Source of the DNA: Escherichia coli 042 | GTDB taxonomy: Bacteria > Pseudomonadota > Gammaproteobacteria > Enterobacterales > Enterobacteriaceae | Direction: 5' to 3' (one strand) | Assembly: GCF_000027125.1 (NCBI RefSeq) | Contig: NC_017626.1 | DNA length: 64,000 bases | Part shown: in pieces, positions 1 to 64,000 of the stretch | How positions within the stretch are numbered: the first letter of the stretch is position 1 | Layout of the letters: each line of letters starts with the position of its first letter | Translations under genes and position numbers: made by a program | Notes under the pieces: model-generated | Databases searched by the model: none | The model's input: the letters and a program-made list of their open reading frames with translations, nothing else | Told to the model about the DNA's origin: nothing

Positions 1-257
1 ACGGGAGAAGCAGCTGTATTTTCCTGAGGCGTCGTTGTCTGGTAATCATGCGCAATCAGATAATTTTGTGCGGCTACACTATTCCCTGTCCTTTCTAAAA
101 ATCGACCAATTTTCTGATCAATTTCCGATTGCGACATTCCTGGCTGGATTACCGTTAATTCTGTCGTTGCCGCCTCAACAGTATCACCCGCAAACGCAGA
201 TGGACTTACCGCGGTAGCAACAACGACAGCCAGTAAAGACAGCTTTACAGTTTTCAT
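1..257 (-). CDS. exported protein of unknown function (partial; C-terminus beyond window start)
   Basis: ATG at 257-255 with an AAGAG-like SD upstream. My translation MKTVKLSLLAVVVATAVSPSAFAGDTVEAATTELTV... has a classic signal peptide (AFA|GD) and no stop before position 1. Absent from the ORF track because it is open-ended. Confidence 0.4.
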   Translation of the reverse strand, partial: MKTVKLSLLAVVVATAVSPSAFAGDTVEAATTELTVIQPGMSQSEIDQKIGRFLERTGNSVAAQNYLIAHDYQTTTPQENTAASP

Positions 258-623
258 GCATTTTTTCTCTTTCAAAGTAAGTCACATATTTGTTTCTATA
301 AGCAACGTAAAACGTTGTTATAAGAATTAATCTGCGTTGCAATTTAATCGAAATCTACGCCGCCATTTGTGTGATGTAAAGCGCATTTTTGTCTGGTGTA
401 AGCGTAAACACCACCAATAAGAAACAAAAAATGTTTCTTATATAAATAAAATCGAAAATCATTTTGTGCTCTTTCAATGTAAAAAAGAGTAAAGACTTGT
501 TTTGATAAGCGAAATAAATTCTGTTTCTGGACTAAACGTGAAGCGGTTCCTGATGTGTGCTAAAATGCGTTTCTTTGATAAATCTCAATTTTTAAGAGGT
601 TTACGCCAGGCAGGAAAATTTAA

Positions 624-986
624 ATGAATGAATTTGAGAAGATTTTTAATGAAATGAATCTGGACCGGGCATTGCTACCGATCCTTTTTCGTTCGAACCG
701 GTCAACAGTGTGGAAATATTTAAGTGGCGATAGTACGGCTCCTGCCTCAGCTATGTCACTGATTATGCTGTTGCAGTTAATCCAGAAACGAAACCCCGAT
801 CTGTTAGCCGAATGGTTAACGCTTTCTGATTTTACCATTCCGCCAGAAGTTTACCTGGACCAGCCTGATTACTGGAAAGGGTGGGTGTATACCCAACACA
901 AGGTCAATAAAAACGTCCTGGAATATCTAAAAAAACACTATCCGGATGAAGACCAAAAAAACATGAATAAAGGTAGTGACGAGTAA
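624..986 (+). CDS. hypothetical 120-aa protein
   Basis: ORF-track ORF downstream of an AT-rich intergenic region (260-620). No family recognised. Sits where K-12 has cueR but is not MerR-like. Confidence 0.35.
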   Translation: MNEFEKIFNEMNLDRALLPILFRSNRSTVWKYLSGDSTAPASAMSLIMLLQLIQKRNPDLLAEWLTLSDFTIPPEVYLDQPDYWKGWVYTQHKVNKNVLEYLKKHYPDEDQKNMNKGSDE

Positions 987-1009
987 TTTGCCAATGCCAG
1001 TTAATATAG

Positions 1010-1170
<161 letters not shown>

Positions 1171-1171
1171 A

Positions 1172-1630
1172 TCAGGCGATGACCGCACGGATAATCAGCG
1201 TTATCCCTTCTATCGCAATCACCTCAACATGCGTACCTGCACCGAGATCCTCGCTGGCGCTGACAGGCCATGAACTGTCGCCGACGCGCATATGACCTCG
1301 CCCATTGACCAGCGGTGATTCCAGTACAAACCGTCTGCCGATCAATTGTTGACCGCGCTGATTAAGATGACTGTCGCTGTGCTTTTGTTCGCGCACCCGC
1401 CGCGACAACCATTTCCACCACAGCCAGGCGGCGAGCAGCGTCAGAATGGCAAACATCACCCCTTGCCACTCCCAACCCAGCGGTAGCAACCAGACCACCA
1501 GGCCAGTAATCACCGCTGCGACACCGCTCCAAAGCAGATAACCATTGCTGCCCAGCATCTCGGCAGCCAGCAATAAACCGCCGAGACTGAGCCAAAAAAT
1601 ATGCGGATGGATAGCTATCATCTCGATCAT
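1172..1630 (-). CDS. ybbJ: NfeD-family inner membrane protein YbbJ
   Basis: 152 aa, hydrophobic N-terminal half; 4-bp overlap with downstream qmcA, as in the K-12 ybbJ-qmcA pair. Confidence 0.85.
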
Positions 1631-2544
1631 GATTTATTTCGCTCGTTCGCGCTGTCTTTCACCAGTTCAGCAATCCCGGCAATCGACCCCATCAGGCTGC
1701 TGGCCTCTAATGGCATCATCACCACTTTGCTGTTACTGGAGGAACCAATCTGTTGTAACGCTTCGGTGTATTTCTGTGCGACGAAGTAGTTCACCGCCTG
1801 AATATCACCAGAAGCAATGGCTTCCGACACCATTTGGGTCGCGCGGGCTTCCGCTTCGGCAGAACGTTCACGAGCTTCAGCCTGTAAAAACGCCGACTGA
1901 CGTTCGCCTTCCGCTTTCAGGATTTGCGACTGTTTTTCACCTTCAGCTTTGAGGATTTCCGCCTGACGGATCCCTTCCGCTTCAAGGATGTAAGCGCGTT
2001 TGGTACGTTCCGCTTTCATCTGCGCGTTCATTGAAGAGATAAGCTCTGCCGGTGGGCGCACGTCGCGAATTTCAATACGGGTGACTTTAATCCCCCACGG
2101 GTTGGTGGCCTCATCGACAATACGCAGCAGGCGTGAGTTGATGCTGTCGCGCTGAGAGAGCATTTCATCAAGTTCCATTGAACCCAGCACGGTACGGATG
2201 TTAGTCATGGTCAGGTTGATGATCGCCAGCTCCAGATTGCTGACTTCATAAGCCGCGCGCGGGGCATCAATCACCTGAATAAAGCACACGGCATCGATGG
2301 TAACGTTGGCGTTATCTTTCGAGATAACTTCCTGGGAAGGGATGTCGAGCACTTGCTCCATCATATTGATCTTGCGACCAATGCGATCCATAAACGGCAC
2401 CACCAGACTTAGCCCAGGCTGTAACGTTTTGGTATAGCGACCAAAACGTTCTACTGTCCACTGATAGCCCTGCGGCACGATTTTGACGCACGCGCCGACA
2501 ATGACCAGCGCGACAAAAATGAGAATCGGGATAAAGATAAGCAT
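1627..2544 (-). CDS. qmcA: SPFH/stomatin-family protease modulator QmcA
   Basis: 305 aa with N-terminal TM anchor and SPFH-like body; length and context match K-12 qmcA (ybbK). Confidence 0.9.
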
Positions 2545-2689
2545 CGGAAAAACCTCCTGTTGTACCGTCCATAATCAGCAAAATTGCTGCTTGATTAAAC
2601 AAATTATACCTGATTACTGAAAGAGAGTTCCCCCTTATTCCTGCGAAGGATAAACTGTTTTTAGTAAAAATCAGAAAAAGGGAACAGCG

Positions 2690-3367
2690 ATGCAGGAAAA
2701 TAGTCCTTTGCTTCAGCTACAAAACGTAGGATATCTGGTGGGTGATGCGAAGATTCTTAATAACATCAATTTTTCGCTGCGTGCTGGCGAATTTAAGTTA
2801 ATTACCGGTCCTTCTGGTTGTGGCAAAAGTACGCTGCTAAAAATAGTTGCTTCATTGATCAGCCCAACCAGCGGAACGTTACTGTTTGAAGGTGAGGATG
2901 TCAGCACACTAAAGCCAGAAAGCTACCGCCAGCAAGTCTCTTATTGCGCCCAGACGCCGACGCTGTTTGGCGACACGGTATACGATAATCTGATCTTTCC
3001 CTGGCAGATCCGTAACCAACAGCCTGACCCAGCCATTTTTCTCGATTTTCTCGAACGCTTCGCCTTACCGGACACCATTTTGACGAAGAATATCGCCGAG
3101 CTATCTGGTGGTGAAAAACAACGCATCTCATTGATTCGTAACCTGCAATTTATGCCGAAGGTTTTATTGCTGGATGAAATCACCAGTGCGCTGGACGAAA
3201 GTAATAAACATAACGTTAATGAGATGATCCACCGTTATGTGCGCGAGCAAAATATTGCCGTGCTGTGGGTGACACACGATAAAGACGAAATTAATCATGC
3301 GGATAAGGTGATTACACTGCAACCGCATGCCGGAGAAATGCAGGAAGCACGCTATGAACTCGCATAA
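2690..3367 (+). CDS. fetA: ABC transporter ATP-binding protein FetA
   Basis: 225 aa with Walker A GPSGCGKST, ABC signature LSGGEKQR and Walker B LLLDE. Confidence 0.9.
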   Translation: MQENSPLLQLQNVGYLVGDAKILNNINFSLRAGEFKLITGPSGCGKSTLLKIVASLISPTSGTLLFEGEDVSTLKPESYRQQVSYCAQTPTLFGDTVYDNLIFPWQIRNQQPDPAIFLDFLERFALPDTILTKNIAELSGGEKQRISLIRNLQFMPKVLLLDEITSALDESNKHNVNEMIHRYVREQNIAVLWVTHDKDEINHADKVITLQPHAGEMQEARYELA

Positions 3368-4133
3368 TATTACTAACGAATCATTAGCACTGGCATTAAT
3401 GCTGGTGGTGGTGGCAATCTTAATTAGCCATAAAGAAAAACTGGCGCTGGAGAAAGATATTCTCTGGAGCGTCGGGCGCGCGATAATTCAGCTGATTATT
3501 GTCGGCTATGTGCTGAAGTATATTTTCAGCGTGGATGATGCCAGCCTGACATTATTGATGGTGTTATTTATCTGCTTTAATGCGGCGTGGAACGCGCAAA
3601 AACGCAGTAAATATATTGCTAAAGCTTTTATCTCATCGTTTATTGCCATTACGGTCGGGGCGGGAATTACCCTGGCGGTGCTGATTCTCTCAGGGTCGAT
3701 TGAATTTATCCCGATGCAGGTGATCCCTATCGCCGGGATGATAGCCGGTAACGCCATGGTAGCGGTGGGGTTGTGTTACAACAATTTAGGGCAACGGGTT
3801 ATTAGCGAACAGCAACAGATTCAGGAGAAATTGAGTCTTGGCGCGACGCCGAAGCAGGCTTCAGCGATATTGATTCGCGACAGTATTCGCGCGGCTTTAA
3901 TTCCGACGGTCGATTCAGCAAAAACGGTTGGCTTAGTGAGTTTACCGGGAATGATGTCCGGGCTGATATTTGCCGGGATTGATCCGGTGAAGGCGATTAA
4001 ATATCAGATTATGGTGACCTTTATGCTGCTCTCAACCGCCAGCCTGTCGACCATTATTGCCTGCTATTTAACCTATCGTAAGTTTTACAATTCGCGCCAC
4101 CAGTTGGTGGTGACGCAATTGAAGAAGAAATGA
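3354..4133 (+). CDS. fetB: ABC transporter permease FetB
   Basis: Polytopic membrane protein. ATG at 3354 gives 259 aa (the ORF track's 3327 start is 9 codons longer); overlaps the fetA end. Confidence 0.85.
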   Translation: MNSHNITNESLALALMLVVVAILISHKEKLALEKDILWSVGRAIIQLIIVGYVLKYIFSVDDASLTLLMVLFICFNAAWNAQKRSKYIAKAFISSFIAITVGAGITLAVLILSGSIEFIPMQVIPIAGMIAGNAMVAVGLCYNNLGQRVISEQQQIQEKLSLGATPKQASAILIRDSIRAALIPTVDSAKTVGLVSLPGMMSGLIFAGIDPVKAIKYQIMVTFMLLSTASLSTIIACYLTYRKFYNSRHQLVVTQLKKK

Positions 4134-4195
4134 TGCAATGCCGGATGCGCAGCATCGCATCCGGCGTTGTGGTTCATGTGCCGATCAACGGAAAC

Positions 4196-5092
<897 letters not shown>

Positions 5093-5110
5093 TTAAGCGC
5101 GCGCTTCAAC

Positions 5111-5920
5111 TCACCTCTGCAATATTTTGTCCATCACGCGCCCCGGCAGCAGGCGCTTGAGCACCATTACTGCCCAGGTCACCAGCGTTACCGGATAGCG
5201 CATCTTCGGCTTCTCGCTAATAAAAGCATGGCGCACTTTGTCGACCACCGCTTCCGGCCCCAACGTAAAGCGGGCGGCGATGCCGGGATTTTCGACAGGT
5301 TTATCACTTTGTGTCTGGTTGACGTTGTCGGTAAAACGAGTACGAATAGGACCGGGTTCAATCAGGCTGACTTTAATTCCGCTGTGGCGCAGCTCCATGC
5401 GCAGCGCGTCTGACCACGCCTCCAGCGCATATTTACTGGCTGCGTAAGCTCCTCGACCCGGCGTGGAGATTAATCCCATCACCGATGAGGTCATCACAAT
5501 ACGCCCTTCACCGTGCGGTAACATCGCGGGTAACAGGCGCATGGTGAGCTGGTGCGCGCCGAAAAAGTTGGCAGAAAACTGCTGTTCCATCTGCGCACGG
5601 CTGATGGTGGAAAGGGGGCCATACATGCCGAATCCGGCATTGTTAAAGATCCCATACAGACAATTATCGGTCAGGGCGATCACTTCGTCGGCTGCGCGAT
5701 CAACACTTTCTGGCGAATCCAGATCGATCAACACGCCGGTAAATCCCATGCTGTTCATGCGCTCAACATCATCCGCTTTCCGGCAACCTGCCAGCACATG
5801 AAAACCCTGGCGTTTTAATTCGAGCGCACTTTCCAGGCCAATTCCACTGGAACATCCGGTAATTAAGACCGATTTTTGCATAACTTTACCTGTCAGGATC
5901 TCCGTTGCTTTATGAGTCAT
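5111..5920 (-). CDS. ybbO: short-chain dehydrogenase/reductase YbbO
   Basis: 269 aa with SDR motifs (TGCSSGIG cofactor site, YAASK active site). Confidence 0.9.
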   Translation of the reverse strand: MTHKATEILTGKVMQKSVLITGCSSGIGLESALELKRQGFHVLAGCRKADDVERMNSMGFTGVLIDLDSPESVDRAADEVIALTDNCLYGIFNNAGFGMYGPLSTISRAQMEQQFSANFFGAHQLTMRLLPAMLPHGEGRIVMTSSVMGLISTPGRGAYAASKYALEAWSDALRMELRHSGIKVSLIEPGPIRTRFTDNVNQTQSDKPVENPGIAARFTLGPEAVVDKVRHAFISEKPKMRYPVTLVTWAVMVLKRLLPGRVMDKILQR

Positions 5921-6536
5921 GATTTACTAAAGGCTGCAACTGCTTCGCCATCCAGTCGGCAATAAACGGCTGGGCGTCGCGGTTGGGATGAATACCGTCA
6001 TCCTGCATCCATTGTGGTTTGAGGTAGACCTCTTCCATAAAAAAGGGCAGCAGCGGAACATCAAACTCTTTGGCGAGTTTGGGGTAAATGGCACTAAAGG
6101 CTTCATTATAACGGCGACCATAGTTTGCAGGCAGACGTATTTGCATTAACAATGGTTCAGCGTTGGCGGCTTTGACATCCTGCAAAATCTGGCGCAGCGT
6201 TTGCTCGGTTTGCTGTGGCTGAAAACCACGCAAACCGTCATTGCCGCCCAGTTCAACCAGCACCCAGCGCGGCTGATGCTGTTTCAGCAGAGCCGGAAGG
6301 CGCGCCAGCCCTTGTTGCGAGGTGTCGCCGCTGATGCTGGCATTGACTACCGACGTTTTACTCTGCCACTTATCATTCAACAAGGCAGGCCAGGCCGCGC
6401 TGGCAGACATTCGATACCCGGCGCTCAGGCTATCACCCAGAATCAATAACGTGTCCGCTGCGGCGGCACGGAAGGTTAACAGGACCAGGAACAGGAAGGG
6501 CAAATGCCAGCGGAAAACATTGTTGAAGTTCATCAT
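5910..6536 (-). CDS. tesA: acyl-CoA thioesterase I / lysophospholipase L1 TesA
   Basis: Start at MMNFNNVFRW gives 208 aa; signal peptide then GDSL motif (LILGDSLSAGY). Confidence 0.9.
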   Translation of the reverse strand: MMNFNNVFRWHLPFLFLVLLTFRAAAADTLLILGDSLSAGYRMSASAAWPALLNDKWQSKTSVVNASISGDTSQQGLARLPALLKQHQPRWVLVELGGNDGLRGFQPQQTEQTLRQILQDVKAANAEPLLMQIRLPANYGRRYNEAFSAIYPKLAKEFDVPLLPFFMEEVYLKPQWMQDDGIHPNRDAQPFIADWMAKQLQPLVNHDS

Positions 6537-7190
6537 CTTAAGAAGTCCGTCGGTCAGGGGGAGCATGAACTCTCCATCCTCACCGGAGTTGAGCTGGTTG
6601 TCAAACGTGGCGAGACCATCGCACTGGTGGGCGAGTCGGGATCGGGTAAGTCAACCTTGCTGGCGATCCTCGCCGGGCTGGATGACGGCAGCAGTGGCGA
6701 AGTGAGTCTGGTGGGACAACCTCTACATAATATGGACGAAGAAGCGCGGGCAAAGTTGCGCGCGAAGCACGTAGGCTTTGTTTTTCAGTCATTTATGTTA
6801 ATTCCTACCCTTAACGCGCTGGAAAACGTCGAGCTTCCGGCGCTGCTGCGCGGTGAGAGTAGCGCAGAAAGTCGTAACGGGGCGAAAGCGTTGCTCGAAC
6901 AGTTAGGGCTGGGTAAACGTCTGGATCATCTTCCGGCACAGCTTTCTGGCGGTGAACAGCAACGAGTGGCACTGGCACGAGCCTTTAACGGTCGACCTGA
7001 TGTGCTGTTTGCCGACGAACCCACCGGCAACCTTGACCGCCAGACCGGCGATAAAATTGCCGACCTGCTGTTTTCCCTCAACCGTGAACATGGCACCACG
7101 TTGATTATGGTGACCCACGACCTGCAACTGGCGGCACGCTGCGACCGCTGCTTACGGCTGGTGAACGGGCAGTTGCAGGAGGAAGCATGA
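6504..7190 (+). CDS. ybbA: ABC transporter ATP-binding protein YbbA
   Basis: 228 aa with Walker A GESGSGKST and LSGGEQQR signature; divergent from tesA, cotranscribed with ybbP. Confidence 0.9.
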   Translation: MPAENIVEVHHLKKSVGQGEHELSILTGVELVVKRGETIALVGESGSGKSTLLAILAGLDDGSSGEVSLVGQPLHNMDEEARAKLRAKHVGFVFQSFMLIPTLNALENVELPALLRGESSAESRNGAKALLEQLGLGKRLDHLPAQLSGGEQQRVALARAFNGRPDVLFADEPTGNLDRQTGDKIADLLFSLNREHGTTLIMVTHDLQLAARCDRCLRLVNGQLQEEA

Positions 7191-9601
7191 TTGCACGTTG
7201 GTTCTGGCGCGAATGGCGTTCGCCGTCGCTATTAATTGTCTGGCTGGCGCTAAGCCTGGCGGTGGCCTGCGTGCTGGCGCTGGGCAATATCAGCGATCGC
7301 ATGGAGAAGGGCTTAAGCCAGCAAAGCCGTGAGTTTATGGCGGGCGATCGGGCGTTGCGCAGTTCGCGCGAAGTGCCGCAAGCGTGGCTGGAGGAAGCGC
7401 AAAAGCGCGGCCTGAAAGTCGGCAAGCAGCTGACTTTCGCCACCATGACATTTGCAGGCGACACACCGCAGCTGGCGAACGTCAAAGCGGTGGATGATAT
7501 CTACCCGATGTATGGCGATCTGCAAACTAATCCCCCTGGCCTGAAACCGCAGGCGGGCAGCGTATTGCTGGCCCCACGCCTGATGGCACTGCTTAACCTG
7601 AAAACGGGCGACACCATTGACGTGGGCGATGCCACCTTGCGGATTGCCGGAGAAGTGATTCAGGAACCGGATTCCGGTTTTAACCCCTTCCAGATGGCTC
7701 CGCGTCTGATGATGAATCTGGCGGATGTTGATAAAACCGGAGCCGTGCAGCCGGGGAGTCGGGTCACCTGGCGTTATAAATTCGGCGGCAGCGAGAATCA
7801 GCTCGACGGCTATGAGAAATGGTTGTTACCCCAGCTTAAACCCGAACAACGCTGGTACGGTCTGGAACAGGACGAAGGCGCGCTGGGGCGCTCGATGGAA
7901 CGCTCGCAACAGTTCCTGCTGCTTTCGGCGCTTCTGACCTTGCTGCTGGCAGTGGCAGCGGTGGCGGTGGCGATGAATCATTACTGTCGCAGTCGATACG
8001 ATCTTGTGGCGATCCTCAAAACGCTGGGGGCAGGGCGAGCGCAACTGCGTAAGCTAATCGTCGGTCAGTGGTTGATGGTGCTGGCGCTTTCAGCCGTTAC
8101 CGGCGGGGCGATAGGCCTGTTGTTCGAAAACGTGTTGATGGTGCTGCTCAAGCCCGTTCTGCCTGCTGCACTACCGCCTGCCAGCCTCTGGCCGTGGCTG
8201 TGGGCGCTGGGCACCATGACGGTCATCTCGCTGCTGGTGGGGCTACGACCGTACCGCCTGTTGTTGGCAACGCAGCCTTTACGCGTATTGCGTAATGATG
8301 TGGTCGCGAACGTCTGGCCGCTCAAGTTTTATCTGCCGATTGTCAGTGTGGTGGTTGTGCTGCTGCTCGCCGGATTAATGGGCGGCAGTATGCTGCTCTG
8401 GGCGGTGCTGGCGGGCGCGGTAGTGCTGGCTTTGCTGTGCGGTGTGCTGGGCTGGATGCTGCTGAATGTACTTCGCCGCATGACGCTGAAATCGCTACCT
8501 CTGCGCCTGGCGGTTAGCCGCCTGTTACGTCAGCCGTGGTCAACGTTAAGCCAGCTTTCGGCATTTTCGCTCTCCTTTATGCTACTGGCACTGCTGCTGG
8601 TGTTGCGTGGCGATCTGCTCGACCGCTGGCAGCAGCAGCTACCGCCAGAAAGCCCGAACTACTTTTTAATCAACATCGCCACAGAACAGGTTACACCGCT
8701 AAAAGCGTTCCTCGCGGAACATCAGATAGTCCCGGAATCATTTTATCCGGTGGTGCGGGCGCGGCTGACGGCGATTAACGACAAGCCGACAGAAGGCAAT
8801 GAAGATGAGGCGCTTAACCGCGAACTCAATCTTACCTGGCAAAATACGCGGCCCGATCATAATCCGATTGTTGCCGGTAACTGGCCGCCAAAAGCCGATG
8901 AAGTGTCGATGGAAGAGGGGCTGGCGAAACGCTTAAACGTTGCCCTCGGAGATACCGTGACTTTTATGGGCGATACCCAGGAGTTCCGCGCTAAAGTGAC
9001 CAGCCTGCGCAAAGTGGACTGGGAAAGTCTGCGGCCTAATTTCTATTTTATTTTCCCGGAAGGGGCATTAGACGGGCAGCCGCAGAGCTGGCTTACCAGT
9101 TTCCGCTGGGAGAATGGCAACGGCATGTTGACGCAACTCAACCGCCAGTTCCCGACCATTAGCCTGTTAGACATTGGCGCGATTTTAAAACAGGTCGGCC
9201 AGGTGCTGGAGCAGGTAAGTCGGGCGCTGGAAGTGATGGTGGTGCTGGTCACCGCCTGCGGTATGTTGCTGTTGCTGGCACAGGTGCAGGTGGGAATGCG
9301 TCAGCGTCATCAGGAGCTGGTGGTGTGGCGCACACTCGGTGCGGGGAAAAAACTACTACGCACGACATTGTGGTGTGAGTTCGCCATGCTCGGGTTTGTT
9401 TCTGGCCTGGTGGCCGCAATTGGTGCGGAAACGGCGCTGGCAGTGTTGCAGGCGAAAGTGTTTGATTTCCCGTGGGAGCCAGACTGGCGATTGTGGGTTG
9501 TGCTGCCGTGCAGCGGTGCGCTGCTGCTGTCGCTTTTCGGCGGCTGGCTGGGTGCGCGACTGGTTAAGGGTAAGGCGCTGTTCAGGCAGTTTGCGGGGTG
9601 A
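7187..9601 (+). CDS. ybbP: ABC transporter permease YbbP (FtsX-like, two permease domains)
   Basis: 804 aa polytopic membrane protein, 4-bp overlap with ybbA. Confidence 0.9.
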   Translation: MIARWFWREWRSPSLLIVWLALSLAVACVLALGNISDRMEKGLSQQSREFMAGDRALRSSREVPQAWLEEAQKRGLKVGKQLTFATMTFAGDTPQLANVKAVDDIYPMYGDLQTNPPGLKPQAGSVLLAPRLMALLNLKTGDTIDVGDATLRIAGEVIQEPDSGFNPFQMAPRLMMNLADVDKTGAVQPGSRVTWRYKFGGSENQLDGYEKWLLPQLKPEQRWYGLEQDEGALGRSMERSQQFLLLSALLTLLLAVAAVAVAMNHYCRSRYDLVAILKTLGAGRAQLRKLIVGQWLMVLALSAVTGGAIGLLFENVLMVLLKPVLPAALPPASLWPWLWALGTMTVISLLVGLRPYRLLLATQPLRVLRNDVVANVWPLKFYLPIVSVVVVLLLAGLMGGSMLLWAVLAGAVVLALLCGVLGWMLLNVLRRMTLKSLPLRLAVSRLLRQPWSTLSQLSAFSLSFMLLALLLVLRGDLLDRWQQQLPPESPNYFLINIATEQVTPLKAFLAEHQIVPESFYPVVRARLTAINDKPTEGNEDEALNRELNLTWQNTRPDHNPIVAGNWPPKADEVSMEEGLAKRLNVALGDTVTFMGDTQEFRAKVTSLRKVDWESLRPNFYFIFPEGALDGQPQSWLTSFRWENGNGMLTQLNRQFPTISLLDIGAILKQVGQVLEQVSRALEVMVVLVTACGMLLLLAQVQVGMRQRHQELVVWRTLGAGKKLLRTTLWCEFAMLGFVSGLVAAIGAETALAVLQAKVFDFPWEPDWRLWVVLPCSGALLLSLFGGWLGARLVKGKALFRQFAG

Positions 9602-9609
9602 TGACAGGC

Positions 9610-9725
9610 GTTAGATTGCCTGATGCGCTACGCTTAACAGGCCCACGAGGATCGTGCAATATATTGATTTTGCAAGATTGTGTAGGCCGGATAAGGCGTT
9701 TACGCCGCATCTGGCATGAACAGTG
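9610..9725. repeat. REP-type palindromic units
   Basis: Motifs gcctgatgcgctacgc... and tgtaggccggataaggcgtttacgccgcatctggc directly after the ybbP stop. Confidence 0.6.
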
Positions 9726-9818
9726 TGCATTTTGGCAATAAATATGAAACCAACTGTCATGTCGGTTTTTTTAAAGGCCGAAGGTGGTAAACCTTCGGCC
9801 TTAGCTACGTTTCCTCAG

Positions 9819-9902
9819 TTATTCAATAAACTGACGGATCAGTTCCAGCAGCGCGATTAGCGCCTTAAGAACGATGAGAACTTTATCGAGAAAAGTTTTC
9901 AT
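9819..9902 (-). CDS. candidate type I toxin peptide (27 aa, DinQ/TisB/ZorO-like amphipathic helix)
   Basis: My translation of the minus strand: GGGAG SD, 6 nt, then ATG AAA ACT TTT ... GAA TAA = MKTFLDKVLIVLKALIALLELIRQFIE. Too short for the ORF track. Leu/Ile-rich single helix typical of small membrane-active toxins. Confidence 0.5.
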   Translation of the reverse strand: MKTFLDKVLIVLKALIALLELIRQFIE

Positions 9903-9975
9903 CCGTTGCTCCCTTAAGGGAGAAAGACAATCACAGCTTACCCTTACGTTGCCTGTAACTATGATTTTCTTCATG

Positions 9976-9991
9976 TGCTAGATGAGGACTG
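9976..9991. promoter_or_regulatory. 16-nt element tgctagatgaggactg, identical to the 5' end of the downstream sRNA candidate; predicted antisense target in the toxin 5' UTR
   Basis: Exact 16-nt direct repeat of 10162-10177, ~75-90 nt upstream of the toxin ATG on the toxin-coding strand. Confidence 0.4.
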
Positions 9992-10127
9992 CCTCTCTCC
10001 AAATTAGAGCACCAGAATCAGCACCACCTGTATCCTGACCAGGACTTAAAAGTACTTTTCCGCACTGCGGTAATCCCTTGAGGCAGTATCACTACTAGCG
10101 TCGGGATTGTATCGCCAACATAGCTGT

Positions 10128-10156
10128 TTGAATATGTAGGCATCCTGACTTATAAT
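10128..10156 (+). promoter_or_regulatory. sigma70-type promoter (TTGAAT, 17-bp spacer, TATAAT)
   Basis: -35 TTGAAT at 10128-10133 and -10 TATAAT at 10151-10156 with a 17-bp spacer; near-consensus in an intergenic region. Confidence 0.55.
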
Positions 10157-10162
10157 TCACTT

Positions 10163-10250
10163 GCTAGATGAGGACTGTTTCATTTCTACCCGGAACCACC
10201 AAGTCTTGGGCGGAAAAAATAAAAAAACCGACTGTCATGTCGGTTTTTTT
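10163..10250 (+). ncRNA. candidate small RNA (~88 nt), putative antitoxin of the type I toxin
   Basis: Predicted start ~7 nt after the -10; ends in an intrinsic terminator (accgac-tgtcat-gtcggt stem then T7 at 10244-10250). The first ~16 nt repeat the 9976-9991 element. Confidence 0.5.
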
Positions 10251-10313
10251 ATATCTGTATTCTGGTGCAACCATTCTGTTCTCACGACAATCGCCGTTTC
10301 AGAATACCGTCCA

Positions 10314-11423
<1,110 letters not shown>

Positions 11424-11476
11424 TCAAATCAGCTTGCGCGCTATTTTACGCGCCAACGCGCAAGGAAACTTGATTT

Positions 11477-12403
11477 TTAACTGCGTGGGGTGCCGAAAAT
11501 TTCTAAAAATCCGCTGATTTCCGGCCTGCGCTGGGTAAACAAGGTCACAATATCTTCTACCGCTTTGCCGCTGCCAAATTTGCGCCATGCCAGACTCAAT
11601 GGCGAAGGAGGGCGCATCGTTGGGATTACCCGGCTGACCAGTTGTTGATTATCGATCATTGACTGGCAAAGTGATTTTGGCAAAAAACCAATGCCAACGC
11701 CCGCCAGATGGGCGGCGATTTTCGTTTCCATATCAGGAACAATAATCTCTTTTTGCCCTGGCAATCGCCAGGCGACGCGTTTGGTTAAGGTGCGGGCGCT
11801 GTCTTCAATATTGACCGCCGGAAAGCGACGCAACTGCGCTTCTGTTAGCGGCTCTTCAACGTTCGCCAGCGGATGATCCGCCGCCATGACAAAGCGCCAT
11901 TGCACCGATCCTAAGGGATCAAGACTAAAGGTATTTGCCAGCGCCTCGGTTCCCGTGACGCCGATAGCCAGTGAAAAACCTTCGTACAATAGCGAGTCCC
12001 AGACGCCCATATAGATTTGCCGGGAGATGTGGAACTGGGTAAAGGGGTAACGTTCATTCAGCCACGCCAGCAGCTGGGCGACGGCCTGGGGATTGTAGAG
12101 CAGGTTGTTGATGACAATATTCACCTGGCGTTCCACGCCATCATTCACCTGTTGCAGCTCGCTGGGCATACTTTCCAGCCAGCTCAGCCAGTCTCTGGCC
12201 TGAGAAAGTAGATGCTCGCCAGCCGCTGTCAACGTCACGCTGCGAGTCGTGCGGAAAAACAGCGCCACTCCGGTATTCTCTTCCAGAAGTTTAATGCGAT
12301 AACTGATCGTCGCCGTGGTTTTACATAATCGTTCTGCCGCTTTTGAAAAACTTCCTGTTTCAGCAACCGCAATGAAAGTCCGCAAGGTTTCTGGATCGAA
12401 CAT
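11477..12403 (-). CDS. allS: LysR-family activator of allD, AllS
   Basis: 308 aa; LysR HTH at the N-terminus; divergent from allA. Confidence 0.9.
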
Positions 12404-12510
12404 CTTCAGGTATCCCCTTTTAAATCCGCAAGTTGCGTGATTTTCTTATCCTCTGATTTATCAGTATTTTTACATGATAACCCTGTTCAATTTGTGGACT
12501 AAATCTAGTT

Positions 12511-12527
12511 TTGGAAAAATATTCCAA
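12511..12527. promoter_or_regulatory. AllR-type operator palindrome TTGGAAAAATATTCCAA in the allS-allA intergenic region
   Basis: Near-perfect inverted repeat TTGGAAAA/TTCCAA; same half-sites as the site upstream of gcl. Confidence 0.6.
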
Positions 12528-12632
12528 CTTTTGTGTTGATGTTGTTCTCTTAAGGTTTTAGATTGCCTGTTATTGAAACCAAGCTGACCGGTCGGCGCTG
12601 GTTGAACGGAATTATGTTACAAGGACAAAAAG

Positions 12633-13115
12633 ATGAAACTTCAGGTATTACCGTTAAGTCAGGAAGCCTTTAGTGCTTATGGCGATGTAATCGAAACGCA
12701 GCAACGGGATTTTTTCCATATTAACAATGGACTGGTAGAGCGTTACCACGATTTGGCGCTGGTTGAGATTCTTGATCAAGACCGTACGCTCATCAGCATT
12801 AACCGCGCGCAACCGGCGAATCTGCCGCTGATCATTCACGAACTCGAACGTCATCCGCTGGGCACTCAGGCCTTTATCCCGATGAAAGGTGAAGTGTTTG
12901 TGGTGGTCGTGGCGTTAGGTGACGACAAACCAGACCTGTCAACGCTGCGGGCGTTTATCACCAACGGTGAACAGGGGGTGAATTACCATCGTAACGTCTG
13001 GCATCACCCACTTTTCGCCTGGCAGCGCGTCACCGATTTTCTGACCATCGATCGCGGCGGCAGTGACAACTGTGATGTTGAAAGTATTCCTGAACAGGAA
13101 CTCTGTTTTGCGTGA
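12633..13115 (+). CDS. allA: ureidoglycolate lyase AllA
   Basis: 160 aa; position between allS and allR. Confidence 0.9.
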
Positions 13116-13192
13116 CGCCTGCAACCGACTTGCATAAGATAAACTAATTGTTCATTGTTTATGCTCACTTGTAGGTCGGAGTTAACGTAGGT

Positions 13193-14008
13193 ATGACGGA
13201 AGTTAGACGGCGCGGCAGGCCAGGACAGGCGGAGCCTGTGGCACAGAAGGGCGCACAGGCGTTAGAGCGGGGAATTGCGATTCTGCAATATCTGGAAAAA
13301 AGTGGGGGGAGTTCGTCGGTTAGCGATATTTCTCTCAATCTGGATTTGCCGCTCTCCACGACCTTTCGCTTGCTGAAGGTTTTACAGGCAGCGGATTTTG
13401 TCTACCAGGACAGTCAGTTAGGCTGGTGGCATATAGGATTAGGTGTTTTTAACGTCGGTGCGGCGTACATCCATAACCGCGATGTCCTCTCCGTCGCCGG
13501 GCCGTTTATGCGCCGCCTGATGTTACTTTCCGGCGAAACGGTCAATGTCGCGATTCGTAACGGCAATGAAGCAGTATTAATTGGTCAGTTAGAGTGTAAA
13601 TCGATGGTCAGGATGTGTGCGCCGCTGGGCAGTCGTCTGCCGCTGCATGCTTCCGGCGCGGGCAAGGCGCTGCTTTATCCGCTGGCGGAAGAGGAGTTGA
13701 TGAGCATCATTCTGCAAACCGGTTTGCAGCAGTTTACGCCAACGACGCTTGTGGATATGCCCACCTTGCTGAAGGACCTGGAACAAGCGAGTGAACTGGG
13801 CTATACCGTAGATAAAGAAGAGCATGTTGTAGGCCTGAATTGCATAGCTTCAGCAATTTACGATGATGTAGGTAGTGTTGTTGCCGCTATCTCCATCTCC
13901 GGGCCTTCATCAAGACTGACAGAAGATCGTTTTGTCAGTCAGGGTGAGCTGGTCAGAGACACCGCCCGCGATATCAGCACGGCGTTGGGACTGAAAGCAC
14001 ATCCATAG
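13193..14008 (+). CDS. allR: IclR-family repressor of the allantoin regulon, AllR
   Basis: 271 aa; IclR-type HTH at the N-terminus and effector domain. Confidence 0.9.
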
Positions 14009-14020
14009 TGTCTGTCGCAT

Positions 14021-14046
14021 CCCGCTCTGCGGAGCGGGTTTTTTTG
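14021..14046 (+). terminator. intrinsic terminator after allR
   Basis: GC stem cccgctc-tgcg-gagcggg followed by a T-run. Confidence 0.7.
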
Positions 14047-14060
14047 ACAAAATTTGAAAG

Positions 14061-14077
14061 TTGGAAAATTTTTCCAA
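14061..14077. promoter_or_regulatory. AllR-type operator palindrome TTGGAAAATTTTTCCAA upstream of gcl
   Basis: Perfect inverted repeat ~20 bp upstream of the gcl ATG. Confidence 0.65.
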
Positions 14078-14097
14078 TTAATAGAGGTAGGAATAAA

Positions 14098-15879
14098 ATG
14101 GCAAAAATGAGAGCCGTTGACGCGGCAATGTATGTGCTGGAGAAAGAAGGTATCACCACCGCCTTCGGCGTTCCGGGAGCTGCAATCAATCCGTTCTACT
14201 CAGCGATGCGTAAGCACGGCGGTATTCGTCACATTCTGGCGCGTCATGTGGAAGGTGCTTCGCACATGGCGGAAGGTTATACCCGCGCAACGGCAGGGAA
14301 TATCGGCGTATGTCTGGGGACTTCCGGTCCTGCGGGCACGGACATGATCACCGCGCTCTATTCCGCTTCTGCTGATTCCATTCCTATTCTGTGTATTACC
14401 GGCCAGGCTCCGCGCGCCCGTCTGCATAAAGAAGATTTCCAGGCCGTTGATATTGAAGCAATTGCTAAACCGGTCAGCAAAATGGCGGTTACAGTTCGTG
14501 AAGCGGCGCTGGTGCCTCGTGTGCTGCAACAGGCATTTCACCTGATGCGTTCTGGTCGTCCGGGTCCGGTACTGGTGGATTTACCGTTCGACGTACAGGT
14601 TGCGGAAATCGAGTTTGATCCTGACATGTACGAACCGCTGCCGGTCTACAAACCTGCTGCCAGCCGTATGCAGATCGAAAAAGCTGTAGAAATGTTAATT
14701 CAGGCCGAACGTCCGGTGATTGTTGCCGGGGGCGGGGTAATCAATGCTGACGCAGCTGCACTGCTACAACAGTTTGCTGAACTGACCAGCGTTCCGGTGA
14801 TCCCAACGCTGATGGGCTGGGGCTGTATCCCGGATGACCACGAACTGATGGCCGGGATGGTGGGTCTGCAAACCGCGCATCGTTACGGTAACGCAACGCT
14901 ACTGGCGTCCGACATGGTGTTTGGTATCGGTAACCGTTTTGCGAACCGTCATACCGGTTCGGTAGAGAAATACACCGAAGGGCGCAAAATCGTTCATATC
15001 GATATTGAGCCGACGCAAATTGGCCGCGTGCTGTGTCCGGATCTCGGCATTGTCTCTGATGCTAAAGCGGCGCTGACACTGCTGGTTGAAGTGGCGCAGG
15101 AGATGCAAAAAGCAGGTCGTCTGCCGTGTCGTAAAGAGTGGGTCGCCGACTGCCAGCAGCGCAAACGCACTTTGCTGCGTAAAACTCACTTCGACAATGT
15201 GCCGGTGAAACCGCAGCGCGTGTATGAAGAGATGAACAAAGCCTTTGGTCGCGATGTTTGTTATGTCACCACCATTGGTCTGTCACAAATCGCTGCGGCA
15301 CAAATGCTGCATGTCTTTAAAGACCGCCACTGGATCAACTGTGGGCAGGCTGGTCCGTTAGGCTGGACGATTCCGGCGGCGCTGGGCGTGTGTGCCGCTG
15401 ATCCAGAGCGCAATGTGGTGGCGATTTCCGGTGACTTCGACTTCCAGTTCCTGATTGAAGAATTAGCCGTTGGCGCACAGTTCAACATTCCGTACATCCA
15501 TGTACTGGTCAATAACGCCTATCTGGGGCTGATTCGCCAGTCGCAGCGCGCGTTTGATATGGATTACTGCGTACAGCTCGCGTTCGAAAATATTAACTCC
15601 AGTGAAGTGAACGGTTACGGCGTCGACCACGTAAAAGTAGCGGAAGGTTTAGGTTGTAAAGCGATTCGCGTTTTCAAACCGGAAGATATAGCACCAGCCT
15701 TTGAACAGGCGAAAGCCTTAATGGCGCAATATCGGGTACCGGTAGTCGTGGAAGTTATTCTCGAGCGTGTGACCAATATTTCGATGGGCAGCGAACTGGA
15801 TAACGTCATGGAATTTGAAGATATCGCCGATAACGCAGTGGATGCACCGACTGAAACCTGCTTCATGCACTATGAATAA
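14098..15879 (+). CDS. gcl: glyoxylate carboligase (TPP-dependent)
   Basis: Start at [13 protein letters not shown] gives 593 aa; the ORF track's 14008 start would run through the allR terminator and AllR operator. Confidence 0.9.
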
Positions 15880-15891
15880 GGGAGATAAATA

Positions 15892-16668
15892 ATGTTACGT
15901 TTCTCTGCTAATTTATCGATGTTATTTGGTGAATATGATTTTCTCGCTCGTTTTGAGAAAGCTGCGCAGTGTGGTTTTCGCGGCGTTGAATTTATGTTTC
16001 CTTATGACTACGACATTGAAGAATTAAAACAGGTGCTGGCGAGTAATAAACTCGAACATACGCTGCACAATTTACCGGCAGGTGACTGGGCGGCGGGCGA
16101 GCGGGGTATTGCTTGTATTCCTGGCCGTGAAGAAGAGTTTCGGGATGGCGTAGCAGCAGCGATTCGTTATGCTCGTGCGCTGGGTAATAAAAAAATTAAC
16201 TGTCTGGTCGGTAAAACGCCGGCTGGTTTCAGCAGTGAACAGATTCACGCAACGCTTGTAGAAAACCTGCGTTATGCCGCGAATATGCTGATGAAAGAAG
16301 ATATTTTATTACTGATTGAACCTATCAACCATTTTGATATTCCTGGTTTCCATCTCACCGGAACTCGGCAGGCGCTGAAATTGATTGATGATGTTGGTTG
16401 CTGCAATTTGAAAATTCAGTATGACATTTATCATATGCAGCGGATGGAAGGTGAATTAACCAACACTATGACTCAATGGGCCGATAAAATTGGTCACCTG
16501 CAAATTGCCGATAATCCGCATCGCGGCGAACCGGGAACCGGAGAAATTAATTACGAATATCTCTTTACGGTAATTGAAAATTCTGACTACAACGGTTGGG
16601 TTGGGTGTGAATATAAACCCCAAACCACCACGGAAGCCGGTTTACGCTGGATGGATCCGTACCGTTAA
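15892..16668 (+). CDS. hyi: hydroxypyruvate isomerase
   Basis: 258 aa, TIM-barrel xylose-isomerase-like; 12 bp after gcl. Confidence 0.9.
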   Translation: MLRFSANLSMLFGEYDFLARFEKAAQCGFRGVEFMFPYDYDIEELKQVLASNKLEHTLHNLPAGDWAAGERGIACIPGREEEFRDGVAAAIRYARALGNKKINCLVGKTPAGFSSEQIHATLVENLRYAANMLMKEDILLLIEPINHFDIPGFHLTGTRQALKLIDDVGCCNLKIQYDIYHMQRMEGELTNTMTQWADKIGHLQIADNPHRGEPGTGEINYEYLFTVIENSDYNGWVGCEYKPQTTTEAGLRWMDPYR

Positions 16669-16767
16669 AACGTAACGCTATTCAGACAATGCTTTTTTAG
16701 GTCGCTAAGTCGGCAGGGGATCGTGTTGTCTGAATTCAGGAAAAGCGAAATTTAAAAGAGGTTAATT

Positions 16768-17646
16768 ATGAAACTGGGATTTATTGGCTTAGGCATTATG
16801 GGTACTCCGATGGCCATTAATCTGGCGCGTGCCGGTCATCAACTGCATGTCACAACCATTGGTCCGGTTGCTGATGAATTACTGTCACTGGGTGCCGTCA
16901 GTGTTGAAACTGCGCGCCAGGTAACGGAAGCATCGGACATCATTTTTATTATGGTGCCGGATACGCCACAGGTTGAAGAAGTTCTGTTTGGTGAAAATGG
17001 TTGTACCAAAGCCTCGCTGAAGGGCAAAACCATTGTTGATATGAGCTCCATTTCCCCGATCGAAACTAAACGTTTCGCTCGTCAGGTGAATGAACTGGGC
17101 GGTGATTATCTCGATGCGCCCGTCTCCGGCGGTGAAATCGGCGCGCGTGAAGGGACGTTGTCGATTATGGTTGGCGGCGACGAAGCGGTATTTGAACGTG
17201 TTAAACCGCTGTTTGAACTGCTCGGTAAAAATATCACCCTCGTGGGCGGTAACGGTGACGGTCAAACCTGCAAAGTGGCAAATCAGATTATCGTGGCGCT
17301 CAATATTGAAGCGGTTTCTGAAGCCCTGCTATTTGCTTCAAAAGCCGGAGCGGATCCGGTACGTGTGCGCCAGGCGCTGATGGGCGGCTTTGCTTCCTCA
17401 CGTATTCTGGAAGTTCACGGTGAGCGCATGATTAAACGCACCTTTAATCCAGGTTTTAAAATTGCGCTGCACCAGAAAGATCTCAACCTGGCACTGCAAA
17501 GTGCGAAAGCACTGGCGCTGAATCTGCCAAACACCGCGACCTGCCAGGAATTGTTTAATACCTGTGCGGCAAACGGTGGCAGCCAGTTGGATCACTCTGC
17601 GTTAGTGCAGGCGCTGGAATTAATGGCTAACCATAAACTGGCCTGA
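16768..17646 (+). CDS. glxR: tartronate semialdehyde reductase
   Basis: 292 aa; N-terminal Rossmann motif GFIGLGIMG. Confidence 0.9.
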   Translation: MKLGFIGLGIMGTPMAINLARAGHQLHVTTIGPVADELLSLGAVSVETARQVTEASDIIFIMVPDTPQVEEVLFGENGCTKASLKGKTIVDMSSISPIETKRFARQVNELGGDYLDAPVSGGEIGAREGTLSIMVGGDEAVFERVKPLFELLGKNITLVGGNGDGQTCKVANQIIVALNIEAVSEALLFASKAGADPVRVRQALMGGFASSRILEVHGERMIKRTFNPGFKIALHQKDLNLALQSAKALALNLPNTATCQELFNTCAANGGSQLDHSALVQALELMANHKLA

Positions 17647-17814
17647 TACCCGCAATAAAAATGGCCGATATCAGAAAATGAATCGGCCAGCAATATTAAA
17701 AAAGAAAGCAGCCAAAGATGTTGCTTCAGTATTAAAAATAATATTTTTATTTTATTTGTTCCTCATAGCTAGATTAAAAAGACGTTATTCGATACGTGAA
17801 ATTAAGAGGGATTT

Positions 17815-19269
17815 ATGGAACATCAGAGAAAACTATTCCAGCAACGCGGCTATAGCGAAGATCTATTGCCGAAAACGCAAAGCCAGCGGACCTGGAAAAC
17901 ATTTAACTATTTTACCTTATGGATGGGTTCGGTTCATAACGTTCCCAATTATGTGATGGTCGGCGGCTTTTTTATTCTCGGCTTGTCTACCTTTAGTATT
18001 ATGCTGGCAATTATCCTCAGTGCCTTTTTCATTGCCGCGGTAATGGTATTAAACGGTGCTGCGGGCAGTAAATACGGCGTACCGTTTGCCATGATCCTGC
18101 GTGCTTCTTACGGCGTACGTGGCGCACTGTTTCCCGGATTATTAAGAGGCGGTATTGCTGCCATTATGTGGTTTGGCCTGCAATGTTACGCGGGGTCACT
18201 GGCCTGCTTGATTCTGATTGGCAAAATCTGGCCGGGATTTTTAACTCTCGGTGGTGATTTTACCCTGTTAGGGCTTTCTCTACCGGGCTTAATCACTTTC
18301 TTACTCTTCTGGCTGGTGAACGTCGGAATCGGTTTCGGTGGTGGCAAAGTTTTAAATAAATTCACCGCCATTCTTAACCCGTGCATCTATGTTGTCTTCG
18401 GCGGTATGGCGATTTGGGCGATTTCGCTGGTCGGGATCGGTCCAATCTTTGACTACATTCCGAGCGGTATTCAGAAAGCAGAAAACAGTGGCTTCCTGTT
18501 CCTGGTGGTGATTAACGCGGTGGTTGCGGTCTGGGCGGCACCGGCGGTGAGCGCATCCGACTTTACGCAAAACGCCCACTCGTTTCGTGAGCAAGCGCTG
18601 GGGCAAACGCTCGGTTTAGTTGTGGCCTATATTCTGTTTGCGGTCGCCGGGGTATGTATTATTGCCGGAGCCAGTATTCATTACGGCGCTGACACCTGGA
18701 ACGTGCTGGATATTGTCCAGCGTTGGGATAGCCTGTTTGCCTCGTTCTTTGCGGTACTGGTTATTCTGATGACGACTATCTCCACTAACGCCACCGGTAA
18801 TATTATTCCGGCCGGTTATCAGATTGCCGCTATTGCACCGACGAAACTGACCTATAAAAACGGCGTACTGATTGCCAGTATTATCAGCCTGCTGATCTGC
18901 CCGTGGAAATTAATGGAAAATCAGGACAGCATTTATCTGTTCCTCGATATTATCGGCGGAATGCTGGGGCCGGTAATTGGTGTCATGATGGCGCATTATT
19001 TTGTGGTGATGCGTGGGCAAATTAATCTTGATGAACTTTATACCGCAGCAGGTGATTTCAAATATTACGATAACGGCTTTAACCTTACCGCGTTTTCAGT
19101 AACTCTGGTCGCCGTTATTTTATCTCTCGGTGGTAAATTTATTCCGTTCATGGAGCCTTTATCACGCGTTTCATGGTTTGTCGGCGTTATTGTCGCCTTT
19201 GCGGCCTACGCCTTATTAAAGAAACGTACTGCAGCAGAAAAAACAGGAGAACAAAAAGTCACAGGTTAA
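17815..19269 (+). CDS. ybbW: allantoin permease (NCS1 family)
   Basis: 484 aa polytopic membrane protein in the allantoin cluster. Confidence 0.85.
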   Translation: MEHQRKLFQQRGYSEDLLPKTQSQRTWKTFNYFTLWMGSVHNVPNYVMVGGFFILGLSTFSIMLAIILSAFFIAAVMVLNGAAGSKYGVPFAMILRASYGVRGALFPGLLRGGIAAIMWFGLQCYAGSLACLILIGKIWPGFLTLGGDFTLLGLSLPGLITFLLFWLVNVGIGFGGGKVLNKFTAILNPCIYVVFGGMAIWAISLVGIGPIFDYIPSGIQKAENSGFLFLVVINAVVAVWAAPAVSASDFTQNAHSFREQALGQTLGLVVAYILFAVAGVCIIAGASIHYGADTWNVLDIVQRWDSLFASFFAVLVILMTTISTNATGNIIPAGYQIAAIAPTKLTYKNGVLIASIISLLICPWKLMENQDSIYLFLDIIGGMLGPVIGVMMAHYFVVMRGQINLDELYTAAGDFKYYDNGFNLTAFSVTLVAVILSLGGKFIPFMEPLSRVSWFVGVIVAFAAYALLKKRTAAEKTGEQKVTG

Positions 19270-19329
19270 TTAATCCCGATATTGAACATTGAGTTAAAAA
19301 ACCAATCTGTATTTTACAAGGAGTTTGTT

Positions 19330-20691
19330 ATGTCTTTTGATTTAATCATTAAAAACGGCACCGTTATTTTAGAAAACGAAGCTCGCGTTGTAGATATCGC
19401 CGTTAAAGGCGGAAAAATTGCTGCTATCGGTCAGGAGCTGGGCGATGCAAAAGAAGTTATGGATGCGTCTGGTCTGGTGGTTTCGCCAGGCATGGTTGAT
19501 GCGCACACCCATATTTCTGAACCGGGTCGTAGCCACTGGGAAGGTTATGAAACTGGCACTCGCGCAGCGGCAAAAGGCGGTATCACCACCATGATCGAAA
19601 TGCCGCTCAACCAGCTGCCTGCAACGGTTGACCGCGCTTCAATTGAACTGAAGTTTGATGCCGCCAAAGGCAAGCTGACTATCGATGCGGCGCAACTCGG
19701 TGGCCTGGTGTCTTACAACATCGACCGTCTGCATGAGCTGGATGAAGTGGGCGTTGTCGGCTTCAAATGCTTCGTCGCAACCTGTGGCGATCGCGGTATC
19801 GACAACGACTTCCGTGACGTCAATGACTGGCAGTTCTTCAAAGGTGCGCAGAAGCTGGGCGAACTGGGACAGCCGGTGCTGGTGCACTGCGAAAACGCGC
19901 TGATCTGTGACGAACTGGGCGAAGAAGCGAAACGTGAAGGTCGCGTAACCGCACATGACTATGTGGCTTCGCGTCCGGTATTTACCGAAGTGGAAGCGAT
20001 TCGCCGCGTGCTGTATCTGGCGAAAGTTGCTGGTTGCCGTCTGCACGTTTGCCATATCAGCAGCCCGGAAGGCGTTGAGGAAGTGACTCGTGCACGTCAG
20101 GAAGGCCAGGATGTTACCTGTGAATCCTGCCCGCATTACTTTGTGCTGGATACCGATCAGTTCGAAGAAATTGGCACCCTGGCGAAGTGTTCACCGCCGA
20201 TCCGCGATCTGGAAAACCAGAAAGGCATGTGGGAAAAACTGTTTAACGGTGAAATCGACTGCCTGGTTTCCGACCACTCTCCATGCCCGCCGGAAATGAA
20301 AGCCGGTAACATTATGAAAGCATGGGGCGGTATCGCCGGTCTGCAAAGCTGCATGGACGTGATGTTCGATGAAGCGGTACAGAAACGCGGTATGTCTCTG
20401 CCGATGTTCGGCAAATTAATGGCGACTAACGCAGCAGATATTTTCGGTCTGCAGCAAAAAGGCCGTATCGCCCCAGGAAAAGATGCCGACTTCGTCTTCA
20501 TTCAGCCGAATAGCAGCTATGTTCTTACCAATGACGATCTGGAATATCGCCACAAAGTCAGCCCGTATGTTGGCCGTACCATTGGCGCGCGTATCACGAA
20601 AACCATCTTACGTGGAGATGTGATTTACGACATCGAACAGGGCTTCCCTGTTGCGCCGAAAGGTCAATTTATTCTTAAACATCAGCAGTAA
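19330..20691 (+). CDS. allB: allantoinase (cyclic amidohydrolase)
   Basis: Start at [10 protein letters not shown] gives 453 aa; metal-binding HxH motif ([10 protein letters not shown]). Confidence 0.9.
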
Positions 20692-20747
20692 TCTGGCCCC
20701 TGCAATGCCCGTCCTTGCGGCGGGCATTCTCCGGTTAAGGTGTGTTT

Positions 20748-22049
20748 ATGTTCAATTTTGCAGTCAGCCGCGAAAGCCTGTTATCAGGATTTCAGTGGTT
20801 TTTCTTTATTTTTTGCAACACTGTTGTGGTTCCTCCTACGCTACTTTCTGCTTTTCAGTTGCCGCAAAGTAGCCTGCTTACGCTCACCCAATATGCTTTT
20901 CTTGCTACCGCACTGGCCTGCTTCGCTCAGGCGTTCTGCGGTCATCGTCGCGCTATTATGGAAGGACCGGGTGGCCTGTGGTGGGGAACCATCCTTACTA
21001 TCACCCTTGGCGAAGCATCGCGCGGGACACCGATCAACGATATCGCTACCAGCCTGGCGGTGGGAATTGCGCTCTCTGGCGTGCTGACGATGTTGATTGG
21101 TTTTAGCGGATTAGGTCATCGTCTGGCGCGGTTATTTACGCCGTCGGTGATGGTCTTGTTTATGTTGATGCTGGGCGCGCAGCTGACCACTATCTTTTTC
21201 AAAGGTATGCTCGGGCTGCCGTTTGGCATAGCCGACCCGAATTTTAAAATTCAGTTACCGCCGTTCGCGCTCTCGGTGGCGGTGATGTGCCTGGTACTGG
21301 CGATGATTATCTTTCTGCCGCAACGTTTTGCCCGTTATGGCCTGCTGGTCGGTACCATAACCGGCTGGTTGTTGTGGTACTTTTGCTTTCCTTCTTCGCA
21401 TTCGCTCTCCGGTGAGTTGCACTGGCAGTGGTTCCCGCTCGGCAGTGGCGGTGCTTTGTCGCCGGGGATTATTCTGACGGCGGTGATTACAGGTCTGGTA
21501 AATATCAGCAATACCTACGGTGCGATTCGTGGCACGGATGTTTTTTATCCGCAGCAGGGCGCGGGGAATACACGTTATCGTCGCAGCTTTGTGGCGACCG
21601 GATTTATGACGCTGATAACCGTGCCGCTGGCGGTAATTCCATTTTCACCGTTTGTTTCATCCATTGGTTTATTAACCCAGACTGGCGATTACACGCGGCG
21701 TTCGTTTATTTATGGCAGCGTTATTTGCCTGCTGGTGGCGCTGGTTCCGGCACTCACACGACTGTTTTGCAGTATCCCTTTACCCGTGAGTAGCGCGGTC
21801 ATGCTGGTTTCTTATCTGCCTTTACTCTTTTCCGCGCTGGTGTTTAGCCAGCAAATCACGTTTACCGCTCGCAATATTTATCGACGCGCATTGCCGTTAT
21901 TTGTCGGCATATTTTTAATGGCATTACCGCCTGTGTATCTGCAAGACCTTCCATTAACGCTTCGTCCTCTGCTCAGTAACGGCTTACTGGTCGGAATTTT
22001 ACTGGCTGTTCTTATGGATAATCTTATTCCGTGGGAACGCATCGAATAA
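20748..22049 (+). CDS. ybbY: putative purine/uracil permease YbbY
   Basis: Polytopic membrane protein; ATG at 20748 gives 433 aa (track ORF starts two codons earlier). Confidence 0.8.
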   Translation: MFNFAVSRESLLSGFQWFFFIFCNTVVVPPTLLSAFQLPQSSLLTLTQYAFLATALACFAQAFCGHRRAIMEGPGGLWWGTILTITLGEASRGTPINDIATSLAVGIALSGVLTMLIGFSGLGHRLARLFTPSVMVLFMLMLGAQLTTIFFKGMLGLPFGIADPNFKIQLPPFALSVAVMCLVLAMIIFLPQRFARYGLLVGTITGWLLWYFCFPSSHSLSGELHWQWFPLGSGGALSPGIILTAVITGLVNISNTYGAIRGTDVFYPQQGAGNTRYRRSFVATGFMTLITVPLAVIPFSPFVSSIGLLTQTGDYTRRSFIYGSVICLLVALVPALTRLFCSIPLPVSSAVMLVSYLPLLFSALVFSQQITFTARNIYRRALPLFVGIFLMALPPVYLQDLPLTLRPLLSNGLLVGILLAVLMDNLIPWERIE

Positions 22050-22070
22050 TTTGTTGAAAAAGGATTGATA

Positions 22071-23216
22071 ATGAAGATTGTCATTGCGCCAGACTCTTTT
22101 AAAGAGAGCTTAAGTGCAGAAAAATGTTGTCAGGCAATTAAAGCCGGGTTTTCGACCCTCTTTCCCGATGCGCACTATATCTGTTTGCCGATAGCGGATG
22201 GCGGCGAAGGGACGGTGGATGCGATGGTCGCCGCGACGGGCGGCAACATCGTGACGCTTGAAGTCTGCGGGCCGATGGACGAAACAGTGAATGCTTTTTA
22301 TGGCCTTACCGGCGACGGGAAAACGGCGGTGATTGAGATGGCTGCGGCAAGCGGCCTGATGCTGGTCGCGCCTGAAAAGCGTAATCCGTTGCTGGCCTCG
22401 AGTTTTGGTACGGGGGAGTTAATTCGTCATGCGCTGGATAACGGCATTCGCCATATTATTCTCGGCATTGGCGGCAGTGCGACGGTCGACGGCGGTATGG
22501 GCATGGCGCAGGCGCTTGGTGTGCGTTTCCTTGATGCCGACGGTCAGGTGCTGGCGGCTAACGGCGGCAATTTAGCACGCGTGGCAAGTATTGAGATGGA
22601 TGAATGCGATCCGCGTCTGGCAAATTGTCATATCGAAGTGGCGTGTGATGTTGATAACCCGCTGGTGGGGCCACGCGGTGCGGCGGCGGTGTTTGGTCCG
22701 CAAAAAGGGGCAACGCCGGAAATGGTCGAAGAGCTGGAGCAGGGGCTGCAAAATTACGCCCGTGTTTTACAACAGCAAACTGAAATCAACGTCTGCCAGA
22801 TGGCGGGCGGCGGCGCGGCGGGCGGGATGGGCATTGCGGCGGCGGTATTCCTCAATGCGGATATTAAACCGGGTATTGAGATTGTACTGCGGGCGGTCAA
22901 CCTGGAGCAGGCGGTGCAGGGTGCAGCGCTGGTGATCACCGGGGAAGGGCGCATCGATTCGCAAACGGCAGGTGGTAAAGCACCGCTGGGCGTGGCGTCG
23001 GTGGCGAAGCAGTTTAATGTCCCGGTGATTGGGATTGCTGGCGTATTGGGTGATGGCGTGGAAGTGGTGCACCAGTACGGCATTGACGCGGTGTTCAGCA
23101 TTTTGCCACGTCTGGCACCTTTAGCCGAAGTGCTCGCCAGCGGTGAAACCAATCTCTTCAACAGCGCACGAAATATTGCCTGCGCCATTAAAATAGGTCA
23201 GGGAATTAAAAACTGA
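22071..23216 (+). CDS. glxK: glycerate kinase II
   Basis: Start at [14 protein letters not shown] gives 381 aa; glycerate kinase family. Confidence 0.85.
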
Positions 23217-23230
23217 CTCTTGCCATTAGA

Positions 23231-23261
23231 GCGGATGCATTTTATCCCGCATCCGTTTTTT
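23231..23261 (+). terminator. intrinsic terminator after glxK
   Basis: Stem cggatgc ... gcatccg followed by a T-run. Confidence 0.65.
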
Positions 23262-23345
23262 ACCTGAATTTACCGCAAAAAAAGCCACGGTATAAACCGT
23301 GGCAAAATCCAACATAGCTAAAAATAATCAGGCGAGTGGTATGAC

Positions 23346-24131
23346 TTAAATCTCAACGTCGCGGTTGCAATCTTTTGAGTAAATATAACTAAACGCTTCA
23401 CCACGCCCTACGCCATAACCGGCCTGTAAGGAATAAGCGCCCATAAAGATGTAATCGCCTTTTTTCACCGGGATCCAGTTATTGTCGAGGTTATAAACCC
23501 CCTGACCGGAAAGAATATAGGCACCGTGTTCCTGGACGTGAGTTTCGATATAACCGTGGCTGGCACCTGGCGCAAAAGAGAGGATATGCATGTTCATATC
23601 AAAACCTAACTCTTTGGGCAGAAAATCCAGCAGAATAACATCGTCCATGCCTTCATAATGAATGCGTTCGAGTTCGCTGGCATTGCCAGAAACCAGCCAC
23701 GGCGCATGACCTTCTACCGGAACATAGCGACGCTTATATAAAAAGATTTGGCTGTCTTCGGCCTGGGCGTTAACAAACGTCATTAAGGAGCCTGGTGGGC
23801 AATAAAGATAGCCACCTTCGCTTAAGGCAAATGTTTTACCTTCGGCTTTGGCAGTGATATTTCCAGAGATCACATACAGGAACGTTTCAATGCCTTCGCC
23901 CCCGAAGCCCTGTTGGTTGCCACCGTTTTGATGCAGTGTGACCAGATAATCAACAAAAGAGGCACCCAGCTTTGGCGTGGAGAGGATTGTCGCGTCACAA
24001 TTTTCAAAGCCCGGAATAATATTTTTTACCAGACCGTCCGGGGTTAGCAGCGCGAAATTACCGTGTTTCACAATCGCACGGTTAGCCAGTAAATCATCGC
24101 GGTAACCGGTGACGTTATTTAAATATCCCAT
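23346..24131 (-). CDS. allE: (S)-ureidoglycine aminohydrolase (bicupin)
   Basis: 261 aa; cotranscribed position with allC and allD. Confidence 0.85.
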   Translation of the reverse strand: MGYLNNVTGYRDDLLANRAIVKHGNFALLTPDGLVKNIIPGFENCDATILSTPKLGASFVDYLVTLHQNGGNQQGFGGEGIETFLYVISGNITAKAEGKTFALSEGGYLYCPPGSLMTFVNAQAEDSQIFLYKRRYVPVEGHAPWLVSGNASELERIHYEGMDDVILLDFLPKELGFDMNMHILSFAPGASHGYIETHVQEHGAYILSGQGVYNLDNNWIPVKKGDYIFMGAYSLQAGYGVGRGEAFSYIYSKDCNRDVEI

Positions 24132-24141
24132 TTATAACTCC

Positions 24142-25377
24142 TTATTTCTGCCAGGCAAGTTGATAAAGCATGAGTGCCAACGTTTTGACCCCTTCGGCAA
24201 GGTCGGTAATATTGGTGCGTTCTGCCGGGTTATGGCTGATCCCGTTGATGCTGGGGATAAAAATCATGCAGGTCGGCACGCGCGGCGCGAAAATTTGTGC
24301 GTCGTGCCCGGCACCACTGTGCATCACCCGGTAATTCAGTTTTTCGCGTTCACACAATTCTGTCAGGGTGGCGACCAGTTCCTTGTTCATCGGCACGGGT
24401 TCTTCGTCCATCCATAAATCGATATCAATACCAATGTCCATTTCATCGCAAATCGCCCGCATGTCGTTTTCTAACTGTTGGGTGAAATCGCGCAGCACGG
24501 CAGCATCGGTATGGCGACAATCAATGGTGAACGTGGTTTTACCCGGCACCACATTCACCGTATTCGGGCGCGGCTCTACTTTGCCAAAGGTCAGAACCAG
24601 CGGATCGCCCATCTTTTTCGCTTTTTCGACAGACTGATGGCAAATGCGACTGAAAGCGTAAACCGTATCACGACGATAACCCATCGGCGTGGTGCCTGCA
24701 TGGTTTGATTCGCCGTTCAGCGTCACCGTATAGCGACGCTGCCCGACAATTGCATTCACCACGCCAATTGACTGCCCATTGCTTTCCAGCACACAGCCCT
24801 GTTCAATATGCAGTTCAACAAAGGCTTTAATATCCTGACGCGGAGTTAGTGGGGCGTTCGGCAGAGTAAATCCGCAAGCCTTCATCGCATCGACAAAACT
24901 ATTTCCTTTGGCATCACAGATATTCCGCACGTCGTCAGGATTCGCCAGCCCAAAGATATTTTTACTGCCCCAGAAGACATACGGGAAGCGGCTGCCTTCT
25001 TCTTCTGCCATCGCCACCACTTCGACCGTACGTAACGGCGCGCCGTATTGCGTTTTCAGCCAGTCAATTGCCAGCCACGCCGCCAGCGCGCCGAATTGCC
25101 CGTCGAGGTTACCGCCGTTAACCACGGTATCGATATGCGAACCGCTCAGAACCACTTCTTGTGGATATTCGGTGCCACTCAGGCGACCATATAAATTCCC
25201 CACTTCATCGAAACGTGTTTCCAGCCCGCTTGCTGCCATTCTTTTTTTAAATTGCTGCTGAGTTTCCAGCCATTCCGGCGAATAAAGTAAACGGGTCATC
25301 CCACCCGTTGGGTCAGCGCCAAAAGAGGAAAGCCAGGGCAGCGTTTCTTCTATGGCTTGACGGAAATGTGTAATCAT
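24142..25377 (-). CDS. allC: allantoate amidohydrolase (M20 peptidase family)
   Basis: Start at MITHFRQAIEET gives 411 aa. Confidence 0.9.
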   Translation of the reverse strand: MITHFRQAIEETLPWLSSFGADPTGGMTRLLYSPEWLETQQQFKKRMAASGLETRFDEVGNLYGRLSGTEYPQEVVLSGSHIDTVVNGGNLDGQFGALAAWLAIDWLKTQYGAPLRTVEVVAMAEEEGSRFPYVFWGSKNIFGLANPDDVRNICDAKGNSFVDAMKACGFTLPNAPLTPRQDIKAFVELHIEQGCVLESNGQSIGVVNAIVGQRRYTVTLNGESNHAGTTPMGYRRDTVYAFSRICHQSVEKAKKMGDPLVLTFGKVEPRPNTVNVVPGKTTFTIDCRHTDAAVLRDFTQQLENDMRAICDEMDIGIDIDLWMDEEPVPMNKELVATLTELCEREKLNYRVMHSGAGHDAQIFAPRVPTCMIFIPSINGISHNPAERTNITDLAEGVKTLALMLYQLAWQK

Positions 25378-25398
25378 AAGAAAGTCCTGTCTCAATAA

Positions 25399-26448
25399 TT
25401 ATTGCGCAAAGGGATTTTTCGTTTCGTATGACGTGTTATAAAGCGCGTCAGAAATTAAATACTGGTAAATATCATCAACAATTTCGATGCCTTCGACGGC
25501 GGCTTTGCGTTGTTTAATATCCTGATCCTGTCCGGGATAATAAACCTGGTTAAAACCGGGCGCGGGGGTTATGGCATTTAATTCGCGCATGGTCTGGCTA
25601 AGATGTTGACGGAATAGTTCGCTGGAGGAGAAAAAGTTCGGGTTAATAACGATATGTAATTGCCCCAAATTACGCCCGGCGTGTAAATCGTCATACATCG
25701 AACTAACCTGTCGCCCGAACGGTAAACCGAGTAAGACGCCTGAGAGGACGTCAATCATCATCATCAGGCCATACCCTTTCGGTCCGGCGGCAGGGAGCAG
25801 GGCGTTAACTGCAAATGGATCGGTTGTTGGTGCTCCGTTTTTATCGACCGCCCAGGTATCCGGGATAGACATATTACGCGAGCGGGCGTCGAGCACTTTT
25901 CCCCATGCCTGTACGGTAGTCGCCATATCAAAGGTAAGGATCTCGTCGCCTTCTCCCGGCGCGGCAAAGGCCAGTGGGTTAGTACCGTAGTAAATTTCCG
26001 CGCCGCCAAACGGCACCACCATTGGATCGGACTGGCACATCGAAATGCCAATTAACCCGGCGCGAGCTGCCTGCTGTACAAAATAAGAGATTGCGCCGCT
26101 GTGACCCATCCGGCTGATACCGACCACCGCAACGCCTTTTTGCTGGGCGGTTTTGATGGCATGTTCCATACCCATTTTCGCCGCGACCTGTCCGGCAGCA
26201 TTGTCGGCATGTAAAATTGCCGAACACGGCCCGGTTTCCTCAAGACGAAACTCCGGTTCGCGGTTGGTGCCGCCTTTTGAAATGCGTTCCGCGTAGTATT
26301 CCACGCGCACCGCGCCATGAGAGTGGATCCCTCTGGCATCGGCGTAAACCAATACTTCAGCCACGGTTGCAGCGTGCTCACGTTTTAACCCAGCCTGGCA
26401 GAGTTTATTCTCGATTAGCTGGTGGAGTGTTTCCCGACTGATTTTCAT
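25399..26448 (-). CDS. allD: ureidoglycolate dehydrogenase
   Basis: 349 aa; Ldh-2-type oxidoreductase. Confidence 0.9.
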   Translation of the reverse strand: MKISRETLHQLIENKLCQAGLKREHAATVAEVLVYADARGIHSHGAVRVEYYAERISKGGTNREPEFRLEETGPCSAILHADNAAGQVAAKMGMEHAIKTAQQKGVAVVGISRMGHSGAISYFVQQAARAGLIGISMCQSDPMVVPFGGAEIYYGTNPLAFAAPGEGDEILTFDMATTVQAWGKVLDARSRNMSIPDTWAVDKNGAPTTDPFAVNALLPAAGPKGYGLMMMIDVLSGVLLGLPFGRQVSSMYDDLHAGRNLGQLHIVINPNFFSSSELFRQHLSQTMRELNAITPAPGFNQVYYPGQDQDIKQRKAAVEGIEIVDDIYQYLISDALYNTSYETKNPFAQ

Positions 26449-26764
26449 CTGTCTTCCTTTTTAACGACGGTGTGAAGCATGACTGCAATTAACATACAGG
26501 GAAAATATCTGGATTATGTGATCCAGACAGGCAAAAAAATATAGTTAGAATTTATTTGATAATCCGCTCGCTTTTAACCTGGTTTTTAAAACAACCACGC
26601 TTATTAAAAAATAACACGTAATAGCCTGGCGGTTATTTGAATTCTTTTGTTAATAATCCCTATGTGATATTCATCACCTTATTTACTCGTTGTCATCGAT
26701 ACCGTAATCGCCACATTAACACTGCTCGTGCAATTGCCATGGGTGCAATTTTTAAGGAGTTGTT

Positions 26765-28432
26765 ATGATCCACGCCTTTATTAAAAAAGGGTGTTTTCAG
26801 GATTCGGTCAGTTTAATGATTATTTCACGAAAACTCAGCGAATCAGAAAATGTTGATGATGTTTCCGTAATGATGGGTACGCCCGCCAATAAAGCGTTAT
26901 TAGATACCACAGGTTTCTGGCATGACGATTTTAATAACGCCACGCCGAACGATATTTGCGTGGCAATTCGTAGCGAAGCGGCGGATGCGGGGATCGCGCA
27001 GGCGATTATGCAACAGCTTGAAGAGGCGCTAAAACAACTGGCGCAGGGTTCAGGCAGCAGCCAGGCGTTGACGCAGGTGCGTCGCTGGGACAGTGCCTGT
27101 CAGAAATTACCCGACGCCAGTCTGGCGCTGATTTCAGTGGCTGGCGAGTATGCGGCGGAGCTGGCGAATCAGGCGCTGGATCGCAACCTCAACGTGATGA
27201 TGTTCTCTGATAACGTCACGCTGGAAGATGAAATCCAACTTAAAACCCGCGCGCGGGAAAAAGGCTTGCTGGTGATGGGGCCGGACTGCGGTACGTCGAT
27301 GATTGCCGGCACGCCGCTGGCTTTTGCTAACGTGATGCCGGAAGGCAACATTGGCGTCATTGGCGCTTCCGGTACCGGGATTCAGGAGCTGTGCTCACAG
27401 ATTGCGCTGGCAGGGGAGGGAATTACCCACGCGATTGGTCTTGGCGGGCGCGACCTCAGCCGTGAAGTGGGCGGCATCAGTGCGCTAACGGCGCTGGAAA
27501 TGCTCAGCGCAGACGAGAAAAGCGAAGTGCTGGCATTTGTTTCAAAACCACCTGCCGAAGCTGTGCGTCTGAAAATTGTTAATGCCATGAAAGCAACTGG
27601 CAAACCGACGGTGGCGCTGTTTTTAGGTTATACCCCGGCGGTGGCCCGCGACGAGAATGTCTGGTTTGCCTCCTCGCTTGATGAGGCCGCACGCCTGGCT
27701 TGCCTGCTTTCACGCGTCACGGCGCGACGTAACGCAATAGCACCTGTCAGCAGCGGATTTATTTGCGGTTTGTATACCGGCGGTACGCTGGCTGCTGAAG
27801 CGGCGGGATTACTTGCCGGACACCTTGGCGTGGAAGCCGACGATACCCATCAACATGGCATGATGCTCGACGCCGACGGACATCAGATCCTCGACCTGGG
27901 CGATGATTTTTACACCGTCGGGCGTCCCCATCCGATGATCGACCCGACCTTACGCAACCTGTTAATTGCCGATCTCGGCGCTAAACCGCAAGTGCGCGTG
28001 TTGCTGCTTGATGTCGTGATTGGCTTCGGTGCGACTGCCGATCCTGCCGCCTCGCTGGTGAGCGCCTGGCAAAAAGCCTGTGCCGCGCGTCCAGACAATC
28101 AACCACTGTATGCCATTGCCACGGTGACAGGCACCGAACGTGACCCGCAATGCCGCTCGCAACAAATCGCCACGCTGGAAGATGCGGGGATCGCGGTCGT
28201 GAGTTCGCTGCCGGAAGCCACCTTGCTGGCGGCAGCGTTAATTCATCCGCTCTCGCCTGCCACACAGCAACACACACCGTCATTACTGGAAAACGTCGCC
28301 GTGATTAACATCGGATTACGCAGCTTTGCGCTGGCGCTACAAAGCGCCAGCAAACCGGTTGTGCATTACCAATGGTCGCCAGTCGCCGGCGGCAATAAAA
28401 AACTGGCTCGTTTATTAGAACGTTTGCAATAA
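26765..28432 (+). CDS. fdrA: FdrA (succinyl-CoA synthetase alpha-like CoA-binding protein)
   Basis: 555 aa; preceded by an AT-rich promoter region. Confidence 0.85.
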   Translation: MIHAFIKKGCFQDSVSLMIISRKLSESENVDDVSVMMGTPANKALLDTTGFWHDDFNNATPNDICVAIRSEAADAGIAQAIMQQLEEALKQLAQGSGSSQALTQVRRWDSACQKLPDASLALISVAGEYAAELANQALDRNLNVMMFSDNVTLEDEIQLKTRAREKGLLVMGPDCGTSMIAGTPLAFANVMPEGNIGVIGASGTGIQELCSQIALAGEGITHAIGLGGRDLSREVGGISALTALEMLSADEKSEVLAFVSKPPAEAVRLKIVNAMKATGKPTVALFLGYTPAVARDENVWFASSLDEAARLACLLSRVTARRNAIAPVSSGFICGLYTGGTLAAEAAGLLAGHLGVEADDTHQHGMMLDADGHQILDLGDDFYTVGRPHPMIDPTLRNLLIADLGAKPQVRVLLLDVVIGFGATADPAASLVSAWQKACAARPDNQPLYAIATVTGTERDPQCRSQQIATLEDAGIAVVSSLPEATLLAAALIHPLSPATQQHTPSLLENVAVINIGLRSFALALQSASKPVVHYQWSPVAGGNKKLARLLERLQ

Positions 28433-28441
28433 GGGGTTCCC

Positions 28442-29701
28442 ATGTTTACATCAGTGGCGCAAGCCAATGCTGCGGTTATCGAACAAATTCGTCGTGCTCG
28501 TCCACACTGGCTGGATGTGCAACCGGCTTCTTCACTTATCAGCGAACTAAACGAGGGCAAAACACTGCTTCACGCCGGGCCGCCAATGTGCTGGCAGGAG
28601 ATGACCGGACCCATGAAAGGGGCATGTGTGGGCGCATGTCTGTTTGAAGGCTGGGCGAAAGATGAAGCGCAGGCGCTGGCAATGCTGGATCAGGGGGAAG
28701 TGAACTTCATTCCTTGTCACCATGTGAATGCCGTCGGGCCAATGGGCGGCATTACTTCTGCCAGTATGCCGATGCTGGTGGTCGAGAACGTGACCGACGG
28801 CAACCGGGCGTACTGCAACCTCAACGAAGGTATCGGCAAAGTGATGCGTTTTGGCGCTTACGGCGAAGATGTCCTGACTCGCCATCGCTGGATGCGCGAT
28901 GTGTTAATGCCAGTATTAAGCGCGGCGCTGGGGCGCATGGAGCGCGGTATCGATCTCACCGCGATGATGGCGCAGGGCATTACCATGGGCGATGAGTTCC
29001 ATCAACGCAATATTGCTTCCTCAGCACTGTTAATGCGTACGCTGGCCCCACAAATTGCTCGCCTCGATCATGATAAACAGCACATTGCGGAAGTGATGGA
29101 TTTCCTCAGCGTGACCGATCAGTTCTTCCTCAACCTCGCGATGGCCTACTGCAAGGCGGCGATGGATGCTGGCGCGATGATCCGCTCAGGCAGCATCGTC
29201 ACGGCTATGACCCGCAACGGCAATATGTTCGGGATTCGGGTCAGCGGGCTGGGCGAACGCTGGTTTACTGCGCCTGTAAACACTCCCCAAGGTCTGTTTT
29301 TCACCGGTTTCTCGCAGGAGCAGGCGAACCCGGATATGGGCGATAGCGCAATTACCGAAACCTTTGGTATTGGCGGAGCGGCGATGATCGCAGCGCCTGG
29401 CGTAACGCGCTTTGTCGGTGCGGGTGGCATGGAAGCGGCCAGAGCGGTATCTGAAGAGATGGCGGAAATCTTCCTTGAACGCAATATGCAGTTGCAGATC
29501 CCCGGCTGGGATTTTCAGGGCGCGTGCCTGGGGCTGGATATTCGTCGCGTGGTAGAAACCGGCATTACGCCACTCATCAATACCGGTATCGCCCATAAAG
29601 AGGCGGGGATCGGGCAGATTGGCGCAGGCACTGTGCGGGCACCGCTGGCGTGCTTTGAACAGGCGCTGGAAGCACTGGCTGAAAGCATGGGGATTGGTTG
29701 A
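28442..29701 (+). CDS. ylbE: DUF1116 protein YlbE (intact)
   Basis: 419-aa uninterrupted ORF, 10 bp after fdrA. Confidence 0.8.
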
Positions 29702-29711
29702 GGAACGCACA

Positions 29712-30527
29712 ATGACGATCATCCATCCTCTGCTTGCCAGCCGTAGTGCACCGAATTATCGCCAGTCCTGGCGGTTAGCGGGCGTGTGGCGGCGGGCGAT
29801 TAACCTGATGACGGAAAGCGGTGAATTGTTAACACTGCATCGTCAGGGTAGTGGTTTCGGCCCCGGAGGATGGGTGCTTCGCCGCGCGCAATTCGATGCG
29901 TTATGCGGTGGATTATGCGGCAATGAACAACCGCAGGTTGTGGCACAAGGGATTCGCCTCGGACGTTTCACGGTTAAACAGCCACAGCGTTATTGTTTGC
30001 TGCGTATTACGCCGCCTGCGCATCCTCAACCGCTTGCAGCTGCATGGATGCAACGCGCGGAGGAAACCGGGCTTTTCGGGCCACTGGCGTTGGCGGCAGG
30101 CGATCCGCTTCCTGCTGAATTACGCCAGTTTCGCCACTGTTTTCAGGCCGCGCTCAATGGCGTGAAGACCGACTGGCGGCACTGGCTGGGCAAAGGTCCG
30201 GGATTAACGCCGAGTCATGATGACACGCTGAGCGGAATGCTGCTGGCGGCCTGGTATTATGGCGCTTTAGATACGCGCTCCGGTCGCCAGTTTTTTGCCT
30301 GTTCCGACAATCTTCAACTCGTTACCACAGCGGTGAGCGTCAGTTATTTACGTTATGCCGCGCAAGGATATTTCGCCTCGCCACTCCTGCACTTTGTCCA
30401 TGCTCTGAGTTGCCCGAAACGTACCGCTGTTGCGATTGATTCGCTGCTGGCGCTGGGGCATACGTCAGGGGCAGATACGCTGCTGGGGTTCTGGCTTGGT
30501 CAACAATTATTACAAGGAAAACCATGA
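29712..30527 (+). CDS. ylbF: YlbF (DUF2877)
   Basis: Start at [10 protein letters not shown] gives 271 aa; 4-bp overlap with the next gene. Confidence 0.8.
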
Positions 30528-31417
30528 AAACACTGGTTGTGGCTCTTGGGGGCAACGCCTTACTCCAGCGCGGCGAAGCGCTGACGGCAGAAAATCAATA
30601 TCGCAATATTGCCAGTGCTGTACCCGCGTTGACGCGCCTGGCCCGTTCTTATCGGCTGGCGATTGTTCACGGCAACGGGCCGCAGGTGGGGCTGCTGGCG
30701 TTACAGAATCTGGCGTGGAAAGAGGTAGAACCGTATCCGCTGGATGTGCTGGTAGCGGAAAGCCAGGGGATGATTGGCTATATGCTGGCGCAGAGCTTGA
30801 GCGCACAGCCGCAGATGCCGCCTGTCACGACGGTGCTGACGCGCATTGAGGTTTCGCCTGATGATCCGGCGTTTTTGCAGCCAGAGAAGTTTATCGGTCC
30901 GGTTTATCAGCCAGAAGAACAAGAGGCACTGGAAGCGGCTTATGGCTGGCAGATGAAACGTGATGGTAAATATTTGCGCCGGGTGGTGGCGTCTCCGCAA
31001 CCGCGTAAAATTCTCGACAGCGAAGCCATTGAGTTGTTGCTCAAAGAGGGGCATGTGGTGATTTGCAGTGGCGGCGGCGGTGTGCCTGTGACGAAAGACG
31101 GGGCAGGGAGTGAAGCAGTGATTGATAAAGATCTCGCCGCTGCGTTGCTCGCTGCGCAGATTAACGCCGATGGGCTGGTGATCCTCACCGATGCTGACGC
31201 GGTTTATGAAAACTGGGGAACGCCGCAGCAACGCGCCATTCGCCGTGCCACACCGGATGAGTTAGCGCCATTTGCCAAAGCCGATGGTTCGATGGGGCCG
31301 AAGGTAACGGCGGTGAGTGGCTATGTCAGAAGCCGTGGCAAACCTGCGTGGATTGGGGCGTTATCGCGGATTGAAGAGACGCTGGCGGGCGAAGCGGGGA
31401 CCTGTATTTCGCTGTAG
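30524..31417 (+). CDS. ybcF: carbamate kinase-like protein
   Basis: 297 aa; amino-acid kinase fold ([15 protein letters not shown]-terminus). Confidence 0.85.
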
Positions 31418-31535
31418 TCGTAGGCATTAGACATTTGTGCCTGATGCGACGCTTGACGCGTCTTATCAGGCCTACAATGGGTACCGGAGCGTTAAGCCGG
31501 ATAAGGCGTTCACGCCGAATCCGGTAAGAATATGT
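31418..31535. repeat. REP/BIME palindromic units
   Basis: tgcctgatgcgacgcttgacgcgtcttatcaggcctac and gccggataaggcgttcacgccgaatccgg between convergent ybcF and purK. Confidence 0.65.
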
Positions 31536-31543
31536 GCACCAGG

Positions 31544-32611
31544 TTAACTGAACTTACTCTGCGCCCAAATCACGCCACTGGCATACTCCGGCGGCAGCAG
31601 CGGGATTAAGGCTTCCAGCGTCGCGGTCAGACGCGATGTGTCGCTGTCGGTCAAATTCAGATGCCCCACTTTACGCCCCGGACGGACTTCTTTGTCGTAC
31701 CAGTGCAGATGCACTAGCGGCAGTTTCAGCCAGTCATAATTCACATCGCTACCAATCAGGTTGATCATCACCGACGGGCTATTCACTACCGGTTGCGGTA
31801 ACGGCAGATCGGTAATCGCCCGCAGATGCAGCTCAAACTGGCTGATGCTGGCACCGTTTTGTGTCCAGTGACCGCTGTTATGCACACGCGGAGCCAGTTC
31901 GTTGATCAGCAGACCTTGCGGGGTGACAAAACACTCCATCGCCATCACGCCCACATAGCCCAGCTCCTGCATAATCGCCGACAACATCTCTTCAGCTTGT
32001 GCCTGTTGCTGCGCGTTGGCCTGCGGGAAAGCGACGCTGGTGCGTAAAATACCGTCCTGATGCAGGTTATGCGTCAGCGGATAAAATACGGTGCTGCCAT
32101 CAAAGCCGCGCGCACCAACCAGCGACACTTCACCAGAGAAGTTTATGCCCTGCTCGACAATACATTCGCCGTAGGATTCAGCCGGTAACTGTTCGGTTTC
32201 ATCGGCGCGTAAACGCCATTGACCGCGTCCGTCATAGCCACCAGTGCGACGCTTAACAATCGCCAGCTCACCTAAACGATCAAACACCGCAGGCCACTCG
32301 CTGCGATCGGCAAGTAACTGCCACGGTGCGGTCGGTAGGTGAAGCTTGTCGAAAAGCTGCTTCTGAGTCAGACGGTCAGCAATAATCGGGAATACATCGC
32401 GGTTCACAAAGGCCGGATGGCGCGCCAGCTCGCGGGTTAATGCGGTTTCCGGCCAGCGTTCGATCTCAGCGGTAATCACGCTTTGTTGAAAAGGCACCGC
32501 CGCCGGTTCAGCGTCCAGCCCGACTGGCCAGACAGCAATGCCTAACGGTTCGCCTGCCTGGCGCAGCATACGGCCTAACTGCCCGTTACCGAGGACGCAA
32601 ACCTGTTTCAT
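31544..32611 (-). CDS. purK: N5-carboxyaminoimidazole ribonucleotide synthase
   Basis: 355 aa; ATP-grasp; 4-bp overlap with purE. Confidence 0.95.
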
Positions 32612-33117
32612 GCCGCACCTCGCGGGTCTGGGTTTTCCAGCACTTCGTCAGTCTGGGCTTTGCGCCAGTCATTCAGACGCTGGTGTAGCTCTTTATCATG
32701 AGTTGCAAGAATTTGTGCTGCCAGTAACGCCGCGTTTGCCGCGCCAGCTTTACCAATCGCCAGTGTACCCACCGGAATGCCGCGCGGCATTTGTACGATG
32801 GAGTAGAGGCTATCGACACCGCTCAGTGCGGCGCTCTGTACTGGCACGCCCAGCACTGGCACCAGCGTTTTGGCGGCAATCATGCCAGGCAGGTGCGCTG
32901 CGCCGCCTGCGCCCGCAATAATCACCTGATAACCGTTCTCTTCGGCACTTTCGGCGAAGCTGAACAGTTTATCGGGGGTGCGGTGAGCAGAAACCACTTC
33001 AACGTGGTGTGGGACATTCAGGATTTCGAAGATTTCGGCGGCGAACTGCATGGTAGCCCAGTCGCTTTTGGACCCCATCACGATGGCGACACGCGCCGGA
33101 TTATTGCGGGAAGACAT
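32608..33117 (-). CDS. purE: N5-CAIR mutase
   Basis: Start at [16 protein letters not shown] gives 169 aa. Confidence 0.95.
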
Positions 33118-33234
33118 GCGTCTTAAAACTCCTGTGGTGCACAACTCTCGGCTTTAGAGGGCACAGAGAATAGCACGGAAAGAGAGCAAGGAAAACGGTT
33201 GCGTGGCTGTGAAATCAGCAAAGTTGCGGGTTTT

Positions 33235-33957
33235 TTAAAACGGGAAATGAATTAGCTCAACGTCATCCGCCGTGACTTTCACCATTGAACCTTCCGTATG
33301 CCAGGCACCCAGCACGACGCGGAAAGCAGGTTGCTGATTGGCGATAAGTTCATGTACTGCCGGGCGATGGGTATGCCCGTGAATCAGCCATTGCACCTGA
33401 TGTTTTTCCATCGCACTGACCACCGCGTTTTGGTTTACGTCCATGATCGCCAGCGATTTACTGCTGTTGGCTTCTTTGCTGTTCGCTCGCATTCGCGCGG
33501 CAATGCGTTTGCGCACAAACAACGGCAGGGCGAGGAATAGCGTCTGCAGCCACGGCTTGTGGACTTTGGCGCGAAAAGCCTGATAACCCGCGTCATCGGT
33601 GCACAGCGTGTCGCCATGCATAATCAACACCCGACGACCATACAGTTCGAGCACCTTTTCTTCCGGCAATAACGTCATGCCGCTTTCACGGGCAAAGCGT
33701 TTGCCGAGCAGAAAATCACGGTTGCCATGAATGAAATAACAGGGAACGCCGGAATCGGACACCGCTTTGATCGCTGCCGCCATCTGGCGATGGAGTGGGT
33801 TGGGATCGTCGTCGCCAATCCATGCTTCAAACAGATCGCCAAGAATATACAGCGCGTCGGCCTTGCGGGCTTCCCCCGCTAAAAAACGCAGAAAACCGGC
33901 GGTGATCGCCGGTTCTTCCGCGCAGAGATGAAGATCTGCAATAAAGAGTGTCGCCAC
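33235..33957 (-). CDS. lpxH: UDP-2,3-diacylglucosamine hydrolase
   Basis: 240 aa; calcineurin-like metallophosphoesterase motifs (DLHL, GNRD, GHTH). Confidence 0.95.
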
Positions 33958-33959
33958 GA

Positions 33960-34454
33960 TTACTCGCTAACGGTCACGCTTTCAATGATAACGTCTTCTT
34001 TTGGCACGTCCTGGTGCATACCGCTACGACCGGTTGCAACACCTTTGATTTTGTCTACCACGTCCATGCCTTCAACCACTTCAGCAAACACGCAGTAACC
34101 CCAACCTTGCAGGCTTTCGCCAGAGAAGTTCAGGAAGTCGTTATCAACCACGTTGATGAAGAACTGTGCAGTTGCAGAGTGCGGTGCCTGAGTACGGGCC
34201 ATTGCCAGCGTACCACGGGTATTTTTCAGACCGTTGTTGGCTTCGTTTTTGATCGGTTCTTTGGTGGCTTTTTGTTTCATACCCGGTTCAAAACCGCCGC
34301 CCTGAATCATAAAGCCGTTGATAACACGGTGGAAAATGGTGTTGTTGTAAAAACCTTCGCGGCAGTAGTCCAGGAAGTTTTTAACTGTTTCAGGTGCTTT
34401 ATCGTCAAAAGTTTTGATGACAATATCGCCGTGATTGGTGTGGAAAGTAACCAT
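33960..34454 (-). CDS. ppiB: peptidyl-prolyl cis-trans isomerase B (cyclophilin)
   Basis: 164 aa; cyclophilin fold. Confidence 0.95.
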
Positions 34455-34627
34455 TTTTGCATCCTGTTCCGTTTGATTGGTGCTTCAACCCGGTTCGGGT
34501 CATATATAGGGTGGTGTTATAGCATAACCGCACGATCGGATCATCACGCAATGTATGCTGATTCGCGCGGGAAATATGGGTATTATACGCAACTCAATTA
34601 CCCACACATGTCTAAACGGAATCTTCG

Positions 34628-36013
34628 ATGCTAAAAATCTTCAATACTCTGACACGCCAAAAAGAGGAATTTAAGCCTATTCACGCCGGGGAAGTCGGCA
34701 TGTACGTGTGTGGAATCACCGTTTACGATCTCTGTCATATCGGTCACGGGCGTACCTTTGTTGCCTTTGACGTGGTTGCGCGCTATCTGCGTTTCCTCGG
34801 CTATAAGCTGAAGTATGTGCGCAACATTACTGATATCGACGACAAAATCATCAAACGCGCCAATGAAAATGGCGAAAGCTTTGTGGCGCTGGTGGATCGC
34901 ATGATTGCCGAAATGCACAAAGATTTTGATGCTTTGAACATTCTGCGCCCGGATATGGAGCCGCGCGCGACGCACCATATCGCAGAAATTATTGAACTCA
35001 CTGAACAACTGATCGCCAAAGGTCACGCTTATGTGGCGGACAACGGCGACGTGATGTTTGACGTACCGACCGATCCGACATATGGCGTGCTGTCGCGTCA
35101 GGATCTCGACCAGCTGCAGGCCGGCGCGCGCGTTGACGTGGTCGACGACAAACGCAACCCGATGGACTTCGTTCTGTGGAAGATGTCGAAAGAGGGCGAA
35201 CCGAGCTGGCCGTCGCCGTGGGGCGCGGGCCGTCCAGGCTGGCACATTGAATGTTCGGCAATGAACTGCAAGCAGCTGGGTAACCACTTTGATATCCACG
35301 GCGGCGGTTCTGACCTGATGTTCCCACACCACGAAAACGAAATCGCTCAGTCCACCTGTGCTCATGATGGCCAGTATGTGAACTACTGGATGCACTCGGG
35401 GATGGTGATGGTTGACCGCGAGAAGATGTCCAAATCGCTGGGTAACTTCTTTACCGTGCGCGATGTGCTGAAATACTACGACGCGGAAACCGTGCGTTAC
35501 TTCCTGATGTCGGGCCACTATCGCAGCCAGCTTAACTATAGCGAAGAGAACCTGAAGCAGGCGCGTGCGGCGCTGGAGCGTCTCTACACTGCGCTGCGCG
35601 GCACAGATAAAACCGTTGCGCCTGCCGGTGGCGAAGCGTTTGAAGCGCGCTTTATTGAAGCGATGGACGACGATTTCAACACCCCGGAAGCCTATTCCGT
35701 GCTGTTTGATATGGCGCGTGAAGTGAACCGTCTGAAAGCAGAAGATATGGCAGCGGCGAATGCAATGGCATCTCACCTGCGTAAACTTTCCGCTGTATTG
35801 GGCCTGCTGGAGCAAGAACCGGAAGCGTTCCTGCAAAGCGGCGCGCAGGCAGACGACAGCGAAGTGGCTGAGATTGAAGCGTTAATTCAACAGCGTCTGG
35901 ATGCCCGTAAAGCGAAAGACTGGGCGGCGGCAGATGCGGCGCGTGACCGTCTTAACGAGATGGGGATCGTGCTGGAAGATGGCCCGCAAGGGACCACCTG
36001 GCGTCGTAAGTAA
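34628..36013 (+). CDS. cysS: cysteinyl-tRNA synthetase
   Basis: 461 aa; class I HIGH motif (CHIGHGRT) and KMSKS. Confidence 0.95.
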
Positions 36014-36024
36014 TTGCGCTATTG

Positions 36025-36048
36025 CCGGATGCGAGTTTTCGCATCCGG
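36025..36048. terminator. bidirectional hairpin between convergent cysS and ybcI
   Basis: Palindrome ccggatgcga-gttt-tcgcatccgg; the T-run is weak, so it may be a REP-like structure rather than a strong terminator. Confidence 0.45.
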
Positions 36049-36570
36049 TTATCGTCTGCGCCACCACAACATTCCCATCAGTAGCATCCCCGGCAACCAC
36101 ACCCACATCAATTCAGAAATAATCACCTGATGCCCGTACGGCGTGGTGTAACGAGACAATGCAAACGGCGCGACTTTAATCACCTGCCAGGGAGCGAAAA
36201 AGCGTTCATCTGACCACGGCCACAGCCAGCCAACGCCCTTACCACCAGTGGTTACCGCATCCAGCAAGCTGTGCGATAACAACGAGACGGTTAAAAACAG
36301 CCAGCAGCGAATCAGCCCAGCCCTGAACCATCGACGTCCAATCAGCACACATAACAGCGGGACAACAAACGCAAACACCAGCGAATGGGTAAACCCGCGA
36401 TGACCAAAAACATTGCCGTAAGCAACGCCAAATTTAAACGACAATACGTCGGCATCGGGCAGCATCGCCAGGATGATTCCGGCAAATAACAGGCGCGGAG
36501 GGATGACTTTCGAACCCAACCCTAAAGCAATGCAAAGGGGAACGGCTGCGTGCGTAATAACGGTTGGCAT
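36049..36570 (-). CDS. ybcI: inner membrane protein YbcI
   Basis: 173 aa, hydrophobic. Confidence 0.85.
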   Translation of the reverse strand: MPTVITHAAVPLCIALGLGSKVIPPRLLFAGIILAMLPDADVLSFKFGVAYGNVFGHRGFTHSLVFAFVVPLLCVLIGRRWFRAGLIRCWLFLTVSLLSHSLLDAVTTGGKGVGWLWPWSDERFFAPWQVIKVAPFALSRYTTPYGHQVIISELMWVWLPGMLLMGMLWWRRR

Positions 36571-36677
36571 GATGGTCGCTTCGGCAAAATGTCGATGCTA
36601 TCAGCATGGATGAACGGGGCGTAGAGGGCAAAAGTCTGAAAAGAGAACCGGCCTGTTGTTACAGGCCGGGAAAGGGA

Positions 36678-36890
36678 TCAGGCAACAACCTGTACGCTGT
36701 GACCGGCAAAACTCACTGTCTGCCCGGCAACGATTTTGCAGCGTTTGCGCGTTTCAACCGCACCGTCGACTTTCACCTGGCCTTCGGCAATCGCGATTTT
36801 CGCCTGCGCGCCGCTTTCGCTCCAGCCTTCCAGTTTCAGCAAGTCGCACAGCTCAACGTGCGGATGTTTACCTAAAGAAAATGTCGCCAT
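36678..36890 (-). CDS. ybcJ: S4-like RNA-binding protein YbcJ
   Basis: Internal start MATFSLGKHPHVE gives 70 aa immediately downstream of folD; the track's longer ORF would overlap folD. Confidence 0.75.
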   Translation of the reverse strand: MATFSLGKHPHVELCDLLKLEGWSESGAQAKIAIAEGQVKVDGAVETRKRCKIVAGQTVSFAGHSVQVVA

Positions 36891-36891
36891 G

Positions 36892-37758
36892 TTACTCACC
36901 CTGTGGATCATGATATTCAACGCACGCCTGTAGCGTGTTTTCAATTAGCGTGGCAACCGTCATCGGGCCAACGCCGCCGGGAACAGGCGTAATGTATGAG
37001 GCGCGTTTAGCCGCGTCTTCAAACACGACGTCGCCCACAACTTTGCCATTTTCCAGACGGTTGATGCCGACATCAATCACAATTGCGCCTTCTTTGATCC
37101 AGTCACCGGGAATAAAGCCTGGCTTACCGACGGCAACGATCAATAGATCGGCATTTTCTACGTGGTGACGCAGATTTTTAGTGAAACGGTGAGTCACGGT
37201 GGTGGTGCAACCTGCCAGTAGCAGTTCCATGCTCATCGGGCGGCCAACGATATTCGATGCGCCAATCACCACGGCGTTGAGGCCGAAGGTATCAATGTTG
37301 TAACGCTCAAGCAGCGTGACAATACCGCGCGGGGTGCAGGGACGCAGACGCGGCGCGCGCTGGCACAGGCGACCGACGTTATAAGGATGGAAACCGTCTA
37401 CGTCTTTGTCCGGGTGAATTCGTTCCAGCACTTTGACGTTATCAATACCCGCCGGTAACGGCAGTTGAACCAGAATGCCATCGATGGTGTTGTCGGCATT
37501 CAGCGTATCGATAAGCTCCAGCAGCTCCGCTTCGCTGGTGGTTTCCGGGAGGTCGTAAGAGCGGGAGACGAACCCGACTTCTTCACAAGCCTTGCGTTTG
37601 CTTGCGACATAAATTTGCGATGCAGGGTTACTACCCACCAGCACAACGGCCAGTCCTGGTGCCCGCAGTCCGGCTGCAATACGCGCCTGAACTTTTTGAG
37701 CAACTTCAGAGCGCACCTGCTGCGCAATCGTTTTACCGTCAATAATCTTTGCTGCCAT
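36892..37758 (-). CDS. folD: bifunctional methylene-THF dehydrogenase/cyclohydrolase
   Basis: 288 aa. Confidence 0.95.
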
Positions 37759-38228
37759 CAGAGAGAGGATTCCATCTGTTACGTAGGTCGAAGGGGATGC
37801 GCCTATTTTGTCAGAAGCGGGGCGCGCTGTCAGGTTTCGTTTCAGATTTATCGCGTGAAGCGACCTCGTGCGAAGGTGAGGCGCACTGTCGCTGAGATTG
37901 AAAGCTTCATTTTTCGTCCATGATGGCGTTGTAAATCTGGAACTGACTTATTTCCTTGTCAAAGGATTAAGATAATTTAAGAAATACCTGACAATATAAA
38001 AAGAATTTTCAGCCTGGTAATTTACCGCTTCAGGTCTATATTTGTGTTGAATATATTTTGCGCGGAAGTATTCATCTAACGGGGCTCTCTATTTTTTAGA
38101 ATAGAGTGCATATTTTCAATTAAGACATTCTTAGAGGATAAAAAGGAATTTACTACTATCAGTGTCTTAAATAAAGTAATCGGTTATATACGGATGTGGA
38201 GTCGATAAATGAGATTGAAGGAATATAT

Positions 38229-38771
38229 ATGAAATTAAGATTTATTTCGTCTGCGCTGGCCGCCGCACTATTCGCCGCTACGGGTAGTTATGCTGCCGTT
38301 GTAGATGGCGGTACAATTCACTTTGAAGGCGAACTGGTGAATGCTGCCTGTTCAGTGAATACTGACTCGGCAGACCAGGTTGTCACACTCGGTCAATATC
38401 GTACCGATATTTTCAATGCTGTTGGTAATACCTCTGCATTAATTCCATTCACTATACAGTTGAACGACTGCGATCCTGTCGTTGCCGCTAATGCTGCCGT
38501 TGCATTTTCTGGTCAGGCGGATGCAATCAATGATAATTTATTGGCCATTGCATCCAGTACTAATACAACAACAGCAACGGGTGTCGGTATTGAAATACTT
38601 GATAATACATCCGCAATTCTCAAACCTGATGGGAATAGCTTCTCAACCAACCAGAACTTGATCCCCGGGACCAACGTTCTTCATTTTTCTGCACGTTATA
38701 AAGGCACCGGTACAAGTGCATCAGCAGGGCAAGCAAATGCTGACGCGACTTTTATTATGAGATACGAATAA
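38229..38771 (+). CDS. sfmA: type 1-like fimbrial major subunit
   Basis: Start at [22 protein letters not shown] gives 180 aa with signal peptide; AT-rich upstream region. Confidence 0.9.
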
Positions 38772-38990
38772 TCAAAACCACGTTGTTTTGAATTATATAT
38801 CACGTCTTATAACAAAGTAATGTACCGGTTGTCTGAAGCGGTATGGTGGCAATGTAAATCGAAATCATATTCACTTTGTATCATGCCGCTTTATTAAATG
38901 AAAAGGGAATGATGTGTTGTAAGAAACCAAAGCAATCATTTCTTTATACTCCTTATTTTTGCCGTCAGGAATACACAAGGCGTATTAACT

Positions 38991-39683
38991 ATGATGACTA
39001 AAATAAAGTTATTGATGCTCATTATATTTTATTTAATCATTTCGGCCAGCGCCCATGCTGCCGGAGGGATCGCATTAGGTGCCACGCGTATTATTTATCC
39101 CGCTGATGCTAAACAGACTGCGGTATGGATTAGAAATAGCCATACCAATGAGCGCTTTCTGGTCAATTCGTGGATTGAAAACAGCAGCGGTGTAAAAGAA
39201 AAGTCATTCATCATTACACCGCCACTGTTTGTTAGTGAACCCAAAAGCGAAAATACTTTGCGTATTATTTACACCGGTCCACCGCTGGCGGCAGATCGTG
39301 AGTCTCTGTTCTGGATGAATGTTAAGACGATCCCTTCGGTAGATAAAAATGCATTGAACGGCAGGAATGTTTTGCAACTGGCGATTTTATCGCGCATGAA
39401 ATTATTTCTCCGTCCAATTCAATTACAAGAATTACCCGCAGAAGCGCCGGACACACTCAAGTTTTCGCGATCCGGTAACTATATCAATGTTCATAATCCA
39501 TCACCTTTTTATGTCACCCTGGTTAACTTGCAAGTGGGCAGCCAAAAACTGGGGAATGCTATGGCTGCACCCAGAGTTAATTCACAAATTCCCTTACCCT
39601 CAGGAGTGCAGGGAAAGCTGAAATTTCAGACCGTTAATGATTATGGTTCAGTAACCCCGGTCAGAGAAGTGAACTTAAACTAA
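38991..39683 (+). CDS. sfmC: periplasmic fimbrial chaperone
   Basis: 230 aa with signal peptide; PapD-like. Confidence 0.9.
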
Positions 39684-39713
39684 CCGAATCATCTGACAAT
39701 ATCAGAGCTAATT

Positions 39714-42323
39714 ATGAAAATACCCACTACTACGGATATTCCGCAGAGGTATACCTGGTGTCTGGCCGGAATTTGTTATTCATCTCTTGCCATTTTACCC
39801 TCCTTTTTAAGCTATGCGGAAAGTTATTTCAACCCGGCATTTTTATTAGAGAATGGCACATCCGTTGCTGATTTATCGCGCTTTGAGAGAGGTAATCATC
39901 AACCTGCGGGCGTGTATCGGGTGGATCTCTGGCGTAATGATGAGTTCATTGGTTCACAGGATATCGTATTTGAATCGACGACAGTAAATACAGGTGATAA
40001 ATCAGGTGGGTTAATGCCTTGTTTTAATCAGGCACTCCTTGAACGAATTGGCCTTAATAGCAGTGCATTCCCCGAGTTAGCCCAGCAGCAAAATAATAAA
40101 TGCATTAATTTACTGAAAGCTGTACCTGATGCCACAATTAACTTTGATTTTGCAGCGATGCGCCTGAACATCACTATTCCTCAGATAGCGTTGTTGAGTA
40201 GCGCTCACGGTTACATTCCGCCTGAAGAGTGGGATGAAGGTATTCCTGCTTTACTCCTGAATTATAATTTCACCGGTAACAGAGGTAATGGTAACGATAG
40301 CTATTTTTTTAGTGAACTCAGCGGGATTAATATTGGCCCGTGGCGTTTACGCAACAATGGTTCCTGGAACTATTTTCGCGGAAATGGATATCATTCAGAA
40401 CAGTGGAATAATATTGGCACCTGGGTACAGCGCGCCATTATTCCGCTGAAAAGTGAACTGGTAATGGGAGACGGTAATACAGGGAGTGATATTTTCGATG
40501 GCGTCGGATTTCGAGGTGTACGGCTTTATTCTTCCGATAATATGTATCCTGATAGCCAGCAAGGGTTTGCCCCAACGGTACGTGGGATTGCCCGTACGGC
40601 GGCCCAGCTAACGATTCGGCAAAATGGTTTTATTATCTATCAAAGCTATGTTTCCCCCGGCGCTTTTGAAATTACAGATTTACACCCGACATCTTCAAAT
40701 GGCGATCTGGACGTCACCATCGACGAGCGCGATGGTAATCAGCAGAATTACACTATTCCGTATTCGACAGTGCCAATTTTACAACGCGAAGGGCGTTTCA
40801 AATTTGACCTGACGGCGGGTGATTTTCGTAGCGGTAATAGTCAGCAATCGTCGCCTTTCTTTTTTCAGGGCACGGCACTCGGCGGTTTACCACAGGAATT
40901 TACTGCCTACGGCGGGACGCAATTATCTGCAAATTACACCGCCTTTTTGTTAGGGTTGGGGCGCAACCTCGGGAACTGGGGCGCAGTGTCGCTGGATGTA
41001 ACGCATGCGCGCAGTCAGTTAGCCGACGACAGTCGTCATGAGGGGGATTCCATTCGCTTCCTCTATGCGAAATCAATGAACACTTTCGGCACCAATTTTC
41101 AGTTAATGGGTTACCGCTATTCGACACAAGGTTTTTATACCCTTGATGATGTTGCGTATCGTCGAATGGAGGGGTACGAATATGATTACGATTATGACGG
41201 TGAGCATCGCGATGAACCGATAATCGTGAATTACCACAATTTACGCTTTAGCCGTAAAGACCGTTTGCAGTTAAATATTTCACAATCACTTAATGACTTT
41301 GGCTCGCTTTATATCTCTGGTACCCATCAAAAATACTGGAATACTTCGGATTCAGATACCTGGTATCAGGTGGGGTATACCAGCAGCTGGGTTGGCATCA
41401 GTTATTCACTCTCATTTTCGTGGAATGAATCTGTAGGGATCCCCGATAACGAACGTATTGTCGGACTTAATGTTTCAGTGCCTTTCAATGTTCTGACCAA
41501 ACGTCGCTACACCCGGGAAAATGCGCTCGACCGCGCTTATGCCTCCTTTAACGCCAACCGTAACAGCAACGGGCAAAATAGCTGGCTGGCAGGCGTTGGT
41601 GGGACCTTACTGGAAGGCCACAACCTGAGTTATCACGTAAGCCAAGGCGATACCTCGAATAATGGGTATACGGGCAGCGCCACGGCAAACTGGCAGGCCG
41701 CTTACGGTACGCTGGGGGTCGGGTATAACTACGACCGCGATCAACATGACGTTAACTGGCAGCTGTCTGGCGGTGTGGTCGGGCATGAAAATGGTATAAC
41801 GCTGAGCCAGCCTTTAGGGGATACCAATGTTTTGATTAAAGCGCCAGGCGCAGGCGGTGTACGCATTGAAAATCAAACTGGAATTTTAACCGACTGGCGC
41901 GGCTATGCGGTGATGCCGTATGCCACGGTTTATCGGTATAACCGTATCGCGCTTGATACCAATACGATGGGGAATTCCATCGATGTTGAAAAAAATATTA
42001 GCAGCGTTGTGCCGACGCAAGGCGCGTTGGTTCGTGCCAATTTTGATACCCGCATAGGCGTGCGGGCGCTCATTACCGTTACCCAGGGCGGAAAACCGGT
42101 GCCGTTTGGATCACTGGTACGGGAAAACAGTACCGGAATAACCAGTATGGTGGGTGATGACGGGCAAGTTTATTTAAGCGGTGCGCCATTGTCTGGTGAA
42201 TTACTGGTTCAGTGGGGAGACGGCGCGAACTCACGCTGCATTGCGCACTATGTATTGCCGAAGCAAAGATTACAGCAAGCCGTCACTGTTATTTCGGCAG
42301 TTTGCACACATCCTGGCTCATAA
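39714..42323 (+). CDS. sfmD: outer membrane fimbrial usher
   Basis: 869-aa ORF in the chaperone-usher order. Confidence 0.9.
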
Positions 42324-42335
42324 AGGAAATTATCA

Positions 42336-43343
42336 ATGAAGATAATCTGCAGATTATTATTGGCAATGGCATGTTTGTGTCTGGCAAACATATCCTGGGC
42401 TACTGTTTGTGCAAATAGTACTGGCGTAGCAGAAGATGAACACTATGATCTCTCAAATGTCTTTAATAGCACCAATAACCAGCCAGGGCAGATTGTTGTT
42501 TTACCGGAAAAATCCGGCTGGGTAGGTGTATCAGCAATTTGTCCACCCGGCACGCTGGTGAATTATACATACCGTAGTTATGTCACCAACTTTATTGTTC
42601 AGGAAACTATCGATAATTATAAATATATGCAATTAAATGATTATCTATTAGGTGCGATGAGTCTGGTTGATAGCGTGATGGATATTCAATTCCCTCCGCA
42701 AAATTATATTCGTATGGGAACAGATCCTAACGTTTCGCAAAACCTTCCGTTCGGGGTGATGGATTCTCGTTTGATATTTCGTTTAAAGGTTATTCGTCCC
42801 TTTATTAACATGGTGGAGATCCCCAGACAGGTGATGTTTACCGTGTATGTGACATCAACGCCTAACGATCCGTTGGTTACACCTGTTTATACCATTAGTT
42901 TTGGTGGCCGGGTTGAAGTACCGCAAAACTGCGAATTAAATGCCGGGCAAATTGTTGAATTTGATTTTGGTGATATCGGCGCATCGTTATTTAGTGCGGC
43001 AGGGCCGGGGAATCGACCAGCTGGTGTCATGCCGCAAACCAAGAGCATTGCGATCAAATGTACGAATGTTGCTGCGCAGGCTTATTTAATAATGCGTCTG
43101 GAAGCCAGTGCCGTTTCTGGTCAGGCGATGGTGTCGGACAATCAGGATTTAGGTTTTATTGTGGCCGATCAGAACGATACGCCGATCACGCCTAACGATC
43201 TCAATAGCGTTATTCCTTTCCGTCTGGATGCAGCTGCGGCAGCCAATGTCACACTTCGCGCCTGGCCTATCAGTATTACCGGTCAAAAACCGACCGAAGG
43301 GCCGTTTAGCGCGCTGGGGTATTTACGCGTCGATTATCAATGA
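42336..43343 (+). CDS. sfmH: fimbrial adhesin-like subunit
   Basis: 335-aa ORF with signal peptide (an internal Met 10 codons in gives 325 aa). Confidence 0.85.
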   Translation: MKIICRLLLAMACLCLANISWATVCANSTGVAEDEHYDLSNVFNSTNNQPGQIVVLPEKSGWVGVSAICPPGTLVNYTYRSYVTNFIVQETIDNYKYMQLNDYLLGAMSLVDSVMDIQFPPQNYIRMGTDPNVSQNLPFGVMDSRLIFRLKVIRPFINMVEIPRQVMFTVYVTSTPNDPLVTPVYTISFGGRVEVPQNCELNAGQIVEFDFGDIGASLFSAAGPGNRPAGVMPQTKSIAIKCTNVAAQAYLIMRLEASAVSGQAMVSDNQDLGFIVADQNDTPITPNDLNSVIPFRLDAAAAANVTLRAWPISITGQKPTEGPFSALGYLRVDYQ

Positions 43344-43353
43344 GGTACGGAGA

Positions 43354-43869
43354 ATGAGAAGAGTACTTTTTAGCTGTTTCTGCGGGCTACTGTGGAGTTC
43401 CAGTGGATGGGCAGTTGACCCTTTAGGAACGATTAATATCAATTTGCACGGTAACGTTGTTGATTTCTCCTGTACCGTAAACACAGCGGATAAGGATAAG
43501 ACGGTAGATTTAGGCAGATGGCCTACGACACAATTACTGAGCGCTGGCGATACCACGGCACTCGTCCCTTTTAGCCTGCGGCTGGAGGGATGTCCTCCGG
43601 GTTCAGTTGCGATTTTATTTACGGGAACGCCGGCATCTGATGCCAACCTGCTGGCTTTGGATGATCCCGCAATGGCACAAACCGTCGCCATCGAATTACG
43701 TAATAGCGATCGCTCCCGGCTCGCACTGGGGGAGGCGAGCCCGACTGAGGAAGTAGATGCAAATGGCAATGTCACACTAAACTTTTTTGCCAATTATCGA
43801 GCGTTAGCCAGCGGTGTTCAGCCAGGTGTGGCGAAAGCGGATGCGATATTTATGATCAATTATAATTAA
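43354..43869 (+). CDS. sfmF: minor fimbrial subunit
   Basis: Start at MRRVLFSCFCGLLWSSSGWA gives 171 aa with signal peptide. Confidence 0.85.
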   Translation: MRRVLFSCFCGLLWSSSGWAVDPLGTININLHGNVVDFSCTVNTADKDKTVDLGRWPTTQLLSAGDTTALVPFSLRLEGCPPGSVAILFTGTPASDANLLALDDPAMAQTVAIELRNSDRSRLALGEASPTEEVDANGNVTLNFFANYRALASGVQPGVAKADAIFMINYN

Positions 43870-43871
43870 TA

Positions 43872-44504
43872 TTATATTAATTCATATAATTTGGCATAGT
43901 CGATAAGCTCTACAATTGAATGCAAACCTAGCTTGCCATAAATATTAGATTTATGCGCACTAACTGTTTTATTGCTAAGTAATAACTTATCGGCAATTTC
44001 TTTATTGGATAATCCGCTAACCAGATAACGTAATATGGTCACTTCACGATTAGATAGCACCGTGACCGTTGAACTATTCGTACTGCATTTATTGCTTTTT
44101 ATATAGTTGAGCGTTTCGCTGGGGAAAAAAGTGTATCCGGAGAGGATCATCTGAACGGCGTGAAAAATATCATTTTGATCATTGCATTTACTGACAAAAC
44201 CGTTAGCACCAGCTTGTATCGCTCTGCCAGCATAAAAGCATTCTGATTTCGATGATAAAAATAATACTTTCACTGTGCTCTGGATTTGTTTGATCCTTTT
44301 CAGGAAGGTAAAACCGTCTGTTCCGGGCAAGTCTATATCCATAATGATTAAATCAACAGGACGGGTTCGGAGATAATCGATGGTTATGCGATAATCATCC
44401 GTTTTCAGGACAATTTGCAATTCATTGTTTTTTTGCAACAGAACTTCAATAGACATTCTGATGATAGGATGAGTATCCATAATGATCACCGACGTTGGTT
44501 TCAT
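43872..44504 (-). CDS. fimZ: LuxR/NarL-family response regulator FimZ
   Basis: Start at MKPTSVIIMDTHPI gives 210 aa; receiver domain plus C-terminal LuxR HTH. Confidence 0.9.
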   Translation of the reverse strand: MKPTSVIIMDTHPIIRMSIEVLLQKNNELQIVLKTDDYRITIDYLRTRPVDLIIMDIDLPGTDGFTFLKRIKQIQSTVKVLFLSSKSECFYAGRAIQAGANGFVSKCNDQNDIFHAVQMILSGYTFFPSETLNYIKSNKCSTNSSTVTVLSNREVTILRYLVSGLSNKEIADKLLLSNKTVSAHKSNIYGKLGLHSIVELIDYAKLYELI

Positions 44505-44687
44505 AGTTACCAGTCTCATTGGATCGGACAATTTTCCGTTAGGGCGGGAAATTGTACTTTGATACATGAAAATACGGGTTTTCTTGATTCAGACGCGCAG
44601 CGATGTGCGTTTGTTTGCCGCTATAGCGAAATAAATCAGAAAATCAGACGCGGTCGTTCACTTGTTCAGCAACCAGATCAAAAGCCA

Positions 44688-44715
44688 TTGACTCAGCAAG
44701 GGTTGACCGTATAAT
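44688..44715 (+). promoter_or_regulatory. candidate argU promoter (TTGACT, 16-bp spacer, TATAAT)
   Basis: -35 TTGACT at 44688-44693 and -10 TATAAT at 44710-44715, ~30 bp upstream of the tRNA. Confidence 0.6.
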
Positions 44716-44746
44716 TCACGCGATTACACCGCATTGCGGTATCAAC

Positions 44747-44823
44747 GCGCCCTTAGCTCAGTTGGATAGAGCAACGACCTTCTAAGTCGTGGGCCGCAGG
44801 TTCGAATCCTGCAGGGCGCGCCA
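44747..44823 (+). tRNA. argU: tRNA-Arg (anticodon UCU)
   Basis: 77-nt cloverleaf: acceptor gcgccct.../...agggcgc-CCA, D-arm agctcagttggatagagc, anticodon loop cTTCTAa, T-arm ggttcgaatcc. Confidence 0.95.
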
Positions 44824-44868
44824 TTTCTTCTTCATTTATCCCCGTCTTATCCGTTTCCGCTTTGCCCT

Positions 44869-45630
44869 TCACCACATCACTTTTTGTCGCTGTTTGGCGA
44901 GATAATTCAACGGTGTCAGGCCGTAAAACGCCTTAAAAACAGAGATAAAGTACGACGTGCTGCTATAGCCACATAATTGCGCTACCTGAGTGATATTTTT
45001 GTTATCCATCAATAACATCTGTACGGCGTAACGCATACGACACTCTGTGACAATCTGGCTATAGCTGGTATTTTCGTTTTTTAATTTCTTTTTGAGCAGG
45101 CTGGGGCTTAAACATAGCGAACTGGCGACAATTCGCAGATTCCAGTAATGCTGAATATCGCTTTGAATAATGCGGCAGACGCTGTCGCGGACGCTGCTGC
45201 GTAAGATATACATCAGTAGGGCAATAAACCGCGATTGCTCAAGAAAGTTAGACAATACGGTAAAAAGCAATGCGCGCGTCAACTCCGCTTCGCAGGGTTT
45301 GCTGGGTTGCTGCTTGCTGTGGTTGGCGGCTAGCCGGAACACTTCCGGTGTACGGCTATGACAAGCGATAACCGGGGTTGCCAGCCGCGACCAGGGCTTT
45401 ACACAGGTTAAGTTCTTATTTAAAAACAACAGATAATCGTTGATGATGTTGCGGTTGATGTGGGTGATTAATACGTGATTTAACGTTGAGAGTTCAATGA
45501 CGTTATTGTTGCACGCGAAGGCGGCCAGGTAATTTTTCGGAAGGGTAAACGTGGCATGGTTATTGACGCTTACCTCTACCTCTTTTTCGGTCAGGATCAC
45601 CACGCAAGGTTCACTGCTGCTCAATTGCAT
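44869..45630 (-). CDS. envY: AraC-family transcriptional regulator
   Basis: 253 aa; C-terminal AraC-type double HTH; sits next to ybcH as envY does in K-12. Confidence 0.75.
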   Translation of the reverse strand: MQLSSSEPCVVILTEKEVEVSVNNHATFTLPKNYLAAFACNNNVIELSTLNHVLITHINRNIINDYLLFLNKNLTCVKPWSRLATPVIACHSRTPEVFRLAANHSKQQPSKPCEAELTRALLFTVLSNFLEQSRFIALLMYILRSSVRDSVCRIIQSDIQHYWNLRIVASSLCLSPSLLKKKLKNENTSYSQIVTECRMRYAVQMLLMDNKNITQVAQLCGYSSTSYFISVFKAFYGLTPLNYLAKQRQKVMW

Positions 45631-45812
45631 TTCGCACTCCTCAGATATCAGAAACTCCGCTCAAAGGATCTATGCTTCCTGCATGAGTGATCGGCCCGTT
45701 CGCCGATAACGATCTTCTTTCTTTAGCACGCTTTTTAGCAATTAATCTTGATGGAATTCTGACGAGAGCGAAAGAGGTAAGCCAGGTCGTACCCGACTTA
45801 CCTGGAGGAGAT

Positions 45813-46703
45813 TTAATACTCGAGAATGCCGTGCGCAACGGGCAAATAGCGCAGAGAGAAATAGAGCGTGTCTTTACCGCAAGAGGAACGTTTCGCTAAC
45901 AGCGAGGCGATCTCTGCATCCGGTTTCGGTTTCGCTGTAAAGGTTTTACCTTTGCCGGCGACAAACAGTTCATAAACAATGCCGCTGGCAGGGGCGGAAC
46001 TTTGGCAATCGGCGCTGGCCTGTAGATAACGTTCACGCTGTTCAGCGGTAAGTTTATTCACGCCGCTGCCATCCTGTACCCAGACATTAACGCCGGTTGT
46101 TTTAACTTGTTCCAGCAGTTGGCGATAGCCATCGGGCGACATGTTTCCGGCGAAAAAACTACTGATATAAACCGGTTTTGCTGAAACATCGCTAATCAAC
46201 CGCTGCGCGTTGTTTAACCATGTCAGCAACGGTTGACGGGCGGCTTCGCTGCGCCAGTTCAGGTCGTCAATTTCCGCGCTGATGTACCAGCCATCCGGCG
46301 TTACGCCAGGCGCGGCGCTCCATAATCTGGCTTGCTGGAGATCGGCAGCCAGCAGGCGATTAAGATAGCTTTCCAGCGCCGCGGATGACTGTTTCTGGTG
46401 CATAAAAAATTCCGGATCGGCATTCAGCCCGACAATCAGCTTCAGGCCAGCCTGTTGCGCAGCTGCTGCACGCTTAAACAATAACGCGCGCTGTTCTGGC
46501 TGGGTGAATGCATCGCCGTAACGGGTCCATTGCAAAACCAGGGTATCGAAGCCTTGCAAACGTAACTGACTCATCAGCCCCTGCCACTGGGTATCGGTAA
46601 CCTGACTATCACGGTTTTGTGGTTGCCAGATAATACCTTTCATCGCAAAGGAAAAAGGGCTGACCAAAAGCAGTGTCAGCAATACGAAAATGAACTTACG
46701 CAT
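45813..46703 (-). CDS. ybcH: periplasmic protein YbcH (third gene of the nfrBA operon)
   Basis: 296 aa with signal peptide; immediately downstream of nfrA. Confidence 0.85.
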   Translation of the reverse strand: MRKFIFVLLTLLLVSPFSFAMKGIIWQPQNRDSQVTDTQWQGLMSQLRLQGFDTLVLQWTRYGDAFTQPEQRALLFKRAAAAQQAGLKLIVGLNADPEFFMHQKQSSAALESYLNRLLAADLQQARLWSAAPGVTPDGWYISAEIDDLNWRSEAARQPLLTWLNNAQRLISDVSAKPVYISSFFAGNMSPDGYRQLLEQVKTTGVNVWVQDGSGVNKLTAEQRERYLQASADCQSSAPASGIVYELFVAGKGKTFTAKPKPDAEIASLLAKRSSCGKDTLYFSLRYLPVAHGILEY

Positions 46704-49676
46704 TTACCAGTGCACTCCAATGGTGAGAAACGCGTTGTTGCGCTCTCCGTTACGTTGATTAATTGCCTTAAAGGTATGTTGATACTCGACGCCGAGACTG
46801 ACTTTGTGCGGCCAGGCGTCGTAGTGCGTCTCGCCGGTCCAGATATTCCAGCGGACCCCGACACCGCCAAGCTGCGCGCCCTGAGTGCCTTTATCACGAT
46901 AACCGTTGTCCTGAACGTGAGCGTAAGGCTCAATAGTCTGTCCGTTCGCCACCTTCTGATGCCAGCTGACGCGATAATCTGCCGTCCACGCCTGAATATC
47001 CTGGCGGACATATTGCGCCGCATCGAGGTACAGGTTTTGGGCAAACCAGCCTGAACCGTTCGGGTGCCATTCATCGCTGTATTTGCCGCCATTAAAGAAT
47101 GAGGCGCTGGCGCGCAGCATGGTATCGGATGCGCCATTTTGCCCGTTCAGCGGCAACTGCTGTTCGACGGCGAGGAAAAAGATCTGATCGCGCAGCGGCT
47201 TCCAGCGCAGACCGGTGCCGGACATCGGATTTTTCACCGGCATCATCACCCCGTTTTCTCCGGTATCGGCAAATACACGGCTGTAAACCGAGAGCAGGTC
47301 GCCTTCCAGCAGCATATTGCGTCCGATGCGGTACTCGGCTTCCAGTTGCCCGTAGCTACGATAGCTTTTCCCTGGCGCTGCGCCGCCGACATTATTGTTA
47401 GCGGTACTCATCGCGCCGGAACGCAAGCCGATGGAAGAATCGAAACTGAACGTCCAGCGGCGACCGACCTCCTCATGCAGACGGCGGAAATTGAAGCGTT
47501 GCTGATTTTGCTCTGGGGTCAGTGGGGTTATCAGCGCCTGATTATCAATGTCATCAATCACCAGCCGGGCGTAGTGCTGCGTCGCAGGCATGTCATCCAG
47601 ACGCTGGTTCACGTAGGCCAGTTGTCGGATAAGTGCCGGATCGTCCGGTAGCCCTTTATGCGCCTGTTCGAGCATTTCCCGCGACTGTGCGATATCACCG
47701 CTATCCCACAAGGCGTAACCGAGCGCTGCCTGGGTGTTGCTATTATTCGGCTCCAGTTCCAGCGCGGCGCGCAAATCACTCACTGCCGCTGGGACATTAT
47801 GACGTTGGCGATAAATTGTCGCCCGCGCAACGTAAGCGTTGGCAGAAGGCGCAATATTGATTGAGCGCGTGAGATCGTTCAGTGCGAGTTCCGGCTGACC
47901 AGGAATGTAACGTTGCGCATGCAGCCACCAGTAGAGGGCATTGTTTCCCAGCCCACGTTGTTCTGCCTGCTGAAGCCAGCGATCGCGAGCCGCACCATTT
48001 CCTGCCGCCTGGGCGGTATTGGCAGCAGCAAGCAGATCCTCATTGCTCATGTCGTGAAGACTGATTTTCTGCCAGGCCGCCAGTGCGGTGGCGTAGTCCT
48101 CAACCTGATACGCTTGATAGGCTACCGCACGATGTTGCCAGGCGTTCGGTTGTCGTTGTTCGGCCTGAAGCCATGCATACAACGCCACACCGGGTAGCGT
48201 GTCCCGATAACACTTTGCCAGACGGTTCCAGGCGGCGGCATCGTAGGAAGGCGACATATCGCCCAGCAAGCGAACTATTGCCGGGCAATTATCTGCAATA
48301 CCCGGCAACTGACTTTGCCACTGACGTTGCTCCGCCAGCGGTAAGGGTTTCGATAAAATCGCCACCTTCGCCGGCGTTGCCAGGTAAGGATGACTTTCCA
48401 GCAGAGACGCCAGTCGCGCCATTAAAGTCTGGCTGACACGCGCATCGCCCTGGAAAGGATAGCGTTGCAGCAATAAATCGGCAGCTTCGCGTGACTGCTC
48501 GTTCTGCATCAGTTGCCAGGTCAGTTGATCCAGGCGGGTAAGATTTGCCGGTTCTTGCTGATACAGCAATCGTGCCAGACGCAGAGCTTCAGCCTTGTTA
48601 TGGGTCGCTACGCTAACGGTATAACGCTCCTCAAGCATTTCATTGGCGGGGAGGGTGGCGAGCAGTTTTTGCGCTGCGTCGTACTGACCTTCTTTTAACA
48701 GCACCGGTAGCGTCGCGCCAACAACATACTGGCGGTTGTCGGCAAACTGTACCGTATAATTCGCCAACGCCTGAACGGGGTTGCCGCTGTATTTAGATAA
48801 CAGATAGAGCCAACTTTTCTCTTGTGCGTCCGTGGTAAATAGCGGAGTATTTTCAATGAGATAACGCTGGAGGCGTGCTTTTTCGTCACGATAAGCCAGC
48901 GCGGTCGCGTAAGTAATATATGACTGCGGATCGGTGAAGATCCCCTGTGATTGCAGCGCCAGGATCCGATCGTCCAGCTGCCCGGCAAGAAGCACATCAA
49001 ACCACTGGCGGCGTTCTGCCGCGCTTAATGTGTTCTGCTGGCGTGCTTCATTGTATAGCGTATCTGCCTGGGACCATTGCTTCAGGTAGATTGCCCGTTG
49101 CAGCAGATCGGTTCGCAGCGTTTTTCCTTCCGGCGATGCAGCAAACGTCGCATCGTTCAGTTGCGCTCTGGCGACAGGTAATTGTGCCAGCCGCAGGGCA
49201 TTCTGCCCAACTTCACTGCGACAACGCAGGGTCGGCGCAGCATCGCACGCTTTTTGCTGGGCAAGCAGTTCTTCAACTGTCGTAACGCTTTTCACTTCAA
49301 CTGGAATAGCCGCCAGACTGCGCTCAAGTCGGGCATCTCCTGGGTGACGTTTCAGTTGATCCTCAAGCAACAGCCGCGCCCGGTCATCATGACCAAAATA
49401 GCGATAGGCTTCCGCAAGGTATAAAGCCAGCGGAATATTATCCGGCACCTGCTGGTGTATATATTCAAATTCGCGGATGGCGGTTGCTTCGTCGTTATTT
49501 TTCTGTGCCTTCAGCGCCTTATCGAGACGGGGATAAATAACAAAATGGCGATAATCGCTCAGCCCCAGCTCTTCTGCGCTGGTGCCGATATTGTCTGCGA
49601 GTGCGCTGGTACTCAATAAAGACGTCAGCAGTAAACCAGACCATCCGATGACGCGATTAAGGTTATTCTCCTTCAT
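46704..49676 (-). CDS. nfrA: outer membrane protein NfrA (TPR-rich periplasmic part plus C-terminal beta-barrel-like region)
   Basis: Start at MKENNLNRVIGWSGLLL gives 990 aa with signal peptide; the start overlaps the end of nfrB. Confidence 0.9.
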   Translation of the reverse strand: MKENNLNRVIGWSGLLLTSLLSTSALADNIGTSAEELGLSDYRHFVIYPRLDKALKAQKNNDEATAIREFEYIHQQVPDNIPLALYLAEAYRYFGHDDRARLLLEDQLKRHPGDARLERSLAAIPVEVKSVTTVEELLAQQKACDAAPTLRCRSEVGQNALRLAQLPVARAQLNDATFAASPEGKTLRTDLLQRAIYLKQWSQADTLYNEARQQNTLSAAERRQWFDVLLAGQLDDRILALQSQGIFTDPQSYITYATALAYRDEKARLQRYLIENTPLFTTDAQEKSWLYLLSKYSGNPVQALANYTVQFADNRQYVVGATLPVLLKEGQYDAAQKLLATLPANEMLEERYTVSVATHNKAEALRLARLLYQQEPANLTRLDQLTWQLMQNEQSREAADLLLQRYPFQGDARVSQTLMARLASLLESHPYLATPAKVAILSKPLPLAEQRQWQSQLPGIADNCPAIVRLLGDMSPSYDAAAWNRLAKCYRDTLPGVALYAWLQAEQRQPNAWQHRAVAYQAYQVEDYATALAAWQKISLHDMSNEDLLAAANTAQAAGNGAARDRWLQQAEQRGLGNNALYWWLHAQRYIPGQPELALNDLTRSINIAPSANAYVARATIYRQRHNVPAAVSDLRAALELEPNNSNTQAALGYALWDSGDIAQSREMLEQAHKGLPDDPALIRQLAYVNQRLDDMPATQHYARLVIDDIDNQALITPLTPEQNQQRFNFRRLHEEVGRRWTFSFDSSIGLRSGAMSTANNNVGGAAPGKSYRSYGQLEAEYRIGRNMLLEGDLLSVYSRVFADTGENGVMMPVKNPMSGTGLRWKPLRDQIFFLAVEQQLPLNGQNGASDTMLRASASFFNGGKYSDEWHPNGSGWFAQNLYLDAAQYVRQDIQAWTADYRVSWHQKVANGQTIEPYAHVQDNGYRDKGTQGAQLGGVGVRWNIWTGETHYDAWPHKVSLGVEYQHTFKAINQRNGERNNAFLTIGVHW

Positions 49677-51900
49677 TTTCGGACTCCAGTTGCGCAACCT
49701 GTTCTGTGTTTAAACCTGCTTTGAGTAATAGTGATTGCATCGAAACTTGTAATTCGCGTTGAATTGTCAGGACGCGATCCAACGTTTCCTGGCTGATAAC
49801 GCCTTCGGTGACCAAAAACTTGCCGAGCGGCAGAGAACTGCGTTCATGGCGCAATAACAACACGTTAATTGCTGAACGATTAATATGACCGAGCGTGGTC
49901 AGTATTTCGGCGAACAGGAACTGATGCGGCACATATTGCCGCCAGATTTCACCGGCCTGCTGTTCCGTGAGCCACTGATGCTGAACCGCATTGTACAACA
50001 TTGCCCGCGGATCGTGACCGCGTCGGCGCGCATACCAGTGGCGTAACCCCGTGACAATTTGTCCCCGCAGAACAATGACGTAACGCACTTTGCGTCCGAC
50101 TTTACGCGTCAGGGCCGCCAGCGAAACCGGGTCAATACCATCTTCACTGCCGACAATTAACTCATCATTTTCCAGACGCAGCGGCAGCACTGCATAATGC
50201 AGCGCCACGGAGGCCGGCATTTCGGCAATCAGTGATGAAGGGATCTGCCAGGCGTCGATCGACTCCCACGCCACGCCGTTTTGCTCTGCCAGCGCCTGTG
50301 CCAGCTGTTCGGCGCTAATCAGCCCCTGCATCAGCATTGAACCGCCCAGGCGTAGACCTTCGACGCGATTACGCAGTGCTGTATCGAGTTGTTCTTCAGT
50401 GATGACCTGATTTTCCAGCAGGATTTGACCTAACGGACGCAACGAGCGGGTATCGCCAGTCACGCTGGGGAAGTCATGCGTTGTTTTATCCCACGCGACA
50501 CGACGTGGATCGCCGTGTTGAAGTACCTGTTTTAACGCGCGCCAGTTGGCCATGAAGTTAATCAGGTTGCCCCAGAAAAGACGCAGGACAGATAGCAGCC
50601 CCTGCGTCAGGCCGTAGTAGCCAGTAACGAAAATCACCCGCTGCACGATGCGGTTAATCATCAAGCCAAAGTTTAGCCACAGCAGAGTCATTAACCATGC
50701 GCTGCCGCTGAAAATAGAAAGGAAATGCCAGGCATCGGGCCACAAACTTTCATACGCCAGCAACAGCAAAAGCTGGATCATCACCAGCATCGCGAGGAAG
50801 CTGACAAAGTTACTGATTGCCCCTTTGCGGTCGCGCCAGAGAAAGTAGTTCAGCGTCAGACTGGAGGTCCATTTGTGGGTTTTAAAGCCCTGGAAAACAA
50901 TGCCGATGATCCAGCGAGATTTTTGTCGAACCGCAGTCGAAAAGGTATCGGGGAAATATTCGCGCACGCAGATCATGTTTGACGTCCGCGCGTGCTGTAA
51001 AAATTTACGCTGCTCGCGTTCTTTGGCTTCGTCCACCACCGGAAAACGGACAAAAATTTCCGTCATACCTTTTTCTTTCAGGCGGAAACCAATGTCGTAA
51101 TCTTCAGTAAGACTCTGCACGTCGAAAGCAATACCATCACCGTCAGCTAACAGTGCGGTCACGGCGCGGCGGCTGAAACAAGTACCGACGCCTGCGCTGG
51201 GCACCTGTCCGGCGAGGGCTTCACGCACCGGAACATCTTTGCCATGCAGTTCTGAAAACTCATCAATGTAAGTCATGCTGGTGAAGTGCGTCCATTCGCG
51301 TTCGAATGGGTATACCGGGATCTGAATCAGATCTTTACGCTCGACCAGATAGTTGAACAGACGCAATTCCATCGGTGAAATTACGTCTTCGGCGTCATGC
51401 AGAATAAAACCAGCAAAAGCGAAATTGGCGCTACGCTCAAACTGGGTGATGGCGTCCAGCACGTTGTTCAGGCAGTCGGCTTTGCTGGTGGGGCCAGGAC
51501 GCGCGCAGACTACCTTATGCACGTTTGGGAAGCGAGCGCACACTTCGTCAACATCACGCTGAGTATCGGGGTCGTTGGGGTAGGTGCCAACAAAGATATG
51601 ATAGTTTTCATAGTCGAGCGTGGTCGCCGCCAGCTCGGCCATATTGCCGATGACGCCCGTTTCATTCCACGCCGGAACCATAATCGCTAACGGTTTTTCA
51701 TCTGGTTTATACAGTTCGCGGTAACTCATTCGCGGGTAGCGGCGATAAACACTCAACTTGCGTTTAATGCGGCGTACCCAGTAGACGACATCAATAAAAA
51801 AATCGTCCAGCCCGCTGATGAACATGATGACCGCTAACGTTATCGCGATTACTTTTAAGCCGTAGAGCCAGGTAGCAAAAACATCAAGAAGCCAGTCCAC
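49663..51900 (-). CDS. nfrB: inner membrane family-2 glycosyltransferase NfrB with C-terminal cyclic-di-GMP-binding region
   Basis: 745 aa; N-terminal TM, GT-2 catalytic region, additional TMs and a cytoplasmic C-terminal domain. Confidence 0.9.
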   Translation of the reverse strand: MDWLLDVFATWLYGLKVIAITLAVIMFISGLDDFFIDVVYWVRRIKRKLSVYRRYPRMSYRELYKPDEKPLAIMVPAWNETGVIGNMAELAATTLDYENYHIFVGTYPNDPDTQRDVDEVCARFPNVHKVVCARPGPTSKADCLNNVLDAITQFERSANFAFAGFILHDAEDVISPMELRLFNYLVERKDLIQIPVYPFEREWTHFTSMTYIDEFSELHGKDVPVREALAGQVPSAGVGTCFSRRAVTALLADGDGIAFDVQSLTEDYDIGFRLKEKGMTEIFVRFPVVDEAKEREQRKFLQHARTSNMICVREYFPDTFSTAVRQKSRWIIGIVFQGFKTHKWTSSLTLNYFLWRDRKGAISNFVSFLAMLVMIQLLLLLAYESLWPDAWHFLSIFSGSAWLMTLLWLNFGLMINRIVQRVIFVTGYYGLTQGLLSVLRLFWGNLINFMANWRALKQVLQHGDPRRVAWDKTTHDFPSVTGDTRSLRPLGQILLENQVITEEQLDTALRNRVEGLRLGGSMLMQGLISAEQLAQALAEQNGVAWESIDAWQIPSSLIAEMPASVALHYAVLPLRLENDELIVGSEDGIDPVSLAALTRKVGRKVRYVIVLRGQIVTGLRHWYARRRGHDPRAMLYNAVQHQWLTEQQAGEIWRQYVPHQFLFAEILTTLGHINRSAINVLLLRHERSSLPLGKFLVTEGVISQETLDRVLTIQRELQVSMQSLLLKAGLNTEQVAQLESENEGE

Positions 51901-52236
51901 ACAAAAACCTTACATTAACGCTGGTTATGTTTAGGGTGGCGTATATTAAGGTTTTTTATGAATTGTGACAGCTTTTTACCATTAATAGGTATGACTATTG
52001 CGGCACGTTATTTTTACACTGGTTATAAAAGTTGCCGTTTGCGTAGAATGTAGACAAAAGCGTGGTGTCAAGGAGGGGCGGTAAACGTCATAGTGAAGAG
52101 GAGTGGTGGCACCGATCAGGTCATCATGTAGTGTAAGCGTCTGGAGGAGGTGAGCAGGGGAGATCATTTTCCCCGTGCTGAACAAAAAGACGGCGTTGCT
52201 GTGGGTACAGGAAGGCTAACTTCATTTCTCTTTAGA

Positions 52237-52773
52237 TTATTTAAGTTTAATATTCAACCAGGAAATAAAGAACGTTAAAATAACAAAGGAAAAAACAATC
52301 AAAGAGACATTCCTGAAAAATACGTGCTCATAAAAAAGATAAAAAACGTACAAAATTGGGCACGCAACTTTCAGGACGTTTATATGTTTAGAATTCTCTT
52401 TATCTTTAAAGTTAAAATTACATAAAAATATAAAGAAATATGAAAGCATGGCTGAAAACATCATTGATAAGGCGCGATATGGCAGTCCTGAATTAAAGGT
52501 TTCGACTCCTAATAATATTGTCGATAGCGTTGCAATTATAATTGCCACTTTTTTACTAGAGGTGAAAGTAACGACAAAAAATATCAATGATATAAATAAG
52601 AAAGAAAAAAATATGTAAATATTTGTTGATATATGTACTTTATGAGGAACTGTAAAATAGGTATAACTGATTGTAATTATGATGGTAATTATTCTGTATA
52701 GCATGCATGCTAACAGGCCAATCAGTAGTTTGTTCGCAAATTTATAAGGGGATTCGCTATTGGTTGATTGCAT
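52237..52773 (-). CDS. hypothetical polytopic membrane protein (178 aa), AT-rich, island gene
   Basis: Four to six hydrophobic segments; Ile/Phe/Lys-rich composition typical of horizontally acquired genes. Confidence 0.5.
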   Translation of the reverse strand: MQSTNSESPYKFANKLLIGLLACMLYRIITIIITISYTYFTVPHKVHISTNIYIFFSFLFISLIFFVVTFTSSKKVAIIIATLSTILLGVETFNSGLPYRALSMMFSAMLSYFFIFLCNFNFKDKENSKHINVLKVACPILYVFYLFYEHVFFRNVSLIVFSFVILTFFISWLNIKLK

Positions 52774-52837
52774 GGTTATTATGCTCTTGAATTGTGTATT
52801 TTATTGGAATGTTTCTTGGTTAACTAAAACAATGCAT

Positions 52838-53266
52838 TTAATAGGTGGTGGTGTAAATATCAATGTCATACTCATTATCACAGACTACTATTACTCTACG
52901 AGTTATGTCAAAAAATAACGTTAAATCATAGGTTCCCTGTTCTCTGAAAATACTCTGCGCAAATGACGTGAAATTATTCCCATTTATAACTATTTTTACT
53001 TTACCTTCATAGATAAGCCAGCAACGAAAACATTCAGCTGTACCAGATAATGTCACTATCTGACTGATTAGAAGATTTATATTTACCGGATGAGGTAAAA
53101 AAAGTCTGTCGTTGAGGCAATCAATATTATGTGTTTGATGAAACTCTTTTCTCATTAATGAAGAGTTATCATATAGCAGGGTTATACTAAACGAGTCAAT
53201 TCCGTCAAGCTTTTGCATAAATTTGTTTGCTTTATAAATAAGCAACTTTGCTTGTGTTTTTGTCAT
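52838..53266 (-). CDS. hypothetical protein (142 aa), island gene
   Basis: ORF-track ORF, AT-rich, same orientation and tight spacing with neighbours. Confidence 0.45.
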   Translation of the reverse strand: MTKTQAKLLIYKANKFMQKLDGIDSFSITLLYDNSSLMRKEFHQTHNIDCLNDRLFLPHPVNINLLISQIVTLSGTAECFRCWLIYEGKVKIVINGNNFTSFAQSIFREQGTYDLTLFFDITRRVIVVCDNEYDIDIYTTTY

Positions 53267-53293
53267 GATGGTGATCTTTTATGCAAGGGGGAA

Positions 53294-53740
53294 TTATTGG
53301 AATTCAAATGTTTTATATTCCTCTGTAATCATCTTTAAACTTAACATAGCCATGTCTCGGGTATCTTCATCATCAGATTGTAGAGAAATATTTAATCCTT
53401 TAATTAAGGTGTTATCGGGAAAAGCCATTGCCAATAATGTATACCAACATCGGACACTTTTTATTGTCAGAGGATTTTCCAGTATGTTGGCGATATTTGA
53501 AGCTATAATGTTTTTATCACACTTGTACAAAAAATCTTCGACCAACTGATATACACCGAAGCCATCACCTTCCCCAAACGATTGTAAAAATAACGGTATG
53601 GCTTCTTCAGCAGGATTTGCAGAAAAATAAAGCCTTACATTGTTATATTTATTGATAAGTTCCTGAGTGATGTCATAATCATTTGGCATAGGTTGGTTTA
53701 GAGCAAGGAATGCTAATGCTTCTTTTTTAGTCATATTCAT
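53294..53740 (-). CDS. hypothetical protein (148 aa); possible orphan immunity protein
   Basis: ORF-track ORF, acidic and largely helical by eye; AT-rich and next to IS/Rhs remnants. Confidence 0.4.
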   Translation of the reverse strand: MNMTKKEALAFLALNQPMPNDYDITQELINKYNNVRLYFSANPAEEAIPLFLQSFGEGDGFGVYQLVEDFLYKCDKNIIASNIANILENPLTIKSVRCWYTLLAMAFPDNTLIKGLNISLQSDDEDTRDMAMLSLKMITEEYKTFEFQ

Positions 53741-53760
53741 AATGGTTAATATTGCTTGCT

Positions 53761-54313
53761 GGAAGAATTAAGGTAAAAATGGTTCATAGACAGAATTAAA
53801 TAGGAAGTCTTGTTTCCAGATAACTTTATCATGAAAAAGAGATTTGGCTTGATGCGTATAAAGATTATGAGGATAAATAGTTTCTCCACCATAAATGATG
53901 TTCTTTCCCGTTACACCGGAGAATTCATTGGCTATAATCTGTCGTTTAAGCCAGTGAATGACTTTACATAAGCATATTAATTTATCCTTAGAATCAGTTG
54001 TGTTAATTTCAGTAAGTTGTAAAATCTTTTCCCCATTATACTCAACTAAATGCCCCGGCTTTATTTCAATTCAACCACAATAACGATCAATGCTACTAAA
54101 CTTTATTCTTCTATTGTTAGGTTTAATGCTGGGCATAAGATAAATTCGATGTGCTACGGCAGGGATCTTTTCTGTTAAGACATTTAATTGCTTAGAGTAT
54201 TCATCTTGTAGTGTAAACCAAATTGAATGTAATTTGTATTTTGAGGCTACAATCGCGAGCCAATTAGACAGTTCCTCGTTCGTGCAAAAAACATTTATCC
54301 TGGCAGTTGCCAT
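53761..54313 (-). pseudogene. frameshifted hypothetical gene (~180 codons in two frames)
   Basis: The 80-aa ORF 54071-54313 stops at 54071, but an open frame continues in another frame to ~53761 (IEIKPGHLVEYNGEKILQLTEINTTDSKDKLICLCK...). Confidence 0.4.
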
Positions 54314-54346
54314 TCGTAATCCTTTTTATATAAGATTGTGTGAATG

Positions 54347-54549
54347 TCACCGAAACAACTTGATATGAATAAAATAGCTAAAGCGAAATGGATGACGTGT
54401 TACTAAAAAACCATTCTGAAAAGGAAGCCTGAATAAACGCGATGACGAAACTTCCACTCTCCATGTTTCATCAGAAAAATAACTAAATTCGATGTGGTTT
54501 TCATATAATCTCATTTCACGTAAGGTTCCGCTACCATAAGGGACCGCAA
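54347..54549 (-). pseudogene. orphan 3' gene fragment abutting the H-repeat end
   Basis: The track ORF 54347-54583 starts inside the element's terminal repeat; only the part outside the element can be native. Confidence 0.3.
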
Positions 54550-54550
54550 T

Positions 54551-55841
54551 CAGGGAAAGATTACGAAAGCCCGCTCCCAGCAAGGACTGACGCCAGATAG
54601 TTTCTGTCCATGGCTGCTTTTCGCATCTTACGTCTTAACCCTGCCTTGAATACCTTATCATTCGTCAAAATATTAATAGCGATGTGCCGTATCCCTGAAA
54701 ATAATTCTGCGGCGTTTCCTCTTCTTATTTTGCAGTCGTCTTCATTCATTACCACGTCCAGACGCCAGTGCAGCTTATTCTCCACGTGCCAGCGGTTTCG
54801 GATTGCTGTGGCGAACTTCTCTGCGGTTAAATCAGCACAACTGATATAATATCTGACCGTCATTTCTGGCTCTTTCTTTTGTTCTGCTATTATTGACCGA
54901 AAGGAGACTGCCACGCATAATTTCTTCAGACCTTTCCATTCAAACGTGAAATCAATAAGTTCATCAGGGACATCGCAAACAATGTGAAGACGGATTTCTT
55001 CTCTGCCGTGACTCTTTTCACTAATTGCGTAACTGTCATGCTCTGGATTATTTAATTCTTTCAGTGGGAATTTTTCCTCAAAGGCTTTATTAAGCCGCCC
55101 CTGATTTCCTTTTACAGCGAATAAATAATCACCGCCCTGTTTTTGTATCTTCTCTGCAATATCTTTCTGGCAACCCATCGCATCAGTTGTGATGATTTTT
55201 CCTTTAATATCCAGCATGTTAAGAAGTTCAGGGATAGCTGTAATCTCATTTGATTTCTCATCCGTCCTGATCTGTCCGATGACCAGACTGTGCATTGTTG
55301 AGAACGCACTAATGACATGAATCGCTCCCTTGCGGCGACTCTTGTCATAAGAATGCCGGAGTGTTTTTCCATCAATTGCGATGACGTCTTTATCATCTGA
55401 AGAATGGCAGTCACGCATCCAGTTAATAAAGCACTCGTGAAATTTTGCAGGACTGATACAGGATACAACTCTGGCAATAGTATCGTGAACAGGAATACCA
55501 TTATCAAAATCACCATATTGCTTCAAAAAATCGAGATGTGTTTCCCCAAAATCCTCTATATCTTCCCAGCCTTCTGCACCCGAAATAACGGCACAAATAG
55601 TCAACAGTAGAATATCCGATAATTTATGTTCCACTTTCCAGGCTTGTCTGTAATCGGGGATAATAGAAATATGTTCCATCAATTTTTTAAGTTCCATTTT
55701 GTTCTCCTTAATTATGTAAGGAGTATTTGATCATGTATAAGCAATAAAAAACAGCTTTAGGTAATGAGGAATATCTCAATTTGTAAACATAAAATGCGAA
55801 TTATTTAGTACAAAAAGTGTACTTCTGATGATCTTTCCCTG
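54551..55841 (-). mobile_element. H-repeat / ISAs1-family insertion sequence, copy 1 (apparently intact)
   Basis: ~1.29 kb bounded by inverted repeats cagggaaagat (54551-54561) and atctttccctg (55831-55841); contains one long transposase ORF. Confidence 0.8.
54561..55697 (-). CDS. H-repeat-associated (ISAs1-family) transposase, 378 aa
   Basis: 378-aa ORF of the size and character of E. coli Rhs-associated H-repeat proteins; a second disrupted copy lies at 56.7-58.6 kb. Confidence 0.8.
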
Positions 55842-56045
55842 GGAGGTGATACTGACCGTCTGCCCGAATTCGTCATAGAGGAAAAACGTCGCGCCGCCCT
55901 CCGGGTCAATTTCACACACCGGAAGCCGGTCTTCACTGAAGCGGATAATGGTGGTATGCCCCAGCGAATCAGTCATCTCCAGCTCATGGCAGAAATCATT
56001 CCATACAAAGTGGTAGTCGTAGTACCCGCCGTCGCCCAACAGCAA
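55842..56045 (-). pseudogene. YD-repeat (Rhs-like) gene fragment truncated by the H-repeat
   Basis: YD-type repeat signature (...CEIDPEGGATFFLYDEFGQTVSITSQ) runs into the element end; no upstream Rhs core. Confidence 0.45.
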
Positions 56046-56062
56046 TCAATCATCGAATCAAA

Positions 56063-56524
56063 TTAACTTGACAAGGTTTTTATTTTTTCGTGTTCGAAAA
56101 ATAAATGTAGCATAGCGTCATTAATATTACCGCCTATAATACAAAAATAGTTATCAAAACCACCATAAAGAGCACCATCATCTGAAATAAAATATGTCAT
56201 ATGCTCAGAAAAACCAACACCAACAGGACATAAACGCTTATTGACCAATGGTTCATAGACTTCAGTTATCCATTTAGAGTCTATCCAACCAGCAGCTTTT
56301 ATTGGATCAAAATCGGATTTATCATACTCATTAGGATCTGAATAAGATTCATGCCGTACTATCAACCCTCCAAACTCTGATAAAAAATCACAAATAATTT
56401 CATTAACAAAATATTTCTTAATGGATAAACACTTTATATATTTATCTATGTTTTCTTTTCTGCCATAGTGCCATCCATTTTGCAACAGGACACTCATCAC
56501 TTGTTTATTCGTTATATGATTCAT
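56063..56524 (-). CDS. candidate immunity protein for the upstream deaminase-like toxin tip (153 aa)
   Basis: Starts 2 nt after the toxin-fragment stop (TAATTATG), the usual toxin-immunity coupling; family not assigned from sequence alone. Confidence 0.45.
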   Translation of the reverse strand: MNHITNKQVMSVLLQNGWHYGRKENIDKYIKCLSIKKYFVNEIICDFLSEFGGLIVRHESYSDPNEYDKSDFDPIKAAGWIDSKWITEVYEPLVNKRLCPVGVGFSEHMTYFISDDGALYGGFDNYFCIIGGNINDAMLHLFFEHEKIKTLSS

Positions 56525-56526
56525 AA

Positions 56527-56704
56527 TTACCCCGTTAATACATCAATTCCTAAATATTTGAAAATTTCCTGACAGTTTCTACAGTTCGGAAAAGCACTTC
56601 CATCACCAGTATGAACTGTAGCCATTTCCAAATCATGCAACGATGAATTATCTTTGAGAGCTTTATTCACCGCATCTATTTCAGCACAATTATTAACAGC
56701 CCAA
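56527..56704 (-). pseudogene. truncated C-terminal toxin domain with nucleotide deaminase-like motifs
   Basis: Native ~59 codons after the IS boundary: ...NNCAEIDAVNKAL...(33 aa)...AFPNCRNCQEIF..., i.e. a [C/H]AE helix plus CxxC pair with deaminase-fold spacing; the 5' part is replaced by the H-repeat. Confidence 0.5.
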
Positions 56705-57218
56705 GGCAAGATTACGAAAGCCCGCACCCCGCAAGGACTGCCGCCAGGTAGTTTCTGTCCATGGCTGCTTTTCGCATCTTACGTCTTAACCCTGCCTTGA
56801 ATACCTTATCATTCGTTAAAATATTAATAGCGATGTGCCGTATCCCTGAAAATAATTCTGCGGCGTTTCCTCTTCTTATTTTGCAGTCGTCTTCATTCAT
56901 TACCACGTCCAGACGCCAGTGCAGCTTATTCTCCACGTGCCAGTGGTTTCGGATTGCTGTGGCGAACTTCTCTGCGGTTAAATCAGCAGAACTGATATAA
57001 TATCTGACCGTCATTTCTGGCTCTTTCTTTTGTTCTGCTATTATTGACCGAAAGGAGACTGCCACGCATAATTTCTTCAGACCTTTCCATTCAAACGTGA
57101 AATCAATAAGTTCATCAGGGACATCGCAAACAATGTGAAGACGGATTTCTTCTCTGCCGTGACTCTTTTCACTCATTGCGTAACTGTTATGCTCTGGATT
57201 ATTGGTAATGACTCCAAC

Positions 57219-64000: not shown

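Follow-up and report, generated by a model that had tools for sequence, protein, structure and literature searches.

Why does Escherichia coli 042 carry a lone SUKH-3 immunity gene beside the end of an H-repeat, and what was the short reading frame that runs up to it? A preliminary description of this locus, drawn from the letters alone, had seen in that frame the tip of a truncated, deaminase-like toxin and in the 153-aa ORF behind it a candidate immunity gene. Within the window, by which we mean the whole 64,000-nucleotide stretch of contig NC_017626.1 that was analysed, the features at issue are the following:

54551..55841, minus strand: ISEc1 copy 1, 1291 bp, whose 378-aa transposase is intact (54561-55697) and which has the same orientation as copy 2
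55842..56037, minus strand: first part of a further orphan Rhs core fragment, which follows the immunity gene and is cut by ISEc1 copy 1 at 55841/55842
56063..56524, minus strand: intact 153-aa SUKH-3 immunity gene, starting with an ATG 2 nt past the toxin stop, preceded at 5-8 nt by GGGG
56527..56706, minus strand: final 59 codons and stop of an Rhs C-terminal toxin domain, predicted to be a YwqJ-like deaminase
56702..58769, minus strand: ISEc1 copy 2, an H-repeat of the ISAs1 family with 1291 bp of its own sequence, whose end adjoins the toxin remnant
57204..57971, minus strand: IS1, 768 bp, within ISEc1 copy 2, recognised by its sequence and its InsA/InsB ORFs

Very probably, the locus is the dead remnant of an Rhs polymorphic-toxin module. 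It sits in an E. coli island of ~11.6 kb between nfrB (49663-51900) and cusS (from 63565), as annotated in the near-identical sequence NZ_AP025657, and the argument for this reading starts from the anatomy of the remnant itself.

The remnant is spanned by a 66-aa ORF (56527-56727, minus strand, by the ORF list and the sequence) that opens with a GTG at 56727 and takes its first seven codons from the end of ISEc1. Homology to Salmonella begins at CCTTGG (56706), which gives 59 native codons and agrees with the ~59 that the preliminary description had counted to the left of the H-repeat boundary. The ISEc1/toxin junction is ambiguous over ~5 nt: a full-length 1291-bp ISEc1 would start at 56702 with CAAGGCAAGAT, as compared with CAGGGAAAGAT at the other three IS ends, and nucleotides 56702-56706 fit either an IS end (then reading CAAGG, versus CAGGG at the other three ISEc1 ends) or native sequence, so that the native part comes to 57-59 codons depending on how the junction is read. 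For the 66-aa ORF, the Cys of CAE counts as residue 7 and the Pro of PNCRNC as residue 40, which is the spacing of 33 residues that had been reported. Equally borne out is the close linkage of the two frames: the toxin stop (TAA, 56527-56529) is followed after 2 nt (tt) by the ATG (56522-56524) of the 153-aa ORF on the minus strand, and to judge from this gap and the GGGG the two ORFs may be translationally coupled. The N-terminal part of the toxin had been described as missing, and it is indeed cut off at the H-repeat, whose end adjoins toxin codon 74; an Rhs core ending in PxxxxDPxGL ahead of the toxin is absent from the window, ISEc1 replacing everything upstream of residue 74. What the window holds is thus a remnant of an Rhs toxin/immunity module rather than a module. 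G+C content is 0.37 in the toxin tip and 0.31 in the immunity gene, compared with 0.49 for the window, and a single base in the 865-bp segment between the ISEc1 copies (56544) sets the window apart from NZ_AP025657, encoding the Asp of Salmonella rather than the Asn of other E. coli.

A full-length toxin with this ending, which the preliminary description had suggested seeking in other genomes, exists in Salmonella. A word-indexed protein search with the 57-aa tip returned four short fragments only, one of them a 66-aa Salmonella enterica protein of 88% identity, and the contig encoding it (GCA_037560425, locus L003) carries the full module. There, an orphan Rhs frame (7591-9771) ends, past a frameshift, in ...NLYQYAPDPLGWIDPWGL and gives way to a 132-aa domain that finishes in ...VLTG like the window, followed by TGA, tt and the ATG of a 153-aa SUKH-3 gene. 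The Rhs core ends in ...DPLGWIDPWGL, and the DPxGL motif is also found in the relatives P0006, P0008, P0011 and P0099. The frameshift (L003 9740-9790) lies within the Rhs DPxGL region of what is the sole full-length copy found in an enterobacterial genome; SymE-toxin genes are close by on the opposite strand. Relative to this domain, the E. coli remnant comprises residues 74-132, that is helix 2 (CAE), strand 3, helix 3 (CxxC) and strand 4, and its protein is 88% identical to the tail of the full-length Salmonella domain. The window is colinear with L003 from 56706 to 55841, a stretch that takes in the toxin tip, the SUKH-3 gene and ~200 bp at the start of the Rhs orphan behind it. That last fragment (55842..56037) gives a weak YD-repeat match and is 82% identical to L003 10904-11100 in the orphan after the SUKH-3 gene, which in the Salmonella array is an Rhs-AHH nuclease with an Imm11 gene. 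The closest intact relative, P0006 (L004 4001-5044), has a toxin of 64% identity in a 347-aa orphan Rhs protein followed by SUKH-3, and carries CGE in place of CAE in helix 2; the L005 toxin, P0011, is a 1078-aa Rhs protein. Judged by the Salmonella relative and by what is established for Rhs toxins, the parent module would have consisted of an Rhs shell ending in the DPxGL self-cleavage motif and a toxin domain of ~130 aa.

As to the fold of this domain, the window remnant on its own matches Pfam YwqJ-deaminase (PF14431) marginally (E 0.01, score 16.5, model 68-134 of 138) and the full-length Salmonella domain does so at E 0.0013-0.002. Since these scores are weak, the family assignment rests on relatives, profile and predicted fold. 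Word-indexed searches are too shallow here, one extra distant match being all they added with the 132-aa Salmonella domain, and the family becomes visible through exhaustive HMMER only: searched against 1.84 billion representatives, the domain has 325 relatives at E<=1e-3 and 85 at 1e-10. For 123 of the 127 near-complete matches, no more than 37 residues separate its end from the C-terminus; the carrier proteins span about 150 to 3250 residues, and several have an Rhs DPxGL just upstream of the domain or PAAR/RHS Pfam domains. Among 54 members aligned, Pfam YwqJ-deaminase matches 33 at E<=1e-3 (best 8e-9) and dCMP_cyt_deam_1 matches 10, and the alignment has Glu82, Cys115 and Cys118 invariant with Cys80 conserved in at least 90%, in line with the earlier proposal that [H/C]AE and CxxC are the zinc motifs of deaminases.

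Searching the PDB with a single sequence gave nothing meaningful, whereas with the family profile the top ten matches, led by one at E 2.4e-4, are cytidine deaminases without exception and align exactly on CAE and CxxC; a close sequence relative of the toxin family with a solved structure was not found in these PDB searches. AlphaFold2, run on the 132-aa Salmonella domain with the family alignment, returned a model with a pLDDT of 95.5. Its first half has a helix at 10-28, strands at 35-41 and 47-51 and a short helix at 61-66, and its second half a helix at 81-91 (CAE), a strand at 99-105, a helix at 116-125 (CxxC) and a short strand at 128-129, an order that matches the deaminase fold (helix 1, strands 1-2, helix 2, strand 3, helix 3, strand 4). 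The expected deaminase-fold match is therefore seen for the relatives, through profile and predicted structure, with the fragment alone staying marginal. On this footing the domain would be a deaminase-fold toxin of the YwqJ-like clade, 'nucleotide deaminase' being an assignment at the level of the predicted fold. That CAE and CxxC resemble a deaminase site by chance, in a domain of some other fold, could be argued from the weak single-sequence Pfam E-values if these stood alone; it is contradicted by family conservation, PDB profile matches and predicted fold, and we give it next to no credence. The parent toxin, then, would have been a zinc-dependent YwqJ-like deaminase in which the zinc is held by three cysteines (those of CAE and CxxC) while the CAE glutamate serves as proton shuttle.

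The YwqJ clade was defined by Iyer, Zhang, Rogozin and Aravind in 2011 (PMC3239186), whose Table 1 gives as its structural traits [CH]xE in helix 2, an insert before helix 2 and a chain truncated after helix 3 or strand 4, and as its context RHS, PAAR and other delivery modules with SUKH3 and Imm6 as immunity. With YwqJ-like toxins, whose prototype is the B. subtilis LXG toxin YwqJ with its antitoxin YwqK, the module shares the C-terminal position of the domain, including in RHS proteins, and with the clade it shares CxE in helix 2, CxxC in helix 3, an end after helix 3 or strand 4 and a SUKH-3 partner. It differs in that the window keeps only the last 45% of the domain and in that this enterobacterial subgroup has Asn at the Gly position of Gx[CH]xE. 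The insert before helix 2 is present in the Salmonella domain (residues 52-79, with the helix at 61-66) and deleted in the window; by sequence reading, Salmonella has INS where many members carry IHP, so that, unlike in these, Asn stands in for the insert His. Delivery differs as well, being by Rhs (T6SS-type) for this branch of the family and by LXG/T7SS for B. subtilis YwqJ, which Kobayashi 2021 (PMC8321402) found to be toxic, to be neutralised by YwqK and to leave chromosome and rRNA intact.

The T6SS deaminase toxins SsdA (P. syringae, 9c63) and DddA (B. cenocepacia, 6u08) belong to clades different from that of the YwqJ-like model, which housekeeping deaminases match better than either of them; their substrates (ssDNA and dsDNA, respectively) are not transferable to the present family. 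The Salmonella SPI-6 deaminase (PMC10469887) was considered as the same toxin and rejected, since it is of the BURPS668_1122 type with SUKH_5 immunity. In the literature that was searched, YwqJ did not come up in base-editor work. The association of YwqJ, RHS and SUKH-3 has been known since 2011, and the E. coli remnant is a further case of it.

Can the remnant still act? Its 59 codons retain all four presumed catalytic and zinc-binding residues (C80, E82, C115 and C118, with both CAE and CRNC kept in the window) on under half of the fold and with no delivery part. Gone are helix 1, strands 1 and 2 and the insert, and the missing part bears the near-invariant residues G45, L63, P68 and S71. 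With half of the sheet and the Rhs delivery shell lost, we infer that an active or deliverable toxin is excluded, and it seems safe to say that the 59-residue piece is almost certainly inactive as a toxin. A different view would have the 66-aa ORF translated and keeping some activity, being either toxic itself or a zinc-binding partner for the immunity protein, so that the pair works as a small toxin-antitoxin module. The frame is open from its GTG with the four residues in place, some public annotations list it as a hypothetical protein, and an Rhs orphan is reported as a type II TA module in Salmonella (PMC7043789). We nevertheless rate this view as very improbable, given that two of the four modelled sheet strands are lost along with helix 1 and the insert, that RefSeq has no annotation of the ORF and that its start is made of IS sequence.

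Nor does the reading of a dead remnant leave room for revival. Orphan Rhs toxin/immunity modules are well described (Poole et al. 2011, PMC3150448; Koskiniemi et al. 2014, PMC3967940), and they resemble the locus in having a low-G+C tip and immunity gene and then a new Rhs core start. Typical modules retain a piece of rhs core through which they can recombine with the main rhs gene, whereas here the core and half of the toxin domain have been replaced by ISEc1. Because of this replacement, and with no full rhs gene within the island, reactivation by homologous recombination from the window copy would be impossible.

In contrast to the toxin, its partner is intact. In the parent module, a tightly linked SUKH-3 gene would have supplied the producer with an immunity protein that binds the toxin and neutralises it. 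The 153-aa protein matches SUKH-3 (PF14433) at E 6e-12 over residues 7-141 and almost the full Pfam model (3-143 of 146), a SUKH fold is supported by a structure model and fold search, and RefSeq names the protein SUKH-3 domain-containing protein; in the PDB search no solved relative was matched by the sequence profile. Among NCBIfam models, none matches the toxin tip, the immunity protein or the small ORFs beside them. The preliminary description's view of this ORF as an immunity candidate, to be checked against immunity families, is upheld by these results together with the SUKH-3 genes that follow the toxin in three relatives. Toxin and SUKH-3 gene are separated by 2 nt both in the window and in Salmonella L003, by 3 nt in L004 and by 15 nt in L005, and at L006 no gene is called within 1.2 kb downstream of the toxin. 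Identity to the E. coli SUKH-3 protein drops as the toxins diverge, from 84% (L003) over 47% (L004) to 21% (L005), which is expected of cognate pairs.

How the toxin came to be cut may be read from the insertion sequences. H-repeats are associated with E. coli Rhs elements in the older Rhs literature, and the ISEc1 copies resemble these components in their 1291 bp, CAGGGAAAGAT ends, 378-aa transposase and Rhs-fragment setting; compared with other H-repeats, they are unusual solely in the IS1 that one copy carries. The two copies are direct repeats of 1291 bp each (IS1 removed), with 48 mismatches over 1291 bp, and they bracket the 865-bp segment of toxin tip, immunity gene and Rhs fragment. 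Copy 2 is dead, its transposase having an internal stop and the IS1 interruption, and in the relative it is annotated as an ISAs1 family transposase pseudogene with an internal stop. The IS1 is flanked by a 9-bp target duplication, TGGATTATT, at 57195-57203 and 57972-57980 and is absent from the otherwise near-identical NZ_AP025657, so that by this comparison it is strain-specific. Around ISEc1 copy 2 no target duplication is evident, and the DNA past 58769 is unrelated to the toxin and includes a ketoacyl-synthase-like gene fragment. We considered a simple insertion of ISEc1 into the toxin and rejected it, as the DNA on the far side (58769 on) is unrelated and a target duplication is lacking; for the same two reasons, the truncation would rather have come about through an IS-associated deletion or rearrangement. 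In such an event the ISEc1 end would have come to sit at toxin codon 74, with loss of the Rhs core and the first 73 residues.

This arrangement is not confined to strain 042. The 659-bp piece of tip and immunity gene occurs as a single copy in 148 of 5,426 complete E. coli genomes, with at least 99.7% identity in 147 of them; a query across both IS junctions is covered in 147 E. coli genomes, and the flanking island parts are present in ~151 of the 5,426, almost without variation. Given the shared IS junctions and flanking island parts, the arrangement appears to have arisen once and then to have been inherited with the island. In strain MS20675 (NZ_CP082056; L002 8001-8147) the toxin tip is down to 147 bp and adjoins an IS1, and ompC-like and lambdoid prophage genes replace the immunity gene and the remaining island, a further IS1-associated rearrangement. 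The N-terminal half of the toxin is absent from all 5,426 complete genomes in a distant blastn search, in which the conserved Rhs motif alone matched. For this reason the SUKH-3 gene would, at the sensitivity of blastn, be an orphan in E. coli.

Set against Salmonella, the E. coli tip shows 12 synonymous and 8 non-synonymous differences (dN/dS 0.14), and the immunity gene shows 56 and 32 (dN/dS 0.065). These ratios show that purifying selection acted on both during most of their separate history. They reflect mostly the time before the truncation and are silent on present selection of the E. coli immunity gene. Between 56063-56706 and L003 10022-10665, synonymous divergence is much lower in the tip (12/37 sites) than in the immunity gene (56/88; Fisher p 0.0017), and the first 60 nt of the tip hold 4 differences only; a recombination breakpoint or a DNA-level constraint may be the cause.

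Why, then, is the immunity gene left intact? It could be useful against related enterobacterial toxins or just not have decayed yet. The former would make it a selected and expressed orphan immunity gene that guards against Rhs-delivered YwqJ-like deaminases of Salmonella or neighbours, with the toxin remnant surviving as its leader (RBS, perhaps promoter). Orphan immunity genes are a known phenomenon (PMC3150448, PMC10539506 and PMC12247911). At this locus the ORF is intact in 147 of 147 genomes with the full piece, and a Salmonella toxin exists that is 88% identical over the kept part; with the cognate N-terminal half in 0 of 5,426 complete E. coli genomes, any immunity use must be directed at foreign toxins. 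However, the copies are at least 99.7% identical, so that intactness may just mean a recent or clonal event, and a simple scan, which says nothing firm on expression, saw no sigma-70-like promoter upstream of the gene on the minus strand. Immunity tends, moreover, to be specific to the allele, and between the E. coli and Salmonella proteins 16% of residues are different. We regard such a guarding role as tentative and somewhat short of an even chance.

The second answer, that both pieces are neutral debris and that the immunity gene, now functionless, is intact for the shortness of time since the IS event, we place at about even odds. In its favour, a 462-bp ORF at 31% G+C that stays open by chance over short times is unremarkable, the island is nearly invariant in its ~151 of 5,426 genomes, MS20675 has lost the immunity gene through its further IS1-associated rearrangement, and the island is degenerate throughout, with fragments of toxin, PAAR, Rhs and ketoacyl-synthase genes, a dead ISEc1 and an IS1. 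Its other contents, on either side of the bracketed segment, are these:

52237-53740, minus strand: three low-G+C ORFs (148, 142 and 178 aa) downstream of ISEc1 copy 1, in the same ~151 genomes
58865-59176, minus strand: 103-aa ORF fragment of a 3-oxoacyl-ACP synthase (NF004798, last 73 of 349 positions, E 1.6e-8)
59269-60279, minus strand: 336-aa paralogue-like ORF (relative's annotation)
60311-60625, minus strand: PAAR-like fragment (relative's annotation)
60679-61719 and 61831-62871, minus strand: two 346-aa WD40/BNR-like paralogues with identical C-terminal halves (relative's annotation)
62897-63196, minus strand: HNH/endonuclease VII toxin-2 fragment (relative's annotation)

The synthase fragment lies just upstream of ISEc1 copy 2, and by the relative's annotation the minus-strand stretch 59269-63196 forms a second degenerate effector array. 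At the other end, the 148-, 142- and 178-aa ORFs have no NCBIfam match, two of them (53294-53740 and 52838-53266) have no Pfam match, and all three are possibly further orphan immunity genes.

The remnant of a known toxin/immunity association in an ordinary relic adds little new biology, IS-riddled Rhs relics being commonplace in E. coli. The 180-bp toxin remnant has no RefSeq annotation, and recognising it does explain the lone SUKH-3 gene at this locus, which is of value for annotation. The Salmonella relative and its family of 325 members form a compact (~130 aa), three-cysteine group of predicted deaminase-fold toxins that may be of some interest to toxin-deaminase mining, and the locus offers a simple test case for whether orphan immunity genes work across species. 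More speculatively, and in our estimation unlikely, SUKH-3 would be maintained as orphan immunity in ~3% of E. coli against YwqJ-like Rhs toxins of Salmonella and other enterobacteria, the 865-bp segment maybe having been captured or moved as an IS-bounded unit; if true, this would amount to cross-species immunity carried by IS elements.
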